Assembly (NCBI GenBank): GCA_043799545.1
Contig: JAZDNO010000026.1
Coordinates: 64,001 to 128,000 of the forward strand
Length of the DNA: 64,000 bases
Reading direction: 5' to 3'
Source: Methanobacteriota archaeon
GTDB lineage: Archaea; Thermoplasmatota; Thermoplasmata; SG8-5; DAIRED01
Under the pieces are notes generated by a model, which searched no databases, was not told where the DNA came from, and saw only the letters and a program-made list of their open reading frames with translations. The position numbers were made by a program, and so were the translations under genes. This document shows positions 1 through 64,000 of the stretch, piece by piece (the first letter of the stretch is position 1; each line of letters opens with the position of its first letter).

Positions 1-963
1 CGCACGCGTCTTCTCGAGCATCTCGCGCGCCCTATCGAACGTGTCGGGGTTCGACGAATCGACCACGAGTATTATGGCGACTGCCTCGTCGGAAAGGTAT
101 TCGAGCAGCGGGTCGAACATCTCCTGGCCAGGCGTGCCGTAGACCTCTGCGCTGAATCCGCCGTAATCCAGATACCCGTGGTCCATGGCGACAGTCGTGC
201 CCATTCGGTCCACGCTGACCGTCTGGGTGGAAATCGCCCTCGTCATCGTCGATTTTCCGGCCGCATACGGGCCGGTGACCAGTATCTTCGGGACGTAGAC
301 CCTGAGCCCGCCGGGCTTCAGTATCTTGATCGGGACGGAAAGCTGGCGCGCATCCGCCCATCCGACCTTGCGCAGGTGCATCATCTGCTTGAGAATCGTG
401 ATGCTCTCGACTGGCTTGACGCTTATCATGGCGTCGAACTGCCCGATAAGAGCGTTCACGGTCGCTTCATCGTACGACCAGTCGGAGAAGAGCGCTATCG
501 TTCTAACTTCCTTCGGGAGGGCGGACAGGAACTCATTTATGGCTTTCGGGCTCATTCCCAGAACATCCAGCATCGTGCTCACGTTGTCCAGGACGAACGT
601 CGTTTCGCGGCCACCGACGGCGTCGCAGACCTGTTTCATGATGTGCCTGGGGTCGAACGGCTGCTGCACGAACTCGTCGCCCTCGCTGTGGATGCCAATC
701 ATCCCCGAGAACGCGTCCAGCAGGTGCAGGTTGCCCGCCCCGCCGTTGATACTGTCAACGAGGTCGAACTCGCGGCGGATGGCGCTGCCCGGCTTGTTGT
801 TCGTCAAATAAATCGTGTTCCATCCGTCGCGTGCGGATGCCGCAGCGATGCTTACCCCTATTGGCGTGGGGTCTATCCCCGGCGCGACGGAAAGCAAGAT
901 GTTGGCTCCCGCTGGGATATCGCCCATCTCGTCGTCAATCAGCTTGATTCCCAAGCGGGTCAT
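1..963 (-). CDS. Fusion of a degenerate RecA/KaiC-like domain and an MglA/CvnD-type small GTPase (3' end outside window)
   Basis: Not in ORF track because it runs off the left edge. Hand translation from ATG 963 (RBS AAGGAGA): MTRLGIKLIDDEMGDIPAGANILLSVAPGIDPTPIG (Walker A lost)...FVLDNVST...; then KILVTGPYAAGKST (G1), TTVAMDHG (G2), GTPGQ (G3). Open to position 1. Confidence 0.85.
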   Translation of the reverse strand, partial: MTRLGIKLIDDEMGDIPAGANILLSVAPGIDPTPIGVSIAAASARDGWNTIYLTNNKPGSAIRREFDLVDSINGGAGNLHLLDAFSGMIGIHSEGDEFVQQPFDPRHIMKQVCDAVGGRETTFVLDNVSTMLDVLGMSPKAINEFLSALPKEVRTIALFSDWSYDEATVNALIGQFDAMISVKPVESITILKQMMHLRKVGWADARQLSVPIKILKPGGLRVYVPKILVTGPYAAGKSTMTRAISTQTVSVDRMGTTVAMDHGYLDYGGFSAEVYGTPGQEMFDPLLEYLSDEAVAIILVVDSSNPDTFDRAREMLEKTRA

Positions 964-1000
964 TTGCCTGTCTCCTTCTGAGATTGTATCGCCTGCAGGG

Positions 1001-1041
1001 TATTTATCAAGCGGTTTGTCGGTATCACCCGTGGTAACGAC
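1001..1041 (-). promoter_or_regulatory. TATA-like box plus upstream quasi-palindromic motif TATCA-N4-TGGTA-ACGAC
   Basis: Minus-strand GATAAATA at 1001-1008; plus-strand TATCAcccgTGGTAACGAC at 1023-1041; same motif at 4320-4338. Confidence 0.6.
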
Positions 1042-1146
1042 GCCGCCCGGGGGCGAATCCGCCGCTCGAGTACGCATCTATGCCTTGGTTGGTCAACATG
1101 TGTGGTGCCTCTGACGCAAGCGGCGGTTGCGGCGATTGGCGCGGGT

Positions 1147-2688
1147 TTATCCCAGTCTGTATGCGGATCGTTCATATGGCTCCAATATCCTCGTAGTGAA
1201 TTCCAAGGCCGACTTCCCTTTGTGGTCGACGAATTTCGTCTTGAGGCCGACTTGCTGTCCGAACGCAAGAGAGACAATCCCCGCGCAGAACCCGGTACGG
1301 TACGACTCCAGAGGGTTCGTGCCAATTTCTGCGGCCTCGCCATTGGGCGGGACCATCATGAACCTCGCATTCATCTCCTTGACGTCGAAATCCATCACGA
1401 CCACTTTGTCTCCGTCGGCCGGAGCCTGCCTTGCGAGCGCCACCTCGACGAACTTCAGCCTCGATAGCTGGCTGGCCCCGTCCGGCGGCCGCGACCACTT
1501 CATGGCCATCTTCCAACCGGAACCGTAGAGCAGACCGGACGCCCTCTCCGGGCCGATATTTTCCACCATCGCCCTGCATATTTCCTTGGCCTGGCGCGCC
1601 TGGCGCTCCATCTCGTCCTTTGTCGCGCTCAAGGCATTCATTGAGCGATCCAGCTTGTCCAGCATATCGTTGATTGCGCGCGTGAGAGAAGTGATTTCAT
1701 CGTCACCTTCGATGGCCAATCTCTTCGAAGAATTCCCAAGGGGGCCTATTCCGCCCACGTTCATGCTCAGCTTTAACATCCTCGAAATGACGAACCTCTC
1801 AATAGCGAGCGCAGTCACGACGATTATCGTCGCCGCGAGGGTCACCAACGCCGCCATTAGGTACGCGGAACTCGCCTGGCCTTGCTTGAATATTCCACGC
1901 TCCAACAATATCTTGCACAGAAGGGCGGGTTCCCCGTGAACGTCTTCCATCAGGAAATAACCGGCTATGGCGCTTCCGTTCAGTGGTATGATGTGGAACC
2001 CCGATTCAGCTGACAGCGCGCTCCTCGCTTCCAAAAGGTCTCCGTCCAGCGCAGGATCCTCGAATAGGCTGAACGAAACGTCCATCTGCGTGACGTCCGC
2101 GAATTGCGCCACCAGGGATTCGTCTATAAACCGCCCCATGAGCAGCGTCCCCCGGGCGGGCCCCTGCTCAAGGCTGGTGAGAATCGGTTGCGTGGATATC
2201 AAGAGCGCTCCGTCCGGCAGGAGCACGATTCCGCACGCTCCTCCTGTCAGATTGCCAGTTCCGGTGCTGATTTCCCCCGATTCCACCAGCGAGACCAGCC
2301 CATCGGGCAGAGGCGTCCCTTGTGCGCCATCCAGGTCCACGGCTTTGGCAAACACTATATCGTCATGCGTGTCGGCATACACTATCACATTCACGTTTAT
2401 GATTGCGAACGTTTCGTCGGGGAGGTTTGAAGCGAGATATGTGCCGTTCCCATCCTGGATGAAATCGTACGTGTCGTCCCATGAGGCCCAATCCACGCAC
2501 GTGCGATTGATACGTTCCGTCTCTCGCCCGACGGCATTAATTACCCTCTGGGCATTCTCCTCCACATCCAGCCTTTCGAGCTCTGAGAACCCATCGGACA
2601 CTATGGTGTTTGATACGACGACCAGCGCGACGATGAACATCGCCAGTGTGCTTGCCAGTACCAAAGATATCTTCTTGCGGAGCTTCAT
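1147..2688 (-). CDS. Membrane sensor: TM-CHASE4-TM-HAMP-V4R-like domain
   Basis: CHASE4 signature DWASWDDTYDF; HAMP GDDEITSLTRAINDMLDKL; no H-box or HATPase; C-terminal V4R-like fold ending LEPYERSAYRLG. Confidence 0.85.
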   Translation of the reverse strand: MKLRKKISLVLASTLAMFIVALVVVSNTIVSDGFSELERLDVEENAQRVINAVGRETERINRTCVDWASWDDTYDFIQDGNGTYLASNLPDETFAIINVNVIVYADTHDDIVFAKAVDLDGAQGTPLPDGLVSLVESGEISTGTGNLTGGACGIVLLPDGALLISTQPILTSLEQGPARGTLLMGRFIDESLVAQFADVTQMDVSFSLFEDPALDGDLLEARSALSAESGFHIIPLNGSAIAGYFLMEDVHGEPALLCKILLERGIFKQGQASSAYLMAALVTLAATIIVVTALAIERFVISRMLKLSMNVGGIGPLGNSSKRLAIEGDDEITSLTRAINDMLDKLDRSMNALSATKDEMERQARQAKEICRAMVENIGPERASGLLYGSGWKMAMKWSRPPDGASQLSRLKFVEVALARQAPADGDKVVVMDFDVKEMNARFMMVPPNGEAAEIGTNPLESYRTGFCAGIVSLAFGQQVGLKTKFVDHKGKSALEFTTRILEPYERSAYRLG

Positions 2689-2733
2689 GTCACACCCTTG
2701 TCAGATACCAGCGACACCACATCACCCGAACCA

Positions 2734-4275
2734 CTAACCCAGCTTGTAAGCTTTGAATTCATATGGCTCCAGCTCGCGCGTCTCGATTTCGTAGCTGGGG
2801 ACAAGATTGCCCTGGACGGCGCTCACGACCTTCACGCCCACGGGCTTGCCGAAGGCAACGGAGAGGACCGCGGCAACGAAGCCGTGCGCGTACGCCATCT
2901 CGGCGTCGGCGGCGCCGTTCACGTCGAGGATGCGGTCCACCGGAAACATCCCGACTCTGGCGTGATGCCTGGGCCCATAGAATTCCGTGAGCTTCGCCTG
3001 CAATGAAATCATCATTGCATGGCGCTCGAAGAAATCCTCCGCGAAGGACTTCGAGTCTCCCTTCCAGGTCGTGCGCGACGGCCTGGCCTCTTCCAGACCG
3101 ATTCTCCAGCCGCTCTCGTAGATGATGCCCGCCGCCCGCTCGATGCCGATGTCGTTTATCAGCGCTCTGCTGATTTCATTGGACTGGCTCACGCGGGCTT
3201 CGAGACTGGCGTTGGCATGGTAAAGGGCGAGCTCGGCCTTCTTGCGCTCTGTGATGTCCTGATTCGCACCGTGGGTTTTGATGGTCCTGCCGTCTTCGCC
3301 TTTCGTGATTCCTATGCGCACGACGATGTGCCGGACCTCGCCGTCCCTGCGGATTATCCGGTGCTCCAGCTGCGACACATACCCTGGGTCGGTGGTCAGT
3401 ATGGCCTTATGCACTTCATCGGCCACCACGTGGATGTCGTCCGGATGAACGAATCCCTTGGAATACACGTCTGCCGGCATCTGGTAGCCGCCTTCGAGCT
3501 CCGCGGTGGTGCCGTAAAAAGCGTAGAATCGGTCGTTAAAGGTAAAGATGCCGGTAGCGACATCAAATTCCCAGTTGACTATGTGCGCCAGGTCCATCGC
3601 CTGTGTGAGCCGGGCCCGGCTCGTTTTCAGGATTTCCTCCGCAACCTTCCGCTCGGTAAGGTCCACGAAGCTCTCCACGAGATATTCACGGCCGTTCATC
3701 GTCGCCCTGACGACGTTTTTCAGTATGGGAACGCGCTCCCCCTTCTTGTTGATGAGGATTCTTTCAGAATTGTCTATGCTATGTCCTGAGTCCAATACCG
3801 AGCAGCGATTGTCCGCGCCGGAATGGAAAAAATTGTAACAGCGATTGCCGACGATGTCCTTTTTCCCCGAGCCAAGCATTTTCACCGCGACTGGGTTGGC
3901 TTCGACGATCGTGCGCGTCTCCACGTCAACAACGACTACGCCGGTCTGAAGCGCGTTGAATATTGATTTCACCCAGGTCTCGCTCTGCTTCATGGCGTAC
4001 TCGGACGAGCGCGCCTTTGAAATCATTATCTGGTTAATTATGCCCAATCCCATAATCAGTGACACAACGAGAACGCGGAAATATATCTCGAACGGCTCGG
4101 GGCTGAAGAGCTGGGACAGGAACGTCCCCTCCTCGCCGAAGATGTAGATGTCTATGTTGATGTCTATGACCCAGAATACAGCGCTGAGCAGGATTGCCAG
4201 TAAAATAGCGCTGCAACCGGACAATTTCGATGCGCCCTTCCGTCGGCATCCGTGCGTGTTCGTATTCTCGGACAT
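2734..4275 (-). CDS. Membrane sensor: 2TM-PAS-PAS/PAC-V4R-like domain
   Basis: Two N-terminal hydrophobic helices; PAS motifs (IVEANPVAVKMLG; VHPDD...HRIIRRDGEVRH...NQDITERK); V4R-like C-terminus ending LEPYEFKAYKLG. Confidence 0.85.
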   Translation of the reverse strand: MSENTNTHGCRRKGASKLSGCSAILLAILLSAVFWVIDINIDIYIFGEEGTFLSQLFSPEPFEIYFRVLVVSLIMGLGIINQIMISKARSSEYAMKQSETWVKSIFNALQTGVVVVDVETRTIVEANPVAVKMLGSGKKDIVGNRCYNFFHSGADNRCSVLDSGHSIDNSERILINKKGERVPILKNVVRATMNGREYLVESFVDLTERKVAEEILKTSRARLTQAMDLAHIVNWEFDVATGIFTFNDRFYAFYGTTAELEGGYQMPADVYSKGFVHPDDIHVVADEVHKAILTTDPGYVSQLEHRIIRRDGEVRHIVVRIGITKGEDGRTIKTHGANQDITERKKAELALYHANASLEARVSQSNEISRALINDIGIERAAGIIYESGWRIGLEEARPSRTTWKGDSKSFAEDFFERHAMMISLQAKLTEFYGPRHHARVGMFPVDRILDVNGAADAEMAYAHGFVAAVLSVAFGKPVGVKVVSAVQGNLVPSYEIETRELEPYEFKAYKLG

Positions 4276-4298
4276 GAGGCCTAGACCGCCCTGGTGTT

Positions 4299-4338
4299 GT
4301 TAATATCCGCCGTTTTGAGTATCAATTGTGGTAACGAC
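4299..4338 (-). promoter_or_regulatory. Promoter (GTTAATATCCGCCG) plus TATCA-N4-TGGTA-ACGAC motif
   Basis: 14-bp GTTAATATCCGCCG identical at 4299-4312 and 5672-5685; motif at 4320-4338. Confidence 0.6.
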
Positions 4339-4352
4339 TCGCGCTGCATTCG

Positions 4353-5648
4353 TCAGGCCAGCCTGTAAGCTTCGACCTCGTATGGCTCCAGCTTGCGCGT
4401 CTCAATCTCGTAGCACGAGGTGAGATTTCCATGGGTAGCTGCTTCCCCGCCCTTCACGCCCACCGGTTTTCCGAAAGACACGGAGAGCACCGCTGCTATG
4501 AAGCCGTGCGCGTACGCCATTTCCGCGTCGGCTGCAGTCCCCTCGTGTTTCGCATTGTCCATCGGGCACAGCCTGGCCCTCGCGACCGTCGAATTTGCTT
4601 CGAAGTGCAACAAACGCACATGAAATGACATCACGGATGATTGGCGCTCGAAGAAATCCTCCGCGAACGACTTGGAATCCCCTTTCCATGCCTTGCGCGA
4701 CGGCCTGGCCGCTTCCAGACCGATTCTCCAGCCGCTCTCGTAGATGATGCCCGCCGCCCGCTCGATGCCGATGTCGTTTATCAGCGCCTTGCTGATTTCG
4801 TTCGACTGATTAACGCGCGCTTCAAGACTGGCTTGTGTGCTGTAAAGGGTAGCCTCGACCTTCTCTCGGTCCGTTATGTCGCGGAAGAAGGCCACGCCGC
4901 ACATCGTCCCGTCTATAACCACCACAGTACCCTTTATGTCCACATTGAATACATTGCCATCCTTCCTAAGACAAGGGACGTTAAATGCCGAATTCCGTTC
5001 ACCTTTGTAAATCTCCTGAAACATTGATACAATCATAGGCAGCTTGTCGCGAGGGTGTATGTCCGCGACGCTCATGGATTTCATTTCTTCGGATGTGTAG
5101 CCTAGCATCTGGCACATGGCGGAGTTCGCATATCGGAAAGTGCGTGTTTCCAAGGACGCAATTAAGATGCCGTCCGGGCTGCAGTCGAAAAGCGTCCGGT
5201 ACCGCGATTCGGATGCCTGAAGCGAATCCGCGGCTTTTTTTCGCTCGGTTATGTCTCTGCTCGAACCGATGATTTCGACGGGCTTTCCGCTCCCGTCACG
5301 TAAGAGTTTCAACCGAGCCTCAACAAATATAGTCGAGCCATCCTTGCAGAACTCCTCGGCCTCGATGATGCGAGCGTGGTCATGGTCAAAGCCTGAAGAG
5401 CCTTCCCTTTCGAGCAGCGCAGTCATATCTTCCATAACTTGATTTAATGATTCTGCCGTCATCATCTTATCGAGCGGCAATGCCATCGCCTCCTCGGGAG
5501 TATACCCGCGCATCTTTTTTACGGAGGGGCTGAAATACGTGAATCTGCGTGACTTCAAATCCATAATCTAGATAACATCCAGGGAGTTCTCGGCAAGGAG
5601 GCAGTATTTCTTCTCGCTCTCGAGCAGGCCGTTCAATTCTTCCGACAT
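4353..5648 (-). pseudogene. Soluble PAS-PAS-V4R-like sensor with in-frame TAG at 5568-5570
   Basis: ATG 5648 with RBS GGGGTGA reads MSEELNGLLESEKKYCLLAENSLDVI*IMDLKSRRFTYFSPSV; the TAG sits where PAS domains usually have Trp. ORF track starts at 5564. C-terminus LEPYEVEAYRLA. Confidence 0.7.
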
Positions 5649-5671
5649 GTCACCCCGACCGCGCCTTCGCC

Positions 5672-5706
5672 GTTAATATCCGCCGCTGTCGCTATCACGC
5701 TGGATA
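5672..5706 (-). promoter_or_regulatory. Promoter (GTTAATATCCGCCG) plus TATCA-N4-GGATA motif
   Basis: Same 13-nt TATA-to-motif spacing as the 4299-4338 copy. Confidence 0.55.
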
Positions 5707-5903
5707 ATCACGACCCAGTCGCCCAGCTCTGGACGGTATGGCTAGCGCCTGTGGAAAACCGCCTCCCCAGCGGATGAGGGTCTCCGAACCTCCCTCCATT
5801 CCCCCTTGTTTCAAAGACCAGCGAGAACGCGGGAAAGGCCCGGATAATGAGAACTTTTGAGTCGGTTTTAAATACAATGAATCGAACCAACATCACTGGT
5901 CAC

Positions 5904-6728
5904 ATGTCGGCAGTGATATTCGCCCTGAGCAAGAATCCCCGACCAGGCGTCAATCTGGTTGTCGAGGACTACCCCGGGCAGTCGCAGGAAATATTCGGCA
6001 GCTTGGTTTCGATCGGGACCAGGGGGCTCTACATCTCCGAGGAGCGCCAGCCGCAGCACCACATCAAGCCGTCTGACACGCGCGTCAGGTACCTTTGGTT
6101 CTCGAAGATGGGGCTCTCGCCGGGTGACGATGCGGGCGCAATCGTTGCCGAGATCGGAAATAGGATACGGTCGTTCATCGAGGAGTCCGGCTGCAGCGTC
6201 GTGATGGTGGACGCGATACCAAGACTTCTGCGAAGGGGGGGGCTCGCCTCTCTCGGCACCCTGTTCGAGGCCGTTTCCGCATATTCCGAGAAGCGCGGGG
6301 TTCCCATCATCATCCCTGTTGCGATACCGCCGCAGGCTCGCAATCCAGAAGCCCGCGCTGAGATGCCTTCGCATGGCAAGCCTTCGAGGCCTTCGAAAGC
6401 CGTCAAAGATGCCGAGAGGACGGCAGCCCCGGATGGCTCCGAGCGCGCAAGCTGCTTCCGACCCGCCGCGCTTCCGTTCGCGAACTGCGAGCGCTGGGAA
6501 GGGCTAATCGGACTTGAGGCATCAAAATGCCCCAGGGGCGACGAAAAGTCCCTTCATTCCCGGAGGGCGCCAGTCCAGACGCATCGAGAGGCCTCGGCGA
6601 TAATGGCTTCGCTCTCCTGCCACGTGTGCGGCGGCGACATTGGTGGCGACATGAGACGCTGCTCCGTTTGCGGCAGCCGCGCCATCTCGGCCATCGTGAG
6701 AAAAACCAAGAGTCCGTTCTGTAGTTGA
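5904..6728 (+). CDS. DUF835-like (inactive KaiC-fold) protein with C-terminal zinc ribbon
   Basis: GLYISEE..., YLWFSK, FIEESGCSVVMVDAIPRL pattern; low-complexity linker; CHVCG...CSVCG at C-terminus. Start chosen at ATG 5904. Confidence 0.6.
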   Translation: MSAVIFALSKNPRPGVNLVVEDYPGQSQEIFGSLVSIGTRGLYISEERQPQHHIKPSDTRVRYLWFSKMGLSPGDDAGAIVAEIGNRIRSFIEESGCSVVMVDAIPRLLRRGGLASLGTLFEAVSAYSEKRGVPIIIPVAIPPQARNPEARAEMPSHGKPSRPSKAVKDAERTAAPDGSERASCFRPAALPFANCERWEGLIGLEASKCPRGDEKSLHSRRAPVQTHREASAIMASLSCHVCGGDIGGDMRRCSVCGSRAISAIVRKTKSPFCS

Positions 6729-6761
6729 TTCCGCGCGATTCAGGCAACCTGTCGAGCGAGA

Positions 6762-7799
6762 CTACCCGTCCACCCTCACGTCTAGCACCACGTGGCTCAC
6801 TCCCGGCGCGTACGACTTCACTTCGCGACAGCGAGCCACCTCTGCCTTCAGGCCCTCGGCTTTTGCAGCGTCCATGACGCGTCCTGTCGGCCTGTCCGGC
6901 AGCAGCGCGTTCGGGCAAGTCTCGTGGTAATGTATGATGCCTGGCCCGCGCAATATCCTCATCGCCTTTCGGAGATACAGGTGCGTCGTCCCGACGTAGC
7001 CCATCAGCACCCTGTCAGCGATGCGCTCCTCCGCCTCCGCGCAGTCCCCGAGCCTCGGTTCGACGTTGTCCAGGCCGTTCAGCGCGACGTTATTGACGAG
7101 GTACGAATGCGATAATGGATTTATCTCGTACGCGACGACGCGCGATGGCTTCGAATATTTGGCCAGCGGCAGAGTGAAGTAGCCGATTCCCGCGAACATG
7201 TCCACGACGACCTCGCCCGGTTTCGAAATGGTGGCCATGCGCAGGCGCTCGTCCATGTTGCCGCTGGAGAACATCAGCTTGGCCGCATCTAGATTGTACT
7301 TGATTCCGTTCTCGACGTGCGTCGTCTCGGTGCCGTCCCCCCACAGCTCCTCAACGCCAGGCTCACGGTACTGGCCCGATATCGGCGCGACCTCTCGCAG
7401 CACGGTCTTCGCACCCAGTTCCTCCGCGTAGGCGGCGGAAATCTGCTCTAGCCAGTCTTCGAGGAACTCGTCAAGTTTCAGCACGAGCACGTCGCCGAGA
7501 AGCTCCCACTTGTCCGGGAGGAGCGCCTTGGCATCCTCTGGAATTTTAAGCGCTCGAAGGATATTCTCGTATGGCGCAGCCCGCACGGTGCGCGGCACGG
7601 CCGCAGCCAGCTCGACGAGCACACCGCCGAGGGAGCGCACGAGCGCGAGCTCGTCATCGCCCAACCCTCGCGAGAGCGGAATCTGGACGAAATCGCCGGA
7701 TTCGTGTATTTTGACTCCGCGCTCGACCGCGCCCGCCCGGTCGAGGGCGATGCGCGCCTCCTCGCCGCTGGATTTCGGGACCTGGACAGCCTGGCTCAC
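6762..7799 (-). CDS. taw2: Trm5/Taw2 (TYW2)-family SAM-dependent tRNA modification enzyme
   Basis: ENGIKYNLDAAKLMFSSGN, VVDMFAGIGYF, IIHYHET; GTGA overlap with hef stop. Confidence 0.8.
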   Translation of the reverse strand: MSQAVQVPKSSGEEARIALDRAGAVERGVKIHESGDFVQIPLSRGLGDDELALVRSLGGVLVELAAAVPRTVRAAPYENILRALKIPEDAKALLPDKWELLGDVLVLKLDEFLEDWLEQISAAYAEELGAKTVLREVAPISGQYREPGVEELWGDGTETTHVENGIKYNLDAAKLMFSSGNMDERLRMATISKPGEVVVDMFAGIGYFTLPLAKYSKPSRVVAYEINPLSHSYLVNNVALNGLDNVEPRLGDCAEAEERIADRVLMGYVGTTHLYLRKAMRILRGPGIIHYHETCPNALLPDRPTGRVMDAAKAEGLKAEVARCREVKSYAPGVSHVVLDVRVDG

Positions 7800-10297
7800 T
7801 CGCCGTCCTCCTTCTCGAGGTAGCGCTCGTCTATAATCTTCCGTATGTGCTCCGCGGTCGCCTGGCCTACTCCCTTGACACGGCAGAGCTCTTCCGCCGA
7901 CGCCGTCATCACGGCGCGCGCGGAACCGAAGTGCGCGAGCAGCCGCTGAGCCAGCGTCGCCGAGATGCCGGGCAGCCCCTCGACGAGGAACTGCTGCCGC
8001 TCGTGCAGGAGCATCCCGCCCTTGCCGGAGCGCATCGGAGGCGGACCGCCCCCCGTGGCAATCTCGCGCTTCACGAAGGCGTGTATCATCCGCGCAGTCT
8101 CGAGGGGGTCCTTGGAGAACAGAACAGGAACGCCGAAGTCGCCGGCGATTGACGCCAGCGCTCCGTAAATCGCTGAGTCGGATACCTGGCGCACTCCGAA
8201 CAGCGTCTCGCCCTCGATTATCATCACCGGCCGCTGGTACGCCCGCTTCAGCTCCTTCGCCTGCTGGAACAAGCGGCCGTCGAGCATCGACGCCAGGAAG
8301 TCGGCGACCTCCTTCCTTTCGACCGCGACGCGCTCCGAGACCACGTAATCCCCGGTCGGAAGCTGCGCGGTCCGAACCGCGAGGCCCATCCTGGCCAGCT
8401 CGCGGACGACCGAGGAATTTAACTCCCTGCTGTCGACGACGACCTCGGCTGTTTTGGGCGGGGGTTCGGATGCCGATTGCCGCCCGCCCGCGGCAACGAC
8501 AATCGCAGGCTCGACTTTCTGCGCTTTGAAATCCGCGAGCCTGGCCTGCCCCTTCCTCGCCAGCTCTGGATGGTCTGGCGCGTCCGACGGCGCGTCGTGT
8601 ACCGTTTCATCGGGTGCTGCAACCGCAGGCGGTTCTCCGGTTCCGGGCGGCGGCGGGACGTCCGTCAGCTCGTCCAGCTTCGCGACCGACGGGTCTGGGA
8701 CCTTCCGTCTCGCCACCTTTCCCTGCGGGGCGCTGGCCATCGCCTCGAAGGCGCTCTTGAACGCCGTCTCCGCGGGCTCACCGACGGCGATGCGCTTCTT
8801 CAGTTCGGCCCGCAGGCGCTCCATGTCGTCGTTCATCTTCCCTTCCTTGCGCCTGCTGACCCAGTACGCGCCCTCGTCGCGGGTGTTCTTCGTGATGAGA
8901 TAGACTACCTTGCCGGCGCGGCTGCGGCCGGTGCGACCGCGGCGCTGGATTGTGCGAATCTCGCTCGGCACTGGCTCGTAGAAAATCACCAGGTCGGTCG
9001 CCGGTATGTCAAGACCCTCCTCCGCCACGCTCGTTGCGACGAGGACGTTGAACTCCCCGTCTCGGAACTTCTGGAGCCTCTCGACCTGGTCCTTCTGCTT
9101 CATCCCCTTGTCCTTTCCCTTGGTCGCCTGGCCGACGAAACGCAGGGCGCGGACGTGCCTCACCTTCTGAAGCTCGGCGGTGACCATCTCCGAGATTTCG
9201 CGGTAGTGGGTGAAGACGATTATCTTGGCCTTGGGGTTCGACTGCAGCTCGTCCTCGACGACCGCAACCACCCGGGAAACCTTCGGATGCTCGAAATCGA
9301 GCTTCGAGGCGATTCTGCGGACCTCGCCAATCCGCGGGTCCACCAGCAGACGGCGACCGGACTTGGTGCTGTCGTCCTCCAAGCGCTCTAAGTACGCAAG
9401 TAGAGCGCCGACGCCCTGCGTCTCCGCCATCGTGAGCGCATGATTCGCTTTCATCGCCATCGCCACCGTCGCCTGCGCATGGAAGAGGCGGGGGTCCTTC
9501 TGCGCCTGCGAGTGCAGCTTCGCCTGGATGAGCTGCTGCGCCTCGAGGATGCTCCGGACGGACGCTGGCTTTCCCCTGGGAAGGACTCCGTAGTTCCGGA
9601 GCGCGTTCACAGCGTCGTTGAGAATTGCGCGGAGCAATTCAGCGAGCTTCTTGACCTCGGGCGGCACGTCCACGCGCAGCCAGCGCTCGTCGATGTCGTG
9701 CAGGTACGGAGCGACATCGGGGTCGTCCTCGCTGCGGATTTCGACGGCCTGGATGCCCAGGTTGGCGCAGACCTCCATGACCTTCTGCGGGTCGCTGCCC
9801 GGCGAGGCGGTCATGCCCATAACGAGGCCCTTGTTCGCGAACTTCTCCCCTATGAAAACGTAGGCGTAGTCGCCGACCGCGCGGTGCGCCTCGTCGAAGA
9901 CCAGAAGGCTGACATCGTCGAGGTTCATCTCTCCCGAAATCAGGTCGTTGACAATCACCTGCGGCGTGCTCACGATGATGCTGTAGCGGGACCATGACTC
10001 GCGGCGCTCGTGCGGGGCCATCTCCCCCGTGAAGACTGCGGGCTCCTCGACCAAAAGCACATCCCTAAGCGTCTGGGCGTGCTGCTCGACAAGCGGCTTT
10101 GTCGGGGCGAGGAACAGAACTTTGCCCTTCTGCCGCTTGAGTATATCGGCCATCGCCAGCACGGCTATCATGGTCTTGCCTATGCCGGTCGGCAGGACGA
10201 CGAGCGTGGGGCGCTGGACGCACGAACGGGCTATAGCGATTTGGTAGGCTCGCTCCTCCACTGTCTCGGGCTTTATCAGCGAATGCGAGACGAACAC
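7796..10297 (-). CDS. hef: Hef (FANCM/XPF-like) SF2 helicase-ERCC4 nuclease
   Basis: LPTGIGKT, DEAH, QRRGRTGR, ERK nuclease motif (VAVERKEVADF), C-terminal HhH. Confidence 0.95.
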   Translation of the reverse strand: MFVSHSLIKPETVEERAYQIAIARSCVQRPTLVVLPTGIGKTMIAVLAMADILKRQKGKVLFLAPTKPLVEQHAQTLRDVLLVEEPAVFTGEMAPHERRESWSRYSIIVSTPQVIVNDLISGEMNLDDVSLLVFDEAHRAVGDYAYVFIGEKFANKGLVMGMTASPGSDPQKVMEVCANLGIQAVEIRSEDDPDVAPYLHDIDERWLRVDVPPEVKKLAELLRAILNDAVNALRNYGVLPRGKPASVRSILEAQQLIQAKLHSQAQKDPRLFHAQATVAMAMKANHALTMAETQGVGALLAYLERLEDDSTKSGRRLLVDPRIGEVRRIASKLDFEHPKVSRVVAVVEDELQSNPKAKIIVFTHYREISEMVTAELQKVRHVRALRFVGQATKGKDKGMKQKDQVERLQKFRDGEFNVLVATSVAEEGLDIPATDLVIFYEPVPSEIRTIQRRGRTGRSRAGKVVYLITKNTRDEGAYWVSRRKEGKMNDDMERLRAELKKRIAVGEPAETAFKSAFEAMASAPQGKVARRKVPDPSVAKLDELTDVPPPPGTGEPPAVAAPDETVHDAPSDAPDHPELARKGQARLADFKAQKVEPAIVVAAGGRQSASEPPPKTAEVVVDSRELNSSVVRELARMGLAVRTAQLPTGDYVVSERVAVERKEVADFLASMLDGRLFQQAKELKRAYQRPVMIIEGETLFGVRQVSDSAIYGALASIAGDFGVPVLFSKDPLETARMIHAFVKREIATGGGPPPMRSGKGGMLLHERQQFLVEGLPGISATLAQRLLAHFGSARAVMTASAEELCRVKGVGQATAEHIRKIIDERYLEKEDGE

Positions 10298-10412
10298 GCA
10301 CCACCATCAGCCGGGAGATATAATGTGGTTTCGGACGGGTCTCCGAAACTGCATGAGGGTCTTGGCTCATCCCGTCGCAAAGTCTTTTATATATCAGAAC
10401 CGATTATCACCC

Positions 10413-10958
10413 ATGTTCGTGAACGCGATGGGTCCGCAGAGCCGCACGGGCTACGAGACCGGAGATTTGTTAACTGGGCTTCTGCTGCTCGTGGTCGGGC
10501 TGCTGCTGGCGTTCATGGGGGAGGACATCTGGTCGGCCGTGCTCGGGTTCATAGGGGCGATAATCGGCGGCGTCATCGGCTACGCGATCGGGTTGGCGAT
10601 ATTCGGCGGATGGCTCCTGCCGCTCATAATCGGAATCGTCTGCGCGATAATCGGCAGCATCCTGTTCAGCTGGCTGGTCGAGCTTGCGCTGGCCGTTCTC
10701 GCCGGGGCGATGGCGGCGGGCGTGGCCTGGCTGATATATCCGGAATACTGGGTCGCCATCGTCGTCTTCATCGTTGTCACGATAGTGGTCTACGTCTTCA
10801 TCGAGGAGGTCGTCGCCGTGCTGACCGCGCTCATCGGCGGGATACTCGCCGGCGCCGGGACGTACCTGCTGACGGGGACCTGGTGGCTCGCGGCAATCGT
10901 CGGCGTGCTGGTGTTCATCGGCGGCGCGGCGTACCAGCTGTTCATAGATGACGATTAG
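10413..10958 (+). CDS. Multi-pass membrane protein (DUF4203-like)
   Basis: Gly-rich hydrophobic helices throughout; TTTTATATAT at 10385-10394 suggests a near-leaderless start at 10413. Confidence 0.7.
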   Translation: MFVNAMGPQSRTGYETGDLLTGLLLLVVGLLLAFMGEDIWSAVLGFIGAIIGGVIGYAIGLAIFGGWLLPLIIGIVCAIIGSILFSWLVELALAVLAGAMAAGVAWLIYPEYWVAIVVFIVVTIVVYVFIEEVVAVLTALIGGILAGAGTYLLTGTWWLAAIVGVLVFIGGAAYQLFIDDD

Positions 10959-10962
10959 TGAT

Positions 10963-11322
10963 ATGATGAGGCCAACGAGAACGGGTATGGTATTCATGGC
11001 GATTACCGCCTTCGCCGTGATTGTCGGCGTCGTTCTGTCGCCATGCGTTCCGTTTTTCATCGGAGCGGGGGCGATGATGCTGGTCTGGGCGGTCCGCGGG
11101 GGGATGAGCGCCGGCAATCCCTTTAAGAAACGGGCAATCGACGAGGGTAAGATCGGTTTCACAAGCGGTTATTTCAAACCTGCTAGCCAGGCCGATTATT
11201 CCTTCCGGGGGCCGAAAATCACCGACAAGGATTACTTCTACATCTTTCTCTGGGGCGTCGGGCTGCTCATTCTGTTTCTGGCTTTGACGGCCATGTCGAT
11301 ATACGGATGGCTGAAATACTAG
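10963..11322 (+). CDS. Small membrane protein
   Basis: Three hydrophobic segments; follows previous stop by 4 nt. Confidence 0.65.
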   Translation: MMRPTRTGMVFMAITAFAVIVGVVLSPCVPFFIGAGAMMLVWAVRGGMSAGNPFKKRAIDEGKIGFTSGYFKPASQADYSFRGPKITDKDYFYIFLWGVGLLILFLALTAMSIYGWLKY

Positions 11323-11376
11323 GCGGATTACGGCCCTCCGAAACCAATTTATCCCCATTTCCATTAGCACAACGCA

Positions 11377-12354
11377 ATGATTATCCTAGGAATCGAAGGC
11401 ACCGCCCATACGGCCGGCGTTGGAATAGTCGACGACAAGGCGAACGTCCTGGCCAACGTCATCGAGATGTACAAGCCCGCGCAGGGAGGCATCCACCCCC
11501 GGGAGGCGGCGAACCACCACGCGGAGGTTCTAGTTCCGACCATCGAGAAGGCGCTGGCCGACGCCAAGCTATCTGCGAAGGACATCGAGCTCGTGGCGTT
11601 CTCGCAAGGGCCTGGCCTCGGGCCTTGCCTGAGGACCGCAGCGACGGCCGCGCGCGCCTTCGCGGTCTCGCTAGGTGTCCCCCTCATCGGCGTCAACCAC
11701 TGCGTGGCGCACCTGGAAATCGGGCGCGCGGTCACGGGCTGCGACGACCCGGCTTTGCTCTACGTCTCGGGTGGGAACACCCAGGTCATCGCCTTTTCCA
11801 ACGGGCGCTACAGAGTCTTCGGCGAGACGCTGGACATCGGAATCGGCAACATGATAGACAAGTTCGGGCGCGAGTCGGGCATGGGTTTTCCCGCTGGTCC
11901 GCTCCTAGAGAAGAAGGCCGCGGATGGCAAGCGCCTGCTGGAGCTGCCATATTCGGTAAAGGGCATGGACGTGGCGTTCTCCGGCATTCTGACTGCCGCG
12001 ATAGCGCTCTCGAAGAGCGAACCCATCGAGGACGTGGCATTCTCAATCCAGGAGACCACATTTGCCATGCTCACCGAGGTCACTGAGCGGGCGATGGCGC
12101 ACGTCGGTAAAACTGAGGTCCTGCTCGGCGGCGGCGTCGCGCAGAACAAGCGCCTCCAGGGGATGGTCCGGAAGATGTGCGACGAGCGGGGCGCGAAGAT
12201 GTTCGTGCCGCCGAGGGAGCTCTGCGTCGACAACGGCGCGATGATTGCCTGGACGGGGTACGTGATGCGCCGCGGCGGAGTCAGAATGAAGGTCGAGGAG
12301 ACGGCCGTCAACCAGAGGTTCAGGACGGACGACGTGGACGTGACGTGGAGATAG
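11377..12354 (+). CDS. kae1: tRNA N6-threonylcarbamoyladenosine transferase Kae1 (stand-alone)
   Basis: [35 protein letters not shown]. Confidence 0.97.
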
Positions 12355-12358
12355 TGGC

Positions 12359-13111
12359 TCACTCCTTCAGCCGCACGTACACGCCCGCCCCGCTTCCCCG
12401 GAACTCGAAGAAGCTCTCCTGGTCCTTGAACAGGGGGAGCATCTGCCTGTACCCGTAGTCGCGCGGGTCGAAGCTGGGGTCTATCTTGCTCAGGCTCTCC
12501 CGAATCTGCGATAGGTGCGCCCAGCCGTCGTCCAGCACCGCCATGTTGTAGGCTTTAATCAGGAGCTTGATGAGCTTGGCGTTCTTCGCCTTCGAGGGCT
12601 CGACGATGACCTTCGCAATCTTCTTCTCCACGGGAGTCTCGGGTCCGTCCCCGCGCATCAGGTTCTCGGTGTACACGAATATCTCGCAGCTCTTCACGAA
12701 GGCGTCGGGCGTCTTGCGCTCGCCTATCCCCATCACGAAGATTCCGTGTTCGCGGATGCGCGTTGCCAGGCGCGTGTAGTCCGAATCGGAAGATATTATC
12801 GCGAAGCCGTCCACCAGCTTCGAGTGCAGGAGGTCCATCGCGTCTATTATGAGCGCCGAATCCGTGGCGTTCTTCCCCACGGTGTTGCGGAACTGCTGAA
12901 TCGGCTGGATGGCGTGCTCGTGGAGGTACCGCTTCCAAGAAGTCATCGACTGCTGGGTCCAGTCGCCGTAGATGCGCTTTATCGTGAGCGTGCCGTGGCG
13001 GCTCGTCTCCTGGATTATCTTCTCGATGAGCTTGGGCTGGGCGTTGTCGCCGTCGACCAGCATGGCAATCTTGCGCTGCGGCCTCATGGCTTCGGAGGTT
13101 TTCTCGACCAT
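12359..13111 (-). CDS. NYN (LabA/DUF88) PIN-like nuclease with OST-HTH/LOTUS domain
   Basis: LVDGDNA, KNATDSALIIDAMD, SSDSDY, FDPRDYGY. Confidence 0.9.
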   Translation of the reverse strand: MVEKTSEAMRPQRKIAMLVDGDNAQPKLIEKIIQETSRHGTLTIKRIYGDWTQQSMTSWKRYLHEHAIQPIQQFRNTVGKNATDSALIIDAMDLLHSKLVDGFAIISSDSDYTRLATRIREHGIFVMGIGERKTPDAFVKSCEIFVYTENLMRGDGPETPVEKKIAKVIVEPSKAKNAKLIKLLIKAYNMAVLDDGWAHLSQIRESLSKIDPSFDPRDYGYRQMLPLFKDQESFFEFRGSGAGVYVRLKE

Positions 13112-13178
13112 ATGAAACACTTCTCGTCAAACGATAGCGGATATTGATAGAAAAGGCTGCCGGAGCCTCGGAGCTGGG

Positions 13179-13784
13179 CTACCGCGTACTCCCCCCCCTG
13201 CGCTGGGTTCGCAACAATTTGTAGGCACCCCCGACCTCCAGGATGATGTATTTGTACCGCTCCGAGGATGCCTCCCGGCCTATGCCGAGCCGCTCAGCAT
13301 AAATATCATAATTGTGCGGCGCGTACATTTTCGCCATCGTCCGGTACGCCTTGCGCGCGGAGTCCACCGAGGTCTTCCACGGTATCGAGATGCCCAGGGA
13401 GGCAGCTTCTTGACGGATGAGCGAGTATGCGGCACGGGGCGTCAGTTCCTTGCGCTTGGCCAGTTCCAGCGTCCCGCGCAGCCCGTCGATGTCGCTTCCG
13501 ATTTTATAATGGTCGATTTCCAGGTCGTTCAGCCAATTGTAGGCTCCTTCCAGTTGAGCCAGCCTTATATTCCCTTCGAGATAGCTCCTGCTGCCGCGCT
13601 TTATCTCGTCGATGCGGAACCACGGCGGCGAGGCCTGGGTTTTGGCCTTCTCTATGTCTTTCTCCACGAGCTTTATCTCCTTCTTCAGGACTGCTAGCTC
13701 CTCCTTGACTGCCCGTATCCTGGCCTCCCTGATTTTTCCGAGGCCTTCCTTGCCGACGAGGATTATCTCCGTTCCCTTCGCCAC
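13179..13784 (-). CDS. Hypothetical coiled-coil protein with J-domain-like C-terminus lacking HPD
   Basis: ARKAYRTMAKMYAPHN...VGGAYKLL; GTG start with RBS GAAGGGAG. Confidence 0.6.
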   Translation of the reverse strand: MAKGTEIILVGKEGLGKIREARIRAVKEELAVLKKEIKLVEKDIEKAKTQASPPWFRIDEIKRGSRSYLEGNIRLAQLEGAYNWLNDLEIDHYKIGSDIDGLRGTLELAKRKELTPRAAYSLIRQEAASLGISIPWKTSVDSARKAYRTMAKMYAPHNYDIYAERLGIGREASSERYKYIILEVGGAYKLLRTQRRGGSTR

Positions 13785-13847
13785 GATTCTCCCTTCGGGT
13801 AATTGTCTTGGAGATTATAAAATGATTATCGCGGGAGAAGATGCCGC

Positions 13848-14372
13848 TCAGATATCCAGTATCATGTGTATGTCTTCCGGCTCCTTGGCGAAGAGCCCTG
13901 GATCGGGCTTCTCCGCCAGGCGCGCCCCCTTCGAGAGATAGAAGCCTACGGCGGACTCGGACGGCGTCGCGGAGATGTAGAGGCGCTTCCGGCTGCGCAT
14001 CCTGGCCTGCCTCACGCACTCTGCCACGAGCGCGGAAGCCACGCCCTTGCGCCTCTGGGCTCTCGACACATGTAGAAAAACCAGCTGCGCGGTCTTGGGG
14101 TCGCCCCCGACGGGCCTGTTTCCCAGAACGGCCAGGCCGAGAAATTCTTCGCCCTCGAACGCGCCCAGAAGCACTCCGCCATGGGAGAGCTCGTACTCCT
14201 GCCAGGCGATGTGGGAGGCGCACTGCGCCTCGGTCCACTGTTGGACATCGATGCGCTTGCTTTCCTTCACCAGCCGCCCACCTACGCTCCGGTGCAGCGC
14301 GCGGACATCCTCCGTCCTGTCGATGTCGCGGATGCGAGCCAGCTCGTCCCGCCCCATGACGCGGACGTTCAT
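13848..14372 (-). CDS. GNAT N-acetyltransferase
   Basis: LHVSRAQRRKGVASAL motif A, SAVGFY; ATGA overlap with the DHH gene. Confidence 0.85.
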   Translation of the reverse strand: MNVRVMGRDELARIRDIDRTEDVRALHRSVGGRLVKESKRIDVQQWTEAQCASHIAWQEYELSHGGVLLGAFEGEEFLGLAVLGNRPVGGDPKTAQLVFLHVSRAQRRKGVASALVAECVRQARMRSRKRLYISATPSESAVGFYLSKGARLAEKPDPGLFAKEPEDIHMILDI

Positions 14373-15730
14373 TCTGCAGGCCCCATCTGTTTCAACACGA
14401 GCTCGTCGGCGAGCGCGAGGAACTCGTCCTCCTTGCCAGACGGCACGTTCGCGCCAGAAGCCACGTTGTGACCCCCTCCGCGGCCGCCTAGATTCTCTGC
14501 GAGCGCGCAGACCTTCCCCAGGTGCAGGCCGCGCGCCACCATCGCCCTGTTGCCCCTGGCAGATATCGAGGTTTCGCCGCCGTCCGGGCTGATTGCGAAA
14601 ACCGGTTTGTCCTTTCGGAGTATGAACTGGATTCCGAGCCCCGCCTCGCTTCCCGCGAACGTCGCCCCCTCGGTGCGGAAGTACTGGATTGCCTTCAGCT
14701 CCTTCGCCCCCTCGCGCTCCAGCCTCACCAGCCCGTCCTTGAGCCGCGAGCGGTACGCCTTGCGGAGGATTTTCGCCTTTTCCAAGGACGCCAGGTCGCC
14801 CAGGCACGCCCCCAGGCCGACTTCAGGCTCGTCCATCCGCCCGGAGGCGTTCACGAGCGCGGAAAGCTCCGCTGCGTCCATCCCCAGCTTGGGGCAGGCG
14901 AACCGCGGGGCCGTGAACTCGGCGACGCTCTCGGGATGGACGTTCGATTCAAGCAGCCGCAGGGTGAGGAGCGAGGCCAGCAGCCTCATGCTCTCCCCCT
15001 CCAAATCCTTTGGCGCGCCGTCGTCCAACCCTGACTCGGAAAGGAACTTCGACGCGGCAGCCGGATTCCCTGTCAGTCCCAGAAAGTACGGGTTTATGGA
15101 ATCGGCTATTCCCTTGGAAATCGTCGCGCCGCGCAGGGATATGCCTTTTTCCTGGACCACGCTTCCGCCCTCGATGGAGTGAGCGACCAGCGCGGCGTTG
15201 ACCCCCTTGAAACCGCCGAGCGACTGCTTGTCGCCGATTATACCGGCGAGCGCGTAGGGGAAGAGGTCTGCGTTGCAAATGTCAAGCTCATAGGCGAACG
15301 CATATGCCAGGCTCGCCGCGCAGAGCTCCGTCGCGCCGTCGACGCCGAAGAAATGGGGGTTCACCTGGACTACCCGCTCGGACTCGCGCTTCGGAGCGTG
15401 ATGGTCCAGTACGATGACGTTGCCAGGGAGCCTTTCCACGAGGTCTATCTGCGCGCTGCCAGCGTCCGAGATGATTGTCAGCGCGTTTCCTTCTGCCGAG
15501 AGAGCCTCGAAGAACGGGGCGTCGAACTTCCTCGCCAGCGTGGCGTGGAACTGCGCCCCCCGCCTGTGCAAGGCCCTGCAGAGCACGCCAGCGGCCGAGA
15601 TGCCGTCGGCATCGTAATGCGAAACCACGCGCACGAAGGGGGCGCCCCCCCGCACGAGTTCTGCAGCGGTCTTGACCCGCTTTGCCATCTCGGGCGGGAG
15701 CCCATGCATCGTGGCGCTCTTAACGGACAT
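14369..15730 (-). CDS. DHH/DHHA1 RecJ-like phosphoesterase (GAN-like)
   Basis: HYDADG, LDHH, GGGHNVASG; conserved position after rps15. Confidence 0.9.
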   Translation of the reverse strand: MSVKSATMHGLPPEMAKRVKTAAELVRGGAPFVRVVSHYDADGISAAGVLCRALHRRGAQFHATLARKFDAPFFEALSAEGNALTIISDAGSAQIDLVERLPGNVIVLDHHAPKRESERVVQVNPHFFGVDGATELCAASLAYAFAYELDICNADLFPYALAGIIGDKQSLGGFKGVNAALVAHSIEGGSVVQEKGISLRGATISKGIADSINPYFLGLTGNPAAASKFLSESGLDDGAPKDLEGESMRLLASLLTLRLLESNVHPESVAEFTAPRFACPKLGMDAAELSALVNASGRMDEPEVGLGACLGDLASLEKAKILRKAYRSRLKDGLVRLEREGAKELKAIQYFRTEGATFAGSEAGLGIQFILRKDKPVFAISPDGGETSISARGNRAMVARGLHLGKVCALAENLGGRGGGHNVASGANVPSGKEDEFLALADELVLKQMGPAE

Positions 15731-15734
15731 GGCC

Positions 15735-16193
15735 TCAGCGGCTCAGCTGAATCTCCGCGGTGGCCAGGGAATAAGTCCAGCCCTCGGGCAGCACTTCGTT
15801 CCGCCTGTAATAAGTGACGAGGCGCCTGATTCTGGCCTCTATGAGATGCAGGCCGCGCTTGTTGTGCGTGTCCTTTGGATTCTCCACTATGTGAACGTTC
15901 AGCTCGACGGCGCGCCGCATCAGCGCCGCCAAGTCTTCCGGCAGGCTCGGCTTCACGCCCCTGGCTGTCAAAATCTGGGTGACGGACTTGCCCGTGGCCA
16001 GCATAACGTCGGGGACTCCGAACTGGTCCCTGAGCTTTAGGCCAATCATGGGCGCGGCCATCCCCTCGTTCGCCAACTGGACTATTTTTTCCTCTATCTC
16101 CGCAGCGTCGAGCGGCACCCACTCTGGGTTCTCGCTTATGTTCGGGCGCTTCGAGCTCGACCGGCCCTTTCTCTTCGAATGCATTCTAGACAT
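15735..16193 (-). CDS. rps15: 30S ribosomal protein uS15 (S15p/S13e)
   Basis: MSRMHSKRKGRSSS...PEDL...ARIRRLVTYYRR; RBS GGAGG. Confidence 0.97.
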   Translation of the reverse strand: MSRMHSKRKGRSSSKRPNISENPEWVPLDAAEIEEKIVQLANEGMAAPMIGLKLRDQFGVPDVMLATGKSVTQILTARGVKPSLPEDLAALMRRAVELNVHIVENPKDTHNKRGLHLIEARIRRLVTYYRRNEVLPEGWTYSLATAEIQLSR

Positions 16194-16256
16194 GTTCATA
16201 CCTCCAGTGGCGAAGGTGAAATTCCCGATACAGTTACTCCTATATAATATTGCATG

Positions 16257-19200
16257 TCACCAGTCGACGGTCCAAACTGCATCCGCAGGCACGTAGACCC
16301 AATACGCGGTGCAGCGCTTGAGGATCAATCCGTACGCCAGCGTCGTCACCAGGTATTCAGCAGCCGGGTCGAACCCCTCCAAAATCGTCGCCCCGGTATC
16401 CGTCCTGAATTCCACAGTGGAGTAGAAGCTGTCGTTCGCTGATGGATAACCCACGAGGTTCCAGCCGGCACGGAGCTCTATCGTCGTCGAGCCGGGAGGC
16501 AGCCCACACACTCTGAGAGTGCACGCGTCGGAAACCCTCAGCCAGAATCCAACCCGGTGGTCCAGCTTCGTCAGGTCGTTCATCGATGCCGACCATCCAG
16601 TGAAATACTGCTTCCAGCGGTTCCAGGGATTGCCCGGGTCCCAGGCCATCACATGGTCCCATTTCCCCTTGATTGACGACAACGCGGACTCCACGGACTC
16701 GTTGAGCTGGACCAAGGGCAACGAGACGAGGTTCCAGCCCTTGTCTAGGGGTATGTCGACGAAGGTGACTGCTGTGAAGCTCCAGGAGCGGTCCATGAGG
16801 TTTCCGGCCGGGTCGCGGGCGACTATGCGGCAGCGCACGACGTCGCCTACGGAGAAACCCGCCGCGTGCCAGTAGCTGACGTTGTATCCTCCGGAGACAG
16901 GGGCGAGATCGTAGAAGACTGCGTAACCCTGGACGTAGAGCCTAATGCTAGATTGCACAACTCCCGAGACGTCTGTGACTTGGACGGATATCACCGGGCT
17001 CAAATCGGTGTAGCCCTCCCCGGGGGCGGGCCACTCGCGCGATGCCGAAGGCGGATATATATCCGACTCGGTGATGAAATTCCATCCGTACGCGCCCATT
17101 GAGTTCCCGGCGACGTCCTCGATGCCGGCCTCGATGTGCGCCGCGTATGCCCTGGATGGCAGCAGCTGCTCCCCGGGGACGAAAACCATCGTCGCGCCGT
17201 CCGCCCAGTAGAACTCTCCAGAAACCGGGGGATCGAACCACAGCGCCATCTCCGCGCCCACCTTGCGGACTGGCTCGTTGAAACGCACCGTTATGTTGGA
17301 GAAAACCCCCACTCTGGCCTCGCCATCGAATGGGTCGGTCCAGAGAATCACGGGCGCGCTCAAGTCCGCTGTGAAGTTCCAGTAGAAATCCGCGAAATTC
17401 CCATACATGTCGGTCGCCGCGATGCGGCACCTGATTACCTGGCCATCATTGGCTCCGACCTCGTAGAAGTAGGACACGTTGTAGCCGTCGGTCACCGCGC
17501 TGAGGTTGTAGTACACCCTGTACCCGTCGACGTACAGCTTGATGGAGCTTGCATCGATTCCATACGGGTCTATCGCGAGGATTGAAATCGTTGGGTATGG
17601 CGCGTTGACGAAGCTGTCCGGCGCGGGACTGGCCTCCAAAAAGGTCGGGGGAGTGCGGTCCGTGGAGAAGATTTCCAGGTGGCTCTCCGCCATGGGGACC
17701 AGCCTCGGGTTCAGGTCGAATTTCGCCCCGAGGTAATCGACACGGGCCAGCGTTTCGTTCTCCCACGCGCCCGTGGAGTTGTGCATGCGGTCCGTGACCC
17801 GGCTCCAGTCCAGGCGGCCGTCCTCGGATGTGAGCGAGTCCAGGGCGAGGGTCCCGGAGTCGTAGGCGCGGACGCGCGCGCCTGCCAGCGGGCTGCCTTC
17901 CTTGTCCTCTGCCAGAACGTGGAGGAAGTTCCTCACCGTGACGTTCGACCGCGCGTCCGAGAACGCAAAATCGCCGTCGAAGGTGCAGTTGAGAAGCTCC
18001 GGATTTGAGCCGCCAGCGGCATTGATCTCTGTGCCGGGAAGAGCCAGCGTAGCGTTGACCAAACGGAAGTCCGAGTCCCAGCAATAGACGCCGGCGGCTC
18101 CGTCGCCCGTGAAAGTCGTCCTCTCCGCCAGACCTGGCACCTCGTAGGTGAGTTCCAGCCCCGAAAGCCTCACGCGCCCCGTGGAGGAGCTTCCGATGCG
18201 GATGGGCACGGTCGTCTCTGCGTCACTTTCCGAGTTCCGCACAAATCCGGCGAACGCCTTGGCCAGGACTGTGCCGTTCATTCGGACTGTGGATGTGAAC
18301 TCTCCCGCGCGGGCCCACTCGGCAGAACCGTCGTCCCCGATGTCTACCCATGGATTCGTCGGGAAACCGGCGTAGCGCTGGTCGTAGACCCAAATGTCGC
18401 CGCCTCCGCTCTTGTTGACCCACGCCACGCGGGGGCCGTTGGCGACGGGCCACGAGTCGCCTCCCGTCTCCCTTTCCAGCGTCTCCGTCGTGCCGGTCGT
18501 GATGTTGTGCATCATCACGCTCCATCCCTCTATCGTGGCTGGCAAGGAGTCGTCGAGGGTCCTGTCGTGCCAGTACCAGACAACCTTGTCGCCGCTCAGG
18601 TCCGGGGCGAAGCTCGCCTGCCCGTCGAATGTGAGCCGGCGCTCCTCCTCGGTCGAGAGGTTGTACAGATATATATCCCACTCTTTCCAGCCATCCAGGT
18701 TGGTGTCCCCCTTTCGGTCGTCCTGGTACGCGAGCCAGTCTCCCCAGAGTGTCGGCAGGCACTGCTGCGACGGCAGCGCCTGGACAAGCTTGTCCTCGCC
18801 TGTCGTTAGGTTGTACAAATGGATGTCCGCCAATTCATAGTATGGGTTCCCCTCGTAATCGTGCCAGACGACCTCGTCCCCGTGTATGTCCGGGTTGATG
18901 TTGTAGCGCGAGTTGTTAGAGAGCTGTTCCGCCCCCCCGGATAAATTTCCTGCGAATATCTTCTGTTTGCCGTCGATTGCGGACCAAGCCAGGCGGTCCC
19001 CCCAAATGGACGGCTGCAAGTCCATCGACGCGCCTGGAACGGCAGGCCAGGTCGTTCCGTTCGAGAGGTCGTGCGCCATGATGTCGTACCCGGCCGCAGC
19101 GTCCCACCTCGTCCAGACGATCGTAGTCCCCCATATGGCTGGGTCGTAGTCAAGCGTTGCGCCGTCCGTTATCACGGTTACCGCGGGGTCGGGGTCCAGG

Positions 19201-22200
19201 TGCGGGTATTCCATGTAGTTGAAGATGCCGTCGCCGTCCGTGTCCGCGGTCAGGTTGTACGCGCGAATAGCCCACACGCCGCCCCTCTTGTCCGCGTAGG
19301 CGACCGTGTCGCCCCAGACGGCCGGGCTGAACTGGAGGGCGCTGTCGGACGTCATCGCCGACTTCTTCAGGTCGACTCCCGTGACTGCCATCGAGGCGCC
19401 GAGAATCCGCGCCCTCTCGGGAAGCGTGACCGAATTCTTCGCGCGCGACCCTCCGCCTATGAAGGACTCCATTGCATCCTCCAGCCCGTTCGAGAACGAC
19501 TTGACGGAGCGCACGTACATGCCGTTGGAATAGATGCCGTACTGGTTCCCGTCGAAAGAGCCCCCCGTGAGATGCGGGGCCGAGTTGTACGAATACAGGC
19601 CGTAGTAGTTCGAAACCGCCGTCAGGTTCTGAATCATCGGGGCCGAGTCGTCGAGGCGCACGCCGACCTGGTTTCCGCGCGCCTCCACCCCCCGCACAAC
19701 GGCGCCGCAGTTGGCCAGATACAGACCGCTCCCGGTGTTTCCTGTGAAAAGCGATTCGGCCACTGCGACATCCGACTCCTTGATCCAGCAGCCATCCGAG
19801 TTCCCGCTGATGTCCGCCCCGGTGATGTTGCCGCGCGAGCCGTCGTTGATGGACAACCCATAGAGGTTCGCGCGCGCCTTCGCCCCGGAAATCTCCAGCG
19901 CGCAATTCGACGCCAGCGTGCCGGAATCCGCGCAGTTGTCCGCGCTTGCGTTTTCCATTGTGATGCGGGAGTCGTAGGCTTCGATTCCGTCGCGGCAATA
20001 GGAGATGTTGGAGTTCGCCAGCGTCACCTCACCCGAGACTGAATAGATTCCCGCGGAGAACGATTCGTGGACGTCGGTGCGGCTGATGTCGGCCCTGCCG
20101 TAGACGTTGACGGGAACCCACGCGAGCTCAGAACCGCTCACGGTGAGGTTCGCCCCCGGCGAGACTGTCACAGGGACCGACAGCGGCCTGCCAGGAGATC
20201 TTGACTGCGTCGGGGCTGCGCGGCATCCTTCGAGTGTTATGTCCCCCATGTACGCCCAAAGGCCGTACGAAACCTGAGGCGTGCTCCAGAGAAGCAGGTC
20301 GCACGATTCGATGTCCAGGTTTCCTCCCTCCATGACCTTCACGTCGCCCTTCACCACGATTGTCTCGTTGGCGTGCCGCTCGTCGCCCCAGACCTCCCTG
20401 TCGGCGCCCCACACCAGGCAGTTGTCCGAATCTGGAAGTTCAAGGGCATAATTAAATCCCTGAGATAGAGCGAGGTCAACAGAAGCGAGCCTCGATGCGT
20501 TTGCCTCCGCTAAAATGGCGGTCACTTTAACCGGTTGAGGGCTCTCATAGCCTGTGGCCGTAACCCTGTGGTCGCAATACGCCATCCACCCAGTCGAGCC
20601 GTTCGTTCCCGAGGTGGCGCTGTAGAAGCCCGCGCCAAGCGAGACGAGCGCGCCAGCTGCCGGCAAACCAGATTCTGTCACATTGAACCGCGCGAACCCG
20701 CCTACGTTGACGTACGAAGATTCTGGCACGAGCAGCTTCTCCTCGGAAAAGACGCAGTTCAGCAAGGCGGGCCTCGAACCCCGAGCCGGAACGGCGTCCC
20801 ACGTGTTGGACAGGGTCGAATTCGCGAGCACCGGCGCGGCGGAGCTGGACGATAGGCCGATGGCGTTGCCTACCAGTTCGCATCCCTCGGCCCATAAATT
20901 CGCGCTCCCGTCGGCGATTCCGACGTTGTTTCCCACAATCGTGCAAGCCTCGAGGCGGACCTTTCCGCCCTGGAAATCCATGCCTATGCCGTCGCACCCC
21001 CCCGTTCTGGTTCCGAGCAATGCGACGTCGCAGGACGACGACGCCAAGCCGTTGTCGCAATCGGCGAACAAGGAATGCTCGTCCAGGTAGCTCGAATCCG
21101 ATGCGAAAACTCCGTAGCTGGCATTTCGCACGGTCAGGTTGTAGGTCTCGACCACCGAGCCATATGCGGAAAATCCGTTGCCTGCGAGGTTGTCAAATCG
21201 GCAATCCGCGAGGGTCAGCTCCGTCCCGTAGGCTGCGACGCCGGACTTGGACAGGAATACCGAGAACGCCCCGGGCGAGCACGACGCGCCTTCGAAGGTC
21301 AGGGCGTCGGCCTTGGCGTGCAGGAACGAAGTTCCAGCGGCGTCGAAATCGCCAGTCTTCACAGAAGCCCCGTTCGAGCTGACGATGCTTGAATTCCGGA
21401 TGCTGGCTGAGGAGCCTGACGCGAAGAGAAGCGCGTATCCGGCGCTCTGCAGCGGGCGCGGGCTCCAGACGCTTAGGATGCGGCATCCTTCGGCGCGCAC
21501 GCTCCCTCCAGCGTAAGTGTGGAGTCCGGCGTTTGCCTCCTCGGACGCGTCGAAGAGAAGGGTCACGTTGTCGAGGGAAAGGTTTCCGAACTCGGAGACG
21601 TCCAGTTCGCGCGAGAGGATGTACGTGGCGTTTGCCAGCGCAACGGAATCTGTGATGTTGATTGCTTGGTTGAAGTACTCGATTTCCAGCGACACTGAGG
21701 TCGCGACGACGGCCGAACCGTTTAGCGGCGACGAGCCTGCTTCCGTCCAGCCGCCGTAATCGACGTATGCGTATGCGGTTCCGCCCGAACGGTTCGAAAC
21801 GCCCCCGGATGTGACTAGCTGGATTCTCTCGATTGCGACGGCCGTCCCATCCTCGGAGGCGCGACCGGACCACGACGCGAGCCCTTCGGAATCTATCAGG
21901 GACACCTTCGCGCCATCGGCTGGATAACCCGATTCGTTGAAAACCGACACTGGTGAATACCGTCCTACGGAGATGTGCTGTCCGTTGCCCACGATCGTCC
22001 TCGATGACGAGAAAGTGGTGTTGACCAGCCCCGGAAATGAATTCCAGTCCGCCTGCACGTCGACTCCCCCAACAATCGACGAATCGTATATCAAGGGGGA
22101 AGCTTCCCAGCAGTAAACGGCTGTGCCAGCGATTCCTGAGATTTGAAGCCCTCCGATTTCCGGGTTGGAGTATGAGAGATATATCCCCCCGTAACCCCCG

Positions 22201-22904
22201 AGGATGCTCATCCCCGAAATCTGGAGGTTCGCAAACTGCGCCCTCACGGCCCAGTTGCTGGAGGAAACGACTGTGCAATTGCGTATCTGAGCCGACGATT
22301 GATGGGCGTCGATGCCGTACTGCGCGGATTGGAACGTGCAGCTCTCGACTGTCGGCGACGACGAGGCGATGCTCAACCCGGCAAAACAGCTAGAGAAAGT
22401 GGTGTTCAGCATCAAAGCGGTGCTGGTTTGAATTGCGAAACCCATGGCTGATTTCGCGGCCCCGCAGAGCGATACCTTGCTGTTCGTGACGTTCGCCACG
22501 GAGCCGGCCCTCGCGTAGAAAGAGTACCTGTGGAGGCCGTCGTGCGAGGTCAGCCCGCCGGAGTCGTTCGCCGTCGCCGGGTCACCGTCGAGGTCGCCCA
22601 TCATGAATTTTCCTCCAGATTTCACCTCCCCCGCGAACTCCAGGTCCTTTCTGCAGTCGAACCTCAGGGTCGAGTTGCGCAGGTCCAGCGTTGCCCCGCC
22701 GGCAACCGATAGATTACCCCTCAGGATAATCGTTTTGTTCGTGTAATTCTGGTATCCGTAAACAATCCAATCCTCGTAGATATATATTGTGCCGGGTCCG
22801 GGAGCGGCTGGTGTCGGAGGTGTCGGCGCCAACGCGGTCCCCGCTTGGAAAGTACCTGGAACGAAGAAAAGGGCGGCCAGCAAAATGACGAGAAGCTTCC
22901 TCAT
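16257..22904 (-). CDS. 2215-aa secreted multidomain surface protein (beta-helices, TolB-like propeller, Ig-like domains, GWNL C-terminal domain)
   Basis: Signal peptide; parallel beta-helix (NosD/PbH1-like) repeats; P.I.G...VW propeller repeats; DTDGDGI Ca-binding-like motif; Big_5-like domains; GWNLVSLPL/GWNLVGYPS tail; many NxS/T sequons. Confidence 0.85.
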   Translation of the reverse strand: MRKLLVILLAALFFVPGTFQAGTALAPTPPTPAAPGPGTIYIYEDWIVYGYQNYTNKTIILRGNLSVAGGATLDLRNSTLRFDCRKDLEFAGEVKSGGKFMMGDLDGDPATANDSGGLTSHDGLHRYSFYARAGSVANVTNSKVSLCGAAKSAMGFAIQTSTALMLNTTFSSCFAGLSIASSSPTVESCTFQSAQYGIDAHQSSAQIRNCTVVSSSNWAVRAQFANLQISGMSILGGYGGIYLSYSNPEIGGLQISGIAGTAVYCWEASPLIYDSSIVGGVDVQADWNSFPGLVNTTFSSSRTIVGNGQHISVGRYSPVSVFNESGYPADGAKVSLIDSEGLASWSGRASEDGTAVAIERIQLVTSGGVSNRSGGTAYAYVDYGGWTEAGSSPLNGSAVVATSVSLEIEYFNQAINITDSVALANATYILSRELDVSEFGNLSLDNVTLLFDASEEANAGLHTYAGGSVRAEGCRILSVWSPRPLQSAGYALLFASGSSASIRNSSIVSSNGASVKTGDFDAAGTSFLHAKADALTFEGASCSPGAFSVFLSKSGVAAYGTELTLADCRFDNLAGNGFSAYGSVVETYNLTVRNASYGVFASDSSYLDEHSLFADCDNGLASSSCDVALLGTRTGGCDGIGMDFQGGKVRLEACTIVGNNVGIADGSANLWAEGCELVGNAIGLSSSSAAPVLANSTLSNTWDAVPARGSRPALLNCVFSEEKLLVPESSYVNVGGFARFNVTESGLPAAGALVSLGAGFYSATSGTNGSTGWMAYCDHRVTATGYESPQPVKVTAILAEANASRLASVDLALSQGFNYALELPDSDNCLVWGADREVWGDERHANETIVVKGDVKVMEGGNLDIESCDLLLWSTPQVSYGLWAYMGDITLEGCRAAPTQSRSPGRPLSVPVTVSPGANLTVSGSELAWVPVNVYGRADISRTDVHESFSAGIYSVSGEVTLANSNISYCRDGIEAYDSRITMENASADNCADSGTLASNCALEISGAKARANLYGLSINDGSRGNITGADISGNSDGCWIKESDVAVAESLFTGNTGSGLYLANCGAVVRGVEARGNQVGVRLDDSAPMIQNLTAVSNYYGLYSYNSAPHLTGGSFDGNQYGIYSNGMYVRSVKSFSNGLEDAMESFIGGGSRAKNSVTLPERARILGASMAVTGVDLKKSAMTSDSALQFSPAVWGDTVAYADKRGGVWAIRAYNLTADTDGDGIFNYMEYPHLDPDPAVTVITDGATLDYDPAIWGTTIVWTRWDAAAGYDIMAHDLSNGTTWPAVPGASMDLQPSIWGDRLAWSAIDGKQKIFAGNLSGGAEQLSNNSRYNINPDIHGDEVVWHDYEGNPYYELADIHLYNLTTGEDKLVQALPSQQCLPTLWGDWLAYQDDRKGDTNLDGWKEWDIYLYNLSTEEERRLTFDGQASFAPDLSGDKVVWYWHDRTLDDSLPATIEGWSVMMHNITTGTTETLERETGGDSWPVANGPRVAWVNKSGGGDIWVYDQRYAGFPTNPWVDIGDDGSAEWARAGEFTSTVRMNGTVLAKAFAGFVRNSESDAETTVPIRIGSSSTGRVRLSGLELTYEVPGLAERTTFTGDGAAGVYCWDSDFRLVNATLALPGTEINAAGGSNPELLNCTFDGDFAFSDARSNVTVRNFLHVLAEDKEGSPLAGARVRAYDSGTLALDSLTSEDGRLDWSRVTDRMHNSTGAWENETLARVDYLGAKFDLNPRLVPMAESHLEIFSTDRTPPTFLEASPAPDSFVNAPYPTISILAIDPYGIDASSIKLYVDGYRVYYNLSAVTDGYNVSYFYEVGANDGQVIRCRIAATDMYGNFADFYWNFTADLSAPVILWTDPFDGEARVGVFSNITVRFNEPVRKVGAEMALWFDPPVSGEFYWADGATMVFVPGEQLLPSRAYAAHIEAGIEDVAGNSMGAYGWNFITESDIYPPSASREWPAPGEGYTDLSPVISVQVTDVSGVVQSSIRLYVQGYAVFYDLAPVSGGYNVSYWHAAGFSVGDVVRCRIVARDPAGNLMDRSWSFTAVTFVDIPLDKGWNLVSLPLVQLNESVESALSSIKGKWDHVMAWDPGNPWNRWKQYFTGWSASMNDLTKLDHRVGFWLRVSDACTLRVCGLPPGSTTIELRAGWNLVGYPSANDSFYSTVEFRTDTGATILEGFDPAAEYLVTTLAYGLILKRCTAYWVYVPADAVWTVDW

Positions 22905-23119
22905 GACGGTGTCAAATATCCCTCCCCAGTTACTTAAAACTTTGTGCGAAAACGGTTTTATGGCTATGAAAAGCGCCGTGGCTGCGGCGACGCGGCTCCG
23001 CCGCGCCCGTCGGTTCCGCCCGGTTCCATCTGTCTCGGGGCTGACCGCGGGCGCGCCTCAGCCTCCCGGCTGGGGCGCGCCTCGAGCGCGGCGTGTCGCG
23101 TCGAAAGAGGACGATGCGC

Positions 23120-23425
23120 CTACCCGAAGAGCGCGCCCAGACCGGCCGCGGCTTCGTCTTCGGAGACCTTCTTTTCCTCTTTCTCTTCCTTCTTCTCCGC
23201 TGCTGGTGCGCCGGCTGCCGCCGCTGGAGCCGCCGCCGCCACCGGGGCGGTAGCGGCCTTGGCTATGACATCCTTTATGTCCACTCCCTCGAGGGCCGCG
23301 GTGAGCGCCTTGACCCTCGCCGGGTCGGCCGCGACGCCCGCTGCCTTCAGGACATTCGATATCCCAGCTTCGTCCACCTTCTTTCCAGCTGCGTGGAGAA
23401 CCATCGCGCTGTACACATATTCCAT
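23120..23425 (-). CDS. rpl12: 50S ribosomal stalk protein P1/P2 (L12p)
   Basis: [11 protein letters not shown]...Ala-rich hinge...GLGALFG. Confidence 0.97.
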
Positions 23426-23449
23426 TTTCTTACCTCCTTTCTTTGAGCC

Positions 23450-24313
23450 TCACTTTCCCCCCGCATCCGCCTTGGCCTTCAGCGCAAGCATCTGGGCCTG
23501 CGCCCTCGCCAGGAGGAACGGGACGGATTCCTTGTTCATTATTCCTGCCTCTACGGAGAGCGCCAGCGCGCTCTTGTAGGCCTTCGCGACCATCGGCTGT
23601 ATCGTGAAACTGGTGACGTAGCCCATCTCCATCGCCAGGCCGAGAGCCTGGTTCGCGGCCATCATCACGTTCGATATGTACGTCCTCGGGTCCACGGCCA
23701 TGACTTCCTTGGAGAATATCGTTCCCTCGTCGTAGGCCATCCGAAGGTCCATGCCGACAGTCAGAGGGAATATCTCCAGCTTAGTCAGGACAGGCGCGAC
23801 CTCGCGCGGAATCTTGTCACCCGCCTTTACCAGGAGCTTGTCCTTCTTGATTACGACCTTGCCGTCCTGTATGGCAGCCGGTATTCCGGCCTTCTGCAGT
23901 TCGCCGACAATCGGTCCGGGCTTGAAGGGCGTGTCCCCGGCCTTTATCTCTATGTCATCCGGAGCCGTTTCCCCGCCCCTCGCCGCCATCTTGGACTTGT
24001 TCTCCTCGAGGAGCTGGTAGAGCTTGAACGGGTTCATGTCGGTGGTGATGATTGCGGTCTGGCCCTCCATCTTTGGCGTGAGGGACTCCAGGTTCGGCTT
24101 CTTCTTCGAGGCGTGCTGGATGGCCAGCGATGCAATCGTGTTCTTGACCACGATGATGTCCGCCTTCCCGAGCAGGTCCTTCCTCATCTTCTGGATGGCC
24201 ATGCCCGGTATTCCGCCGACGAAAGCGATTCCGACGACGCGCTTCGAGTCCAAAGACGCCTGCAGCTGGTTGAGCTGGGTTGTCTTCCACTTTGCGACTT
24301 CGCTTTGGTCCAT
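23450..24313 (-). CDS. rpl10: 50S ribosomal protein uL10 (P0)
   Basis: GDTPFKPGP, KLEIFP; position in the L1-L10-L12 operon. Confidence 0.96.
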   Translation of the reverse strand: MDQSEVAKWKTTQLNQLQASLDSKRVVGIAFVGGIPGMAIQKMRKDLLGKADIIVVKNTIASLAIQHASKKKPNLESLTPKMEGQTAIITTDMNPFKLYQLLEENKSKMAARGGETAPDDIEIKAGDTPFKPGPIVGELQKAGIPAAIQDGKVVIKKDKLLVKAGDKIPREVAPVLTKLEIFPLTVGMDLRMAYDEGTIFSKEVMAVDPRTYISNVMMAANQALGLAMEMGYVTSFTIQPMVAKAYKSALALSVEAGIMNKESVPFLLARAQAQMLALKAKADAGGK

Positions 24314-24324
24314 CTGGAGCCCCC

Positions 24325-24963
24325 CTACATCAGCCTCACTGACGGGCCCATCGTCGTCTTGATGAAGATCGACCGTATGTTCAACTTTCCGCGCTCCAGC
24401 TTCGTGGTCAGACGCTTGACCACCAGGTCGATGTTCTCGGCTATGTCCTCGACCGGCATCTCCTTGCTGCCGACGGGCATGTGGAACGTCTTCCTGTCTT
24501 TTGATTTTAAATTGATGGTCCTCTTGAGATTCGCCACGATGTTGACGGGGTCCGCCGCTGGCTGTATCGGCTTCGGCATCTTCCCCCTGGGCGCCAGGAC
24601 CTTTCCCAGCTTTTTACCGATGAGCGGCATCAGCGGCGCCTCGGCGAGGAAAAACGTGTTGTCGGAAGCCAGCTTCTTCGTCTTCTTGCTGTCCCCGGCG
24701 TACTCCTCTATCTGTTCGGGGGAGATGACCAGGTCGGCGACGCCCTTGGACTTGCGCGCCAGCTCTCCGCCGCAGAATATCCCTATCTTGATGTCCCTGC
24801 CACGGCCTTTCGGTAAAATGACGTCCTCGTCTATCCTGTTCTTGGGGATTGCGAGGTCCACGTCCTTCAGATTGACAGCCAGCTCGACGGTCTCCTTGAA
24901 CTTGCGTTGCTTGGAGCCCTCGAGGGCTTTCTTGACCGCCTCGATTGTTGTTTTCTCGGCCAA
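24325..24963 (-). CDS. rpl1: 50S ribosomal protein uL1 (TTG start)
   Basis: RKFKETVEL, LAPRGKMP, KTTMGPS; RBS GGAGGT. Confidence 0.97.
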   Translation of the reverse strand: MAEKTTIEAVKKALEGSKQRKFKETVELAVNLKDVDLAIPKNRIDEDVILPKGRGRDIKIGIFCGGELARKSKGVADLVISPEQIEEYAGDSKKTKKLASDNTFFLAEAPLMPLIGKKLGKVLAPRGKMPKPIQPAADPVNIVANLKRTINLKSKDRKTFHMPVGSKEMPVEDIAENIDLVVKRLTTKLERGKLNIRSIFIKTTMGPSVRLM

Positions 24964-24975
24964 TTACATACCTCC

Positions 24976-25008
24976 TGTAGTTTTATCGGGGCTTCCGCCC
25001 CTCCTACA
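24976..25008 (-). promoter_or_regulatory. Candidate uL1-binding autoregulatory mRNA element
   Basis: mRNA UGUAG-GA-GGGGC-GGAA-GCCCC-GAUAAAA-CUACA: helix, asymmetric GA/G..AAA loop, helix; directly abuts the rpl1 RBS. Confidence 0.75.
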
Positions 25009-25105
25009 TGGAGCAACACTTGGATTGGGCTCAAAGGACAGGTGGTAGATAAGTGTTTCGGAGGGCATCCGCTCCGACGCAGCGGAAGAATGGCCGATAT
25101 CGGGT

Positions 25106-26245
25106 TTATCCATCCGCATTGACTTTCTTCATCGTTTTCAGGAGACTCCTGACCTTGCGGGCTTCCGCCTCGATTCGTCCCCTGCCGGCCTTGACGTCTA
25201 TCTTCGCGTACATCGATTTCAAGTAATGGATGTCCTCCTCGGTCAGGTATTTGCAGCTGAACGGGAAGAACGTTTCCTCCTCCAGCTTGAAATGGGGCCC
25301 GATTATCTCGATGTATCTGGAGATGGTCTTCTTCAACGGAGCTGTCAGCCTCTTGCGCTCCGCGTAATAATTGCCCAAATCCCTGTAGATGTCAGCGAGG
25401 CATTTCTCCATCTCGTCGTCCCTGTCGCCAATCTGCAGGCCGATGTCGTAGGCCTGAACGGACTGTGTGACTGGCTCCAGCAATTTCATCTTGTCTTCCA
25501 GATATTTTTCCAGGTCATTTTTCATGTCCTTGAAGATGGCCTCAAGCTCGTCGTGCTGCTCCTGCAGTATTGCGAACGAAGTCTTGGACATCTCGGCGAA
25601 CCAGTCGGGATGCTCCGTCACGACTCGTTCTATGAACTTGTCGGTATATATTCGTTCCTTGGCGACGTGTACCTCGTAGTCCGCCATGAACACGACCGAT
25701 ACGCACCACGAGAGCACGTCCTTGGGAATGCCCCTGTCCAGGTTTTCGTTGACCAGGGTCATCAAATCCCTGATGTCGCGCAGCAACGGATGCTCGGCTA
25801 CGAGCATATCCGTTATCTCGTTCGCGTGCTTCAGATGTTCGCCCTTCTCCAGCCCATCCAGCAGCCCCAAGCCGACCTGTACCCTCGCCACAAGAGTGGA
25901 AGGCGTGAACGGAATGGCCAGGAAATCATCCACACCCGCCTTTAGAGCGGTGATGAGCCCCGATGCGTTTTTTCTGGCATCCGTCAAAAGGATGATGTAG
26001 CACAGCCGTCCCGCCTCCTTCGACACCTCTCGGATGTCGTGGCCCAATGTGGGAATGCTGACGCCCTTAATCCGTTCGTCCAGTATGGCGACTTGGAGCT
26101 CGTTGTCCGATTCGAATGCCCTGATGACCTCGGTCCCGTTCGAAACGCCCGAAACCCTGAAGCCTTCGCTCTCCAATGCCTTGGTAATTTGGGAATTGGA
26201 TTCCTGATGAGCGGTCGCCAGAAGGATTCTGTTGGCCCGGGTCAT
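25106..26245 (-). CDS. Atypical receiver (REC) domain fused to a hemerythrin-like (HHE) domain
   Basis: REC pattern ILDER...ILLT...GVDDFLAIPF (Lys replaced by Ile); HHE ligands EH, HVAKE, QH, HFKLEE. Confidence 0.75.
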   Translation of the reverse strand: MTRANRILLATAHQESNSQITKALESEGFRVSGVSNGTEVIRAFESDNELQVAILDERIKGVSIPTLGHDIREVSKEAGRLCYIILLTDARKNASGLITALKAGVDDFLAIPFTPSTLVARVQVGLGLLDGLEKGEHLKHANEITDMLVAEHPLLRDIRDLMTLVNENLDRGIPKDVLSWCVSVVFMADYEVHVAKERIYTDKFIERVVTEHPDWFAEMSKTSFAILQEQHDELEAIFKDMKNDLEKYLEDKMKLLEPVTQSVQAYDIGLQIGDRDDEMEKCLADIYRDLGNYYAERKRLTAPLKKTISRYIEIIGPHFKLEEETFFPFSCKYLTEEDIHYLKSMYAKIDVKAGRGRIEAEARKVRSLLKTMKKVNADG

Positions 26246-26341
26246 TCAATCGGCCCTCCGTGGGATTTTCAGCTTATCACGGTGGCAAAAGAGTGCTAAC
26301 GATTATAAATAAATGCCCTTGAATATATATTTAAATTTCTC

Positions 26342-27016
26342 TCAATCGTCCTTTATTGAAACGACCATCGCCTCGTGGTCCTTCTCATAGGGCGCCAGGT
26401 CGATGCGCTCCTCCACTTCGTAGCCCCGTTCCACAAGCTGACCCTCCACTCTGGCGAATATCTTGGCCGGATTCGCCGAGACATCAATGCTCCTGGCCTT
26501 CACCATCAAAATCGCCATCCCAGTCGAGGGCGGCAGCGCGTCCAGGTTCTTGTGCAGTATACCGACCTGGTCCTTCTGAGATATGTCTTGGTACGCCACA
26601 TCTACCGACTGCACGATTGGCGCGTAAGACCCGGGGTTGCTGGCGTCGGACAGGATGGGATGCATGTTCTTCCGGCGCTCGCAAAGCGCCACCAGGTCCC
26701 TGAACGGCCTCGACGCGATTTCCACGCAGAACACCTGGCCGTCGGTCGCTATGTCTGAAACGTGGCTGGCCGTCGTGCCGCTGGCCGCGCCCAGGTACAG
26801 AACGCGGGACGAGGCCGTGAACGGGAAGCTCTCCAGCCCATTCAGAAGGGCGGCAGCCAGCTTGCTCCTCCGCGGGTCCCAGGCCCTGTACTCCGCTCCG
26901 TCCGTCGTTGCCAAATCCTCGCCGTAGACCCTCTGCCCGGGGTCCCTGTTCAAGGTGAATTGGCGCGAGCCATCGGTGTATACCCCTCCGAACCGCGACT
27001 GCTTCATTCCTGGCAT
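26342..27016 (-). CDS. flpA: Fibrillarin-like rRNA/tRNA 2'-O-methyltransferase
   Basis: YRAWDPRRSKLAAA, YLGAASGTT, YQDISQ. True start near 27016/27007; the ORF-track extension to 27244 is spurious. Confidence 0.95.
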   Translation of the reverse strand: MPGMKQSRFGGVYTDGSRQFTLNRDPGQRVYGEDLATTDGAEYRAWDPRRSKLAAALLNGLESFPFTASSRVLYLGAASGTTASHVSDIATDGQVFCVEIASRPFRDLVALCERRKNMHPILSDASNPGSYAPIVQSVDVAYQDISQKDQVGILHKNLDALPPSTGMAILMVKARSIDVSANPAKIFARVEGQLVERGYEVEERIDLAPYEKDHEAMVVSIKDD

Positions 27017-27070
27017 CGGGCCGCAAACGTGGACGCTACTTTTAATACTTGGGTCAGCCATTTCAGCGCG

Positions 27071-27541
27071 ATGGAAGACGACGAGGTCAAGGCGCAGCTG
27101 AAGGCCATCAACGAACGGATGATAAAGCTCGAGGAGGCCTTCCTCGACGTGGCCAGGCCATACGCCGAGATATCCGAGCAGATGCAGTCCTTCCAGGAGA
27201 TTTCCAAGGGCTACTTCAAGCTCATGGGGCTCTACCAGAAGCACGGCCAGATATCGCCGGAAATGGCGGTCCCGGGGCTCAAAGACCCGATATCGAAGGA
27301 CCTGCTCCAGATTGTCATAGAGAAAGGGCCGGTGAACATCTCCGAGGCCACGGACCTTCTGAGGGAGAAGCGCGGCCGTTCGTCCAGGCGCATCGTGCGC
27401 GAGAGGCTCCAGGAGATGGAGAAGGCGGGCGTGGTCATCGCGGAATCGAGGGGGAAGCAGAAGCGCTACTCCGCGTCCGAGGAAGTGACCGATAAATGGT
27501 TAGAACTGCTCGGTTTGGTTAAGAACAGGGAGCACGCATAA
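27071..27541 (+). CDS. Coiled-coil plus winged-HTH transcriptional regulator
   Basis: N-terminal heptads; GPVNISEAT...SRRIVRERLQEMEKAGVV wHTH pattern. Confidence 0.7.
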   Translation: MEDDEVKAQLKAINERMIKLEEAFLDVARPYAEISEQMQSFQEISKGYFKLMGLYQKHGQISPEMAVPGLKDPISKDLLQIVIEKGPVNISEATDLLREKRGRSSRRIVRERLQEMEKAGVVIAESRGKQKRYSASEEVTDKWLELLGLVKNREHA

Positions 27542-27562
27542 GGATACACAGAGGTGAAAAAC

Positions 27563-27976
27563 ATGACAGACGATGAAAAGAAAAAGACGCAGGAACATGA
27601 CCACGACCACGGAGACCACACGGACGTCAAGGAGGTCCGCGAGATTCTCGACGTCGTCGGGGAGAAGATACCGAAGCTGCTGAACGACCTCACGGACGTT
27701 CTCTACGGCAAGGAGCAGTCCCAGAAGTACGGCACTGCCGTCGCGGGCTTCTACAAATCCCTGAAGGACGCGGGGATTACGGACGCGCAAGCCTTCGAGC
27801 TCACCCAGCAGTACATGGGGACCCTGAACATAGGAAACGCAATCGCAAGCGCGATAGGAAACCACGGCGGGCACGACGACGATGACGACATGGGCGACGA
27901 CATCAAGAAGGCCATCAACATAAAGATTAAGAGCAAGCTCAAGGAGAAGGGCCTGGACACTGACGACGAGGCCTAG
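27563..27976 (+). CDS. Hypothetical His/Asp-rich helical protein
   Basis: RBS GAGGTGA; HDHDHGDH and HGGHDDDDD tracts. Confidence 0.75.
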   Translation: MTDDEKKKTQEHDHDHGDHTDVKEVREILDVVGEKIPKLLNDLTDVLYGKEQSQKYGTAVAGFYKSLKDAGITDAQAFELTQQYMGTLNIGNAIASAIGNHGGHDDDDDMGDDIKKAINIKIKSKLKEKGLDTDDEA

Positions 27977-27987
27977 GGAGGCCATAG

Positions 27988-28254
27988 ATGCCAGAGGAGG
28001 CGCGGGAGAACCCCGCCGACGTCGTGATAATAATGGCCAAGTCCCTGTGGCTGGCGATGAAGCTGCTCTTCGTGCTCATGCGCTTCAAGCGCAAGGCCAA
28101 CCGCGCCGCGCGCAACTTCCGTAAGGCGGCGGTCAAGGGCGGCATGGACAGGCGCATGGCAGACCAGCTCACCGAGCAGTACGTGGAGTTCGCCAGCATC
28201 CGGAAGATGGTAAAGAACGTGACCGGGAGCGGAAAGATACCGTTCATGAACTAA
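27988..28254 (+). CDS. Small hypothetical protein
   Basis: RBS GGGAGG; high-GC3 codon usage; third gene of the operon. Confidence 0.7.
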   Translation: MPEEARENPADVVIIMAKSLWLAMKLLFVLMRFKRKANRAARNFRKAAVKGGMDRRMADQLTEQYVEFASIRKMVKNVTGSGKIPFMN

Positions 28255-28309
28255 AACCTTTCAGATTCGTTCAGCAACCTTTTTCAACCCCCACCTCCTT
28301 CTTAGAGCG

Positions 28310-29095
28310 ATGAGGAGCCTTCTCTTCGAGATTGCGGACGCGGTCCAGAAAGCCGTACAATCCACCGACGGCGCGTTCGAAGACGTCGACGTCGCCATGG
28401 GCGCGGACGGCACCCCAACGACGCGCATAGACAAGATTGCCGAAGATGCTGTCCTGAAAGTACTGGCCAAGCATGGCAACCCCCTGAACGTGCTCAGCGA
28501 GGAATGCGATTTCCAAGACAACGGGCGCGAGATGACCCTCGTCCTGGACCCGATAGACGGGACCGTGAACGCGACCTCGGGATTCCCGTTCTACGCCGTG
28601 TCGCTCGCCGTCGGCTCGCGCGACCTGGACGGCGTGGCTTTCGCCCTCGTGAGGAACCTCGCCACGGGCGAGACTTTCTACGCTGGAAAAGGAATGGGCG
28701 CATTCAGAAACGGCGAGAGAATCAAGGTCCGCGGCTACGACCCAGAGAAGGGGATTTTTCTAGTTTACCTCGGCAACCATGCTGACAAAAGCGCATGCCG
28801 CATCGCGGGAGTTCCTCGCCGCACGCGCTCCTTCGGCTCTGCGGCTTTGGAAACGTGCATGGTGGCGTCGGGCTCTGCGGACATGTATGCCATCATCGCG
28901 GACCAGAGGATACGGGGATTGCGGGTCGTGGACATCGCCGCTGCGTCACTCATTCTGAGGGAGGCCGGTGGAGAGTTGTACGAGCCGAACGGAAAAAAAT
29001 TCACCATGGCCTACGACATCAAGGATCGGAAGAACGTGGTCGCGGTCGGAGACAGGAAGGCGCTGGAAGCAGCAGGCATGGGGGCGGCAATATGA
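28310..29095 (+). CDS. suhB: Inositol monophosphatase/FBPase-family phosphatase
   Basis: LSEE, DPIDGT, RSFGSAAL, DIAAA. Confidence 0.92.
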   Translation: MRSLLFEIADAVQKAVQSTDGAFEDVDVAMGADGTPTTRIDKIAEDAVLKVLAKHGNPLNVLSEECDFQDNGREMTLVLDPIDGTVNATSGFPFYAVSLAVGSRDLDGVAFALVRNLATGETFYAGKGMGAFRNGERIKVRGYDPEKGIFLVYLGNHADKSACRIAGVPRRTRSFGSAALETCMVASGSADMYAIIADQRIRGLRVVDIAAASLILREAGGELYEPNGKKFTMAYDIKDRKNVVAVGDRKALEAAGMGAAI

Positions 29096-29901
29096 AGGTC
29101 GGTGTTGTGGCCAATCCGGACCTGCAAAAATCAGCGGCGGTGGTCAAGCGCGTCATGAAGTTCTTCGCGGGGCGGAGGATTGAGCTGGAGATAGACGAGG
29201 CAATCGCCGCCAAGCTGGGCAAGAAGGGAGTCCCGCTTTCGGAGATGGAAAGCGCAGTGCTCGTCACGATAGGCGGTGACGGGACGGTCCTGAGGGCGCT
29301 GCAGCAGACCCGTGCAAGGGTCCTGAGCGTCAACGCGGGCGAGGTGGGCTTCCTCACGGAAATCAGCCCGACGGACATAGAGGAGAAGCTCGCCCAGTTC
29401 ATAGCCGGCAAGTACCAGATAGATTCGAGGATTCGCCTGAAGACCCTCCTGGGCAAGCGCAGGCTGCCGGATTCTCTCAACGAAGCCGTCGTCCACACGT
29501 CCCAGATATCGAAGATGCGCAGGTTCAAAGTGTGCGTGGACGGAAAGCTCAGCATGGACGTCAGGGCGGACGGCATCGTCGTGGCGACCCCAACTGGCTC
29601 GACCTGCTACGCGATGAGCGCAGGCGGTCCGATAGTCGACCCGGACGTGGACGCTTTCGTCATCGCGCCGCTGGCGCCGTTCAAGCCTTCGATGCGCCCG
29701 CTCGTCGTCCCTGCGACAAGCGTGCTGACGGTAGAGACTGGCCACAGGAAGGACTGCCTCCTCGTCCTCGACGGCCAGCAATACGAAGAGATAGGTGCGG
29801 GGAGCGTGCTGACGTTCAGCAGGTCCGAGCGCGACGCGGAGCTGATAAGGTTCAGCGACGATTTCTACAAGCGCATACATGAGAAGCTGGGGATGCTGTA
29901 G
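29092..29901 (+). CDS. nadK: NAD kinase
   Basis: GGDGTVL, LNE, DGIVVATPTGSTCYAMSAGGP; ATGA overlap. Confidence 0.95.
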   Translation: MKVGVVANPDLQKSAAVVKRVMKFFAGRRIELEIDEAIAAKLGKKGVPLSEMESAVLVTIGGDGTVLRALQQTRARVLSVNAGEVGFLTEISPTDIEEKLAQFIAGKYQIDSRIRLKTLLGKRRLPDSLNEAVVHTSQISKMRRFKVCVDGKLSMDVRADGIVVATPTGSTCYAMSAGGPIVDPDVDAFVIAPLAPFKPSMRPLVVPATSVLTVETGHRKDCLLVLDGQQYEEIGAGSVLTFSRSERDAELIRFSDDFYKRIHEKLGML

Positions 29902-30273
29902 ATGGAAAAAATCCATTCCATCAGGTTGAAGGTCCTGAGGATGATTCTGGCGGCCTCGCGCGACCAGTACCCGAACGAGTTCTCGGCCGCCCTTCGCGCC
30001 AAGGACGGCGTCGTCACCGAGCTTCTGCTCATGCCCGGAACGACGTCAGGCAGGAGGAGCGCCATACCCGGAATCCACAATCTGGCCATAGACTTCTCGG
30101 TGGCCGGGAGCGTCCACTCGCACCCTAGCGGATACCCCATCCCTTCGGATGCCGATTTGAATTTCTTCCAGAAGTTCGGCACTGTGCACATCATCGTGGC
30201 CAGGCCGTACGGGGAGAACGACTGGATGGCCTACGACATAAGGGGAAACCGTGTAAAACTGGAAGTGGTTTGA
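29902..30273 (+). CDS. JAMM/MPN+ (Mov34) metalloprotease domain protein
   Basis: NE...HSHPSGYPIPSDADL, intact JAMM motif. Confidence 0.9.
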   Translation: MEKIHSIRLKVLRMILAASRDQYPNEFSAALRAKDGVVTELLLMPGTTSGRRSAIPGIHNLAIDFSVAGSVHSHPSGYPIPSDADLNFFQKFGTVHIIVARPYGENDWMAYDIRGNRVKLEVV

Positions 30274-30322
30274 GCTTTTTTTCAATCGGCGATGCACTTC
30301 GCCTGACTGGAGCGTCGTTGTT

Positions 30323-30955
30323 TCAAAGGGCGTAGCTCTCGCCGGGCTGGAACGTCGATTTCAGGTAGTCCAGCAGCATCTGCCTGTTCTTTCTCAGGTG
30401 CGACTCGTACCAGGTCTTGACCAATCCTGCGAAGATGTCGTGGACCGCGTCCAGGTCGAACGAGTCCAGCGGCGAGTCGTACAGCACGTACTGGCCGAAG
30501 ATGCGCTTCCACCCCGAATACTTGTAGTAGTGCTCGCCCTCGCAATACTCGAACGTTATCCTTGCGTGGGTCACGCCCTCTTCGACGTAGTAGCGAGCCT
30601 TCAGCGTGTCTCCGATGCGGCCCTGCTCCTGCGTCCTGTCTGTGACGAGAATCTGGTTCAGCTCCCCGAAGTTGTAGTTGTCCTTCAACGCCCACTCGAA
30701 GGGATACCTCTCGAACTTTGCGAACTTCTCATGCGGCGGGTCTATGGCATAGTGTATCCCTATCTGCTCGAACCTGAGCAGCACCTTCCAGAAATCTGCA
30801 ACGAGGTTCTTATTGAGCTCGAACTTCTTCGTGTACTGCGCGTCCACGGTGCGTTCGATCTCGTTTGTCTTCTTGCTCAGCTCAGTCTCGAGCGCTTCGA
30901 ACCAATCGCCGGTTTTCTCGGCTTTCTTTGCGGCCTTCCTTCGAGCCATTGCCAT
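30323..30955 (-). CDS. Hypothetical protein
   Basis: Strong coding bias, RBS GGGGA; no recognised motif. Confidence 0.75.
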   Translation of the reverse strand: MAMARRKAAKKAEKTGDWFEALETELSKKTNEIERTVDAQYTKKFELNKNLVADFWKVLLRFEQIGIHYAIDPPHEKFAKFERYPFEWALKDNYNFGELNQILVTDRTQEQGRIGDTLKARYYVEEGVTHARITFEYCEGEHYYKYSGWKRIFGQYVLYDSPLDSFDLDAVHDIFAGLVKTWYESHLRKNRQMLLDYLKSTFQPGESYAL

Positions 30956-31143
30956 TCCCCAACGCAGGATATACTCCCTGCATATAAACGTTGTGCAAAT
31001 GACCCCGCGCGGCGGCAACGCCAGCAATCGTGGAGCCGTGCTGAGACGCAATTCTTCCGCACGTCGAAGATTTTATAAGGTACGTCGCTTTTTACACCTC
31101 GTAAACCATATATGGCTTGACTTGTGCGCGCGAAGGAGGGTAA

Positions 31144-33186
31144 ATGCCGATTTTTGGCGGGGGCAAGAAGGATGGCAAGAAGGAGAAAAAAAGCAAATCC
31201 GTGGGGCATATAGAGGAAATCCTCAACGACGCCGACAAGCTTCTCCAAAGCGGTGACATCGACAAGGCCGCCGCGGAATACCGCAGGGCGCACCGCACGC
31301 TTTACAAGGATGAGAACCTCAGCTCCGACCCGCTTGATTTTTCGAAGGTCTTCACGCGGACTGGCCACGGTCTTTTCGAGACCGAGGAAATAGACCGGTC
31401 GATCGAGTGCTTCGAGAAGGCCGCGCAGTTGGACCCGAAAAACGTCGACGCCTGGCTAAGCAAGGGGATAGCCCACCTGAAGACGAAGCAGATGCTCAAC
31501 TACGCGGTCCTGTGCTTCAACGAGGTCATCAAGCTCAAGCCCAACAGCGAGGAGGCCTGGGAGAACAAGGCGGAGACCCTGATTCTCGACGACAAGAAGA
31601 GCGAGGCCATAGAGTGCTACGAGAAGCTGGTGGAGCTCAACCCCCAGAAGGAGAAGTACCGCAAGAAGCTGGATGAGCTCTCTCCGATGACTTCGGAGGC
31701 TCTGGATGCGAAGCTCGCCGAGGAGCCCGACAGCGTGGAGCTGCTGACCAAGAAGGCAGGCCTGCTCCTCCGGGAACAGCGCAGCGCGGAAGCCGTGGAG
31801 GTGTACGTCAAGCTGCTCGAGCTGAATCCGAAGGACATCGGCTGGCCGAAGAAGATACTGGAGCTCCAGCCCGAGAATCTGACGGCCATCAACAGGCTGC
31901 TCGTCAACACCCCCAAGGACATTGACCTCCTGAAGATGAAGGCCTCCGCCCTCCTTTCAAAGAAACGCATGGCCGATGCCATCGAGACCTACGCAATCCT
32001 CGGTGAGCTGGAACCCACGAACTCTGAGCACTTCTACAAGATGCTGGAGCTCAACCCCCACAACATCGTGGCCATGGAGAAGGTCATAGCGCTCGAACCT
32101 GACAACCTCGGCCTGCACGAGAGGCGCGCGGTCGGGCTGCTCGAACAGGGAAGGAAGAACGACGCCATAGAGGAATACGAGAAGCTTGTCAATGCCGCCC
32201 CCGACAACCAGAAGTACGCCGAGGAATTGAAGAAGCTGAAACCCAGCGAGAAGGACGTCCTTGAGAAGCGCGGAATCGAGATGATGGCGATGGGGGAGAA
32301 GGCGCAGGCGCTGGAAATCTACGAAAAGCTGCTTTCCATGGAACCGGGAAACCCGAAATTCGAGGAGATGATTCGGAAGCTGAAGCCCGCGCCCAAACCC
32401 GAGCCTAAGCCAGAACCCAAGGCCGAGCCTAAACTTGAGCCAAAGGTCGAGCCCGCAAAGCCCGTTGCAATCGCCGAGCCCACCGTAACGCCGAAGCCGG
32501 AAGCGAAACTCGACGAGATGGCTGCCGTGGACGCGGCTCTGAAGAAGAACCCCAAGGACACCGCCGCGATACTCAAGAAGGCGCAGCTCCACGAGAAGCG
32601 CGGCGAGAAGGAGATGGCGGCCAGGAACTACCAGCGGCTCCTCGCGCTCGAGCCCGAGAACCTCGATTACATCGACATGGTCCTCAAGTTCAAACCGGAC
32701 GACGTTAACCTACTCACTGCCAAGGGCGACAAGGCGTACGAGAAGGAGGACTTCAAGCGCGCCCTGGAGGCGTTCGACAGGCTGTCCGTCCTCCAGCCGA
32801 CCGACGAGAACAACTGGCACAACAAAGGCGCCGTCCTGTACAACATGGACGACTACGCCGAGGCCGTTAAGTGCTTCGACAAGGTGCTGGAGATGAACCA
32901 GGACGACACGGTCGCCTGGCTCACCAAGGGCGTGTGCCAATACAAGATGGGCAAGTGGGAGGATTCCATCGCCAGCCTCAACAACGTCGTGAAGAGGGAC
33001 ATGAACGAGGCCGCCGCGTGGTTCTACAAGTCCGCCGCCGAGGCGAGGCGCGGCAACATGAAGCCTGTCGTGGCGTTCCTGAAAAGGGCCATAGACCTGG
33101 ACGCGAGCTACAAGGAGACCGCCGCGGGGGACGAGGCCTTCGCCGCCGTGAAGAGCGACCCATCGTTCCAGAGCCTGGTGAAATGA
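31144..33186 (+). CDS. TPR-repeat protein (680 aa) with Pro/Glu/Lys linker
   Basis: Repeated A..CFEKA..LDP, LLELNP, AW..KG motifs. Confidence 0.9.
   Translation: MPIFGGGKKDGKKEKKSKSVGHIEEILNDADKLLQSGDIDKAAAEYRRAHRTLYKDENLSSDPLDFSKVFTRTGHGLFETEEIDRSIECFEKAAQLDPKNVDAWLSKGIAHLKTKQMLNYAVLCFNEVIKLKPNSEEAWENKAETLILDDKKSEAIECYEKLVELNPQKEKYRKKLDELSPMTSEALDAKLAEEPDSVELLTKKAGLLLREQRSAEAVEVYVKLLELNPKDIGWPKKILELQPENLTAINRLLVNTPKDIDLLKMKASALLSKKRMADAIETYAILGELEPTNSEHFYKMLELNPHNIVAMEKVIALEPDNLGLHERRAVGLLEQGRKNDAIEEYEKLVNAAPDNQKYAEELKKLKPSEKDVLEKRGIEMMAMGEKAQALEIYEKLLSMEPGNPKFEEMIRKLKPAPKPEPKPEPKAEPKLEPKVEPAKPVAIAEPTVTPKPEAKLDEMAAVDAALKKNPKDTAAILKKAQLHEKRGEKEMAARNYQRLLALEPENLDYIDMVLKFKPDDVNLLTAKGDKAYEKEDFKRALEAFDRLSVLQPTDENNWHNKGAVLYNMDDYAEAVKCFDKVLEMNQDDTVAWLTKGVCQYKMGKWEDSIASLNNVVKRDMNEAAAWFYKSAAEARRGNMKPVVAFLKRAIDLDASYKETAAGDEAFAAVKSDPSFQSLVK
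32383..32463 (+). repeat. (E/A)PKP-type 12-bp/4-aa degenerate tandem repeat
   Basis: KPAPKPEPKPEPKAEPKLEPKVEPAKP within the TPR gene. Confidence 0.8.
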
Positions 33187-33194
33187 GGTGCTGA

Positions 33195-34154
33195 ATGGAC
33201 GACGTGTGGGTTGAGAAATATAGGCCGCGGGTGCTCACGGACGTCGTGGGCCAGGGCGACATCGTCGACAGGCTCAGGGCGTACGTCGCGAGCGGCAACC
33301 TCCCCCACATCCTGTTCGCCGGCGCCCCCGGAACAGGAAAGACCACCTGCGCCATAGCCCTCGCCAAGGAACTCTTCGGGGATGTCTGGAAGAACAACTT
33401 CCACGAGCTGAACGCCTCGGACGAGCGCGGGATAGACATCGTCCGCGGCAAAATCAAGGACTTTGCCAGGACCGCGCCTTTCGGCGACGCCCCGTTCAAG
33501 ATAATCTTCCTCGACGAGGCCGACGCTCTGACGAACGACGCCCAGGCCGCGCTGCGGCGCACCATGGAGCGTTACACGTCCACCTGCCGGTTCGTGCTTT
33601 CCTGCAACTACTCGTCCAAGATAATCGAGCCCATCCAGTCCAGGTGCAGCGTCTTCAGGTTCAGGCGGCTGACGGACGAGGCGGTGCGCGGGTACCTCGG
33701 GCGCATAGCGCAGGCCGAGGGGCTCACGGTCGAGCCGGGCGCGATGGACGCGATAATCCATTTCGCCGAAGGGGACATGCGCAGGGCCACGAACGCGCTC
33801 CAAGTGGCGGCAGCGTCGACGAAGAAGATAGACCAGGAGCAAATCTACACGGCCACGGCGACGGCCCGCCCCGGAGAGATACGCGAGCTGCTGGAAATCG
33901 CCGTTTCGGGTTCGTTCGGGGACGCCCGGAAGCGCCTGGACGGCCTGCTGGTCAGCTACGGGCTGTCCGGCGAGGACCTCATCCGGCAGATGCACAGGGA
34001 GCTGGTCGAGTCGACGATAGACGACTCGCTCAAGGTCCAGATAGCGGACAGGATGGGCGAGACGGAGTTCAGGCTCGTCGGCGGGGCGAGCGAGAGGATA
34101 CAGATATTGGCGCTGCTGGCGTACATGGCCAGCCTAGGGAAGAAGAAAGCCTGA
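33195..34154 (+). CDS. rfcS: Replication factor C small subunit
   Basis: WVEKYRP, GAPGTGKTT, ELNASDERG, DEAD, SRC. Confidence 0.97.
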   Translation: MDDVWVEKYRPRVLTDVVGQGDIVDRLRAYVASGNLPHILFAGAPGTGKTTCAIALAKELFGDVWKNNFHELNASDERGIDIVRGKIKDFARTAPFGDAPFKIIFLDEADALTNDAQAALRRTMERYTSTCRFVLSCNYSSKIIEPIQSRCSVFRFRRLTDEAVRGYLGRIAQAEGLTVEPGAMDAIIHFAEGDMRRATNALQVAAASTKKIDQEQIYTATATARPGEIRELLEIAVSGSFGDARKRLDGLLVSYGLSGEDLIRQMHRELVESTIDDSLKVQIADRMGETEFRLVGGASERIQILALLAYMASLGKKKA

Positions 34155-34176
34155 ATCTATTTTTCTCCAAACCATC

Positions 34177-34692
34177 TCAGTAGTTGAATCTCCACCGTTC
34201 CAGCACCGGAGTCTGGTTGATGGTCGGGTTCTCCGCAATCTCCTCTTCGAACTCCTCCTTCTCGTGCTTCAGGAGCTCGTAGTGGCCCTTCTCCATCAGC
34301 GCCAGGCGCTTGTAGAACTTCTTGTTCTCCTTCTGGTGGTGGGCTAAAAACTTGTAGACCTTCTGCGCGTTGTGCTCGTTCTGCATTCCGATCGTCAGCG
34401 CCTCTATCATGTTCTGGACTGTCTCGATGTGTATCGTGCTCTCGAAGGGGGGCAGGCCCTCGGGAACCTTGTAATTCTCATCCCCGAAGCTCTTCTTGTA
34501 GAGGCACAGCAGAGCCTTCTTGTGGACGTCCTCGTCGTTGGCCATCTGCTCGAACCTGTGGGAGACCATCTCGTTGATGTTCTCGTCCTTGACGAGGTGG
34601 CGGTAGAACTTCGCCGAGGCCTCCTCGGAGGCGATGGCGTAACCGAGGATGTCCTGCACGGGCATGGTCTTCAACTTCTCGTAGACGTACAT
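34177..34692 (-). CDS. Rubrerythrin/ferritin-like protein
   Basis: AIASEE...FY...EDVH and EHNAQKVY...EKGH duplicated ExxH motifs. Confidence 0.85.
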   Translation of the reverse strand: MYVYEKLKTMPVQDILGYAIASEEASAKFYRHLVKDENINEMVSHRFEQMANDEDVHKKALLCLYKKSFGDENYKVPEGLPPFESTIHIETVQNMIEALTIGMQNEHNAQKVYKFLAHHQKENKKFYKRLALMEKGHYELLKHEKEEFEEEIAENPTINQTPVLERWRFNY

Positions 34693-34804
34693 GAAGTTGG
34701 GGATTGGTTGTACATATATAAATTTTCTCAGAGCGCCTCGGATGCGCCGCCCGCAGCATCTCCCCCAATGCCAAAGCGGGAACTCCCGCGCTACGCTGGA
34801 TTCC

Positions 34805-35785
34805 TCATAGCCCGTCCGCGCCCAACTTCTTCATCTTCTTGACGTTGTAGTAGTTGACGTCCTCGGGGTTCTTGATGCGCCCGTCCCTGAATGCCCCCGC
34901 GACCTCGCGTATCGCGTCGCGTATCGTCTTCCTGGGCTCGTATCCCAGCACACGCTTGATCTTCTCGGAGGAAATGTGGTACGAGCGCGGGTCGTTCGTG
35001 GGCTCGGTGGCGATGGCCACGTCCTCCCCGACCTCGGCCCTCACCATCTCGGCAATCTCCATGACCGTGTGGTTCTCGTAGCCCGCGTTGAATGCCTGGC
35101 CTCCCAGCTTGGATGCGGGGGCTTTGAGAAGCCTTTCGTAGTAGTCGCATATGTCCCAGATGTGGATGTTCGGGCGCTTCTGCGCTCCTCCGAAGACGCG
35201 GATGCGCCTGTTCAGGAGCGCGTGCATCGTAAGTATGTTCACGGTGAGGTCCAGCCGCATGCGGGGCGACCAGCCGCAAACGGTCGCTGGCCGTATGCTG
35301 AAAGCGCAGAATTCCGGCGAGTTCTCCGCATGCACCGCTCTCTCCGCCTCGGCCTTGGTCTTGGAGTAAACCGTGAGCGGCTCCAAGGGCAAATCCTCGG
35401 TGACGTTCGGCGCCTCCTTCACTCCGTACACGCTAGAAGTGCTCACGTTCACGAACCTTTCCACGCCCGCCTTCTTTGCCGCCTTTACAAGCCTGACCAC
35501 CGCGTCGTAGTTCACCTGCCGGGTCAGCTCCGGGTTGAGGTCCGATGAAGGGTCGTTCGATATCGATGCCAGGTGAAGGACGGCCTCTTGCCCCTGCAGA
35601 AGCCCGCCCATGTCGTTGCGGATGTCGTCTTTCACAATGCGGGCCTCCTTCTTAACTTTGGCCAGTCCGGCGTCGCCGAAGTACATCGTATCGACGACGG
35701 TGACCTCGTGCCCCCTTTCGACCAGCATCTCGCACAGCACGCAGCCTACGTATCCCGCCCCGCCAGTCACCAAGACCTTTGTCAT
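34805..35785 (-). CDS. NAD-dependent epimerase/dehydratase (extended SDR)
   Basis: GGAGYVG, YSKTK. Confidence 0.92.
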   Translation of the reverse strand: MTKVLVTGGAGYVGCVLCEMLVERGHEVTVVDTMYFGDAGLAKVKKEARIVKDDIRNDMGGLLQGQEAVLHLASISNDPSSDLNPELTRQVNYDAVVRLVKAAKKAGVERFVNVSTSSVYGVKEAPNVTEDLPLEPLTVYSKTKAEAERAVHAENSPEFCAFSIRPATVCGWSPRMRLDLTVNILTMHALLNRRIRVFGGAQKRPNIHIWDICDYYERLLKAPASKLGGQAFNAGYENHTVMEIAEMVRAEVGEDVAIATEPTNDPRSYHISSEKIKRVLGYEPRKTIRDAIREVAGAFRDGRIKNPEDVNYYNVKKMKKLGADGL

Positions 35786-35857
35786 TTCAGACGCCTCCCG
35801 GACTTTCTGCCTGTGCCTGAGGGATAACACAGCATGGATAAAAAACCGCTGCGCGCC

Positions 35858-36580
35858 TCAGCTGCGGGCGACGACGTAGATTTCTCCGCAGAACTCGGGC
35901 GGGATATTCCGGCTCAGCCTGTTCAGTCCGTCCAGGATTTCATCGCTCCAATCCAGCATCTGGACGTTGCTGAGCGGCTTCAGCATGATGCCTCCCCCCT
36001 CCAAGACTTTAAAACCGCTTCTTGCGACGGTGGCCCTCAGGGTTTTTATCGAGAAATACCTTCTGTGGCCCACGTCCAAATCGTTTTTCGACAACTCGCC
36101 CAAGTCGCCAATCATCCCCATCTCGACTCCCAGCCTTCTGTGGAACGACTCCTTGTTCGGCACGGTAACGATTATCTTGCCGCCCTCGGTCAGCCAGTTC
36201 TTTCTGATGTGGCGTAGCAGCGTCGTCGGCGACTTGACGTGTTCCAGGATGTGGCCGGCGATGACCATGTCGTACCTCCCATCCGGGAAGAAGTCCTCGA
36301 ACATGGCGCAGTGGAACGTCGCCTTTGTGCAATTCCTTCTCGCTCTTGAAATAAGTTCTTCGGACCCGTCAATGGCATGGATGCCCCTGAAGTGGGCGGT
36401 CATCGCTTGGGTCAGGACGCCGTCCGCGCAGCCCACGTCGAGAATTCTCTTGGCTTTGTATTTTTTGCATAGTTCGATTATCTTACCGATCCTGTATTTG
36501 TTTATCTTGAAATCCTTACCCTGCTCGAGCGTGAACCCCTTGGAAACCCTCTCCAGCCGGATTTTCTCGGACATGTGCAT
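35858..36580 (-). CDS. Class I SAM-dependent methyltransferase
   Basis: ILDVGCADG, HILEHV, IVTVPN. Confidence 0.9.
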   Translation of the reverse strand: MHMSEKIRLERVSKGFTLEQGKDFKINKYRIGKIIELCKKYKAKRILDVGCADGVLTQAMTAHFRGIHAIDGSEELISRARRNCTKATFHCAMFEDFFPDGRYDMVIAGHILEHVKSPTTLLRHIRKNWLTEGGKIIVTVPNKESFHRRLGVEMGMIGDLGELSKNDLDVGHRRYFSIKTLRATVARSGFKVLEGGGIMLKPLSNVQMLDWSDEILDGLNRLSRNIPPEFCGEIYVVARS

Positions 36581-36598
36581 TATTGTCCTCCCCCTTCG

Positions 36599-37267
36599 CT
36601 AACCAACGCCCATATGGCTTTTGCGAGCGCCGCCAATCGTTATCTCGCCCCAGATTGCGGGCGGGTAGCAATCCACATCTCTTATCTCAACCGCCATCGT
36701 GGTCGTGTCCATCAAAGCAAACGTCGCCTTTTTGTTTGCGCCTCTCGGCTGCCCAACTGAGCCGGGATTTATAATCGTTTTGCCCGAGTCGTTATTCAGG
36801 AGCGGGTAGTGCGTATGCCCCATGATGACGATTTCCTCCTTGATGTTTTGAAAATCTGGAAACCGTTTCGAGTCCGGGTAGATGTACTCCTCCAACGGGT
36901 CCCACGGGCTGCCATGGCAGATGAGAGCCTTCCGCCCCCCGAGGGATGTTGACAGGGTCGGTGAGAGCCCGCGCAGGAAACGCATGTTCTCAGGCGAGAT
37001 TTTCCCGCGGCTGTATTCGGCGGACTTCTTTATCTTCTCGTCCTTCCCCGATGGCGCGCCGCGGAGGAGGTAGCTGTCGTGGTTCCCCAAAACGCTCAAC
37101 GAATCGACATGCAAGCCCCTGAATCGGTCCATCGCCTCGTTGACTTCGGTGTGAAAGCCTGTGAAATCTCCGCAATTGACAACCATATCCACCTCTCCCA
37201 TCATCTTCAGGACCGACGCGAGGCCGATTGCGTTGGCGTGGATGTCCGAGATTATCCCCACCTTCAT
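36599..37267 (-). CDS. Calcineurin-like metallophosphoesterase
   Basis: SDIHAN, GD, GNHD, GHTH, NPGSVG; TAATG coupling to the ATP-grasp gene. Confidence 0.92.
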   Translation of the reverse strand: MKVGIISDIHANAIGLASVLKMMGEVDMVVNCGDFTGFHTEVNEAMDRFRGLHVDSLSVLGNHDSYLLRGAPSGKDEKIKKSAEYSRGKISPENMRFLRGLSPTLSTSLGGRKALICHGSPWDPLEEYIYPDSKRFPDFQNIKEEIVIMGHTHYPLLNNDSGKTIINPGSVGQPRGANKKATFALMDTTTMAVEIRDVDCYPPAIWGEITIGGARKSHMGVG

Positions 37268-38313
37268 TAAAAACCCTCGAACAGTCTTGAACGGGGGCTA
37301 TCCAGATGCCCATCCTGCCTCATCCGCTCGTAATCCTTTATAGAGACAAGGACCTCGTTCATGTACCTCATCGAAACTCCCGTTCTCCATTTCAGAGAGG
37401 AAGAAATGTCTGGCTCACCCAGGACGAAATGCCGCACCGCAGCCTCGGGGGCGTTGTATCCCATCTGCGCCCTCATCCCGTCGGAGCAAGAGAATCTGGG
37501 GTTAATCTCGAATATGACCGGGCCGCGAGATGTCAGCCTGAACTGGAAGTTGATGGGCCCTTTAGCCTTCAGCGCGAAGGCGACCTTGCGGAGGTCCTTG
37601 TTGATTTCCTTGTAATCGTCCACGATGCCCCTGTACGTGCCTCCGGCCACGAGCTCCCTCTTCATCGCGATGGTCCCTTGGCACTTGGATTTGGAGTCGA
37701 AGAACAGGCCGGCGGTGTACTCCTCGTCGTCGGGCTCCAGATACTCCTGCAGCACCGAGGGCTTCTTCGGGTTGTGGAGCCGCTTGAGCATCTCCCGGCT
37801 ATCAATCTTGAAAACCCCCTTGGCGGCGCAGCCCTCGTTTGGCTTGAGTATCAGGGGAAAACCGCACTTGTCGATGAGGCGCCCGACATCTTCGCTGTCG
37901 CCGGCGTCTGCTGTTTCCGGATACCGGAATCCACCGTCCTTGAGAAATCTGTACGTCAGATACTTGTCCGCGCACATGTCCACAATCTTCGAATCGCTCG
38001 TCAGTACGACAGCATCCGTGCCATTTTCTATCAGCTTTTTGTTTTTCGCGATGACAGGGACCTCTGGCGTGGAGGCCACCATGACGATTTGCACCTTTTC
38101 TTTGTTGCAGATGTCTATCAACCTAGGTATATATTCCTTGGTGTTGGCGAACGGCATGATGTATGCCGCGTCAGCCCTGTACAACCCGGCAGACATCGGC
38201 TCCGCATCCAGGCCGACGATTCTGCAGGGCACTTTCGAAATCCGAAGGCCCTTCATCACGCTTTGGCCGGGGGTTCCACCAACACCGGTCACCAACGCCG
38301 TTACCTTTTTCAT
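37267..38313 (-). CDS. ATP-grasp ligase (CarB-like single domain)
   Basis: DKY, PLILKP, LQEYL, EINPRF. Confidence 0.88.
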   Translation of the reverse strand: MKKVTALVTGVGGTPGQSVMKGLRISKVPCRIVGLDAEPMSAGLYRADAAYIMPFANTKEYIPRLIDICNKEKVQIVMVASTPEVPVIAKNKKLIENGTDAVVLTSDSKIVDMCADKYLTYRFLKDGGFRYPETADAGDSEDVGRLIDKCGFPLILKPNEGCAAKGVFKIDSREMLKRLHNPKKPSVLQEYLEPDDEEYTAGLFFDSKSKCQGTIAMKRELVAGGTYRGIVDDYKEINKDLRKVAFALKAKGPINFQFRLTSRGPVIFEINPRFSCSDGMRAQMGYNAPEAAVRHFVLGEPDISSSLKWRTGVSMRYMNEVLVSIKDYERMRQDGHLDSPRSRLFEGF

Positions 38314-38315
38314 GG

Positions 38316-39233
38316 TTATCGCTCCAGCTCTTCGTGATATTTATATTCTTTCAGTCCTGCCTTCAGAGTATAAGCTGGCGAAAATTTCAGCACTTTCCTG
38401 GCGCGGGAAATGTCGAAGCAGAAACGCTTGCCCGACGATGGCTTGGACCGGTCGAAGCGAATCTTCGCTCGAGGGAACATCTTGACCAAATCTTCGGCCA
38501 GGCGCTTGACGCTGGTCTCCTTCCCGGATCCGATGTTGACCACTCCCTCATACGTCGATGAGCCGGCTAGGACGACTGCCTCGGCAGCGTCCTTCACATA
38601 CAGGAAGTCGAAGGAATCCTTACCGTCGCCCCAGATGACGACCTCCTCGCATTTCTTCAGCTGCGCCATGAACCTCGGCAACACGAAATGCGGTTCCTGG
38701 CCGGGGCCGTAGACGGAGGAGAACCGCAGGATGATGACCTTCATTTTCGGGTCGCCGTTCCGCCTGCACAGCAGCTCCCCGACCATCTTGGTCACGCCGT
38801 ACTCGTTTCCCGGGTCCATGACGCTCTCGTCCGCCCCGAGCCTGGATTTTCCATTGCAAACCGAATAACTTGACGTGTAAACAAAGCGCTTCGCGCCGCA
38901 CATTCGCGCGCACTCCAGCAGGTTCCTCGTCCCGATGACGTTCACCCTCGCGCACCTCTCGAGCTCCTCCTCGGACTTGCCGTTCGGGACGTAGGCCGCT
39001 AGGTGATAGATTTGGCTGAACGTTTTCCCTTTCAAGAATTTTTTCAGCGCCGCAATATCAGAAATGTCCACCGCGTGGGCCTTCTGGCCAGCTACCGAGC
39101 CGCCACCGCGCGATATCCCGACGACCTTCTGACCGCGCTCTTTGAGTACTTCCATCAGCTCCCTTCCGATGAAGCCCGTGGCGCCCGTGACCAGAATCGT
39201 CTCCGGCTCCTTCTGGCCGCGCGGTTCCGCCAT
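38316..39233 (-). CDS. NAD-dependent epimerase/dehydratase
   Basis: GATGFIG, YGVTK. Confidence 0.9.
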   Translation of the reverse strand: MAEPRGQKEPETILVTGATGFIGRELMEVLKERGQKVVGISRGGGSVAGQKAHAVDISDIAALKKFLKGKTFSQIYHLAAYVPNGKSEEELERCARVNVIGTRNLLECARMCGAKRFVYTSSYSVCNGKSRLGADESVMDPGNEYGVTKMVGELLCRRNGDPKMKVIILRFSSVYGPGQEPHFVLPRFMAQLKKCEEVVIWGDGKDSFDFLYVKDAAEAVVLAGSSTYEGVVNIGSGKETSVKRLAEDLVKMFPRAKIRFDRSKPSSGKRFCFDISRARKVLKFSPAYTLKAGLKEYKYHEELER

Positions 39234-39270
39234 GCCGCCTAGCGCCTCCGCATCATGGGATTCCGGCCCG

Positions 39271-40791
39271 TCACTTCAGCAGTCCCCCGACGAACTTCAG
39301 CAGGGCTGGCTTGCGGATGGATTCCTTGTTGCCCAAAATCCTAATCTTCATGGCGCCGACGCAGTTGCCGACGAACGGGATGACCTCCGGCGGCGCGTTT
39401 CGAGAAGCCAGGAGCGACGTTATCGCGAACACGGCGTCTCCCGCCCCGACGCTGTCCACAATATCAGACGAGAACACGGGCACGAAGTGGAAGTCTCCGT
39501 CGTGGTAGTAGAGCGAGCCGGATTTTCCCAGCGTGACGTTGATGCGGTCGCATTTTGTGAGGTCGGACATCCGCGCCACGCACTCCTCGACTGGGCCGAA
39601 CTTGTCGCTCAGCGGCAGCCGCAGCTCGCGCTCGTCCATGCAGAGATAATCCGCTCCGACATACTTGGTCACGGGATTGTATCCGTAGTTGGCGCTGTTC
39701 GTCTGGGCGTTCGCGGCCACGAACCCGCCGAGCTCGCAGACCTGTTCCACGATGCTCGGGGTCATGAAGCCGTGGCCGAAATCCGCCGCAAGGGTCAGCG
39801 AGCATTTTTTGGCGAGCCGCCTGACATGAGACATGGCCTCGGATTCCTGCGCTGTGCTCAGGGGGGAATCGTCGAGCTTGGTCACCTCGAGCATCTTTTG
39901 GTTGTTGAACTGCTCGATGAAGCGCCTCTTGACTATCGACGGGGCCTCGGGACGCTCGATGACGTGAAGCTCCACGTTCTTTCCCAGGCCAGTGCTGACG
40001 AACTGCCTGACGTCCGTCTCCCAGCCCAGCGAAGTGACGAGGTGGACCTTCTTCACGAAGTTGGATACGTGGTTCGCCACCGCCAGCGCGCCGCCCGCGT
40101 ACCTCTCGGTCTTGAGCTCCCTCGCCGACACGATGGGAGCCTTGATGACCATGCCCATCGCCTTGCAGAAGGTGTAATCGTCGATGATTGCGTCTCCGAC
40201 CACGAGGACCTCGAGCTTTGCCAGGCCTTCGAGCTGTCGAGAGATTTCGCCCGCGCCGTGCAAGGGCCTGAAAGACCTGAGGTACTGGTTCGCCTCGTCC
40301 GAGAGGACCGAGTAGAATTGGTTTATCAGCCCCGTGGAGGAGAAAGTCACCTCCTCTGTGAAACGCATCTCCCCGCCGACGGATTTGACCGCCGCCTCTT
40401 CCTCGTATATTTTGCCAGTAACGTCGTCCTTGCGGTCCTTGTAGTCCTGGCCCTTGACGTAGAATCTGGGCTTGACCAGCTTTATCGTATTGGCGGCGTC
40501 CGGCCACTCGTTCAGCGCGACGTAGTCCACGAAGACCAGCGAGGCTATCGTCTCAGCGCGAAGCCGCTCGTTGTAGACCGGGCGGCCGGGCCCCTTGTTC
40601 ACGAAGCGGTCCGGGGTAACGGTCACGACCAGTATGTCGCCAAACTTCTTTGCAGCCTCGAAATGCTTTACATGCCCTGGGTGCAGGAGGTCGAAGCAGC
40701 CGTGGCACTGGACGACATTCTTCCCCTTCTTCCTCTCGCGCTCGAGGACCTTCGCGAGCGCGCCCAGACTCAATATCTTTTTCTCGTACAT
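39271..40791 (-). CDS. Bifunctional nucleotidyltransferase-PfkB sugar kinase (HldE/RfaE-like, transferase N-terminal)
   Basis: HGCFDLLHPGH, YVKGQDY; DSVGAGD at the C-terminus. Confidence 0.88.
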   Translation of the reverse strand: MYEKKILSLGALAKVLERERKKGKNVVQCHGCFDLLHPGHVKHFEAAKKFGDILVVTVTPDRFVNKGPGRPVYNERLRAETIASLVFVDYVALNEWPDAANTIKLVKPRFYVKGQDYKDRKDDVTGKIYEEEAAVKSVGGEMRFTEEVTFSSTGLINQFYSVLSDEANQYLRSFRPLHGAGEISRQLEGLAKLEVLVVGDAIIDDYTFCKAMGMVIKAPIVSARELKTERYAGGALAVANHVSNFVKKVHLVTSLGWETDVRQFVSTGLGKNVELHVIERPEAPSIVKRRFIEQFNNQKMLEVTKLDDSPLSTAQESEAMSHVRRLAKKCSLTLAADFGHGFMTPSIVEQVCELGGFVAANAQTNSANYGYNPVTKYVGADYLCMDERELRLPLSDKFGPVEECVARMSDLTKCDRINVTLGKSGSLYYHDGDFHFVPVFSSDIVDSVGAGDAVFAITSLLASRNAPPEVIPFVGNCVGAMKIRILGNKESIRKPALLKFVGGLLK

Positions 40792-40802
40792 CTCAAGCGC
40801 TC

Positions 40803-41804
40803 CTACCTTCCATCCTTTCCCAGGTACTTAAACCAGTCTTTCGTCGCCTCGGCTATGGCATCGGGAGTCCAGACCGGGGCGTTCTTCCAGTAATCGATGT
40901 TCTTGACCATCTCGGCGACGCCCTCTTCGAACGCGACCTTGGGCTTCCATTTCAACAGCTTCTTAATCTTCGCAATGTCGGCCTGGGTGCAGTCCGGTTC
41001 TCCAGGCCGCTTCGGGATGTGGACGACCGGCCCGCCAAGCAGTTCCACCAGGCGGTTGACGCTGTAGGTGTTGTCGCTGCCGACGTTCATTATCTCGCCG
41101 GATAAGTCCGACCTGACCGCGGTCCAGATGGCATCCACTATGTCCGTGACGTATGTGAAGTCGCGAGTCTGTTTCCCGTCGCCCACGACCGTGAACGGCT
41201 TGCCGTGGATTTTCTGCGAGAGGAAGACTCCGAAGACCGCGCCGTAAGTTCCGCTGGTGCGGGAGCGCGGACCGTAGACGTTGAAGAACCTCAGCGAGAC
41301 TATGGGCATCTTGTAAATCTTGTGCCAGTTCATGCAGTAGCATTCGCCGAGCCACTTCGTGGCCGCGTACGGATACATCGGGCGCATCTCTGCCGTTTCG
41401 GGCGTCGGGAATTTGTCCGGTAAGCCGTAGCAAGACGACGACGCCGCATAGACCAGCTTCTTGAGACCTTTGACCTTCCGCGCCGCCTCCAGCACGTTCA
41501 GGGTGCCATCGACGTTCGAGCGGTGGTAGCCAACGGGATTCACAATCGACGGAACGATGTCGGCCAGCGCCGCCAGGTGGACGATGTAGTCCGCTCCTTC
41601 GAAGACCTTCTCCAGCCCCGAATCGTATTCTGAGATGTCGAGCTGGTGGAAGTGCAGCAGCTCGTTCCCCCTCACATGGGCGAGGTTGTCCAGATGGCCC
41701 GTGGAGAGGTTGTCGACGACGTGAGTTTCGACGCCTTCCGCGAGGAGCCTGTCGACCATGTGGCTGCCTATGAAGCCCGCGCCGCCGGTCACGACCGCCT
41801 TCAT
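40803..41804 (-). CDS. NDP-sugar epimerase (GalE-like SDR)
   Basis: GGAGFIG, ASSSCYG, YAATK, RDFTYV. Confidence 0.92.
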   Translation of the reverse strand: MKAVVTGGAGFIGSHMVDRLLAEGVETHVVDNLSTGHLDNLAHVRGNELLHFHQLDISEYDSGLEKVFEGADYIVHLAALADIVPSIVNPVGYHRSNVDGTLNVLEAARKVKGLKKLVYAASSSCYGLPDKFPTPETAEMRPMYPYAATKWLGECYCMNWHKIYKMPIVSLRFFNVYGPRSRTSGTYGAVFGVFLSQKIHGKPFTVVGDGKQTRDFTYVTDIVDAIWTAVRSDLSGEIMNVGSDNTYSVNRLVELLGGPVVHIPKRPGEPDCTQADIAKIKKLLKWKPKVAFEEGVAEMVKNIDYWKNAPVWTPDAIAEATKDWFKYLGKDGR

Positions 41805-42908
41805 TTATTTCTTCCCCCCGTAGAAATCAAGGATGGCATCGGCGACGTATTCCCGTTGAGCGGCCGTAAGCTCCGGATAAACAGGAATCGAGAGTATGCG
41901 CTTTGCCTGGCGCTCGCAGACGGGGAACATGCCCTTTTTGAAGCCGTATCTGCGGGCGGCGGCCTGCATGTGGATGGGTATCGGGTAATGCACTTTGGAG
42001 CCCACGCCCCTTGAAGACAGGTGCGCCAAAAGCACGTCGCGCTGGTCCGCCTGGATGACGTAGGTGTGGTAGACGCATTTCATGCCGGGGCCGTCAACCG
42101 GCGCATCCACGGCATCCTTGAGCCGCTTGTGATAGTATTTTGCGTTGGCCCTGCGCCCGCGCTCCCACTCCGGGAGGTATTTCAGTTTGACCAGCAGCAG
42201 CGCGGCTTGCAGCTCGTCAAGACGCGAGTTCGTCCCCCAGATGTCCGACTCGTCGCGGTTCTTCAGACCGATGTTGCGCATCTGCCTCAGCGACTGGTAC
42301 CTTTCCTCGTCGTCCGTCGTGATGAAACCGGCGTCTCCGCATGCGCTGAGGTTCTTGAGCGGATGGAGGCTGAATGCCCCGCAATCTCCGAAGGAGCCGA
42401 CCTTCTTCCCGTTGAGCGAAGCGTTGATGGCCTGTGCGCAGTCCTCGACGACGGCGATGTCGTTCTCCCTGGCAACCTCCATTATCCTTTCCATCTGCGC
42501 GGGCCTGCCAGTGAGGTGGACGGGGATTATCGCCTTCGTTTTCTTCGTGATGGCCTTCACGACCTTTTCCGGGTCGATGTTCAAGTCGGCAGCTACGTCG
42601 GCGAATACCGGTTTCGCCCCGACCGCTACCGTGCACGAAGCGCTCGCCAGGAAAGAGTTCGGCGCCGTTATGACCTCGTCGCCGGGGCCCACTCCCAAAG
42701 CCTGGAGGGATAGGATGAGGGCGTCCGTGCCTGAGTTCACCCCGACGGCGTACTTCGAGCCGCAAAGCTTCGCGATGCGCCTCTCGAATTCTGAGACCTT
42801 ATCGCCGAGGATGAACTGGCCTGAGTCGAAAACCGCTCCTGCAGCGGCCAGAAGCTCGCGCTTCAGCGCCTTGTGCTGCTCTTTCAGGGCCACGTATGGG
42901 ACGTCCAT
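41805..42908 (-). CDS. DegT/DnrJ/EryC1/StrS PLP-dependent aminotransferase
   Basis: NSGTDAL, EDCAQA, SLHPLKNL, NSRLDELQA. Confidence 0.95.
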   Translation of the reverse strand: MDVPYVALKEQHKALKRELLAAAGAVFDSGQFILGDKVSEFERRIAKLCGSKYAVGVNSGTDALILSLQALGVGPGDEVITAPNSFLASASCTVAVGAKPVFADVAADLNIDPEKVVKAITKKTKAIIPVHLTGRPAQMERIMEVARENDIAVVEDCAQAINASLNGKKVGSFGDCGAFSLHPLKNLSACGDAGFITTDDEERYQSLRQMRNIGLKNRDESDIWGTNSRLDELQAALLLVKLKYLPEWERGRRANAKYYHKRLKDAVDAPVDGPGMKCVYHTYVIQADQRDVLLAHLSSRGVGSKVHYPIPIHMQAAARRYGFKKGMFPVCERQAKRILSIPVYPELTAAQREYVADAILDFYGGKK

Positions 42909-42991
42909 TCTACCCTCGCTCCGTAGCGCTGGTCGCCGATACGGCCTTGCCTTATTATATGTTTTCCTCGACACCCGGCAAATGGAACTTC

Positions 42992-44176
42992 TTAAGCCAG
43001 TTTCCTGTAAAACTCAAGGAGCCTTATCGCCTGGCTCGAGAGCGAGAGGCGGTTCCTGGCGCGCTCGACCGCCTCCTGAAGCCCCCTCATGTCTGCAGCC
43101 TTGAATCTTTCCGCCAGCGAAGGCAATTCCTCCGCGCCAGCGACTATGCCGGCACCATCCTCCGAGACCATCGTGGCGCTGTACTCCAACCGTTTCCCGA
43201 CAACGACTGGCAATCCGGCCTCGTAGTAGGTCGGTATCTTGTTTCCCGCCGCGGTCCTCAGCTTCTTGGATTGGCTCGGGAACTTGGCCGAGTCCAGGTC
43301 GAAATAGTACAGCCCCAGGTCGTACCTGGCCAGCTCCTTCACGAGCTCGGGATAGGGCAGGGTCTGGTGCATGTGAATCTTCCCACCGCCGACGCCTGGA
43401 GCGGCGTAAGCCGTCAAATCTTCGTGCGCCTGGCTGTACGGCGCCGGATAGATGTGAACGTGAATCTTCTGACCTGCGAGGACTTCGAACTCGGGAAGAA
43501 GCCAGCACGGCTTCCCCGACCCGTGGATTCCTCCGGCGTAGGCTATGTGCCATTCGCCATCCTTGTCACGCAGCTTAGCTCCCCCGACGGGCTGGAACAT
43601 CGACTCCTCGCATCCATCGGGGTAGGACAGCTCCGGACCGGCCAGATTGTACCCCTGCTGCCTGTAGAAATCCAGTTCCGCCTTCGGCCCCTTGTGGACG
43701 TAGCCTTGCGCGTGCTCGAAGCACCAGCGCTCGTCTTCGATCTCCTTCGGCCACCGGTGCCCCTTTCCGTAGGATTCCAAAATCAAATCGTACTGGTCGA
43801 AGACCGCCGGCGCCGCAGCGCACTCAATCGCCAGCTTGGACAGCGTTACCGGAGGCGTCATTGCATGCAGCACGTCGTATGGCTCCAAATTGCGCATCTT
43901 GCTGCCGAGCCAAACCTTTAGAAGATGCTTGGAAGGGAGGTCGGCACGCCCCCTTGACGCGAGGTCCAGCATGCGGTAAATGTAGAACGAATTGTTAAAC
44001 GCCCCACCGAGGCTTGCCGCCCTGCTGAAAGCCGGCGCGTGTATGGCCCGGTCGTAGCCCGCCGCCAGGAGATATGGCTCGCACTCGCCCGTCGCGAGCA
44101 ACCCCTTGGCCATCTTGTGGCACCTGAAATCGGGCCTGTCGCAGACGAAGAGCACCCTCTGCTTGTCGCCGGTCAC
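42992..44176 (-). CDS. Putative GT-B glycosyltransferase
   Basis: YAGG, GNKIPTYYEAGLPVV acceptor/nucleotide-site pattern; GTG start. Confidence 0.7.
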   Translation of the reverse strand: MTGDKQRVLFVCDRPDFRCHKMAKGLLATGECEPYLLAAGYDRAIHAPAFSRAASLGGAFNNSFYIYRMLDLASRGRADLPSKHLLKVWLGSKMRNLEPYDVLHAMTPPVTLSKLAIECAAAPAVFDQYDLILESYGKGHRWPKEIEDERWCFEHAQGYVHKGPKAELDFYRQQGYNLAGPELSYPDGCEESMFQPVGGAKLRDKDGEWHIAYAGGIHGSGKPCWLLPEFEVLAGQKIHVHIYPAPYSQAHEDLTAYAAPGVGGGKIHMHQTLPYPELVKELARYDLGLYYFDLDSAKFPSQSKKLRTAAGNKIPTYYEAGLPVVVGKRLEYSATMVSEDGAGIVAGAEELPSLAERFKAADMRGLQEAVERARNRLSLSSQAIRLLEFYRKLA

Positions 44177-44414
44177 GTTCGTTCATAGACGTCAATCAGA
44201 TATATAATTTCTGCTCTTCAATCAAATGACGCTTCGGTATGGCAGGCCTTTCGGGAGGCAAGCGAAAAGCCAGCGGGAGGGCGGCGGGCGGATGGACAAA
44301 TGGTGAGGGGCGGGCGCTGCCGTATGGGCTGGCATGTATGGAAGTGGCGGCGATGGCGTGCATAGGCTTGCGCAACCTTGATAACGCCGAAGGTCATCAT
44401 CGATTTGTGAACAC

Positions 44415-45857
44415 ATGAGCAGACGCACGAAGATTCTCTGCACAGTCGGGCCAGCGTCCGAATCCAGGCAGGTCCTCAGGAAGCTGATGAAGGCCGGCAT
44501 GGACGGCGTGCGCATCAACTTCAGCCACGGCACCCATGAGGAGCACGGTAATGTCATAGAGACAGTACGCCAGCTCGCCCGAGAGCAGCGCCGGCCAGTC
44601 GCAGTCGTCATAGACCTCCAGGGACCCAAGTCCCGCATCGGTAGCGTCGAGGAGGGCGGCGTATTCCTCAAGCCAGGCCACGGCGTGACCGTCACGACGA
44701 AGGAGATTGTCGGCAGCGCCAAGCTCGTTCCGACGCAGAATCAAGCCTTCCCGGATGAAGTCCGCGCGGGGGACGAGGTTCTCCTCTCAGACGGGCAGAT
44801 GAGCTTGAAGGTTCAGAAGGTCCACGGCAGCGAGGTGGACTGCATCGTGCTCAGGGGAGGGATTCTACAGAGCCACAAGGGGATGAACTACCGCACCCGG
44901 TCGTCGAAGCGAGGGCTGACAGACAAGGACTGGACCGACCTGAAGTTCGGCATAGACCACGAAACGGATTACGTCGCGATTTCGTTCGTGAGGTCAGCGA
45001 AGGACGTGACAGAGGTCCGCAAGTTCGCAGAGTCCAAGGGCTCGGATGCCCACCTCATCGCCAAGATAGAGAAGGCCGAGGCGGTCGAGAACATCGACGA
45101 GATTCTGGACGTCGCAGACGGCATCATGATTGCGCGCGGCGACCTCGGGGTGGAGATTCCGCTGGAGGAGATGCCACTCATTCAGAAAGACATCATCGCC
45201 AGGTGCACCCAGGCTTCCCGCACGGTCGTAACTGCGACGCAGATGCTAGAATCCATGACATGGAACCCGACGCCGACGAGGGCGGAGGTCCTCGACATCG
45301 CAAACGCCGTGCTGGACGGAACGGACGTGCTCATGCTCTCGGGAGAGACCGCCGTCGGCAAGTACCCTGTGGAGGTGGTGAAGATGATGTCAAGAGTCGC
45401 CATGCGGGCAGAGAAGAGTGCCCCCTGGGATTCGGCTCTCCACGAAGACCTCCGCGAGGATTTGCGAATCACGAACACGGTCGGCCACGCGGCGACGACC
45501 ATCGCCCACAACCTCGGCGCGAACCGCATCGTCGCATTCACGATGGGGGGATCGACCGCGCGGGTGATTTCCAAGTACCGCCCGGAGATGCCGATACTCG
45601 CGCTGTCGCCGAACCACAGGGCCGTACGCAGGATGGCCCTCTACCGCGGCGTGGAACCTAAGACCATAGAGAATTCCAAGAGCACTGACGACATGATCGC
45701 CTTGGTCGAGAGGACGGTTCACAAGGGCAAGATGCTGGAAAAGGGCGAATTGTGCGTCATCACCGCGGGCGTGCCCGTCTCGACCGAGGGGATGTCGAAC
45801 CTGATAAAGGTGCACAGGGTCGGCTCAGGGCGTTGGGAATTTCTATCGAATAGATGA
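44415..45857 (+). CDS. pyk: Pyruvate kinase
   Basis: TKILCTVGP, RINFSHG, DLQGPK, AKIE, MIARGDLG, MLSGET. Confidence 0.98.
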   Translation: MSRRTKILCTVGPASESRQVLRKLMKAGMDGVRINFSHGTHEEHGNVIETVRQLAREQRRPVAVVIDLQGPKSRIGSVEEGGVFLKPGHGVTVTTKEIVGSAKLVPTQNQAFPDEVRAGDEVLLSDGQMSLKVQKVHGSEVDCIVLRGGILQSHKGMNYRTRSSKRGLTDKDWTDLKFGIDHETDYVAISFVRSAKDVTEVRKFAESKGSDAHLIAKIEKAEAVENIDEILDVADGIMIARGDLGVEIPLEEMPLIQKDIIARCTQASRTVVTATQMLESMTWNPTPTRAEVLDIANAVLDGTDVLMLSGETAVGKYPVEVVKMMSRVAMRAEKSAPWDSALHEDLREDLRITNTVGHAATTIAHNLGANRIVAFTMGGSTARVISKYRPEMPILALSPNHRAVRRMALYRGVEPKTIENSKSTDDMIALVERTVHKGKMLEKGELCVITAGVPVSTEGMSNLIKVHRVGSGRWEFLSNR

Positions 45858-45939
45858 AGGCCGAGCGCGAGCGCGGCCGAAAGGCTAATAGGCATCCTCG
45901 CGCATTACGCTTCTTGTATTTCATAGGGATGGGATTGGG

Positions 45940-46263
45940 ATGAATTCGCAGCATCTTGAGCGCAGTTGCATGAACCACCACGGCGGCATATGCCGGATAG
46001 ACTTCCAGGCGTGCTCGCTGTGCGCCCAGTGGAGTTCGGCAGACACGGACATGGTAGACGAAGTCTATGCGTCTGTGACGAACAGGGACAACCGCAGGGC
46101 GCTGTCGGCGAAGGGCATCGCCGAGTACTACGACCTGCTGATGACCAACGAGAACATCGAGTCCGCATTCTCGACGCGGGAGTCCGAGAAAAGGCTCATG
46201 TCCGCAAGCCCGACCGTTCAGTCGAACATGACGCATTACAAGGACCCCGGCGCAAGCTCGTGA
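45940..46263 (+). CDS. Small hypothetical protein with Cys/His-rich N-terminus
   Basis: CMNHHGGIC...CSLC; coding-like GC3; 68-nt convergent overlap with dph6. Confidence 0.55.
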   Translation: MNSQHLERSCMNHHGGICRIDFQACSLCAQWSSADTDMVDEVYASVTNRDNRRALSAKGIAEYYDLLMTNENIESAFSTRESEKRLMSASPTVQSNMTHYKDPGASS

Positions 46264-46906
46264 CGTCGAGCCTGCCCGAGTGCCCGGTCCAATTCTGCGA
46301 CGACGATTCGATTTCAAGCCCATATTCGAAGTTCGGGCCGTTCAGCACGATTGTTTCGTACTCGCCGCCCTCCCCCGCCACGTTGAGCCGGTGCTTCTTG
46401 GCCAGCGCCTCCAGCCTCGGCAGAGAATCAAAATCCAGCTTCGCACCCAGCCACTCGCGCCCCAACCCCTCTGCCTGCACCGCAACGATTCGGATATCGA
46501 AACCCGCTTGAACCTCCTCCCGCAGGACGCGAAGCTGGTCTTTTCGCCAGAGGGGAGAGAAGCATCGCTTGCCGAGCTTCTCGCATATCCTGTTGATGCG
46601 CGACCACTGGTAATCGGAGGCTATGGCGCCGGTCAGGATTCCGGGCGCATCCGTCATGGCGATGGCATCCTCCAGAGGTTTCAGCTCCTCTTCGGGGTCT
46701 CCCGAGGATTCCACAACAATCGGATGCATACCCATCGCCTCGGCGATCTCCGATGCCAGCCGCGCGTTCGGGTGGTGGAACATGAACGATTCCGCGCTCG
46801 GCGGGACCATGATTATCGCCTCGTCGACCGTCCAGCCGTATTGCCGAGCCAGGTAGGCGGCGTAGACCGAATCTTTGCCGCCGGAGAGGAGGAGGGAGAG
46901 GCGCAT
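46196..46906 (-). CDS. dph6: Diphthine-ammonia ligase (PP-loop, Dph6 family)
   Basis: SGGKDS, GAIASDYQ, GEGGEYET. Confidence 0.92.
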   Translation of the reverse strand: MRLSLLLSGGKDSVYAAYLARQYGWTVDEAIIMVPPSAESFMFHHPNARLASEIAEAMGMHPIVVESSGDPEEELKPLEDAIAMTDAPGILTGAIASDYQWSRINRICEKLGKRCFSPLWRKDQLRVLREEVQAGFDIRIVAVQAEGLGREWLGAKLDFDSLPRLEALAKKHRLNVAGEGGEYETIVLNGPNFEYGLEIESSSQNWTGHSGRLDVTSLRRGPCNASCSTERSGLRT

Positions 46907-46954
46907 GACTCCCATTATGCTGGTTCTGAAGATAACGGTTTCTATTCGCCGGGT

Positions 46955-47170
46955 TTGAATAATCGTACCAGAAGTTATAAGTACAGCAGGCATGCGCGTT
47001 TACGCATGGTAGAGCGGGGCATTTCCGAAAGGGAAGTATCTGACGCCGTGCGCAAGGGGCGAAAGGTGACGAGGGATGGGGAAATCCGTTCTATCCTCCG
47101 CCACTTGGAGGTCGTCCTGAGAAAGGTCGGCGACGATTGGTACGTGATAACCGTCATGTTGAGGTGGTGA
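46955..47170 (+). CDS. DUF4258 (RelE/BrnT-fold) toxin
   Basis: SRHARLRMVERGISEREV; probable TTG start at 46955, buried at the end of ORF-track ORF 46280-47170. Confidence 0.8.
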   Translation: MNNRTRSYKYSRHARLRMVERGISEREVSDAVRKGRKVTRDGEIRSILRHLEVVLRKVGDDWYVITVMLRW

Positions 47171-47171
47171 A

Positions 47172-47504
47172 ATGAGCAAATGTCCGGTATGCGGCAAAGG
47201 GAGCCTGAAGAAGGCGCAGGTAGAGGAATCGATGTTCGGAGTGCCCCTGGGCAGATACCAAGGCGAGGTTTGCGATTGCTGCGGCGAATCGTTCCTTGAT
47301 GAAACCGCAATGAGGAAAATCGAGGCGCGGGCGAAGGAGTTGGGCATCTGGGGGCTGTCGAAAAACCTGAAGCTAATCAAGACTGGCAATTCTCTGAGCG
47401 TGCGAATACCGGCCAAGATAGCGCGGTTCCTGGAACTGAGCGAAGGAAAAGATGTCGTCCTCTATCCCGATGGCAAGAAAAGAATAGTGGTCGAGGTCAC
47501 GTGA
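47172..47504 (+). CDS. Antitoxin: YgiT/MqsA-type zinc finger plus AbrB/MazE domain
   Basis: CPVCG...CDCCGE; KTGNSLSVRIP. Confidence 0.85.
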   Translation: MSKCPVCGKGSLKKAQVEESMFGVPLGRYQGEVCDCCGESFLDETAMRKIEARAKELGIWGLSKNLKLIKTGNSLSVRIPAKIARFLELSEGKDVVLYPDGKKRIVVEVT

Positions 47505-47508
47505 AAAA

Positions 47509-50500
47509 TCAGACTTCGTACGCGCTCCCCTTCAACATCCACAGGTCGACATTTTCATTCTCGGGACTTCCCAGGATTTTATGGAGCAGCGAGCCGGGGA
47601 CGTCTTCGAGATAGAGGCCGAAGTTCACGCGCCAGCGGCCCATGTCCTTGCCGACCAGAACTGCCAGCGCAGGGACGTTCGCCTCGATTCTTCCGACTAG
47701 CTTGAGCTGCGCCGGGGCCGAGCTTCCTGGCGCCAGCTTGCCCAGCATCTTCGGCGTAGATACAATGCCGTAGCCCTCGAATCGCAGGTAGAGATGTTCG
47801 GGCACGCCGGAATCGAGCCGCGGGAACTTTGCCGGAGCTGATGGCCGGACGAGGTTTTCGGCGAATGCCTCCAGCGAGCCGACGAGCCATTCGAGTATCT
47901 GCCTGGCTGTTTCGCCACCCTCGATAATAAAAGAGAGAGACACCCCGCCGCCAACAGAACCGGAAGCATCCGTCAGTTCCACTTCAAGGAAGAACCTCAC
48001 CTCGATTACCGAAGCCTCGACCAGGTCCAGCACGTCCTCCACGAACTTCTCTATCGTGGCGCGGGCGATGCCCACAAAATATTCGAAGGACATCTGGAGC
48101 CCCCCGGCTTCGTCCCAGGCCGACCGGAACGCCCTTTCCAGGGTCGCCATCACGAGCTGCCTGAAGGTGGCGTTCCCCGCCCCGTTCGAGGCGTTGAGCG
48201 TGCCCTGGCGGAACGCCCAGTCGAGCGAGAGGTCTGCGTCTGCGGCGTTCGGGGAGCGCTGCCACGTCGAAGCTCCGCCAGTTTCCGGAATTATCTGGTT
48301 CCCGACGAACGCCCCGGGCGGCTCTTTGAGCCAGTGAGTCGAATCTACGACCGCGCCCGATGGGTTCGCGAGGCTGAGGCGGCAGCCGCCGTCATCGAGC
48401 CGCTCGTCGGGCATCCCGACCACGAGGAAACCCCTCGCCGGAATACTGGAGCCTTCCCCGAGAACCACCGTCCTGTTGCCAAGCGTTCCGTTGCTGCAAG
48501 TGAAAATGGACCAGCCAGAAAGGTCTGCTTGTTCCTTGAACGGGTTGAAAAGCTCGACGCGCTCGGTGCCGTTGTCGGAACCGCGGGGGTTGACCTCGAC
48601 CTCGTTTATCACGATATGGTCCGGGAGGAAGCCAGGCTCGGAGTACGCCACCTCGAACCCCGCGTCGACGCTGGCCTTCGCGCCCAGGAACGGAATCGGG
48701 ATGTTCTGCAGAACGGCGCCGACCCCGGCGATGTCCTGGAGCGAATATCCGAAAGTGTCGTACCTCCGCTCTGCGACCGGAAGCGCGAAATCCAGCTTCC
48801 ATCCAGGAGCCCCCCCGTGCGCTTCCACCATGAATTCGCTCGCGGCCATCAAAGGGTCGATGGCGATGTCGATGGCGAAGCCGCCTGCGCCGACTTTCGC
48901 ATCGAACAGAATGTCGTATTCCGAACCAGTCTGGTTTTTCGCTGCCCGCCCGAGCCTCAGAAGGCTCATGCCCATTCCGAGCCTGGCGCCCAGCAAATTG
49001 CCGCCGATTGTGAGGTCAAGGAGGGAAACGTCGTCGGCGGGGGAATTCTCATCCAGCGCCCCCTCCGGGTCGAACCGCGCTGTGAAACGGAAGCCGAACA
49101 GCTCGAAATCGATGGTAAGCCCGTCGGGCAGCCAGTCCAGCAACCAGCCCATGACTGAGTCGAGAACCTGCCTTGCGACGTCCTTGATGAACTCCTGCAG
49201 CATCTCCGCGGCCATCTGGACGACCTCCGAGATTATCTGCACTATGCGCTGGGCGCAGCTCAGGAGCCGGTTGAGAACGTTGCCCAGGATATCCACGAGT
49301 TTCGTGACCTGGTCAATGAGCCATTTTATCGGAGCCATAATAGTGTCCAGGACCCAGGAGAAAAATTCTTTGACCATGTCCGCAAGCCTCCCCAGGTCTC
49401 CGGCCAGGGTGGCGCTGTTCACGTATTCCACGCCCACCAGGTCCCATCCGGAATAGACGCAAATCGAGATGCTGAACGATATCGGGACCCGCGCCTTGGC
49501 CTCGGTCGCGGCGTGGCTGCCGTCGTAGAACAGGTCGCGCTTGTCGCTCGCCGTTTCCACCCCGACTTCTCCGGAAACAGTCAGAGACCATGTCGTTTCG
49601 AAGGGCCTCGCGTTGTATTTCAACAGGTCCGTGTAGTGAGTTCCAGTCGGTTCGGAAAGAGCGTATGAAAACTCGCCGTCGGGCGCTGCCAGTCCGCCTG
49701 AAACGTCGAATGCGCCCAAGTGCGAGGGGGACATCCGGACGCTCGGTCTCAGCTCGGCGATGACTCCGCCTTCGCTTTCGAGGGAGAAAACCGTCCCAAG
49801 CAGAGCAATCGGACGGAATGCCAGGTTCGCCACCTCGCCAGCTCCGACAATGGCTTTGATGCTCCGCAAGACGAAATCCTCGGCCGATGGAAAGAAACCC
49901 CAGTCATACGCCGCGCTGACGATTGTGTCGACAATGAAGTTGCCAGTCTCGAGCGCATCCGACTCCAACGCCTTGACGACGTATCCATTGCTCTGGCTGT
50001 ACGGCCCGACGAAGCGCGATTCCTCCATTGCCAGGTAAACGTAGCTCGATTGGGCGTAGGGGGTGGCAAACGAGTCCATGGCGGCGGCGTTCCCGTTGGC
50101 CAGCTCCGCCCGTATCGTCGGTTCTGCGGGAACTTCGTCGTAATCGTACGCCGGCCGTAGCTCGTCCACGTACCCTTGCGCCAGACCCGCCGCGTTGTAA
50201 ACATTGTATGTCAGGACGGAATCGCTGTACGTCGTGGCCAGCGTCGCATTGCCCCAGAGCGCCGCGGCGAGGCTCGAAGCGGCAGAATCCACTGCGGCGC
50301 CCTCGTCCGCGAAGTCGCCGTAATGCAGCGAAATGAACCGCGCCAGGTCTTCCTTCAGCTTTTCCTGCCTGCCTATGACGCCCATCATGATTCCTTTCAG
50401 GGCGGCCCTGTTTGACGAGTAGTACCCGAAGCATTCGCCGGAGGCCGAATCCAGCATCCCAGTCAGGTCGTCCAGGAGCGACGCGTTGTCCAGCGGGTCG

Positions 50501-52239
50501 GGGGCGAATGCCCCGCCGGCGAAGCCGGAAAGGCTCGTGTCCCGCGCGGCGAAGTATCCGGCAACCTCCGCCGCGGCGTAGCTGCAGAGAGCTTTGATTT
50601 CCTCTCTCAGGGTGTCGTAGGTCAGGTCGACGTTTTCCGAGTAATTGTTGGCGTAGAAATCGTTCCACAGCGCCTCGTTGCCAGACCGCGTGAGATCGGC
50701 CTCCTCGAACTTGACGAGATAGCCCGCGGCGAAGCCAGCCTGCGCGCTCGTCTTCGTGGTCAGGCTGTAATCGAGCGAGCGTATCGTCAGAAGATGCTCC
50801 GTCCCGATGACATCCCCCGTTGCGTTCCTCACTTCGGCCGCGTCTTCATCGACGAGCGCGTCGCAGAGCATTTGATAGCTCGCCGATGCATCGACTTCGG
50901 TCAGCACATCGCTGACCATCAAGTTCGGCCTCCCATCTCCGCCGTGCGGGACGAGCCTTTGAGGCACATCGGTTTGCCGGGGCGGATATGCGCTCCCGAG
51001 CAACCTCATTGTTTTGTCGGTCCAGCGCATCGCCTGACCGGCGCCGTCGACATCCTCTCCATCGTCGCTTCCCAGCCATTGGCATAGCGTTTTTGCCGTT
51101 CCCTCCACGGCCTCGGCCAGGCTAGCGACGACTCCGTATACCTTGTCCGCGGCCTTCATGATTCCCAAGTAGTCCAAGAGCTTGAGGATGAACTGGTCTA
51201 TTACCGCGTTGAAGCCCTGGGCCAGAATCATGTCGACAGGAACTTGGCGCGTGTCCAGCCCTCTGTGGAGGACCACGATGTCCGCAGGGTCGAGCGTGCC
51301 GTTCCATGCGTACTCCTGGACGAGCGAGCCGAGCGCACCGCCGTCTCCAAGCGCCGCAAGAGCGGCAGGGTCTGCGGCCCTCAAACGCCTGGCAATCTCC
51401 AGCACGACCCCCAGGTTCATAGCCAGCTCGACATCCGCCTGTGAAACGACTGAAGCGGTCGAACCGGGCGATCCCGCCAGCCCGCTGCCGTAGCCCTCAA
51501 GCACCTTGAACTGCGCCAGCGTCGTCAAGACGTATTTTACGACGCGCGCTATGGGGGAGAATGCTCCATCCCCTCCGGCTGCGATGGTGTCCAGCTTTGC
51601 CCGGAGGAGAGGATAGGGCGTCTGAATCTCCCGCTCGACCTCGATAGCCCTTTTCATTTTCATTCCATTCTCCGCCTCGACCGTCACTTCCGCGTGTCCT
51701 GCCACGGTGTAGAAAGACGGGAGCTCGGTTTCGTTCACCTCGTCCGGCCTTGCATTGTCGAGCGCGCTGCCCTCCGCCGCCGGAGCGTCTTCCTCCTGGC
51801 TCGTCACGATGTCCTCGCTGACGTTGCCGATGCTCTCCACAGAATCCACGCACGACCGGTCGCTCGGCATCACCCAGACCGAGCATTCCTCAAGCGTCAC
51901 TCTGCAACCGGAGAAGACCCCCGGAAAGGCGCCTGCCAGGTAGTCTGCGAAGCCGCTCTGGAATTCGCCGTCGATGCGCGTGGCGTTTTCGTAAAATTGA
52001 GTCGAGAGCGCCACCGCCCTCATGGCCTCCGAGTACGCAGCCGCCTCGATTTCCGAGCTGACCGATTCTGACACCCAGCTTAACCGCTCCAGGCTGAGGC
52101 GCGTTTCCCTGTCATCGGCGTAACGCTTCGTCAGCGCCGAGAGGTAGACCGTGCTCATTGTCGACAGCAGCAGTACCAGCACCGCCACGACGGCGAACGG
52201 TACGCGGCCCTTTGAATCCCAACGCTCGCCCCCGGCCAT
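47509..52239 (-). CDS. 1576-aa protein with prepilin-like N-terminus and lamin-tail domain
   Basis: KG|RVPFAVVAVLVLLL; VINEVEVNP...VELFNP...DLSGW lamin-tail motif near the C-terminus. Confidence 0.8.
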   Translation of the reverse strand: MAGGERWDSKGRVPFAVVAVLVLLLSTMSTVYLSALTKRYADDRETRLSLERLSWVSESVSSEIEAAAYSEAMRAVALSTQFYENATRIDGEFQSGFADYLAGAFPGVFSGCRVTLEECSVWVMPSDRSCVDSVESIGNVSEDIVTSQEEDAPAAEGSALDNARPDEVNETELPSFYTVAGHAEVTVEAENGMKMKRAIEVEREIQTPYPLLRAKLDTIAAGGDGAFSPIARVVKYVLTTLAQFKVLEGYGSGLAGSPGSTASVVSQADVELAMNLGVVLEIARRLRAADPAALAALGDGGALGSLVQEYAWNGTLDPADIVVLHRGLDTRQVPVDMILAQGFNAVIDQFILKLLDYLGIMKAADKVYGVVASLAEAVEGTAKTLCQWLGSDDGEDVDGAGQAMRWTDKTMRLLGSAYPPRQTDVPQRLVPHGGDGRPNLMVSDVLTEVDASASYQMLCDALVDEDAAEVRNATGDVIGTEHLLTIRSLDYSLTTKTSAQAGFAAGYLVKFEEADLTRSGNEALWNDFYANNYSENVDLTYDTLREEIKALCSYAAAEVAGYFAARDTSLSGFAGGAFAPDPLDNASLLDDLTGMLDSASGECFGYYSSNRAALKGIMMGVIGRQEKLKEDLARFISLHYGDFADEGAAVDSAASSLAAALWGNATLATTYSDSVLTYNVYNAAGLAQGYVDELRPAYDYDEVPAEPTIRAELANGNAAAMDSFATPYAQSSYVYLAMEESRFVGPYSQSNGYVVKALESDALETGNFIVDTIVSAAYDWGFFPSAEDFVLRSIKAIVGAGEVANLAFRPIALLGTVFSLESEGGVIAELRPSVRMSPSHLGAFDVSGGLAAPDGEFSYALSEPTGTHYTDLLKYNARPFETTWSLTVSGEVGVETASDKRDLFYDGSHAATEAKARVPISFSISICVYSGWDLVGVEYVNSATLAGDLGRLADMVKEFFSWVLDTIMAPIKWLIDQVTKLVDILGNVLNRLLSCAQRIVQIISEVVQMAAEMLQEFIKDVARQVLDSVMGWLLDWLPDGLTIDFELFGFRFTARFDPEGALDENSPADDVSLLDLTIGGNLLGARLGMGMSLLRLGRAAKNQTGSEYDILFDAKVGAGGFAIDIAIDPLMAASEFMVEAHGGAPGWKLDFALPVAERRYDTFGYSLQDIAGVGAVLQNIPIPFLGAKASVDAGFEVAYSEPGFLPDHIVINEVEVNPRGSDNGTERVELFNPFKEQADLSGWSIFTCSNGTLGNRTVVLGEGSSIPARGFLVVGMPDERLDDGGCRLSLANPSGAVVDSTHWLKEPPGAFVGNQIIPETGGASTWQRSPNAADADLSLDWAFRQGTLNASNGAGNATFRQLVMATLERAFRSAWDEAGGLQMSFEYFVGIARATIEKFVEDVLDLVEASVIEVRFFLEVELTDASGSVGGGVSLSFIIEGGETARQILEWLVGSLEAFAENLVRPSAPAKFPRLDSGVPEHLYLRFEGYGIVSTPKMLGKLAPGSSAPAQLKLVGRIEANVPALAVLVGKDMGRWRVNFGLYLEDVPGSLLHKILGSPENENVDLWMLKGSAYEV

Positions 52240-52758
52240 CTACGGCCTCCATGTGTGAAGGGTTATCCGCGCCCTGCCCGCATAGCCGTCGGCCATCTGC
52301 GGTTCTGAACTCGCCGAGAACCTCTGGATTCCCAGTTCGGAACCGATACTGAAGCTGGCGCTTCCGAGCGTTGCGTTTTCGTACACGCACTCGAGCCTCC
52401 ATTCCCTGCCGTCGGCGAGCAAACCTGCGATTTCCGATATATCGGCATTGCAGTTTTCAAAATTCGGGCTGTTGCTTGCCATCAACACAGCCAGTTCCTC
52501 CACGAGAACAGTCCCGACAGGCGCGCCCGGAACAATCACCACTTCCCCTTGGAGTGTGTAACTGGCGTTCGCCAATGTCGTTCGCATGAGCGCGCCCAGC
52601 ATCGTTCTTGCGTAGGCTATCTCGTCCGCCGCGTTCGACGCGCGCGTTTCCCTGGCGAGCATCCCTGAGTATGCGTACAGGGACGAGGATGCCACCATCA
52701 TTATCACTAGGAACGCCGTCGCGTCGAAGAGTGCGCTCTGGCCTCTGCGGTCGATCAT
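52240..52758 (-). CDS. Prepilin-like (class III signal peptide) protein
   Basis: MIDRRG|QSALFDATAFLVIMMV; ATGA overlap with the upstream gene. Confidence 0.75.
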   Translation of the reverse strand: MIDRRGQSALFDATAFLVIMMVASSSLYAYSGMLARETRASNAADEIAYARTMLGALMRTTLANASYTLQGEVVIVPGAPVGTVLVEELAVLMASNSPNFENCNADISEIAGLLADGREWRLECVYENATLGSASFSIGSELGIQRFSASSEPQMADGYAGRARITLHTWRP

Positions 52759-53231
52759 CTTCCCAGCCCCCAGGCTTCTACGGTGAGCAGAGCCGGTTTC
52801 ACAAAGCCTCCTTTGTCCACGAGGTTGCATGCCTTCGCAATCCGGACCTTTTCTCCTCCAGTGTACTCCAAATCCGAAGAGAAAATCCACGCATCTGCCC
52901 CGGACAAATCCGAGAATGTGGCCTTGTATCCGAAACCCATTTTAGAGGAATTATAGCGCGAATGGAACGTATCGGACGCGTTGGAATCCGAGAGCGATGC
53001 GATTTCGAACATCGCCAGCTTTCCGTTCCACGTCAATTCCGACTCCGCGCACAGCTGCACCGCGAAAGATTCGACGCGCTCCCGGTCGCGGATGGCCGAC
53101 TGGCGCGAACCGTACGAGGCGTACGCCTGGGCCGCGCTCGCCACGAACAGCGATATTGCTACCAACACCACCAGCAGCGCCGGAAGCTCCTCTGCGAAGC
53201 CCCCGACGCCCTTCCCGTCCCACCGCCTCAT
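52755..53231 (-). CDS. Prepilin-like (class III signal peptide) protein
   Basis: MRRWDGKG|VGGFAEELPALLVVLVAISLF. Confidence 0.75.
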   Translation of the reverse strand: MRRWDGKGVGGFAEELPALLVVLVAISLFVASAAQAYASYGSRQSAIRDRERVESFAVQLCAESELTWNGKLAMFEIASLSDSNASDTFHSRYNSSKMGFGYKATFSDLSGADAWIFSSDLEYTGGEKVRIAKACNLVDKGGFVKPALLTVEAWGLGR

Positions 53232-53265
53232 TCCACTCCGAGAAAGGAAACGGTGTAAAAAAAGA

Positions 53266-54327
53266 TTACTTTCTGTAATTCTGCAATTCTATCTTTACAT
53301 CTGAATTTTCAGTGCTTGCCCACTCCATCTTGCCGCGTGTCTTCGCCCTCAGCTCCCTGATGGCCTCCATCGATTCCTCGGTCAGCCTTTCCCATTCGTA
53401 GCTCTCCGGCTCGCTGCACCAGGCGCGCACGAGTTCCTTCCTGTCCTCCTCCGAGAGCGAGCCGACGATTAGCCAGAAGTCGTACATCTCGTAGTAGAGG
53501 CTGCGCTCCTTCGTCTCCCGCCCAGTGACCGCCATCGCCGTCCAGTCCGCGATTCCTTCGTCTATCCACTCGCAGCGCAAACGCGTTCCTGGCTTTTTCT
53601 TCTCGTGCACGTATGCGTGCGCGTGCTCGTGGACTTCGTGGAACTCCCCCGCTTTCTCGTGGAGCAGGATCCCTTCCGGCACTGGCGTCCCGTCCGGCAT
53701 CGAGGAGCTTCGCGGCATGAACAAAGCGCTCAACGCGATGAACGCCGGGACAGGCGGGGCGACTGCGTCGAAGAGGTGGCAGTCCGCGCAGTTCGTGCGT
53801 TTGGCCTGGGGCGCGCCCTCGATTTCAAGCCACGAAGGATAGTAAGCCAGATGCGCGAAGAATGTGTCGATGAGCTTTCTCTGGAGGAGGTTCCATTTCA
53901 TGGAAAAGTCTATCGCCTTTGCGAAGTCCCGCATGTCTTCCTCGCCGTACGTTTCGAGCTCCGCCAGCAGAATATCGATGCCCTCGAACTGAGCCCTCAT
54001 CAGGTTCCTGAAATCGCCGCTGTAGCAGAATGTGCCGGGTGTACCTTCGTGGCCGGAAACGCAATGCCGCCAGGCTGCGAGATAAGAACGCGCGGAATCC
54101 AGCATCTCCCTCGCCTCGCCGTAACGTCCCAGGATTCTCTTTTGCACAGCCAGCTTCTGCATGAAATCCGCCCTGCAGATGGAAGTCGGATACGGCACGT
54201 ACTCTCCGATTCCCAGCGCCTCCTCCAAACCTCCTCGCATCCTGAACTCGGACGGGCGCGCGGGCTTTTGCGAAACGATTTCGACCAGCCCGCCGCAACC
54301 GGGCAATTTCCGGGCCACCACCCTCAC
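53266..54327 (-). CDS. Hypothetical protein with gluzincin-like HEXXH...E motif
   Basis: HEHAH followed 19 residues later by EGIADW; GTGA overlap with the GNAT gene. Confidence 0.65.
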   Translation of the reverse strand: MRVVARKLPGCGGLVEIVSQKPARPSEFRMRGGLEEALGIGEYVPYPTSICRADFMQKLAVQKRILGRYGEAREMLDSARSYLAAWRHCVSGHEGTPGTFCYSGDFRNLMRAQFEGIDILLAELETYGEEDMRDFAKAIDFSMKWNLLQRKLIDTFFAHLAYYPSWLEIEGAPQAKRTNCADCHLFDAVAPPVPAFIALSALFMPRSSSMPDGTPVPEGILLHEKAGEFHEVHEHAHAYVHEKKKPGTRLRCEWIDEGIADWTAMAVTGRETKERSLYYEMYDFWLIVGSLSEEDRKELVRAWCSEPESYEWERLTEESMEAIRELRAKTRGKMEWASTENSDVKIELQNYRK

Positions 54328-54803
54328 CTCTCCGCGCGGTCCAGCCGCCTCTCCATCATCAGCAGCTCCTCGTCCATGCCGGCCTTCCTGTAGAATTCGA
54401 GAGCCCTGAGATTCTTCGGCTTGACCGGGATGTGCATCGCAACGACGCCGCGCCGTTTGGCTTCCTCCATAAGGTTCTCCAGAAGCTTTGTTCCGAGCCC
54501 TTTCCCCCTCTGAGCTTCACGCACGTAGAGGTTGTTCAGGTAACCGCTCAACCCCCCGTGGAGGAACTCCGGGTATGCCCAGAAATCGGCCATCCCGACC
54601 AGATTTCCCTTCTCCTCGGCAACGACGATGTAATGCTTTTCGTCGCCGAGGCCTTGGCGGAGGACTTTTTTGAAAGCCGCTTTTGGCGGGGGGGTTTCCA
54701 TGAGCGTATCGTCCAGCTTGATGAGGTAGCCTTCGAACTCGTAGGCCATCTCGGCCATCTCGTCCACGTCCTTCAGCGTTGCGCGTCGGATTTTCATTTC
54801 CAT
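54324..54803 (-). CDS. GNAT N-acetyltransferase
   Basis: LYVREAQRGKGLGTKLL, ALEFYRKAG. Confidence 0.9.
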   Translation of the reverse strand: MEMKIRRATLKDVDEMAEMAYEFEGYLIKLDDTLMETPPPKAAFKKVLRQGLGDEKHYIVVAEEKGNLVGMADFWAYPEFLHGGLSGYLNNLYVREAQRGKGLGTKLLENLMEEAKRRGVVAMHIPVKPKNLRALEFYRKAGMDEELLMMERRLDRAER

Positions 54804-54819
54804 GCCTCCCTTCGCAGCA

Positions 54820-55899
54820 TCATTTGCCCACCGCCATCAATTCCCTCACCGGGGAGACCAGCTTCCCGCACCCGTGCCACAGCGGATCGCACGCCGGCAG
54901 GCCGTATGTCTTTTCCCACTCAGCGACTGCGGCGTCGGCTCCCGCCCTGTCCATCCCCTCGTGGTTGAGCGTCAGCGCGATGACGTCGGCGCCCGTGAAC
55001 GCCCTCACGAGCAGCCTCTCGGCCTCAATCGTGGACGGCGGCATGTTCAGCTCCGGATGATAGTTGCGGTGAGTCCTCCGCGGCGCGTGCTGCATCACGA
55101 CTCCAGATGGATGGCTCGCCATTGCGATCGCCCTGCTCCCGCATACGTACGCCGGATGAGACAAAGCTCCCTGGCCCTCGATTACGATAACTTCAGGCTT
55201 CTCGGCCTCCCAAGCGCACATTATCGCGTTCTCAAGCTCGCCGACGATGAAGTCGCCGGGAATCGAATCGAGAGGGACGCCGTACTTCGACCCCTGAAGC
55301 AGACCCGTCTGGCCAGTCGCCAAGAAAACCGTCTTGATGCCGTCTTTGTTCAGCGCGTCCGTGAGCTCCCAGGCGGTCGTGCGCTTGCCTATTGCGCTGT
55401 CCGTGCCCAGCACGGGAATCCGAAGCGCGGGGATGTGACGCGCGCGGTCCGCGAAATGGTGGCGCTGGCCGAGCGGCGGGGGCCTGCGAATGTCGAGAAG
55501 TGTCACGCCGTGTTCCTTTGCCAGCTGCGAGAGTTCCTGGTTCTCCGAGAGATATTCGTGAAGCCCCGACACCACATCCATGCCTGAGTCTATGGCTTTG
55601 CGAATCGCCGGCAAGAATTCAGGCGGCAGCATCCCGCCGACCGTGGCCACGCCTATGATGAGCGCCTTCGGCTTGGTCGTTTCCAAAGCTTCTGGCAGGG
55701 ATTTGAAGACGGGTATGCCGCTTCTTTTTCCGTCGATGATTTCGCCCGCGTCTTTTCCGGCCTTCGTGCTGTCCAGTATCCCGACGATGCGGTACTTGTA
55801 GGAGCGCCTGACGAGCCCCGCGGCGGTCTTGCCGGTGGTCGTGCCGAACTTGCCTTCGCAGAGGACTAGCGCGTCGAGCATCGCTGGCGAATCACACAT
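54820..55899 (-). CDS. DUF1611 family P-loop protein
   Basis: GKTAAGL, IVSGLH, GTDSAIGKRTT, ATGQTG, IEGQG. Real start near 55899/55881, not 56925. Confidence 0.88.
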   Translation of the reverse strand: MCDSPAMLDALVLCEGKFGTTTGKTAAGLVRRSYKYRIVGILDSTKAGKDAGEIIDGKRSGIPVFKSLPEALETTKPKALIIGVATVGGMLPPEFLPAIRKAIDSGMDVVSGLHEYLSENQELSQLAKEHGVTLLDIRRPPPLGQRHHFADRARHIPALRIPVLGTDSAIGKRTTAWELTDALNKDGIKTVFLATGQTGLLQGSKYGVPLDSIPGDFIVGELENAIMCAWEAEKPEVIVIEGQGALSHPAYVCGSRAIAMASHPSGVVMQHAPRRTHRNYHPELNMPPSTIEAERLLVRAFTGADVIALTLNHEGMDRAGADAAVAEWEKTYGLPACDPLWHGCGKLVSPVRELMAVGK

Positions 55900-55971
55900 G
55901 ATGGATAAGAAGCTTGGCAAAGTATATATTTTAACGCAACCTTTAAATTCCCCGAGCCGCTGACACATTTC

Positions 55972-57168
55972 ATGCACCCGAGCGAGGAGATTAGGGGGAC
56001 CATCGACTCGAAGCTCGCCGGCAGGAGAATCGTTCTTGGCATAACGGGCAGCATTGCCGCCGTCAACTGCGTCAAGCTTGCCAGGCTTCTCATCAGAAGG
56101 GGGGCGGACGTCATCCCCGTCATGTCGTACGCGGCGACGAAAATAGTGCATCCAGATGCAATCCATTTCGCCTGCGGGCGCAAACCAATCTTGGAGCTGA
56201 CGGGGGAGGCGGAGCACGTGTCGCTCTGCGGCCAGGTGCCGGACAAGGCCGACCTTCTCCTGATTGCCCCCGCAACGGCGAACACGATTTCCAAGATGGC
56301 CTGCGGGATAGACGACACCACCGTCACCACGTTCGCGACGACGGCAATCGGCACGGGAATCCCCGTCCTGGTCGTTCCGGCCATGCACGGGAGCATGTAC
56401 GGTCATCCGATTGTCCAGGAGAACATCGAACGGCTCAAGGCGATAGGCGTCCACTTCGCTGGACCGGTCATGGAGGCGCAGAGGGCGCGGATGGCTGAGG
56501 ACATCGAGGTGTCCTCCATGGTGGCCAGGGTGCTCTCGGGCATGCCGCTCGCTGGCAAAAGGGTCGCCATCATCTCCGGAGGTTTCTCTGCGCCCTGGGA
56601 CGACGTGCGCGCCATCACCAGCAAGGCCTCGGGCGAGACGGGCGTAGCGCTCGCGGTCGAAGCCTACGTGCGCGGCGCGGAGGTCCTGCTCCTCATGGCT
56701 GGTCAGGCTGAGATACCGGCTTTCATCAACAGCGACCGCGTGGACACAGTAGACGAGCTGTCGGAACTGGTCGGGGGGCTCCGCGCGGAGGCGATAATAG
56801 TGCCCGCGGCGATTCCGGATTACGCGCCGGAGCAGGTGAAAGGAAAGGTTTCCTCGGACAGCGAAAAGCTCAATCTGAGCTTGAAAAAGGTGCCGAAAAT
56901 TCTGGGAATCATCCGGAAGCAGCACAAGGGCGTCCTCGTCGGGTTCAAGGCCGAGTCAGGCGTCTCTGAAGCAGAGCTGGTGAAGCGCGCCAAGGCCAGG
57001 ATGAGGGAGCACAGGCTCGACCTCATCGTAGCGAACGACGTGAGAAAGGTCAAACCCGGCCAGGCCGACTCCGTCATAATCGGCGGGAAGACGCGCAACG
57101 TGAAGGGGACGAGGAAGGAGCTGGCCATCGCAGTGATTGACGAAGTCCAGCGGCTTCTGGAGAAGTGA
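55972..57168 (+). CDS. coaBC: Bifunctional phosphopantothenoylcysteine decarboxylase/synthetase
   Basis: GITGSIAA, APATANTISK, PAMH, VGFKAES, IVAND. Confidence 0.95.
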   Translation: MHPSEEIRGTIDSKLAGRRIVLGITGSIAAVNCVKLARLLIRRGADVIPVMSYAATKIVHPDAIHFACGRKPILELTGEAEHVSLCGQVPDKADLLLIAPATANTISKMACGIDDTTVTTFATTAIGTGIPVLVVPAMHGSMYGHPIVQENIERLKAIGVHFAGPVMEAQRARMAEDIEVSSMVARVLSGMPLAGKRVAIISGGFSAPWDDVRAITSKASGETGVALAVEAYVRGAEVLLLMAGQAEIPAFINSDRVDTVDELSELVGGLRAEAIIVPAAIPDYAPEQVKGKVSSDSEKLNLSLKKVPKILGIIRKQHKGVLVGFKAESGVSEAELVKRAKARMREHRLDLIVANDVRKVKPGQADSVIIGGKTRNVKGTRKELAIAVIDEVQRLLEK

Positions 57169-57175
57169 ACTCTGG

Positions 57176-58066
57176 ATGATGCGGTACGGCAAGGCGTTTT
57201 GTCCAGGGCACGTCACTGGCTTCTTCGAGATTTGCGATTCAGACAGCGATCCATCGAGGAGAGGCTCCAGGGGAGCCGGGTTTTCCGCTGAGCTCGGTGC
57301 GGTCTCGCACGCCATGGTGGAGCCCAGAGATCACAGGAAAATCACGGTTGTAGTCCACGGGCTGGATGACTATGTCGGCGGGGACGTTTCCATCCGCGCC
57401 ATCAAGCATCTCATCGGCGAGCGTAAGTTGAAGGTCGAGGTCGAGACCGACCTGCAGCTCCCGCTGAGCCAGGGGTTCGGGATGTCGGGGGCTGGAGCGC
57501 TCTCGGCAACGCTGGCGGTCGTCGCCGCAGTCGGAGACGAATACGGGCTGACCCGCGAGGACGCGATAAAGGCGGCCCACCTGGCCGAGGTGGAATCGAA
57601 CACGGGACTGGGAGACGTCGCGGGCCAGTCGGTCGGCGGCTTCGAGCGCCGGCTGGAGCCTGGGCTTCCGCCCGATGGGAAAATCGCCAGCGCGAAGATG
57701 GACACCGAGGTCGTCCTTTGCGTCCTCGGGGGGGCGCTGGAGACGAAATCCGTGCTCGGTGACGCCGAGCAGCGCCAGAGAATCATCGAAGCCGGGCGCA
57801 AGGCCATGGGCGATTTCGGCCAGTCTGAAAACCTGAAGCGCTTCTGCGAGGTCTCGTGGTCGTTCGCCCGCGATGCCAGGCTCGCGACGCGGGAGATTGA
57901 GCGCGCCGTGGCGGACGCCAGTCCGCACGGATGCGCCAGCATGTCGATGCTCGGGCGCTCGGTCTTCGCCTTCGGGCACGCCGACGAGCTGGAGAAAGTC
58001 CTGCAGAAACACGGAAAGATGTTCAGATGCCGGATTGCGTCCGAAGGGGCGAAGGTTGTGGAATAG
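57176..58066 (+). CDS. pok: Pantoate kinase (GHMP family)
   Basis: PGHVTGFF, GSRGAG, GFGMSGAGAL, TGLGDV, SMLG. Confidence 0.92.
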   Translation: MMRYGKAFCPGHVTGFFEICDSDSDPSRRGSRGAGFSAELGAVSHAMVEPRDHRKITVVVHGLDDYVGGDVSIRAIKHLIGERKLKVEVETDLQLPLSQGFGMSGAGALSATLAVVAAVGDEYGLTREDAIKAAHLAEVESNTGLGDVAGQSVGGFERRLEPGLPPDGKIASAKMDTEVVLCVLGGALETKSVLGDAEQRQRIIEAGRKAMGDFGQSENLKRFCEVSWSFARDARLATREIERAVADASPHGCASMSMLGRSVFAFGHADELEKVLQKHGKMFRCRIASEGAKVVE

Positions 58067-58088
58067 TTTAACTGAATGTCGAATCGCC

Positions 58089-58694
58089 CTAACGCTCTGG
58101 TCCGTAGGCTTTCTTCGTGGTCATCGCCGAGCCAATTCCCGCAGCCGCTATGGACTTGCAGATGTCCAGCCCGATGAACGGCAGGAAGCCCATGGCGAGC
58201 GCATCGCCGATTGATGCGTTGACGGCTACTGCGAGCCAGGCCGTCCCGAATAGTAGTATTGAGATGGACGATGCAACCATCAGTGGAAGCAGGTATTTCA
58301 CCTTACGCGCCTCGAGCTTCTTCTCGGTCATCCATCCGACGATGAAGGCGATGATGATGAAAGCGACCAGGTATCCGGCAGTCGCGCCCGTTGCGTACTC
58401 GACTCCCCCGTTCATCCCCTGGAACCATGGCATCCCCATGACGCCTATGCCGACGTACATCAGCATGCTCGCTCCGCCCCAGTATGTGCCGAGCGCTACA
58501 CCGGCCAGGAGGACTCCGAACGTCTGCCCCGTGAGTGGGACCGGCGAAAATCCAAGCGGTATCCTGACCTGCGCCAGCAAACCGAGCAGGCAGGCGAATC
58601 CCAACGCCAGCATGACCTTCTGGACGAAATCCAGGCTGTATCTCCATTCGTGGTACCTGTGCCTCAAGTGCGCGTAACCGTCGACAAGCTCCAT
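58089..58694 (-). CDS. bioY: Biotin ECF transporter S component
   Basis: AQVRIPLGFSPVPLTGQTFGV, TAGYL. Confidence 0.93.
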   Translation of the reverse strand: MELVDGYAHLRHRYHEWRYSLDFVQKVMLALGFACLLGLLAQVRIPLGFSPVPLTGQTFGVLLAGVALGTYWGGASMLMYVGIGVMGMPWFQGMNGGVEYATGATAGYLVAFIIIAFIVGWMTEKKLEARKVKYLLPLMVASSISILLFGTAWLAVAVNASIGDALAMGFLPFIGLDICKSIAAAGIGSAMTTKKAYGPER

Positions 58695-58780
58695 CTGTTC
58701 ACCTTTGGTCGGGGAACGGCGATTACGTAATTAACCATTGTGCCCAGCCATGAGGACACTCTGGATGAACTGGCTCGCAT

Positions 58781-59077
58781 TCATTCGTAAAGCGTGAAGA
58801 GTTCGTCGTCCCCGCCCACGTCGAAGAGCCCCATCCTCGCCCCGCAATCGAGCCAGCCGTGCGCGTAGTTCACGCACGCGAACGCGTTGACCAGGTCGCC
58901 GGCTTCCCTGAAGTGCCTGGCGTCTTTGAAGTACGCCGTCGCCATAGCCATGAAGTCGTCCGCCAGCTTGCGGTTGAAGGAGCGCTCCGGAGCCGCCAGC
59001 TTAATTTTCGAGAGGGCTCTCTGAGTCTTCGCCAGATAATCGTCGAGGTGCTTTTCCGTGATTCTGTCTGAAGGCAT
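58781..59077 (-). CDS. DUF357 family protein
   Basis: AYFKDARHF...GDLVNAFACVNYAHGWLDCGARMG. Confidence 0.9.
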   Translation of the reverse strand: MPSDRITEKHLDDYLAKTQRALSKIKLAAPERSFNRKLADDFMAMATAYFKDARHFREAGDLVNAFACVNYAHGWLDCGARMGLFDVGGDDELFTLYE

Positions 59078-59642
59078 GCAAAATCGGCAAGCGCTTCGCC
59101 CTTAATAACGCATCGGCGCGGGCGTTTAGCCTGTCGAATACGTCCGGGGTCCATCCCTCCGCAGCCAGGTGCTTCCGCCTGTCGCGCCAGGCCGAGAAGG
59201 CGTAGAGCGCGAGCAGCAACGCGTAGGCCGAGAACACGACCGCCGGGGTGCCCCATGACCATCCCTGGAGCTGCACGCCCGGAAGGACTGGATAAAGGAC
59301 GCGCGTCGTGAAAGTGCCCTCGTGGACCGGAATATCCACGAGGATGTGCAGCAGCCAGGCCAAGAGCGCGGGGAGCAGCCGGGGCCGCACCCTCCAGACA
59401 ATAGCGGCCACGATTCCGAACACGAGGAGGCTGTGGAACAGGCGGTATACAACGAGTAACGACTGCGGGACTGTCGCCATGGCGTCGGCGTAATTCACGC
59501 TGGCCGTCACGTAGAAGAACAGGTAGAGCTCTATGAGCAGGAAGCCCAGGTCCGGCAGGACCGAGAAAACCAGGGCCTCGTCGCGCCACCGCTCGTCCCT
59601 CGCGTAGAGATTGGTGAACAGCAAGTGGAATATCGGGTCCAT
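59001..59642 (-). CDS. Membrane-bound metal-dependent hydrolase-like protein
   Basis: H near the N-terminus, SVLPD, FHSL, LHILVD; 77-nt overlap with DUF357. Confidence 0.75.
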   Translation of the reverse strand: MDPIFHLLFTNLYARDERWRDEALVFSVLPDLGFLLIELYLFFYVTASVNYADAMATVPQSLLVVYRLFHSLLVFGIVAAIVWRVRPRLLPALLAWLLHILVDIPVHEGTFTTRVLYPVLPGVQLQGWSWGTPAVVFSAYALLLALYAFSAWRDRRKHLAAEGWTPDVFDRLNARADALLRAKRLPILHAFRQNHGKAPRRLSGEDSESPLEN

Positions 59643-59738
59643 CGAAAGGAAAATATGGATTTTCTAGCGTAAATAATGATTGGTAGGGGTTTTGTGAATG
59701 GTGACCCGTCCATCTATCATCTGATTTAGAGCCGCTGT

Positions 59739-59920
59739 ATCTACGACTCTCAACGAAGTACTAGCATGGTTGATTCTACAAGAGAGTCGATGAATCAATC
59801 CTCTATAACTTTGATAGACTCTCCGCAGAATCTACGACTCCCAGCAATATACCAGCATAGTTGATTCTGCTTAGCGAGTCCGTGAATTAATCTTCAATGA
59901 CTTTAATGGACTCGCCGCCA
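59739..59920. repeat. Two degenerate ~91-bp tandem units (56/57-bp hairpin plus herA 3'-end copy)
   Basis: ATCTACGACTC at 59739 and 59830; AGCAT(G/A)GTTGATTCT in both; 59795-59824 encodes GESIKVIED* on the minus strand, like herA 59887-59916. Confidence 0.85.
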
Positions 59921-61389
59921 TGTTTCGTCTCCCTCGCCCTCACCTCGACTATCATCGGGAATCCGAGGTTCCCCCCGGCGATTAGAGCCATGCCGATGGG
60001 GAGGCGCTGGATCTCGTCGTCCATCCCCTTGGTCAGGCCCTCAATGGACGAAGTCACGGCCTTCAGGTCGAGCGGGTTCGTTATCTTGAGTATGAGCTGT
60101 GTGTTGCACTGGCTCAGGACGGATTTGTCCACGCGCGCAGGCCGCTGGGTGATTATGCAGAGCCCCAGGCCGAACTTGCGGCCTTCGGCCGCTATCGTGC
60201 GGATTATCTTGCTGCACGCCTTGACCTCGCCCTGGGGGCAGTAGTTGTGCGCTTCCTCGAACAAAACCATCATCGGCGGGACCTTCCCCTCCTTGCTCAG
60301 CTCATAAAGAGCCGTGGCCAGGCGGTTGACTATCATCTCGGAGATGTCCGCGTGCACCCCCCTCATGTTGAGGATGGTCGTCATCCCCTTCTGGACGATC
60401 TCGCTTATCTTCGTCCCGTTGGCCGCGAAGATGTCGATTTCCTTCAAATATTGCAGGTCGGATATCAGCGTGCCGCAGTCCACGTCCTCGTTCGCGTCCA
60501 GTATGTTGACCAGGTCGTCGATGGTGAAGTTCGGCTTGGCTGTCTTCAGGGCTTCGATGGCGCTCTTTAGCGTGGGAAGGACGTGCTTGATGTCCTTGAC
60601 GTTGAGCAGCGAGAGCAGCTCCCTGGCATCCATGTTCGCCAGCGTGAATTTCAAAGGCTTGGCGTGCGGGTTGGCCTTGGTGTTGGGGGAGAACTCGACA
60701 ACCTTGTCCTTGTAGCCCCTCGGCGTCACGCCGAAGCGATGGGTCGTCGCGTCGCTCTTGCCGCTCTGGCCGAGCGTGGAATATTCGCCGTGCGGGTCCA
60801 CGATGACGACCGTGACGTTGTGCTTCATCAGCTCCTCGATAACCACGCCGCTGATGTAGGACTTGCCGCCGCCTGTCTTGGCGAGGATGCTCATGTGCTT
60901 GTTGACGAGCGTGTTGATGTCCAAAAACACCTGGAGGTCGTGCCCTTTCAGCAGCCCGACGTAAGCGCCGACCTTCTCTCCAGCCTTCAGCCCCAGCACC
61001 TGCCGTATCAATGAGTCCTCGGCCTTGAAAACCAGCTCGCCGGCCCGGACGGGCGTTCCGGGGCTCTGGAGAAGGTTGCGCTCGTCCCTGTACCCTATGA
61101 CGCTCACGCTCGCCCTGACCTTCTCGTTTATCGGCATCGGTTGCCCGCTCGCCAGGCGCATGGCCCGCGCCTCTGAGAGGTCGCTGTGGCGCTCGACCTC
61201 CATGATTTGGCAGAGCATGTTCCCGTAGCTCTCGTGCTTCACCTGGACGTAGTCCATGCGCTCCAGCGGAGCCGTGACGCTGCAGCTGAAATCCTGCGTA
61301 CCTATCTCACCGTAGACTATCCCCACTGGTTCCCCAGCTTCCGAAGAAGATTGCTCCTGAACAGTATCCGACGCAGCATCCACGCGCAT
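59887..61389 (-). CDS. herA: HerA-family ATPase (HAS-barrel-like N-terminus), no nurA adjacent
   Basis: HMSILAKTGGGKSY, FEEAHNY, EGRKFG, TQRP, SQCNT. Start near 61389 (TATA at 61406-61413), not 61677. Confidence 0.88.
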   Translation of the reverse strand: MRVDAASDTVQEQSSSEAGEPVGIVYGEIGTQDFSCSVTAPLERMDYVQVKHESYGNMLCQIMEVERHSDLSEARAMRLASGQPMPINEKVRASVSVIGYRDERNLLQSPGTPVRAGELVFKAEDSLIRQVLGLKAGEKVGAYVGLLKGHDLQVFLDINTLVNKHMSILAKTGGGKSYISGVVIEELMKHNVTVVIVDPHGEYSTLGQSGKSDATTHRFGVTPRGYKDKVVEFSPNTKANPHAKPLKFTLANMDARELLSLLNVKDIKHVLPTLKSAIEALKTAKPNFTIDDLVNILDANEDVDCGTLISDLQYLKEIDIFAANGTKISEIVQKGMTTILNMRGVHADISEMIVNRLATALYELSKEGKVPPMMVLFEEAHNYCPQGEVKACSKIIRTIAAEGRKFGLGLCIITQRPARVDKSVLSQCNTQLILKITNPLDLKAVTSSIEGLTKGMDDEIQRLPIGMALIAGGNLGFPMIVEVRARETKHGGESIKVIED

Positions 61390-61501
61390 CCCATCCTGCT
61401 GTCTTGTATATAACGAATCTCGGATAAAAAGGTTTTCATGCATTGGGGGCGAAGGAATAAATACGGTCTCGCGGTATCTAGAAATGGACATGGGTGACTG
61501 C

Positions 61502-64000
61502 ATGAGGTTCAAGGGATTCATCGCGGCGGCAGTTGGTTTCTTGGTGGTGTCGAGCGCTCTGATGGCCGTGCTTCCCGGGGGGGTGGCTGGCGCCGTCTGG
61601 AGCACGAATACCGTTGTAAACGAGCCGTCGGGCGCGCAGCAGAAAAACCCGAGTATGACCGCCGGTCCGGACGGCATCCTTCATTTCGCCTGGGTCGACA
61701 ACCGGAACGGCGGCTCCGGCTCGGACATATTTTATTCGATGAGCGGAGATAACGGCACATCGTTCCTTTACCCCAACATAGAGGTGAGCGAGGGGCGGCT
61801 GAGCGGCTACACCCATGGAGCGCCAGACATCGCCGTGAACGCCAGCGGAACTGCCTTCGTGGCCTGGCACGAGTTCAACGGTCAGGACACGAACGTCAGG
61901 GTGGCGAGGAAAACCCCGTTCGCGGACGCGTTCCAGTCCCTGGGCATAATACACAAGGTCACCGACGGTAGCCAGGATTCGCCGTCCATCTCGTCGGGCG
62001 GAAGCAGCCTGGCAGTCGCGTGGAAAGACGGGCGGTCGGACAACCTCGTGAGGATTTGGGACTCGGAGACAGGGGCGCTAGTAAAGGACTTGGCCGGCCA
62101 CAACGGCTCTGTGACCTCGGTGGCCTTCTCCCCCGACGGAAAGAGGCTCGCCTCGTCCTCGGAGAGTGGAATAATAAAAGTGTGGAACGCGACCAGCGGG
62201 GCCCTCCTTTCAAACCTGACGGGGCATTTGGACATCGTGACCTGCGTCGCATGGTCGCCGGACGGCTCAAAGCTGGCATCCTCGTCATGGGACCACACGG
62301 TCAAGATATGGAGCGCCGCAGACTACGCCCTCGTCAAAACTTTGAGCAATTCGAACAACCCCGTCAACTCCGTAGACTGGTCTCCCGACGGCGCGCTCGT
62401 CGTCGCGGGCTACAACGGCGAGGGGATATACACCTCGGAGATTCCCGGGTTTCCGAACAGCCATTTCAACGTGACAGTCTGGAACGTCGCGTCTGGGACC
62501 GCCACCCTGGTGGGCGTGCATAACAACTCGGTCAACTGCGCGAGGTTCTCGCCAGACGGCGCGCACATCGCTTCTTCGTCCGGGGCAGTGAGCGACTCTT
62601 CGCTTGACAACTCCATCAGGATATGGAATGCGGGCTCGCTGTCGCTGGTTAGCGTAATCAACGTCGCGGGCGGATACGTCAATTCCGTGTCGTGGGGCCA
62701 AAACGGCATGCTCGCCGCGGGCGTCGAGAACGGTTCGGTGACGACCTACTGGAACCCCGCCATCAACAACACCGCCAGGGGGTTCATGTCCGCCGGGCCC
62801 GGAGCAGTGAAGGCCACAGACTGGCTGGCAAGCGGTCAGCGCATAGCCACCGGCGGGATGTCGGCGATAGCCACGGTCTGGAACTCAAGCTCGGCCGCGC
62901 GGGTCGCCGCGACGAGCCGAGGCGCCAACACCATACACGGGGTCTCGCTCTCGCCCGACGGGCGGTTCCTGGCGACGGGCAGCGGCAACTCGGCGCTATA
63001 CAGGCGCTCGGAGAGCCATGTCTACTGCGCGGTATCTGTCAACGGTGGCGTCACCTGGCCTATCCAGACGAGGGTGGACTCGGTGGGCGCGTTCGAGCTC
63101 GGCTCGCCAAGCGTCAGCATCGGCGCGAACGGCGACATAGGCGTTGCCTGGTGGGAGGCCAGAAACGGGGGCACTCCGAACATTTACTATGCGAATTCCA
63201 CGGACGGCGGAGCGACCTTCGCCCAGGACACGAGGCTGAGCGGCGGGGGCGGAGCCAAATTCGATCCATCCATTGCGCTTGATGAAAAGGGGGTCGGCCA
63301 CGTCGCCTGGCACGATGAGAGGGACAAGGACATCACGGGCTACCTCGACCGTTTTGACATCTACTACGGCAGGTCGGATTCGCCGGGGGTCAACGTGCGC
63401 GTGAACGCAACCGCCGTGGATGTCCAGCAGCAGAGCGCCGACATAGACGTCTCCAAGAACGGCAGCACCGTGGCCATCGTTTGGGTGGAGGACAGCGTCT
63501 CCATCAAGGTCGCGCAATCGAACGACGGTGGCGCCTCCTTCGGACTGCCCTCGGTAATCAGCGACACCGCGGTGGGCGTGCGCTACCTGCCGACGGTTGT
63601 CATCGCAGGAGGACATGTCCATGCGGCGTGGGAGGATTACAGGCGGGGAGACTCCAACGTCTACTTCTCCAGCACTGTCCAAAGCGACGAGTGGCCGCCA
63701 TCGGTCATAGGCGTTCAGCCCGCGCCAGGGGCGGCGACTGTCTCGGCCTACTCGCCCATCGTCGTCAAGTTCTCCGAGCCCGTGAAACGCACTTCCTTCG
63801 AATCGGCGTTCCGGATATCCGACGGCACCACTGCATGGACGGCCGAGAACCTGGTAATGACCTGGTCCGCTTACGGCAATTCCGTGTCCTTGGAGCCGTT
63901 TGGCTGGCATCTGTCGTATTACAGGACGTACACCGCGACTATCTCGGCAACTGTGGAGGACATGAAATCCAACGTAATGGCCGCGCCCTATTCGTGGACT
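61502..64000 (+). CDS. Secreted BNR-like propeller protein with nested WD40 propeller and Ig-like domain (3' partial)
   Basis: Not in ORF track (no stop in window). ATG 61502, RBS GGTGA, signal peptide; SxDxGxTF/W repeats; GH...VAFSPDG...IKVW WD40 repeats; IVVKFSEPV Big_5 motif; open to 64000. Confidence 0.9.
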   Translation, partial: MRFKGFIAAAVGFLVVSSALMAVLPGGVAGAVWSTNTVVNEPSGAQQKNPSMTAGPDGILHFAWVDNRNGGSGSDIFYSMSGDNGTSFLYPNIEVSEGRLSGYTHGAPDIAVNASGTAFVAWHEFNGQDTNVRVARKTPFADAFQSLGIIHKVTDGSQDSPSISSGGSSLAVAWKDGRSDNLVRIWDSETGALVKDLAGHNGSVTSVAFSPDGKRLASSSESGIIKVWNATSGALLSNLTGHLDIVTCVAWSPDGSKLASSSWDHTVKIWSAADYALVKTLSNSNNPVNSVDWSPDGALVVAGYNGEGIYTSEIPGFPNSHFNVTVWNVASGTATLVGVHNNSVNCARFSPDGAHIASSSGAVSDSSLDNSIRIWNAGSLSLVSVINVAGGYVNSVSWGQNGMLAAGVENGSVTTYWNPAINNTARGFMSAGPGAVKATDWLASGQRIATGGMSAIATVWNSSSAARVAATSRGANTIHGVSLSPDGRFLATGSGNSALYRRSESHVYCAVSVNGGVTWPIQTRVDSVGAFELGSPSVSIGANGDIGVAWWEARNGGTPNIYYANSTDGGATFAQDTRLSGGGGAKFDPSIALDEKGVGHVAWHDERDKDITGYLDRFDIYYGRSDSPGVNVRVNATAVDVQQQSADIDVSKNGSTVAIVWVEDSVSIKVAQSNDGGASFGLPSVISDTAVGVRYLPTVVIAGGHVHAAWEDYRRGDSNVYFSSTVQSDEWPPSVIGVQPAPGAATVSAYSPIVVKFSEPVKRTSFESAFRISDGTTAWTAENLVMTWSAYGNSVSLEPFGWHLSYYRTYTATISATVEDMKSNVMAAPYSWT

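Follow-up and report, generated by a model that had tools for sequence, protein, structure and literature searches.

The locus described here raises the question of how sensor proteins without a histidine kinase domain may pass on a signal. To our knowledge, archaeal signal transduction beyond two-component systems is largely uncharted, and we know of no archaeal small GTPase with a demonstrated upstream receptor. We analyzed a stretch of 64,000 nucleotides (the window) from an uncultured Thermoplasmatota archaeon, in which three tandem sensor paralogues are encoded on the minus strand at the head of an operon. Our analysis indicates that the locus probably encodes a receptor-to-G-protein pathway.

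Sensor 1 (1147-2688, minus strand, 513 aa) consists of a CHASE4 domain between two transmembrane segments (Pfam, E 7e-38), a HAMP domain (25 bits), a linker helix and a V4R-like C-terminal domain encoded at 1150-1590, which matched the family profile with E 9e-59. Its orthologue in the sister genome occupies the same position (53% identity). In sensor 2 (2734-4275, minus strand, 513 aa) two hydrophobic, transmembrane segments are followed by PAS_9 and PAS_3 domains (Pfam), a linker helix and the C-terminal domain (2737-3180). Sensor 3 (4353-5564, minus strand, 403 aa) is cytoplasmic and has two PAS domains (Pfam), the first truncated at its N-terminus, a linker helix and the C-terminal domain (4356-4802). 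The C-termini of the three proteins are true paralogues, with identities of 68% (sensors 2 and 3) and 33-34% and E values of 3e-65 and 9e-19. Across its output half, sensor 3 is to all appearances a recent duplicate of sensor 2. Neither HisKA (the H-box) nor HATPase_c was matched in any of the five paralogues of this genome with Pfam or NCBIfam models. An earlier note on this DNA had described three co-oriented paralogues with CHASE4-HAMP, 2TM-PAS-PAS and PAS-PAS inputs, a common C-terminal domain with a conserved tail and neither an H-box nor a HATPase domain, and all of this was confirmed.

We observed a similar picture for the whole genome. In the assembly, which is 94% complete, there were no matches to HisKA, HATPase_c was found in GyrB, MutL and Top6B only, and one REC domain was detected. 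Judged by these domain searches, the organism appears to lack histidine kinases. The other PAS sensors of this genome terminate in MetOD1, another domain of the V4R superfamily.

The domain that terminates each of the three sensors has approximately 148 aa and ends in the tail LEPYExxAY(R/K)L. In the five copies of this genome 24 columns are invariant, including IGxERxxGxxYxSGW and TRxLExYExxY. It is located at the extreme C-terminus behind CHASE4-HAMP, dCache-HAMP, 2TM-PAS, PAS and GAF inputs, and its description as a constant C-terminal module behind variable inputs is supported. No Pfam or NCBIfam model attained its cut-off on this domain. The V4R model (PF02830) gave no matches on the isolated domains even at E <= 10, XylR_N weakly matched the first helices (21 bits against a cut-off of 23), and a profile search of the PDB returned DmpR and PoxR at E 0.5-1.6. 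There were also no matches to MetOD1 (PF18546), for which the neighbouring PAS protein P0150 gives 56.6 bits, and in hhalign only the last 39 columns aligned with MetOD1. The family comprises about 14 clusters among 1.84 billion representatives. As far as these searches reach, the domain is rare, previously undescribed, without a family model and confined to few genomes.

Further, we obtained an AF2 model of residues 366-513 of sensor 2 (pLDDT 80, pTM 0.79, from a shallow alignment of 5 sequences). The modelled domain is a two-layer alpha/beta structure with an N-terminal helical pair, a four-stranded sheet and a long central helix. Foldseek matched it to DmpR, PoxR and MopR (E 3e-6 to 1e-4, DmpR 3e-6; probability 1.00), to Bet3/TRAPPC3 (E 4e-5 to 8e-4) and to H-NOX (E about 3e-4 to 2e-3). 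The structural alignment with PoxR covered 135 of the 148 residues (Z 13.2, 3.1 A); Z was 9.4 for Bet3-TPC6B and 8.8 for the V4R protein MJ1460. A V4R/Bet3/H-NOX fold is therefore supported by the predicted structure, and the V4R call that the earlier note had made by eye was right at the level of fold, with the V4R sequence model unmatched. The note was also correct that the usual Cys cluster is absent. Among the domain sequences there is no invariant Cys or His, and a V4R-type zinc cluster of Cys (or Cys/Glu) was not found. One Cys, just ahead of the last strand, is conserved in 8 of 13 sequences; of the three window copies, sensor 3 alone has it. The tail forms a conserved acidic/aromatic helix that extends past the V4R core.

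Directly downstream of the sensors, on the same strand, is the gene of a degenerate KaiC-like domain fused to an MglA-type GTPase. The open reading frame is open from position 1077, and 1-1077 (minus strand) holds its N-terminal part. Since homologues begin at MTRLGIKL, we place the start at 963 (382 aa). Positions 1-963 then encode the N-terminal 321 of 382 codons, and the gene runs past the window edge (full gene L007:11815-12960, minus strand). The N-terminal half matches Pfam KaiC (PF06745, 28.0-28.7 bits, cut-off 26.6), an assignment that is precomputed for most homologues of the fusion. VAPGIDPTP occupies its Walker A site in place of GxxxxGK[ST], and the replacement, (A/S)PGIDPxP, is kept in most members of the fusion family and diverged in a minority. 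Because Walker A is replaced, the KaiC half is predicted to be inactive as an ATPase. The C-terminal half matches the Arf, Ras and MMR_HSR1 models of Pfam and carries G1 (GPYAAGKST), G3 (GTPGQ) and G4 (NHSD). All 28 homologues share the G1 pattern GPxxxGK[ST], switch I (SVDRMGTT) and G3 (GTPGQ) without variation, whereas many of them have NKQD at G4. The features of the MglA type are present, namely G1, Thr in G3 (TxxGQ) and an adjoining Roadblock/MglB gene. This part of the earlier note was borne out.

Past the window edge the operon continues with Roadblock, two small membrane proteins, a dead KaiC, DUF835 and an active KaiC. The GTPase has its usual partner here, a Roadblock/LC7 protein whose gene, just outside the window, overlaps the stop of the fusion. 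Of 28 other contexts read, 17 likewise have a Roadblock gene that overlaps or directly adjoins the fusion, and these 17 include all four complete contexts of the lineage carrying the new domain. The last gene of the operon encodes a KaiC-like ATPase with an intact P-loop, of a family known for autophosphorylation (Makarova 2016, PMC4858521). With this active ATPase as a member, the system does include a potential kinase. The proposal that it is kinase-free thus stands for histidine kinases, of which none were found, and fails for kinases in general. The divergent gene upstream of the sensors (5847-6728, plus strand, 293 aa), previously taken for a DUF835-like member, fared worse. It had no Pfam or NCBIfam matches, aligned only weakly, though colinearly, with the DUF835 protein of the cluster in BLASTP (P0011, pairwise E 0.004) and had no counterpart in 11 related loci. 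Its membership is doubtful, and by this comparison the gene is not conserved as a member of the system. Just past the operon are genes for a CheB-CheR-PAS fusion and, approximately 5 kb from the operon end, for a PAS-MetOD1 protein.

We then compared the gene neighbourhoods of the domain. Thirteen copies had a readable context, and in 9 of them the fusion was located within 5 kb, in rearranged gene order. The linked copies were found in this genome (3 of 5), in the sister species (2 of 2), on two metagenome contigs and, with different gene order and orientation, in a second family (1 of 2 and 1 of 1). The remaining copies (4 of 13) are orphans amid housekeeping genes. A family profile detected the domain in 4 of 22 genomes of the order, and the identical 4 genomes carry this subclade of the fusion; in the class it was present in 4 of 401 genomes. 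These contexts support a linkage of the domain genes to the fusion that has persisted across rearrangements. As all carriers fall in two related families, linkage and co-occurrence represent few independent events.

The core of fusion, Roadblock and dead KaiC is more widespread; it was present in 71 of the 401 genomes sampled from the phylum, and it occurs in Asgard and Archaeoglobi too. A stand-alone V4R gene lies inside this core in 3 of 23 contexts read in other lineages and is absent from the other 20, so that most fusion-bearing lineages are without it. The order is Roadblock-V4R-fusion-dead KaiC in another Thermoplasmatota family (V4R 39.4 bits, cut-off 31) and dead KaiC-fusion-Roadblock-V4R on two Archaeoglobi-type contigs. 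Recurrence of bona fide V4R genes within the same module in unrelated archaea is supported. In the genome studied here, two genes for Ras-like GTPases are followed immediately by that of a V4R::DUF835 fusion, and a further V4R gene lies immediately 5' of a KaiC gene. These adjacencies argue for a joint function of V4R domains with small GTPases and with domains of the dead-KaiC/DUF835 type. In our sample, the core module of other lineages often adjoins archaeal type IV pilus genes (T2SSE, T2SSF, pilin). Type IV pilus loci have been reported to contain KaiC, MoxR/vWA and Roadblock (Makarova 2016, PMC4858521).

The locus resembles several known systems in part. For conservons and MglA/MglB modules, a role as a receptor-to-G-protein switch of prokaryotes was suggested (Wuichet and Sogaard-Andersen 2014, PMC4316618). 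At this locus, as in MglA/MglB modules and the conservon of actinobacteria (CvnA-D), the gene of a membrane sensor accompanies those of Roadblock/LC7 and an MglA-type GTPase (Thr, not Asp, in G3). Unlike CvnA, the sensors have neither HATPase_c nor a histidine-kinase-like domain and their output has a predicted V4R fold; DUF742 (CvnC) was not found among the operon proteins. The GTPase is fused to a dead KaiC, the operon adds a dead KaiC, DUF835 and an active KaiC, and the organism is archaeal. Signalling hubs centred on KaiC in archaea (Makarova, Galperin and Koonin 2017, as cited in PMC5847659) likewise combine active and inactivated KaiC-like proteins and DUF835 with sensor domains, whereas here the sensor family has an output domain without a family model, present in few genomes. 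In archaeal signalling proteins MetOD1 was described as an "output" domain at the C-terminus (Galperin 2018, PMC5847659). It belongs to the same fold superfamily as the new domain, as do V4R and the XylR_N+V4R region of DmpR, PoxR and MopR. Unlike MetOD1 and V4R, the new domain has no Pfam match and no three-Cys/Zn cluster, and carries the extra conserved C-terminal helix. In DmpR-type regulators the domain is an N-terminal ligand sensor, whereas here it is in the C-terminal transmitter position. Bet3/TRAPPC3 of the TRAPP Rab exchange factor and Asgard TRAPPC3 offer a further parallel, a Bet3-type fold beside a small GTPase and Roadblock (a longin-like platform). The likeness is one of predicted fold and gene context; unlike in TRAPP, there is no sequence relationship and there are no longin subunits, Roadblock being in longin's place. 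In the cultured Lokiarchaeon MK-D1 small GTPase genes are generally outside operons with Roadblock, longin and TRAPPC3 (Tran 2024, PMC10933270), whereas at this locus the GTPase, Roadblock and Bet3-fold genes are contiguous.

We propose that the three sensors would be receptors of a signalling pathway independent of histidine kinases, with periplasmic (CHASE4), membrane-proximal and cytoplasmic (PAS) inputs. HAMP or the linker helix would carry the signal to the C-terminal domain, a dimeric transmitter of the V4R/Bet3 fold, which would phosphorylate nothing and would alter its contact with the downstream module of the same operon (the dead-KaiC::MglA-like GTPase, MglB-like Roadblock, two small membrane proteins, dead KaiC, DUF835 and active KaiC). 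A precedent is offered by regulators of the XylR/DmpR type, where a domain of this kind controls, through direct contact, an ATPase domain with a P-loop. A domain of the dead-KaiC/DUF835 type would be the likeliest dock, an adaptor bringing the GTPase to the receptor, and the tail past the V4R core would be the likeliest contact element. Docking would bias a GTP/GDP state otherwise under the control of Roadblock. Functional coupling of the sensors to the fusion module is well supported; we infer that there is physical contact, which partner it involves, in which direction the GTPase is affected and what the cellular output is. The interpretation in the earlier note, in which the V4R-like domain relays its cues to the GTPase by direct contact, is supported in part. 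The pathway as a whole, with a V4R-fold transmitter contacting the operon module without a histidine kinase, is the reading towards which we lean, by a modest degree.

Relatives of this fold include phenol-binding V4R domains, palmitate-binding Bet3 and haem-binding H-NOX, and the closest structural matches of the new domain are small-molecule-binding domains. It might be a further ligand- or cofactor-binding domain, sensory or sequestering, that acts via oligomerisation or membrane effects, and its adjacency to the GTPase operon would then reflect co-regulation and not contact. The four orphan copies would agree with this, as would the probable ligand binding of Asgard TRAPPC3/V4R proteins (Tran et al. 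2024, PMC10933270). We consider it unlikely, as it leaves the sensors without an output and explains neither the conserved terminal tail nor the recurrence of V4R inside the module; the position behind HAMP or a linker helix with swappable inputs is that of a transmitter, and the cavity-shaping Cys/Zn cluster of V4R, PoxR and Thor-TRAPPC3 is missing from most copies. The linkage might also be historical, with lineage-specific sensors duplicated in tandem beside an unrelated GTPase/KaiC operon and the signal going elsewhere, for example to the single REC protein, to CheB-CheR or to a membrane target. This seems very improbable to us. The narrow taxonomic range, the recent duplication (sensors 2 and 3, 68% identity), the orphan copies and the CheB-CheR-PAS and PAS-MetOD1 genes just past the operon fit such a history, yet the linkage persists through inversion and reshuffling between two families, presence and absence are identical within the order, and distant archaea have V4R genes within this very module.

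In the TRAPP-Ypt1 structure the C-terminus of Bet3 acts in the nucleotide pocket of Ypt1. By analogy, the V4R/Bet3-fold domain and the longin-like Roadblock might be a receptor-controlled exchange factor acting directly on the fused MglA/Arf-like GTPase, with the tail in the role of the Bet3 C-terminus and the dead KaiC as a docking adaptor. The Bet3/TPC6 fold match spans nearly the whole domain (Z 8-9.4, Foldseek E 4e-5), three other lineages have adjoining genes for V4R, Roadblock and the GTPase, and a conserved acidic/aromatic tail extends past the V4R core. We nevertheless regard this as decidedly unlikely, since sequence similarity to Bet3 is absent, the V4R gene is missing from most fusion modules, and V4R::DUF835 fusions indicate the KaiC-like fold, and not the G domain, as the neighbour. 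If true, this would amount to a prokaryotic version of the Bet3-plus-longin TRAPP core in minimal form, wired directly to environmental sensors; it would give an operon-defined pairing of GTPase and regulator in archaea and reveal a role of V4R before its eukaryotic recruitment.

In summary, with contact between the V4R-fold transmitter and the operon module as our preferred reading, the locus represents a compact and testable chain, made up of defined sensors and their new transmitter domain together with a GTPase, its partner Roadblock and proteins of the KaiC type. Its significance is limited by the tiny taxonomic range of the output domain and by a host without an experimental handle. V4R, dead-KaiC/DUF835 and small-GTPase domains co-recur in several fusion and operon arrangements, which suggests a general logic of archaeal signalling. 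The locus is also relevant to how the Bet3/longin/Rab machinery of eukaryotes arose.

We analyzed the three sensor genes at the low end of the window within the 2.06 Mb assembly that holds it, which is 94% complete. The window spans bases 64001-128000 of contig 18, and the sources named for close homologues put it in Thermoplasmatota. All three are read on the minus strand. Sensor 3 (4353-5564, 403 aa, PAS-PAS) comes first in transcription order, followed by sensor 2 (2734-4275, 513 aa, two hydrophobic segments and PAS-PAS) and sensor 1 (1147-2688, 513 aa, TM-CHASE4-TM-HAMP). Searches against Pfam and NCBIfam detected neither HisKA nor HATPase_c in any of them. Their last approximately 148 residues are clearly paralogous (identity of 68% and 33-34%; E 3e-65 and 9e-19), and the C-terminal motifs listed in the earlier note were present in all three, with LEPYExxAY(R/K)L ending the protein. 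Since the domains, the paralogy and the motifs were all found, the observation of sensors with a shared C-terminal domain and no histidine-kinase parts was confirmed. In sensor 3 the first PAS domain starts at the extreme N-terminus and the frame, a 404-codon open frame, is not extendable. Compared with a 552-aa relative (P0017), its first strands are apparently missing, so this domain may be degenerate.

Next after the sensors on the same strand is a KaiC-like::GTPase fusion, of which the window contains the N-terminal part; it starts at 1077 or, more probably, at 963 and reaches the window edge. In the DNA past the edge the fusion is complete (382 aa, start as in homologues). The next gene, Roadblock/LC7 (Pfam 55 bits), overlaps the stop of the fusion with its start, and therefore a canonical MglB-type partner for the GTPase is present. 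Further in the operon are two small multi-pass membrane proteins, a P-loop-less KaiC-like protein that also matches DUF7504 and DUF835, a DUF835 protein and, as the last gene, a KaiC-like ATPase with intact GPPGTGKT (121 bits). This last protein is a potentially active KaiC. The small membrane proteins (111 and 119 aa, no family) are encoded on the minus strand between Roadblock and the P-loop-less (dead) KaiC, at L007:11099-11434 and L007:10739-11098, where L007 is the same contig beyond the low edge of the window. Weak homologues occupy the same position in carriers of the C-terminal domain (loci L020, L021, L023 and L029), whereas none turned up in the wider fusion family. The divergent ORF 5847-6728(+) had been described as DUF835-like. 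We found no family match for it, only a faint colinear likeness to the DUF835 protein of the operon (E 0.004). It was also absent from every related locus and was dropped as a component of the system.

The system had been called kinase-free. This stood insofar as HisKA had no match in the 94% complete assembly and the three HATPase_c matches were GyrB, MutL and Top6B, but the operon carries the potentially active KaiC. With no histidine kinase found in the genome, no CheA-type kinase was found either. A Roadblock gene beside a HATPase_c gene on contig 29 was considered as a conservon and rejected, as the HATPase_c gene is GyrB. Of the PAS, HAMP, CHASE4 and Cache sensors of the organism, five terminate in the new domain and the other two in MetOD1. 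The sole REC-domain protein found in the genome (25106-26245, minus strand, 379 aa) has its REC at residues 7-123, and its other approximately 250 residues match no Pfam family. Two plus-strand genes, 4.5-10 kb past the low edge of the window, encode a 999-aa CheB-CheR-PAS fusion (L007:2008-5007) and, 5 nt after it, a four-PAS protein ending in MetOD1 (L007:5013-7526; PF18546, 56.6 bits). Both genes run convergent to the GTPase/KaiC operon, facing its end.

No Pfam or NCBIfam model scored above cut-off on the C-terminal domain; XylR_N alone touched its first helices (21 bits, cut-off 23). A PDB-sequence profile search gave only E 0.5-1.6, to DmpR and PoxR. An AlphaFold2 model was built from the five paralogues (pLDDT 80, pTM 0.79); in its predicted order of elements, three helices lead into a hairpin, and a long helix is then followed by another hairpin and a short terminal helix. 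Foldseek matched this model to the phenol-sensor domains of PoxR, DmpR and MopR (E 3e-6 to 1e-4, TM 0.63-0.70), Bet3/TRAPPC3 (E 4e-5 to 8e-4), BcsD (E 9e-4 to 2e-3) and H-NOX (E about 3e-4 to 2e-3). With VIA-align 2 we obtained Z 13.2 for PoxR (135/148 residues, 3.1 Å), 12.2 for DmpR, 10.4 for BcsD, 9.4 for Bet3-TPC6B and 6.7 for H-NOX, as well as 8.8 for the V4R protein MJ1460 and 7.8 for thorarchaeal TRAPPC3, the last two not being among the Foldseek matches listed. On these structural matches, the V4R assignment made by eye is right as far as the fold superfamily goes, but it did not hold as a Pfam match. In the alignment the zinc/Cys cluster is absent. The terminal helix LEPYExxAYRL extends beyond the V4R core, as canonical V4R proteins stop at the preceding strand. 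Profile comparisons with hhalign gave weak partial alignments to the MetOD1 region (probability 5%) and to an Archaeoglobi V4R protein (probability 0.2%), so that homology is suggested by the predicted fold. The sequence family is new. A known catalytic or DNA-binding output would have argued against a transmitter, and no such family was found in the Pfam, NCBIfam or PDB searches.

The new domain is rare. An exhaustive HMMER search of 1.84 billion representative proteins returned 14 proteins at E ≤ 1e-10, five of them from the studied genome; 12 of the 14 also passed E ≤ 1e-30, and one more, truncated copy scored 1.5e-9. Every protein found is a sensor that carries the domain at its very C-terminal end, preceded by PAS, GAF-like, CHASE4-HAMP or dCache-HAMP inputs. 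The five copies of the studied genome are the three in the window and CHASE4-HAMP and dCache-HAMP proteins elsewhere. The domain occurred in 4/22 species genomes of the order, spread over two families, and in 4/401 genomes sampled from the class.

The earlier note had suggested testing the domain for co-occurrence with KaiC-GTPase fusions. Of the 13 copies whose context could be read, nine are no more than 5 kb from the fusion, and four are orphans amid housekeeping genes. In the sister species, a CHASE4-HAMP sensor, a PAS sensor, the fusion and Roadblock are in the same order as in the studied genome. In the second family, one genome has a convergent CHASE4-HAMP sensor approximately 4 kb from the fusion, beside an active KaiC, and another has sensor, dead KaiC and fusion within 2.5 kb. 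A 220-kb metagenome contig carries a PAS sensor, the fusion, Roadblock, two small proteins, dead KaiC, DUF835 and two KaiC genes, while a short groundwater contig has a 2TM-PAS sensor and then the first 39 codons of the fusion. Linkage is kept through changes of gene order and orientation. Within the order, the fusion (E ≤ 1e-10) was present in exactly the four domain-carrying genomes; since these are kin, the co-occurrence represents few independent events.

The fusion itself is widespread, with over 200 clusters at 90% identity and sources that include Thermoplasmatota, Lokiarchaeia, Jordarchaeia, Freyarchaeum and Archaeoglobaceae. It was found in 71/401 genomes sampled from the phylum (42/162 genera). 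Among 28 homologues, the dead P-loop (A/S)PGIDPxP was widely conserved, switch I SVDRMGTT was nearly invariant and G3 was GTPGQ except in three, which have GT(I/V)GQ. In the family alignment (A4), several Thermoplasmatota subclades, the studied one among them, have NHSD, NHxD or NF(T/S)D in place of G4 NKxD; Asgard and Archaeoglobi members retain NKQD. Judged from these residues, nucleotide preference may differ in the altered subclades. An 803-aa open frame in another Thermoplasmatota family (L087; G458:C69, ~7433-7945) matches the fusion profile only in the GTPase half (212-382) and could represent a distinct and larger GTPase fusion.

In 23 module contexts from other lineages we observed a recurring core of an optional KaiC, Roadblock (5' or 3' of the fusion), the fusion and dead KaiC. 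Type IV pilus genes were common neighbours (T2SSF 5, T2SSE 4, PilB3_C 3, Pilin_N 2), as were REC proteins, and a MoxR-vWA pair follows the module in the Asgard contexts of Freyarchaeum (L035) and Lokiarchaeia (L033). This neighbourhood agrees with Makarova et al. 2016 (PMC4858521), whose listing of archaeal type IV pilus loci includes KaiC ATPases, MoxR/vWA and Roadblock proteins. Other kinase-less sensors, e.g. a dCache-HAMP-TPR protein, are attached to the module in other lineages. In Freyarchaeum and Jordarchaeales (L035:5875-6986 and L036:5848-6919), a 95-aa KaiB-like/thioredoxin-like gene and a KaiC gene lie 5' of the fusion.

Stand-alone V4R genes were also found in such modules. In one Thermoplasmatota family Roadblock, V4R (PF02830, 39.4 bits, cut-off 31), the fusion and dead KaiC all abut, and two Archaeoglobi-type contigs have dead KaiC, fusion, Roadblock and V4R in order, with V4R proteins 56% identical. 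At L092:1633-3981 of the studied genome (contig 2, 114632-116980), a tandem pair of Ras/Rab-like GTPase genes (273 and 180 aa) directly precedes a 318-aa V4R::DUF835 fusion (V4R 39 bits, DUF835 114 bits), and at L093 a 294-aa V4R protein is directly 5' of a KaiC gene (PF06745, E 1e-49). At least four different arrangements, fused or in operons, therefore combine V4R, dead-KaiC/DUF835 and small GTPases. By fused-domain ('Rosetta stone') logic, the V4R::DUF835 fusion indicates that V4R works with the KaiC-like fold, which is in turn fused to the GTPase.

The best-supported interpretation is that the new domain is the transmitter of the receptors, acting on the GTPase/Roadblock/KaiC module through protein contact. 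As a precedent, direct contact is how DmpR/XylR-type domains, structurally the closest, regulate a P-loop ATPase domain. The transmitter would dock on a dead-KaiC/DUF835-type domain, which is favoured because of the V4R::DUF835 fusion; contact would be made through the conserved terminal helix, and the state of the GTPase would be the read-out. A more exciting variant, a Bet3-plus-Roadblock exchange factor, is a less likely possibility. One complex prediction (fusion, Roadblock and C-terminal domain) scored 0.00, below the mark and without controls, and counts neither way. A look-up of RNA runs for positions 1-6000 listed none, which is likewise neutral.

The elements are of known kinds: KaiC hubs (as cited in PMC5847659), V4R-superfamily output domains such as MetOD1 (PMC5847659), and sensor-Roadblock-GTPase modules of the MglA/MglB and conservon type (PMC4316618). 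The V4R-GTPase-Roadblock operon association was not found in the literature searched, which left out Makarova et al. 2017. Podar 2008 (PMC2253512) makes no mention of GTPase, Roadblock, KaiC or RecA, nor of operon or neighborhood, and according to Tran et al. 2024 (PMC10933270) the cultured Lokiarchaeon MK-D1 generally does not have such operons.

In summary, what is new is a so far undescribed transmitter family, associated exclusively with one subclade of the module, in a genome apparently without histidine kinases, and the way it converges with the stand-alone V4R genes that other lineages have in this module.

Follow-up and report, generated by a model that had tools for sequence, protein, structure and literature searches.

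Two-hairpin units of about 92 nucleotides at the 3' end of an archaeal herA gene support stacked gene-end replacement

Site-specific integrative elements can duplicate the end of the gene in which they insert, as phage 21 and e14 do in icd. Integrated elements of archaea also occupy the 3'-distal parts of protein genes (PMC6563490). The locus described here, the 3' end of a herA gene in the window (the whole 64,000-nucleotide stretch of DNA that was analysed), resembles these systems in that a replacement 3' end keeps the target intact, the old end persists as a direct repeat and re-use of the site gives rise to arrays. Unlike integrative elements, however, the herA units carry neither integrase nor cargo and no large element is seen at the site; each unit measures ~92 nt, is made of two hairpins, is homologous to the others over its full length and varies in number like a minisatellite. 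While silent-only orphan gene ends normally mark integrated viruses or plasmids, here they are left by non-coding units of ~90 nt, and such arrays could mislead searches for integrated elements that are based on att sites.

Bacterial REP/BIME hairpins, which have RAYT (Y1) transposases, are a second point of comparison (PMC2817692, PMC3116915). As in REP/BIME, the second hairpin of the herA unit belongs to a set of short extragenic hairpins with a conserved stem, located just after genes, dispersed and sometimes in tandem, in a genome that also contains Y1 genes; unlike the REP/RAYT pairs, this family has few copies, flanks no Y1 gene of the genome under study and resides in an archaeal host. 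We know of no REP that carries or duplicates a gene end. Homology-facilitated illegitimate recombination, a process known from bacterial transformation, offers a third comparison: as proposed for herA, a homologous anchor and a short GC-rich microhomology joint serve to add foreign DNA, but the process is known from bacteria and not from these archaea, and alone it does not explain joints located at the feet of hairpins. Finally, the succession of a tail, a small palindromic insert and a second tail is also seen around miniature inverted-repeat elements (MITEs) lying in long target repeats, two cases of which, in genus g3 and in the genome under study (a 95-nt MITE), are described below; in contrast to those cases, the herA units of the genome under study contain neither MITE. 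With a length of 13-176 nt, the repeats that flank these MITEs far exceed ordinary target duplications, and in the older repeats all differences are silent.

The genome under study (G000) and a second genome (G001) are of the same genus, called g1 here. The herA product harbors the Pfam domains DUF87 and HerA_C, which identify it as a HerA ATPase. Its longest frame counts 596 residues from the first ATG, whereas homologues are called at 500-502 aa, and the true start probably lies near 61390. The ~94 leading codons of that frame (61396-61677) have no counterpart in homologues and are probably untranslated. At the other extremity, the protein end, ...RPRET.HGGES(V/I)K(V/I)IED, is kept to the last residue in ~38 relatives (class Thermoplasmata), and the alignment of the product with solved HerA chains extends up to or into this tail. 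Sulfolobus HerA has a conserved brace at the C-terminus that keeps its hexamer together (PMC5715905). The C-terminus of HerA sits at or beside this conserved brace and must stay intact; being native, conserved and near the brace, the tail is thus important to the protein and not supplied by a foreign element, and a foreign source of the tail peptide is ruled out. The next gene, which forms the far edge of the variable region, encodes a putative membrane protein whose YdjM match is weak and was obtained with the G001 orthologue; the same gene order was found again among relatives. The features of the region are collected in Table 1.

Table 1. Features of the herA 3' region, in window coordinates.
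Feature	Coordinates	Strand	Description
herA open frame	59887-61677	minus	596 aa counted from first ATG
Working tail, GESIKVIED-stop	59887-59916	minus	last nine codons and stop; third positions AT-rich
Unit 1, 92 nt	59827-59918	minus	from GCGG within the His-Gly-Gly codons to the base preceding the next GCGG
Hairpin 1 of unit 1	59873-59916	minus	5' arm in tail codons, stop in loop, 3' arm just past stop
Hairpin 2 of unit 1	59825-59870	minus	3' arm reaches the junction with unit 2
Unit 2, 91 nt	59736-59826	minus	displaced copy; aligns to unit 1
Orphan tail, GESIKVIED-stop	59795-59824	minus	92 nt offset, other frame than herA
Hairpin 1 of unit 2	59782-59823	minus	kept
Hairpin 2 of unit 2	59734-59779	minus	partly broken
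Third GCGG junction	59732-59735	minus	tail absent here; G001 has a GC3-rich third tail at the same point
Rest of intergenic DNA	59643-59731	minus	holds a conserved promoter-like block upstream of the next gene (alignment with L180)
Downstream gene, YdjM-like membrane protein	59001-59642	minus	ORF, 213 aa; far edge of variable region

Two 30-nt stretches, one being the in-frame end of herA and the other the orphan tail, both translate to GESIKVIED-stop. They differ at seven positions, six of which are third codon positions and the seventh the middle base of the stop (TAA versus TGA); the chance that seven random substitutions are all silent is P ~5e-6. The first-pass annotation had read this pair as a recoded duplicate of the herA 3' end without a start codon, with AT-rich codons unlike those of the gene body, a related segment after each tail and a GCGG at each junction, and every one of these points was confirmed: all differences are silent, no ATG, GTG or TTG lies in frame after the upstream stop of the orphan, the GC3 of the herA body is 0.81 against a GC content of 42% for the units, the two whole units stand head to tail and align with ~75% identity over their full length, and GCGG recurs at all three junctions. 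A fainter third copy that it placed at ~59704-59738 fared less well, as that stretch does not align as a tail and only the third GCGG is left; the third tail carried by G001 at the same point suggests that a third tail may have been deleted in G000. No further copy of the whole unit was found in the 2.06-Mb G000 genome (BLAST, nhmmer), and Tandem Repeats Finder reported nothing at the herA units, whose copies are ~75% identical. A diversity-generating retroelement was also considered and rejected, since the adenines of the downstream copy hold only two of the seven differences, a pattern that is not adenine-specific.

In G000 (59795-59890) and G001 (L133:5368-5465), no stop interrupts the shifted frame between the end of the first tail and the orphan tail; in the relative L182 (L182:1559-1657), the frame is open in phase beyond a TGA stop. 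The frame between tails is thus open in three of four intervals, which is not significant (P ~0.06, arithmetic), and the sequence before the herA stop contains no slippery site. Expression of the orphan tail through frameshift, readthrough or a small ORF was rejected, there being neither a start codon nor a slippery site.

Each ~92-nt unit folds as two hairpins. In hairpin 1, the Gly-Gly-Glu-Ser-Ile codons pair with the stretch that follows the stop, and the loop consists of the last codons and the stop itself; its arms vary among units and genomes yet remain complementary, in other words they covary. As a unit runs from one GCGG to the next, both of its boundaries lie at hairpin feet. When folds were compared with those of shuffled sequences, the signal in G000 was strong for unit 1 (z = -4.1) and weak for unit 2 (z = -1.0); across genomes, the first (working) units scored -4.1, -3.8, -2.5 and -7.0 and the orphan units -1.0, -0.5 and -2.5. 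GANTC occurs ten times over the 183 nt of the two units (59736-59918), more densely than anywhere else in the genome (P 3e-9). GANTC was rejected as a required motif because the L182 and L180 units are without such sites, which makes GANTC a by-product of the hairpin stems.

Hairpin 2 is found outside the herA locus. Its exact pattern matches five times in G000, twice in G001 and once in G019, and not at all in the other 18 relatives searched or with reversed-pattern controls; the same stem with differing loops occurs at four further G000 loci and one further G001 locus. The family comprises, in G000, the five exact matches and two diverged copies. Multiple extragenic copies with a conserved stem and a variable loop are the mark of REP-type sequences, and hairpin 2 is, on these pattern matches, a small, dispersed, genus-specific REP-like family. 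At the end of the thermosome gene (L218:1500-1600 in contig C1 of G000 and L214:1500-1600 in contig C27 of G001, minus strand), the stop lies in the loop of a hairpin formed by the tail and the post-stop sequence, and a hairpin of the herA hairpin 2 family comes next; this arrangement is kept in G000 and G001, and the thermosome gene end is not duplicated. A stop-enclosing hairpin followed by a family hairpin thereby appears as a recurrent 3' module in the genus. A known RNA family was rejected as the identity of the unit, Rfam having returned nothing relevant at permissive thresholds.

Close HerA relatives were found by protein search and their contigs were then compared, the sample holding five genus-level layouts; a pattern scan of metagenomes for close relatives gave a best match of 61% identity. 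Relatives were placed on a resolved HerA tree, apart from L186, which was placed by sequence identity. L186 (96% amino acid identity to G000 over the last 150 residues compared) has no unit and ends in a GC3-rich native tail. L180, L184 and L185, the sister of G000, carry one unit of a third type, and the basal L188 has one tail of the same type as these three. L182 and L187, which come from two different samples and are identical in sequence, have two tails; G000 has two units; G001, of the same genus, has three tails, the last one GC3-rich; and L183, also of the same genus, has a working tail followed by at least 4.5 near-identical 92-nt copies up to the contig end. The number of units among genus members is 0, 1, 2, 3 or at least 5; variable unit number at the herA 3' ends of relatives is what the first-pass annotation had proposed to look for, and there is no common two-unit layout. 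In L183, the repeat has an exact 92-nt period and the tail part of the amplified copies is degenerate. An assembly artefact is unlikely because the units share no long exact word, independent assemblies contain similar arrays and two different samples gave one identical layout; chance was rejected as the source of the duplicate tail on account of the silent-only differences, the alignment of the units and the layouts in relatives.

The comparison also indicates which tail came first. L182 and L187 use, as their in-frame working tail, the type that is orphaned in G000 and G001, and the L182 working tail differs from the tail of G001 orphan unit 2 at two silent sites, with a spacer that is also of the same type. 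The most distal orphans (G001 unit 3 and L182 tail 2) are similar to the GC3-rich native tail of L186. Since orphan types are at work in relatives and distal orphans are native-like, the orphans are former working ends, and new units have therefore been added beside the gene body. The claim that this is a stack of ~92-nt units, each restoring the gene end while the distal copies are displaced, is supported by these tail types and by the varying unit number.

Unit types do not track the HerA tree. Between G000 and G001, the first-type units have diverged to the same extent as the species themselves, so that a recent common source is not evident; within G000, unit 2 is conflicted, its spacer being closest to unit 1 and its tail closest to the other type. 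Spacer identity between units ranges from 0.42 to 0.76, with both hairpins in common. G000 and L180 are 87% identical throughout, too uniform for a recombination breakpoint between them to be located at the junction.

Change in the tails is almost entirely silent. In a set of nine tails drawn from five genomes, variation affects all nine third positions but only one of the 18 first and second positions. If the drift rate is assumed to equal half of the third-position divergence of the herA body, ~11-12 changes would be expected at the first and second positions of four old orphans over the time since the species split, against one observed (arithmetic); free drift of non-functional copies is not what these four orphans display. 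Either the orphans were displaced well after the splits, which would need independent or horizontal additions, or they are still selected or constrained.

Orphan gene ends are not limited to herA. All G000 ORFs of at least 120 aa were scanned for a second copy of their last nine residues within 450 nt downstream, and herA plus three more protein genes were recovered, the inserts of these three ranging from 31 to 134 nt. In the gene of an aCPSF1-like RNase (G000 C24, ~70270-70340; L189/L192), the end ...PMNLETIRLK-stop is followed 37 nt downstream by an orphan MNLETIRLK-stop; the five changes between the two are all silent, and the orphan occurs only in G000 among 12 relatives. Four silent changes are private to this orphan, which adjoins the conserved flank, and the new tail is nearer to the tail of G001, which implies that the new tail was not copied from the resident one. 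In the gene of a RadB-like ATPase (G000 C13, 14537-14668; L190/L204), the orphan lies 72 nt downstream and differs at 12 of 30 bases, with two residues changed; the working tail is AT-rich, the GC-richer orphan abuts the conserved neighbouring gene and the spacer closes with a hairpin directly against the orphan. Both genes have single tails in G001 and other relatives. In the third gene, encoding a deaminase (G000 C12, 94040-94260; L191), 57 nt are duplicated with four third-position differences, the orphan lies 134 nt downstream and the spacer is the 95-nt palindromic MITE, which is present in at least 20 copies in G000, direct repeats of 13-66 nt flanking 4 of its ~21 copies. Junctions fall at GC-rich microhomology in herA and aCPSF1. 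The herA units sit at a repair helicase that needs its C-terminus, and at least three other genes of G000 bear similar marks.

G014 and G015, two genomes of genus g3 in a sister family, carry a herA tail duplication at the same codon, and the insert between the tails is a non-coding, multi-copy MITE of ~290 nt. The terminal hairpin of this MITE is found on both sides of a Y1 transposase gene in G015 and G014, and just downstream of one in G010. About one third of the full-length copies lie between long direct repeats of host DNA; at other copies the flanking direct repeats measure 69-176 nt, and one repeat pair duplicates the first codons and the TATA box/promoter of a guaA-like gene in two species. 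The MITE also comes in nested size classes with a common terminal hairpin (L016, L009, L006, L068-L083, L165-L167). The g1 hairpins could not be linked by homology to the hairpin of the g3 MITE: a covariance model of the g3 hairpin did not detect them, and a profile search likewise gave no match.

Stacked gene-end replacement is therefore supported at herA, and integrase att scars are not. As to mechanism, we give roughly even chances to a recombination hot spot at the herA stop, where segments containing a full gene end would be stacked before the resident end and later lost. A short, hairpin-bounded segment with a complete gene end would insert directly before the resident herA end, shifting the old end downstream as an orphan, and units could later be lost again. 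One unit combines hairpin 1, in which the final 9-10 codons and the stop are joined by an arm just past the stop, with the REP-like hairpin 2, and the need to keep the HerA C-terminus intact would allow only additions that bring a full tail to survive. Joining may rely on the GCGG microhomology of the hairpin feet, through illegitimate or unequal recombination; this would at times take place in cis, which would produce near-identical copies like those of L183, and at times involve a diverged allele of a related lineage. By the latter route, neighbouring tails would differ silently only, and by as much as orthologues do. The unit types that depart from the HerA tree and the aCPSF1 new tail that is no copy of the resident one argue for stacking of diverged alleles, and illegitimate or unequal recombination, partly with diverged alleles, is our preference over the transposase and slippage routes considered below. 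Against this recombination reading, no donor allele or transfer event is seen directly, the tail and spacer of G000 unit 2 point to different relatives, the first-type units are diverged at the species level, it does not explain why two families, g1 and g3, share the base at which the joints lie, the AT-rich codons of the working tails are not accounted for and the layouts number five at the genus level.

In an unlikely rival reading, the unit would be a miniature hairpin transposon that travels as single-stranded DNA through the action of a Y1 (HUH) transposase, either IS200/IS605-like or RAYT-like. The enzyme would cut after the GCGG at the foot of each hairpin pair, a unit being gained by insertion after the GCGG within the His-Gly-Gly codons and lost by seamless excision, which would expose the next tail; excision of this sort, if frequent, would hold the orphans under selection. 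Unit ends at hairpin feet with the same tetranucleotide, a dispersed hairpin 2 with conserved stems and variable loops, the presence of PF01797 (Y1) genes in G000 and G001, and the g3 herA tail duplicated at the same codon around a MITE whose terminal hairpin borders a Y1 gene are all in line with this proposal. However, the whole unit is confined to herA in G000, and the flanks of the G000 and G001 PF01797 genes contain no hairpin like the unit or hairpin 2, so that the RAYT-type arrangement of a Y1 gene between hairpins is seen with the unrelated g3 MITE alone, whose covariance model misses the g1 hairpins. Moreover, known IS200/IS605 elements, to our knowledge, do not make target duplications.

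In-place tandem duplication by replication slippage at the hairpins, with selection maintaining orphans that remain in use (for instance where the first unit is often lost precisely, or by a route at the level of RNA or translation), we consider quite unlikely. The locus does share features with minisatellites: copies stand head to tail, their number varies (stacked units number one or two each in G000, G001 and L182) and the L183 copies are near-identical with their exact 92-nt period. The first and second codon positions of the orphans are also far more conserved than drift allows, and the frame between tails is more often open than closed, though not significantly so. Against this reading, the G000 orphan has no start codon, lies in another frame and follows a stop without slippery site; tails that differ at most third positions should seldom recombine with each other; and the degenerate tails of the amplified L183 copies indicate that orphans are not always kept.

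The proposal of the first-pass annotation, that integrase-borne elements entered the herA 3' end, each with a replacement tail, and decayed to att remnants (here taken as ~60 nt), is very improbable: although archaeal elements do integrate at such sites and re-use them in arrays, the replacement tails are atypical in codon usage, tyrosine recombinase genes exist in the genome and close relatives differ in whether the site is filled or empty, as expected of att sites, the ~115 related herA loci (79 + 35) contain no integrase-bearing or other large insert or full element and no second tail beyond a few hundred nucleotides, their inserts being solely units of 92-96 nt and the g3 MITE, a search of viral contigs gave no orphan herA tail, the units are uniform in size and homologous throughout instead of sharing an att core around unrelated cargo, the L183 tandem copies are near-identical, the like scars at three other genes all have short inserts and the tail is native to HerA.

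Beyond the recombination reading, we tentatively raise the idea, somewhat unlikely in our judgement, that the hairpin elements are gene-end cassettes, that is, mobile or recombinogenic two-hairpin modules that carry spare last codons of the host gene. If so, they would enter and leave the coding ends of essential genes (herA, radB, aCPSF1) harmlessly, displaced ends would stay readable because the gain and loss of units would outpace decay, and the cassettes would represent a hitherto undescribed form of mobile or semi-mobile DNA. More broadly, if the findings at herA are general, short hairpin or MITE-like DNA could safely remodel the ends of essential genes in archaea, and orphan ends would keep a record of past exchange between related lineages.

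Some further differences were observed around these loci. In L186 (Ga0394877_0156762), which is without units and without the YdjM-like gene, a DUF357 gene begins 4 nt past herA, so the 3' flank of herA differs by whole genes among near relatives. In G001 (L133:5560-9060), the herA units are separated from the YdjM-like gene by a 1135-aa M6-peptidase/CARDB gene on the opposite strand; imperfect direct repeats of ~25 nt border this gene, which G000 does not have at that place. Downstream of a Y1 gene in both genomes (L169/L168; G000 C25, G001 C138), a partial tRNA-like copy precedes a full tRNA-like gene.
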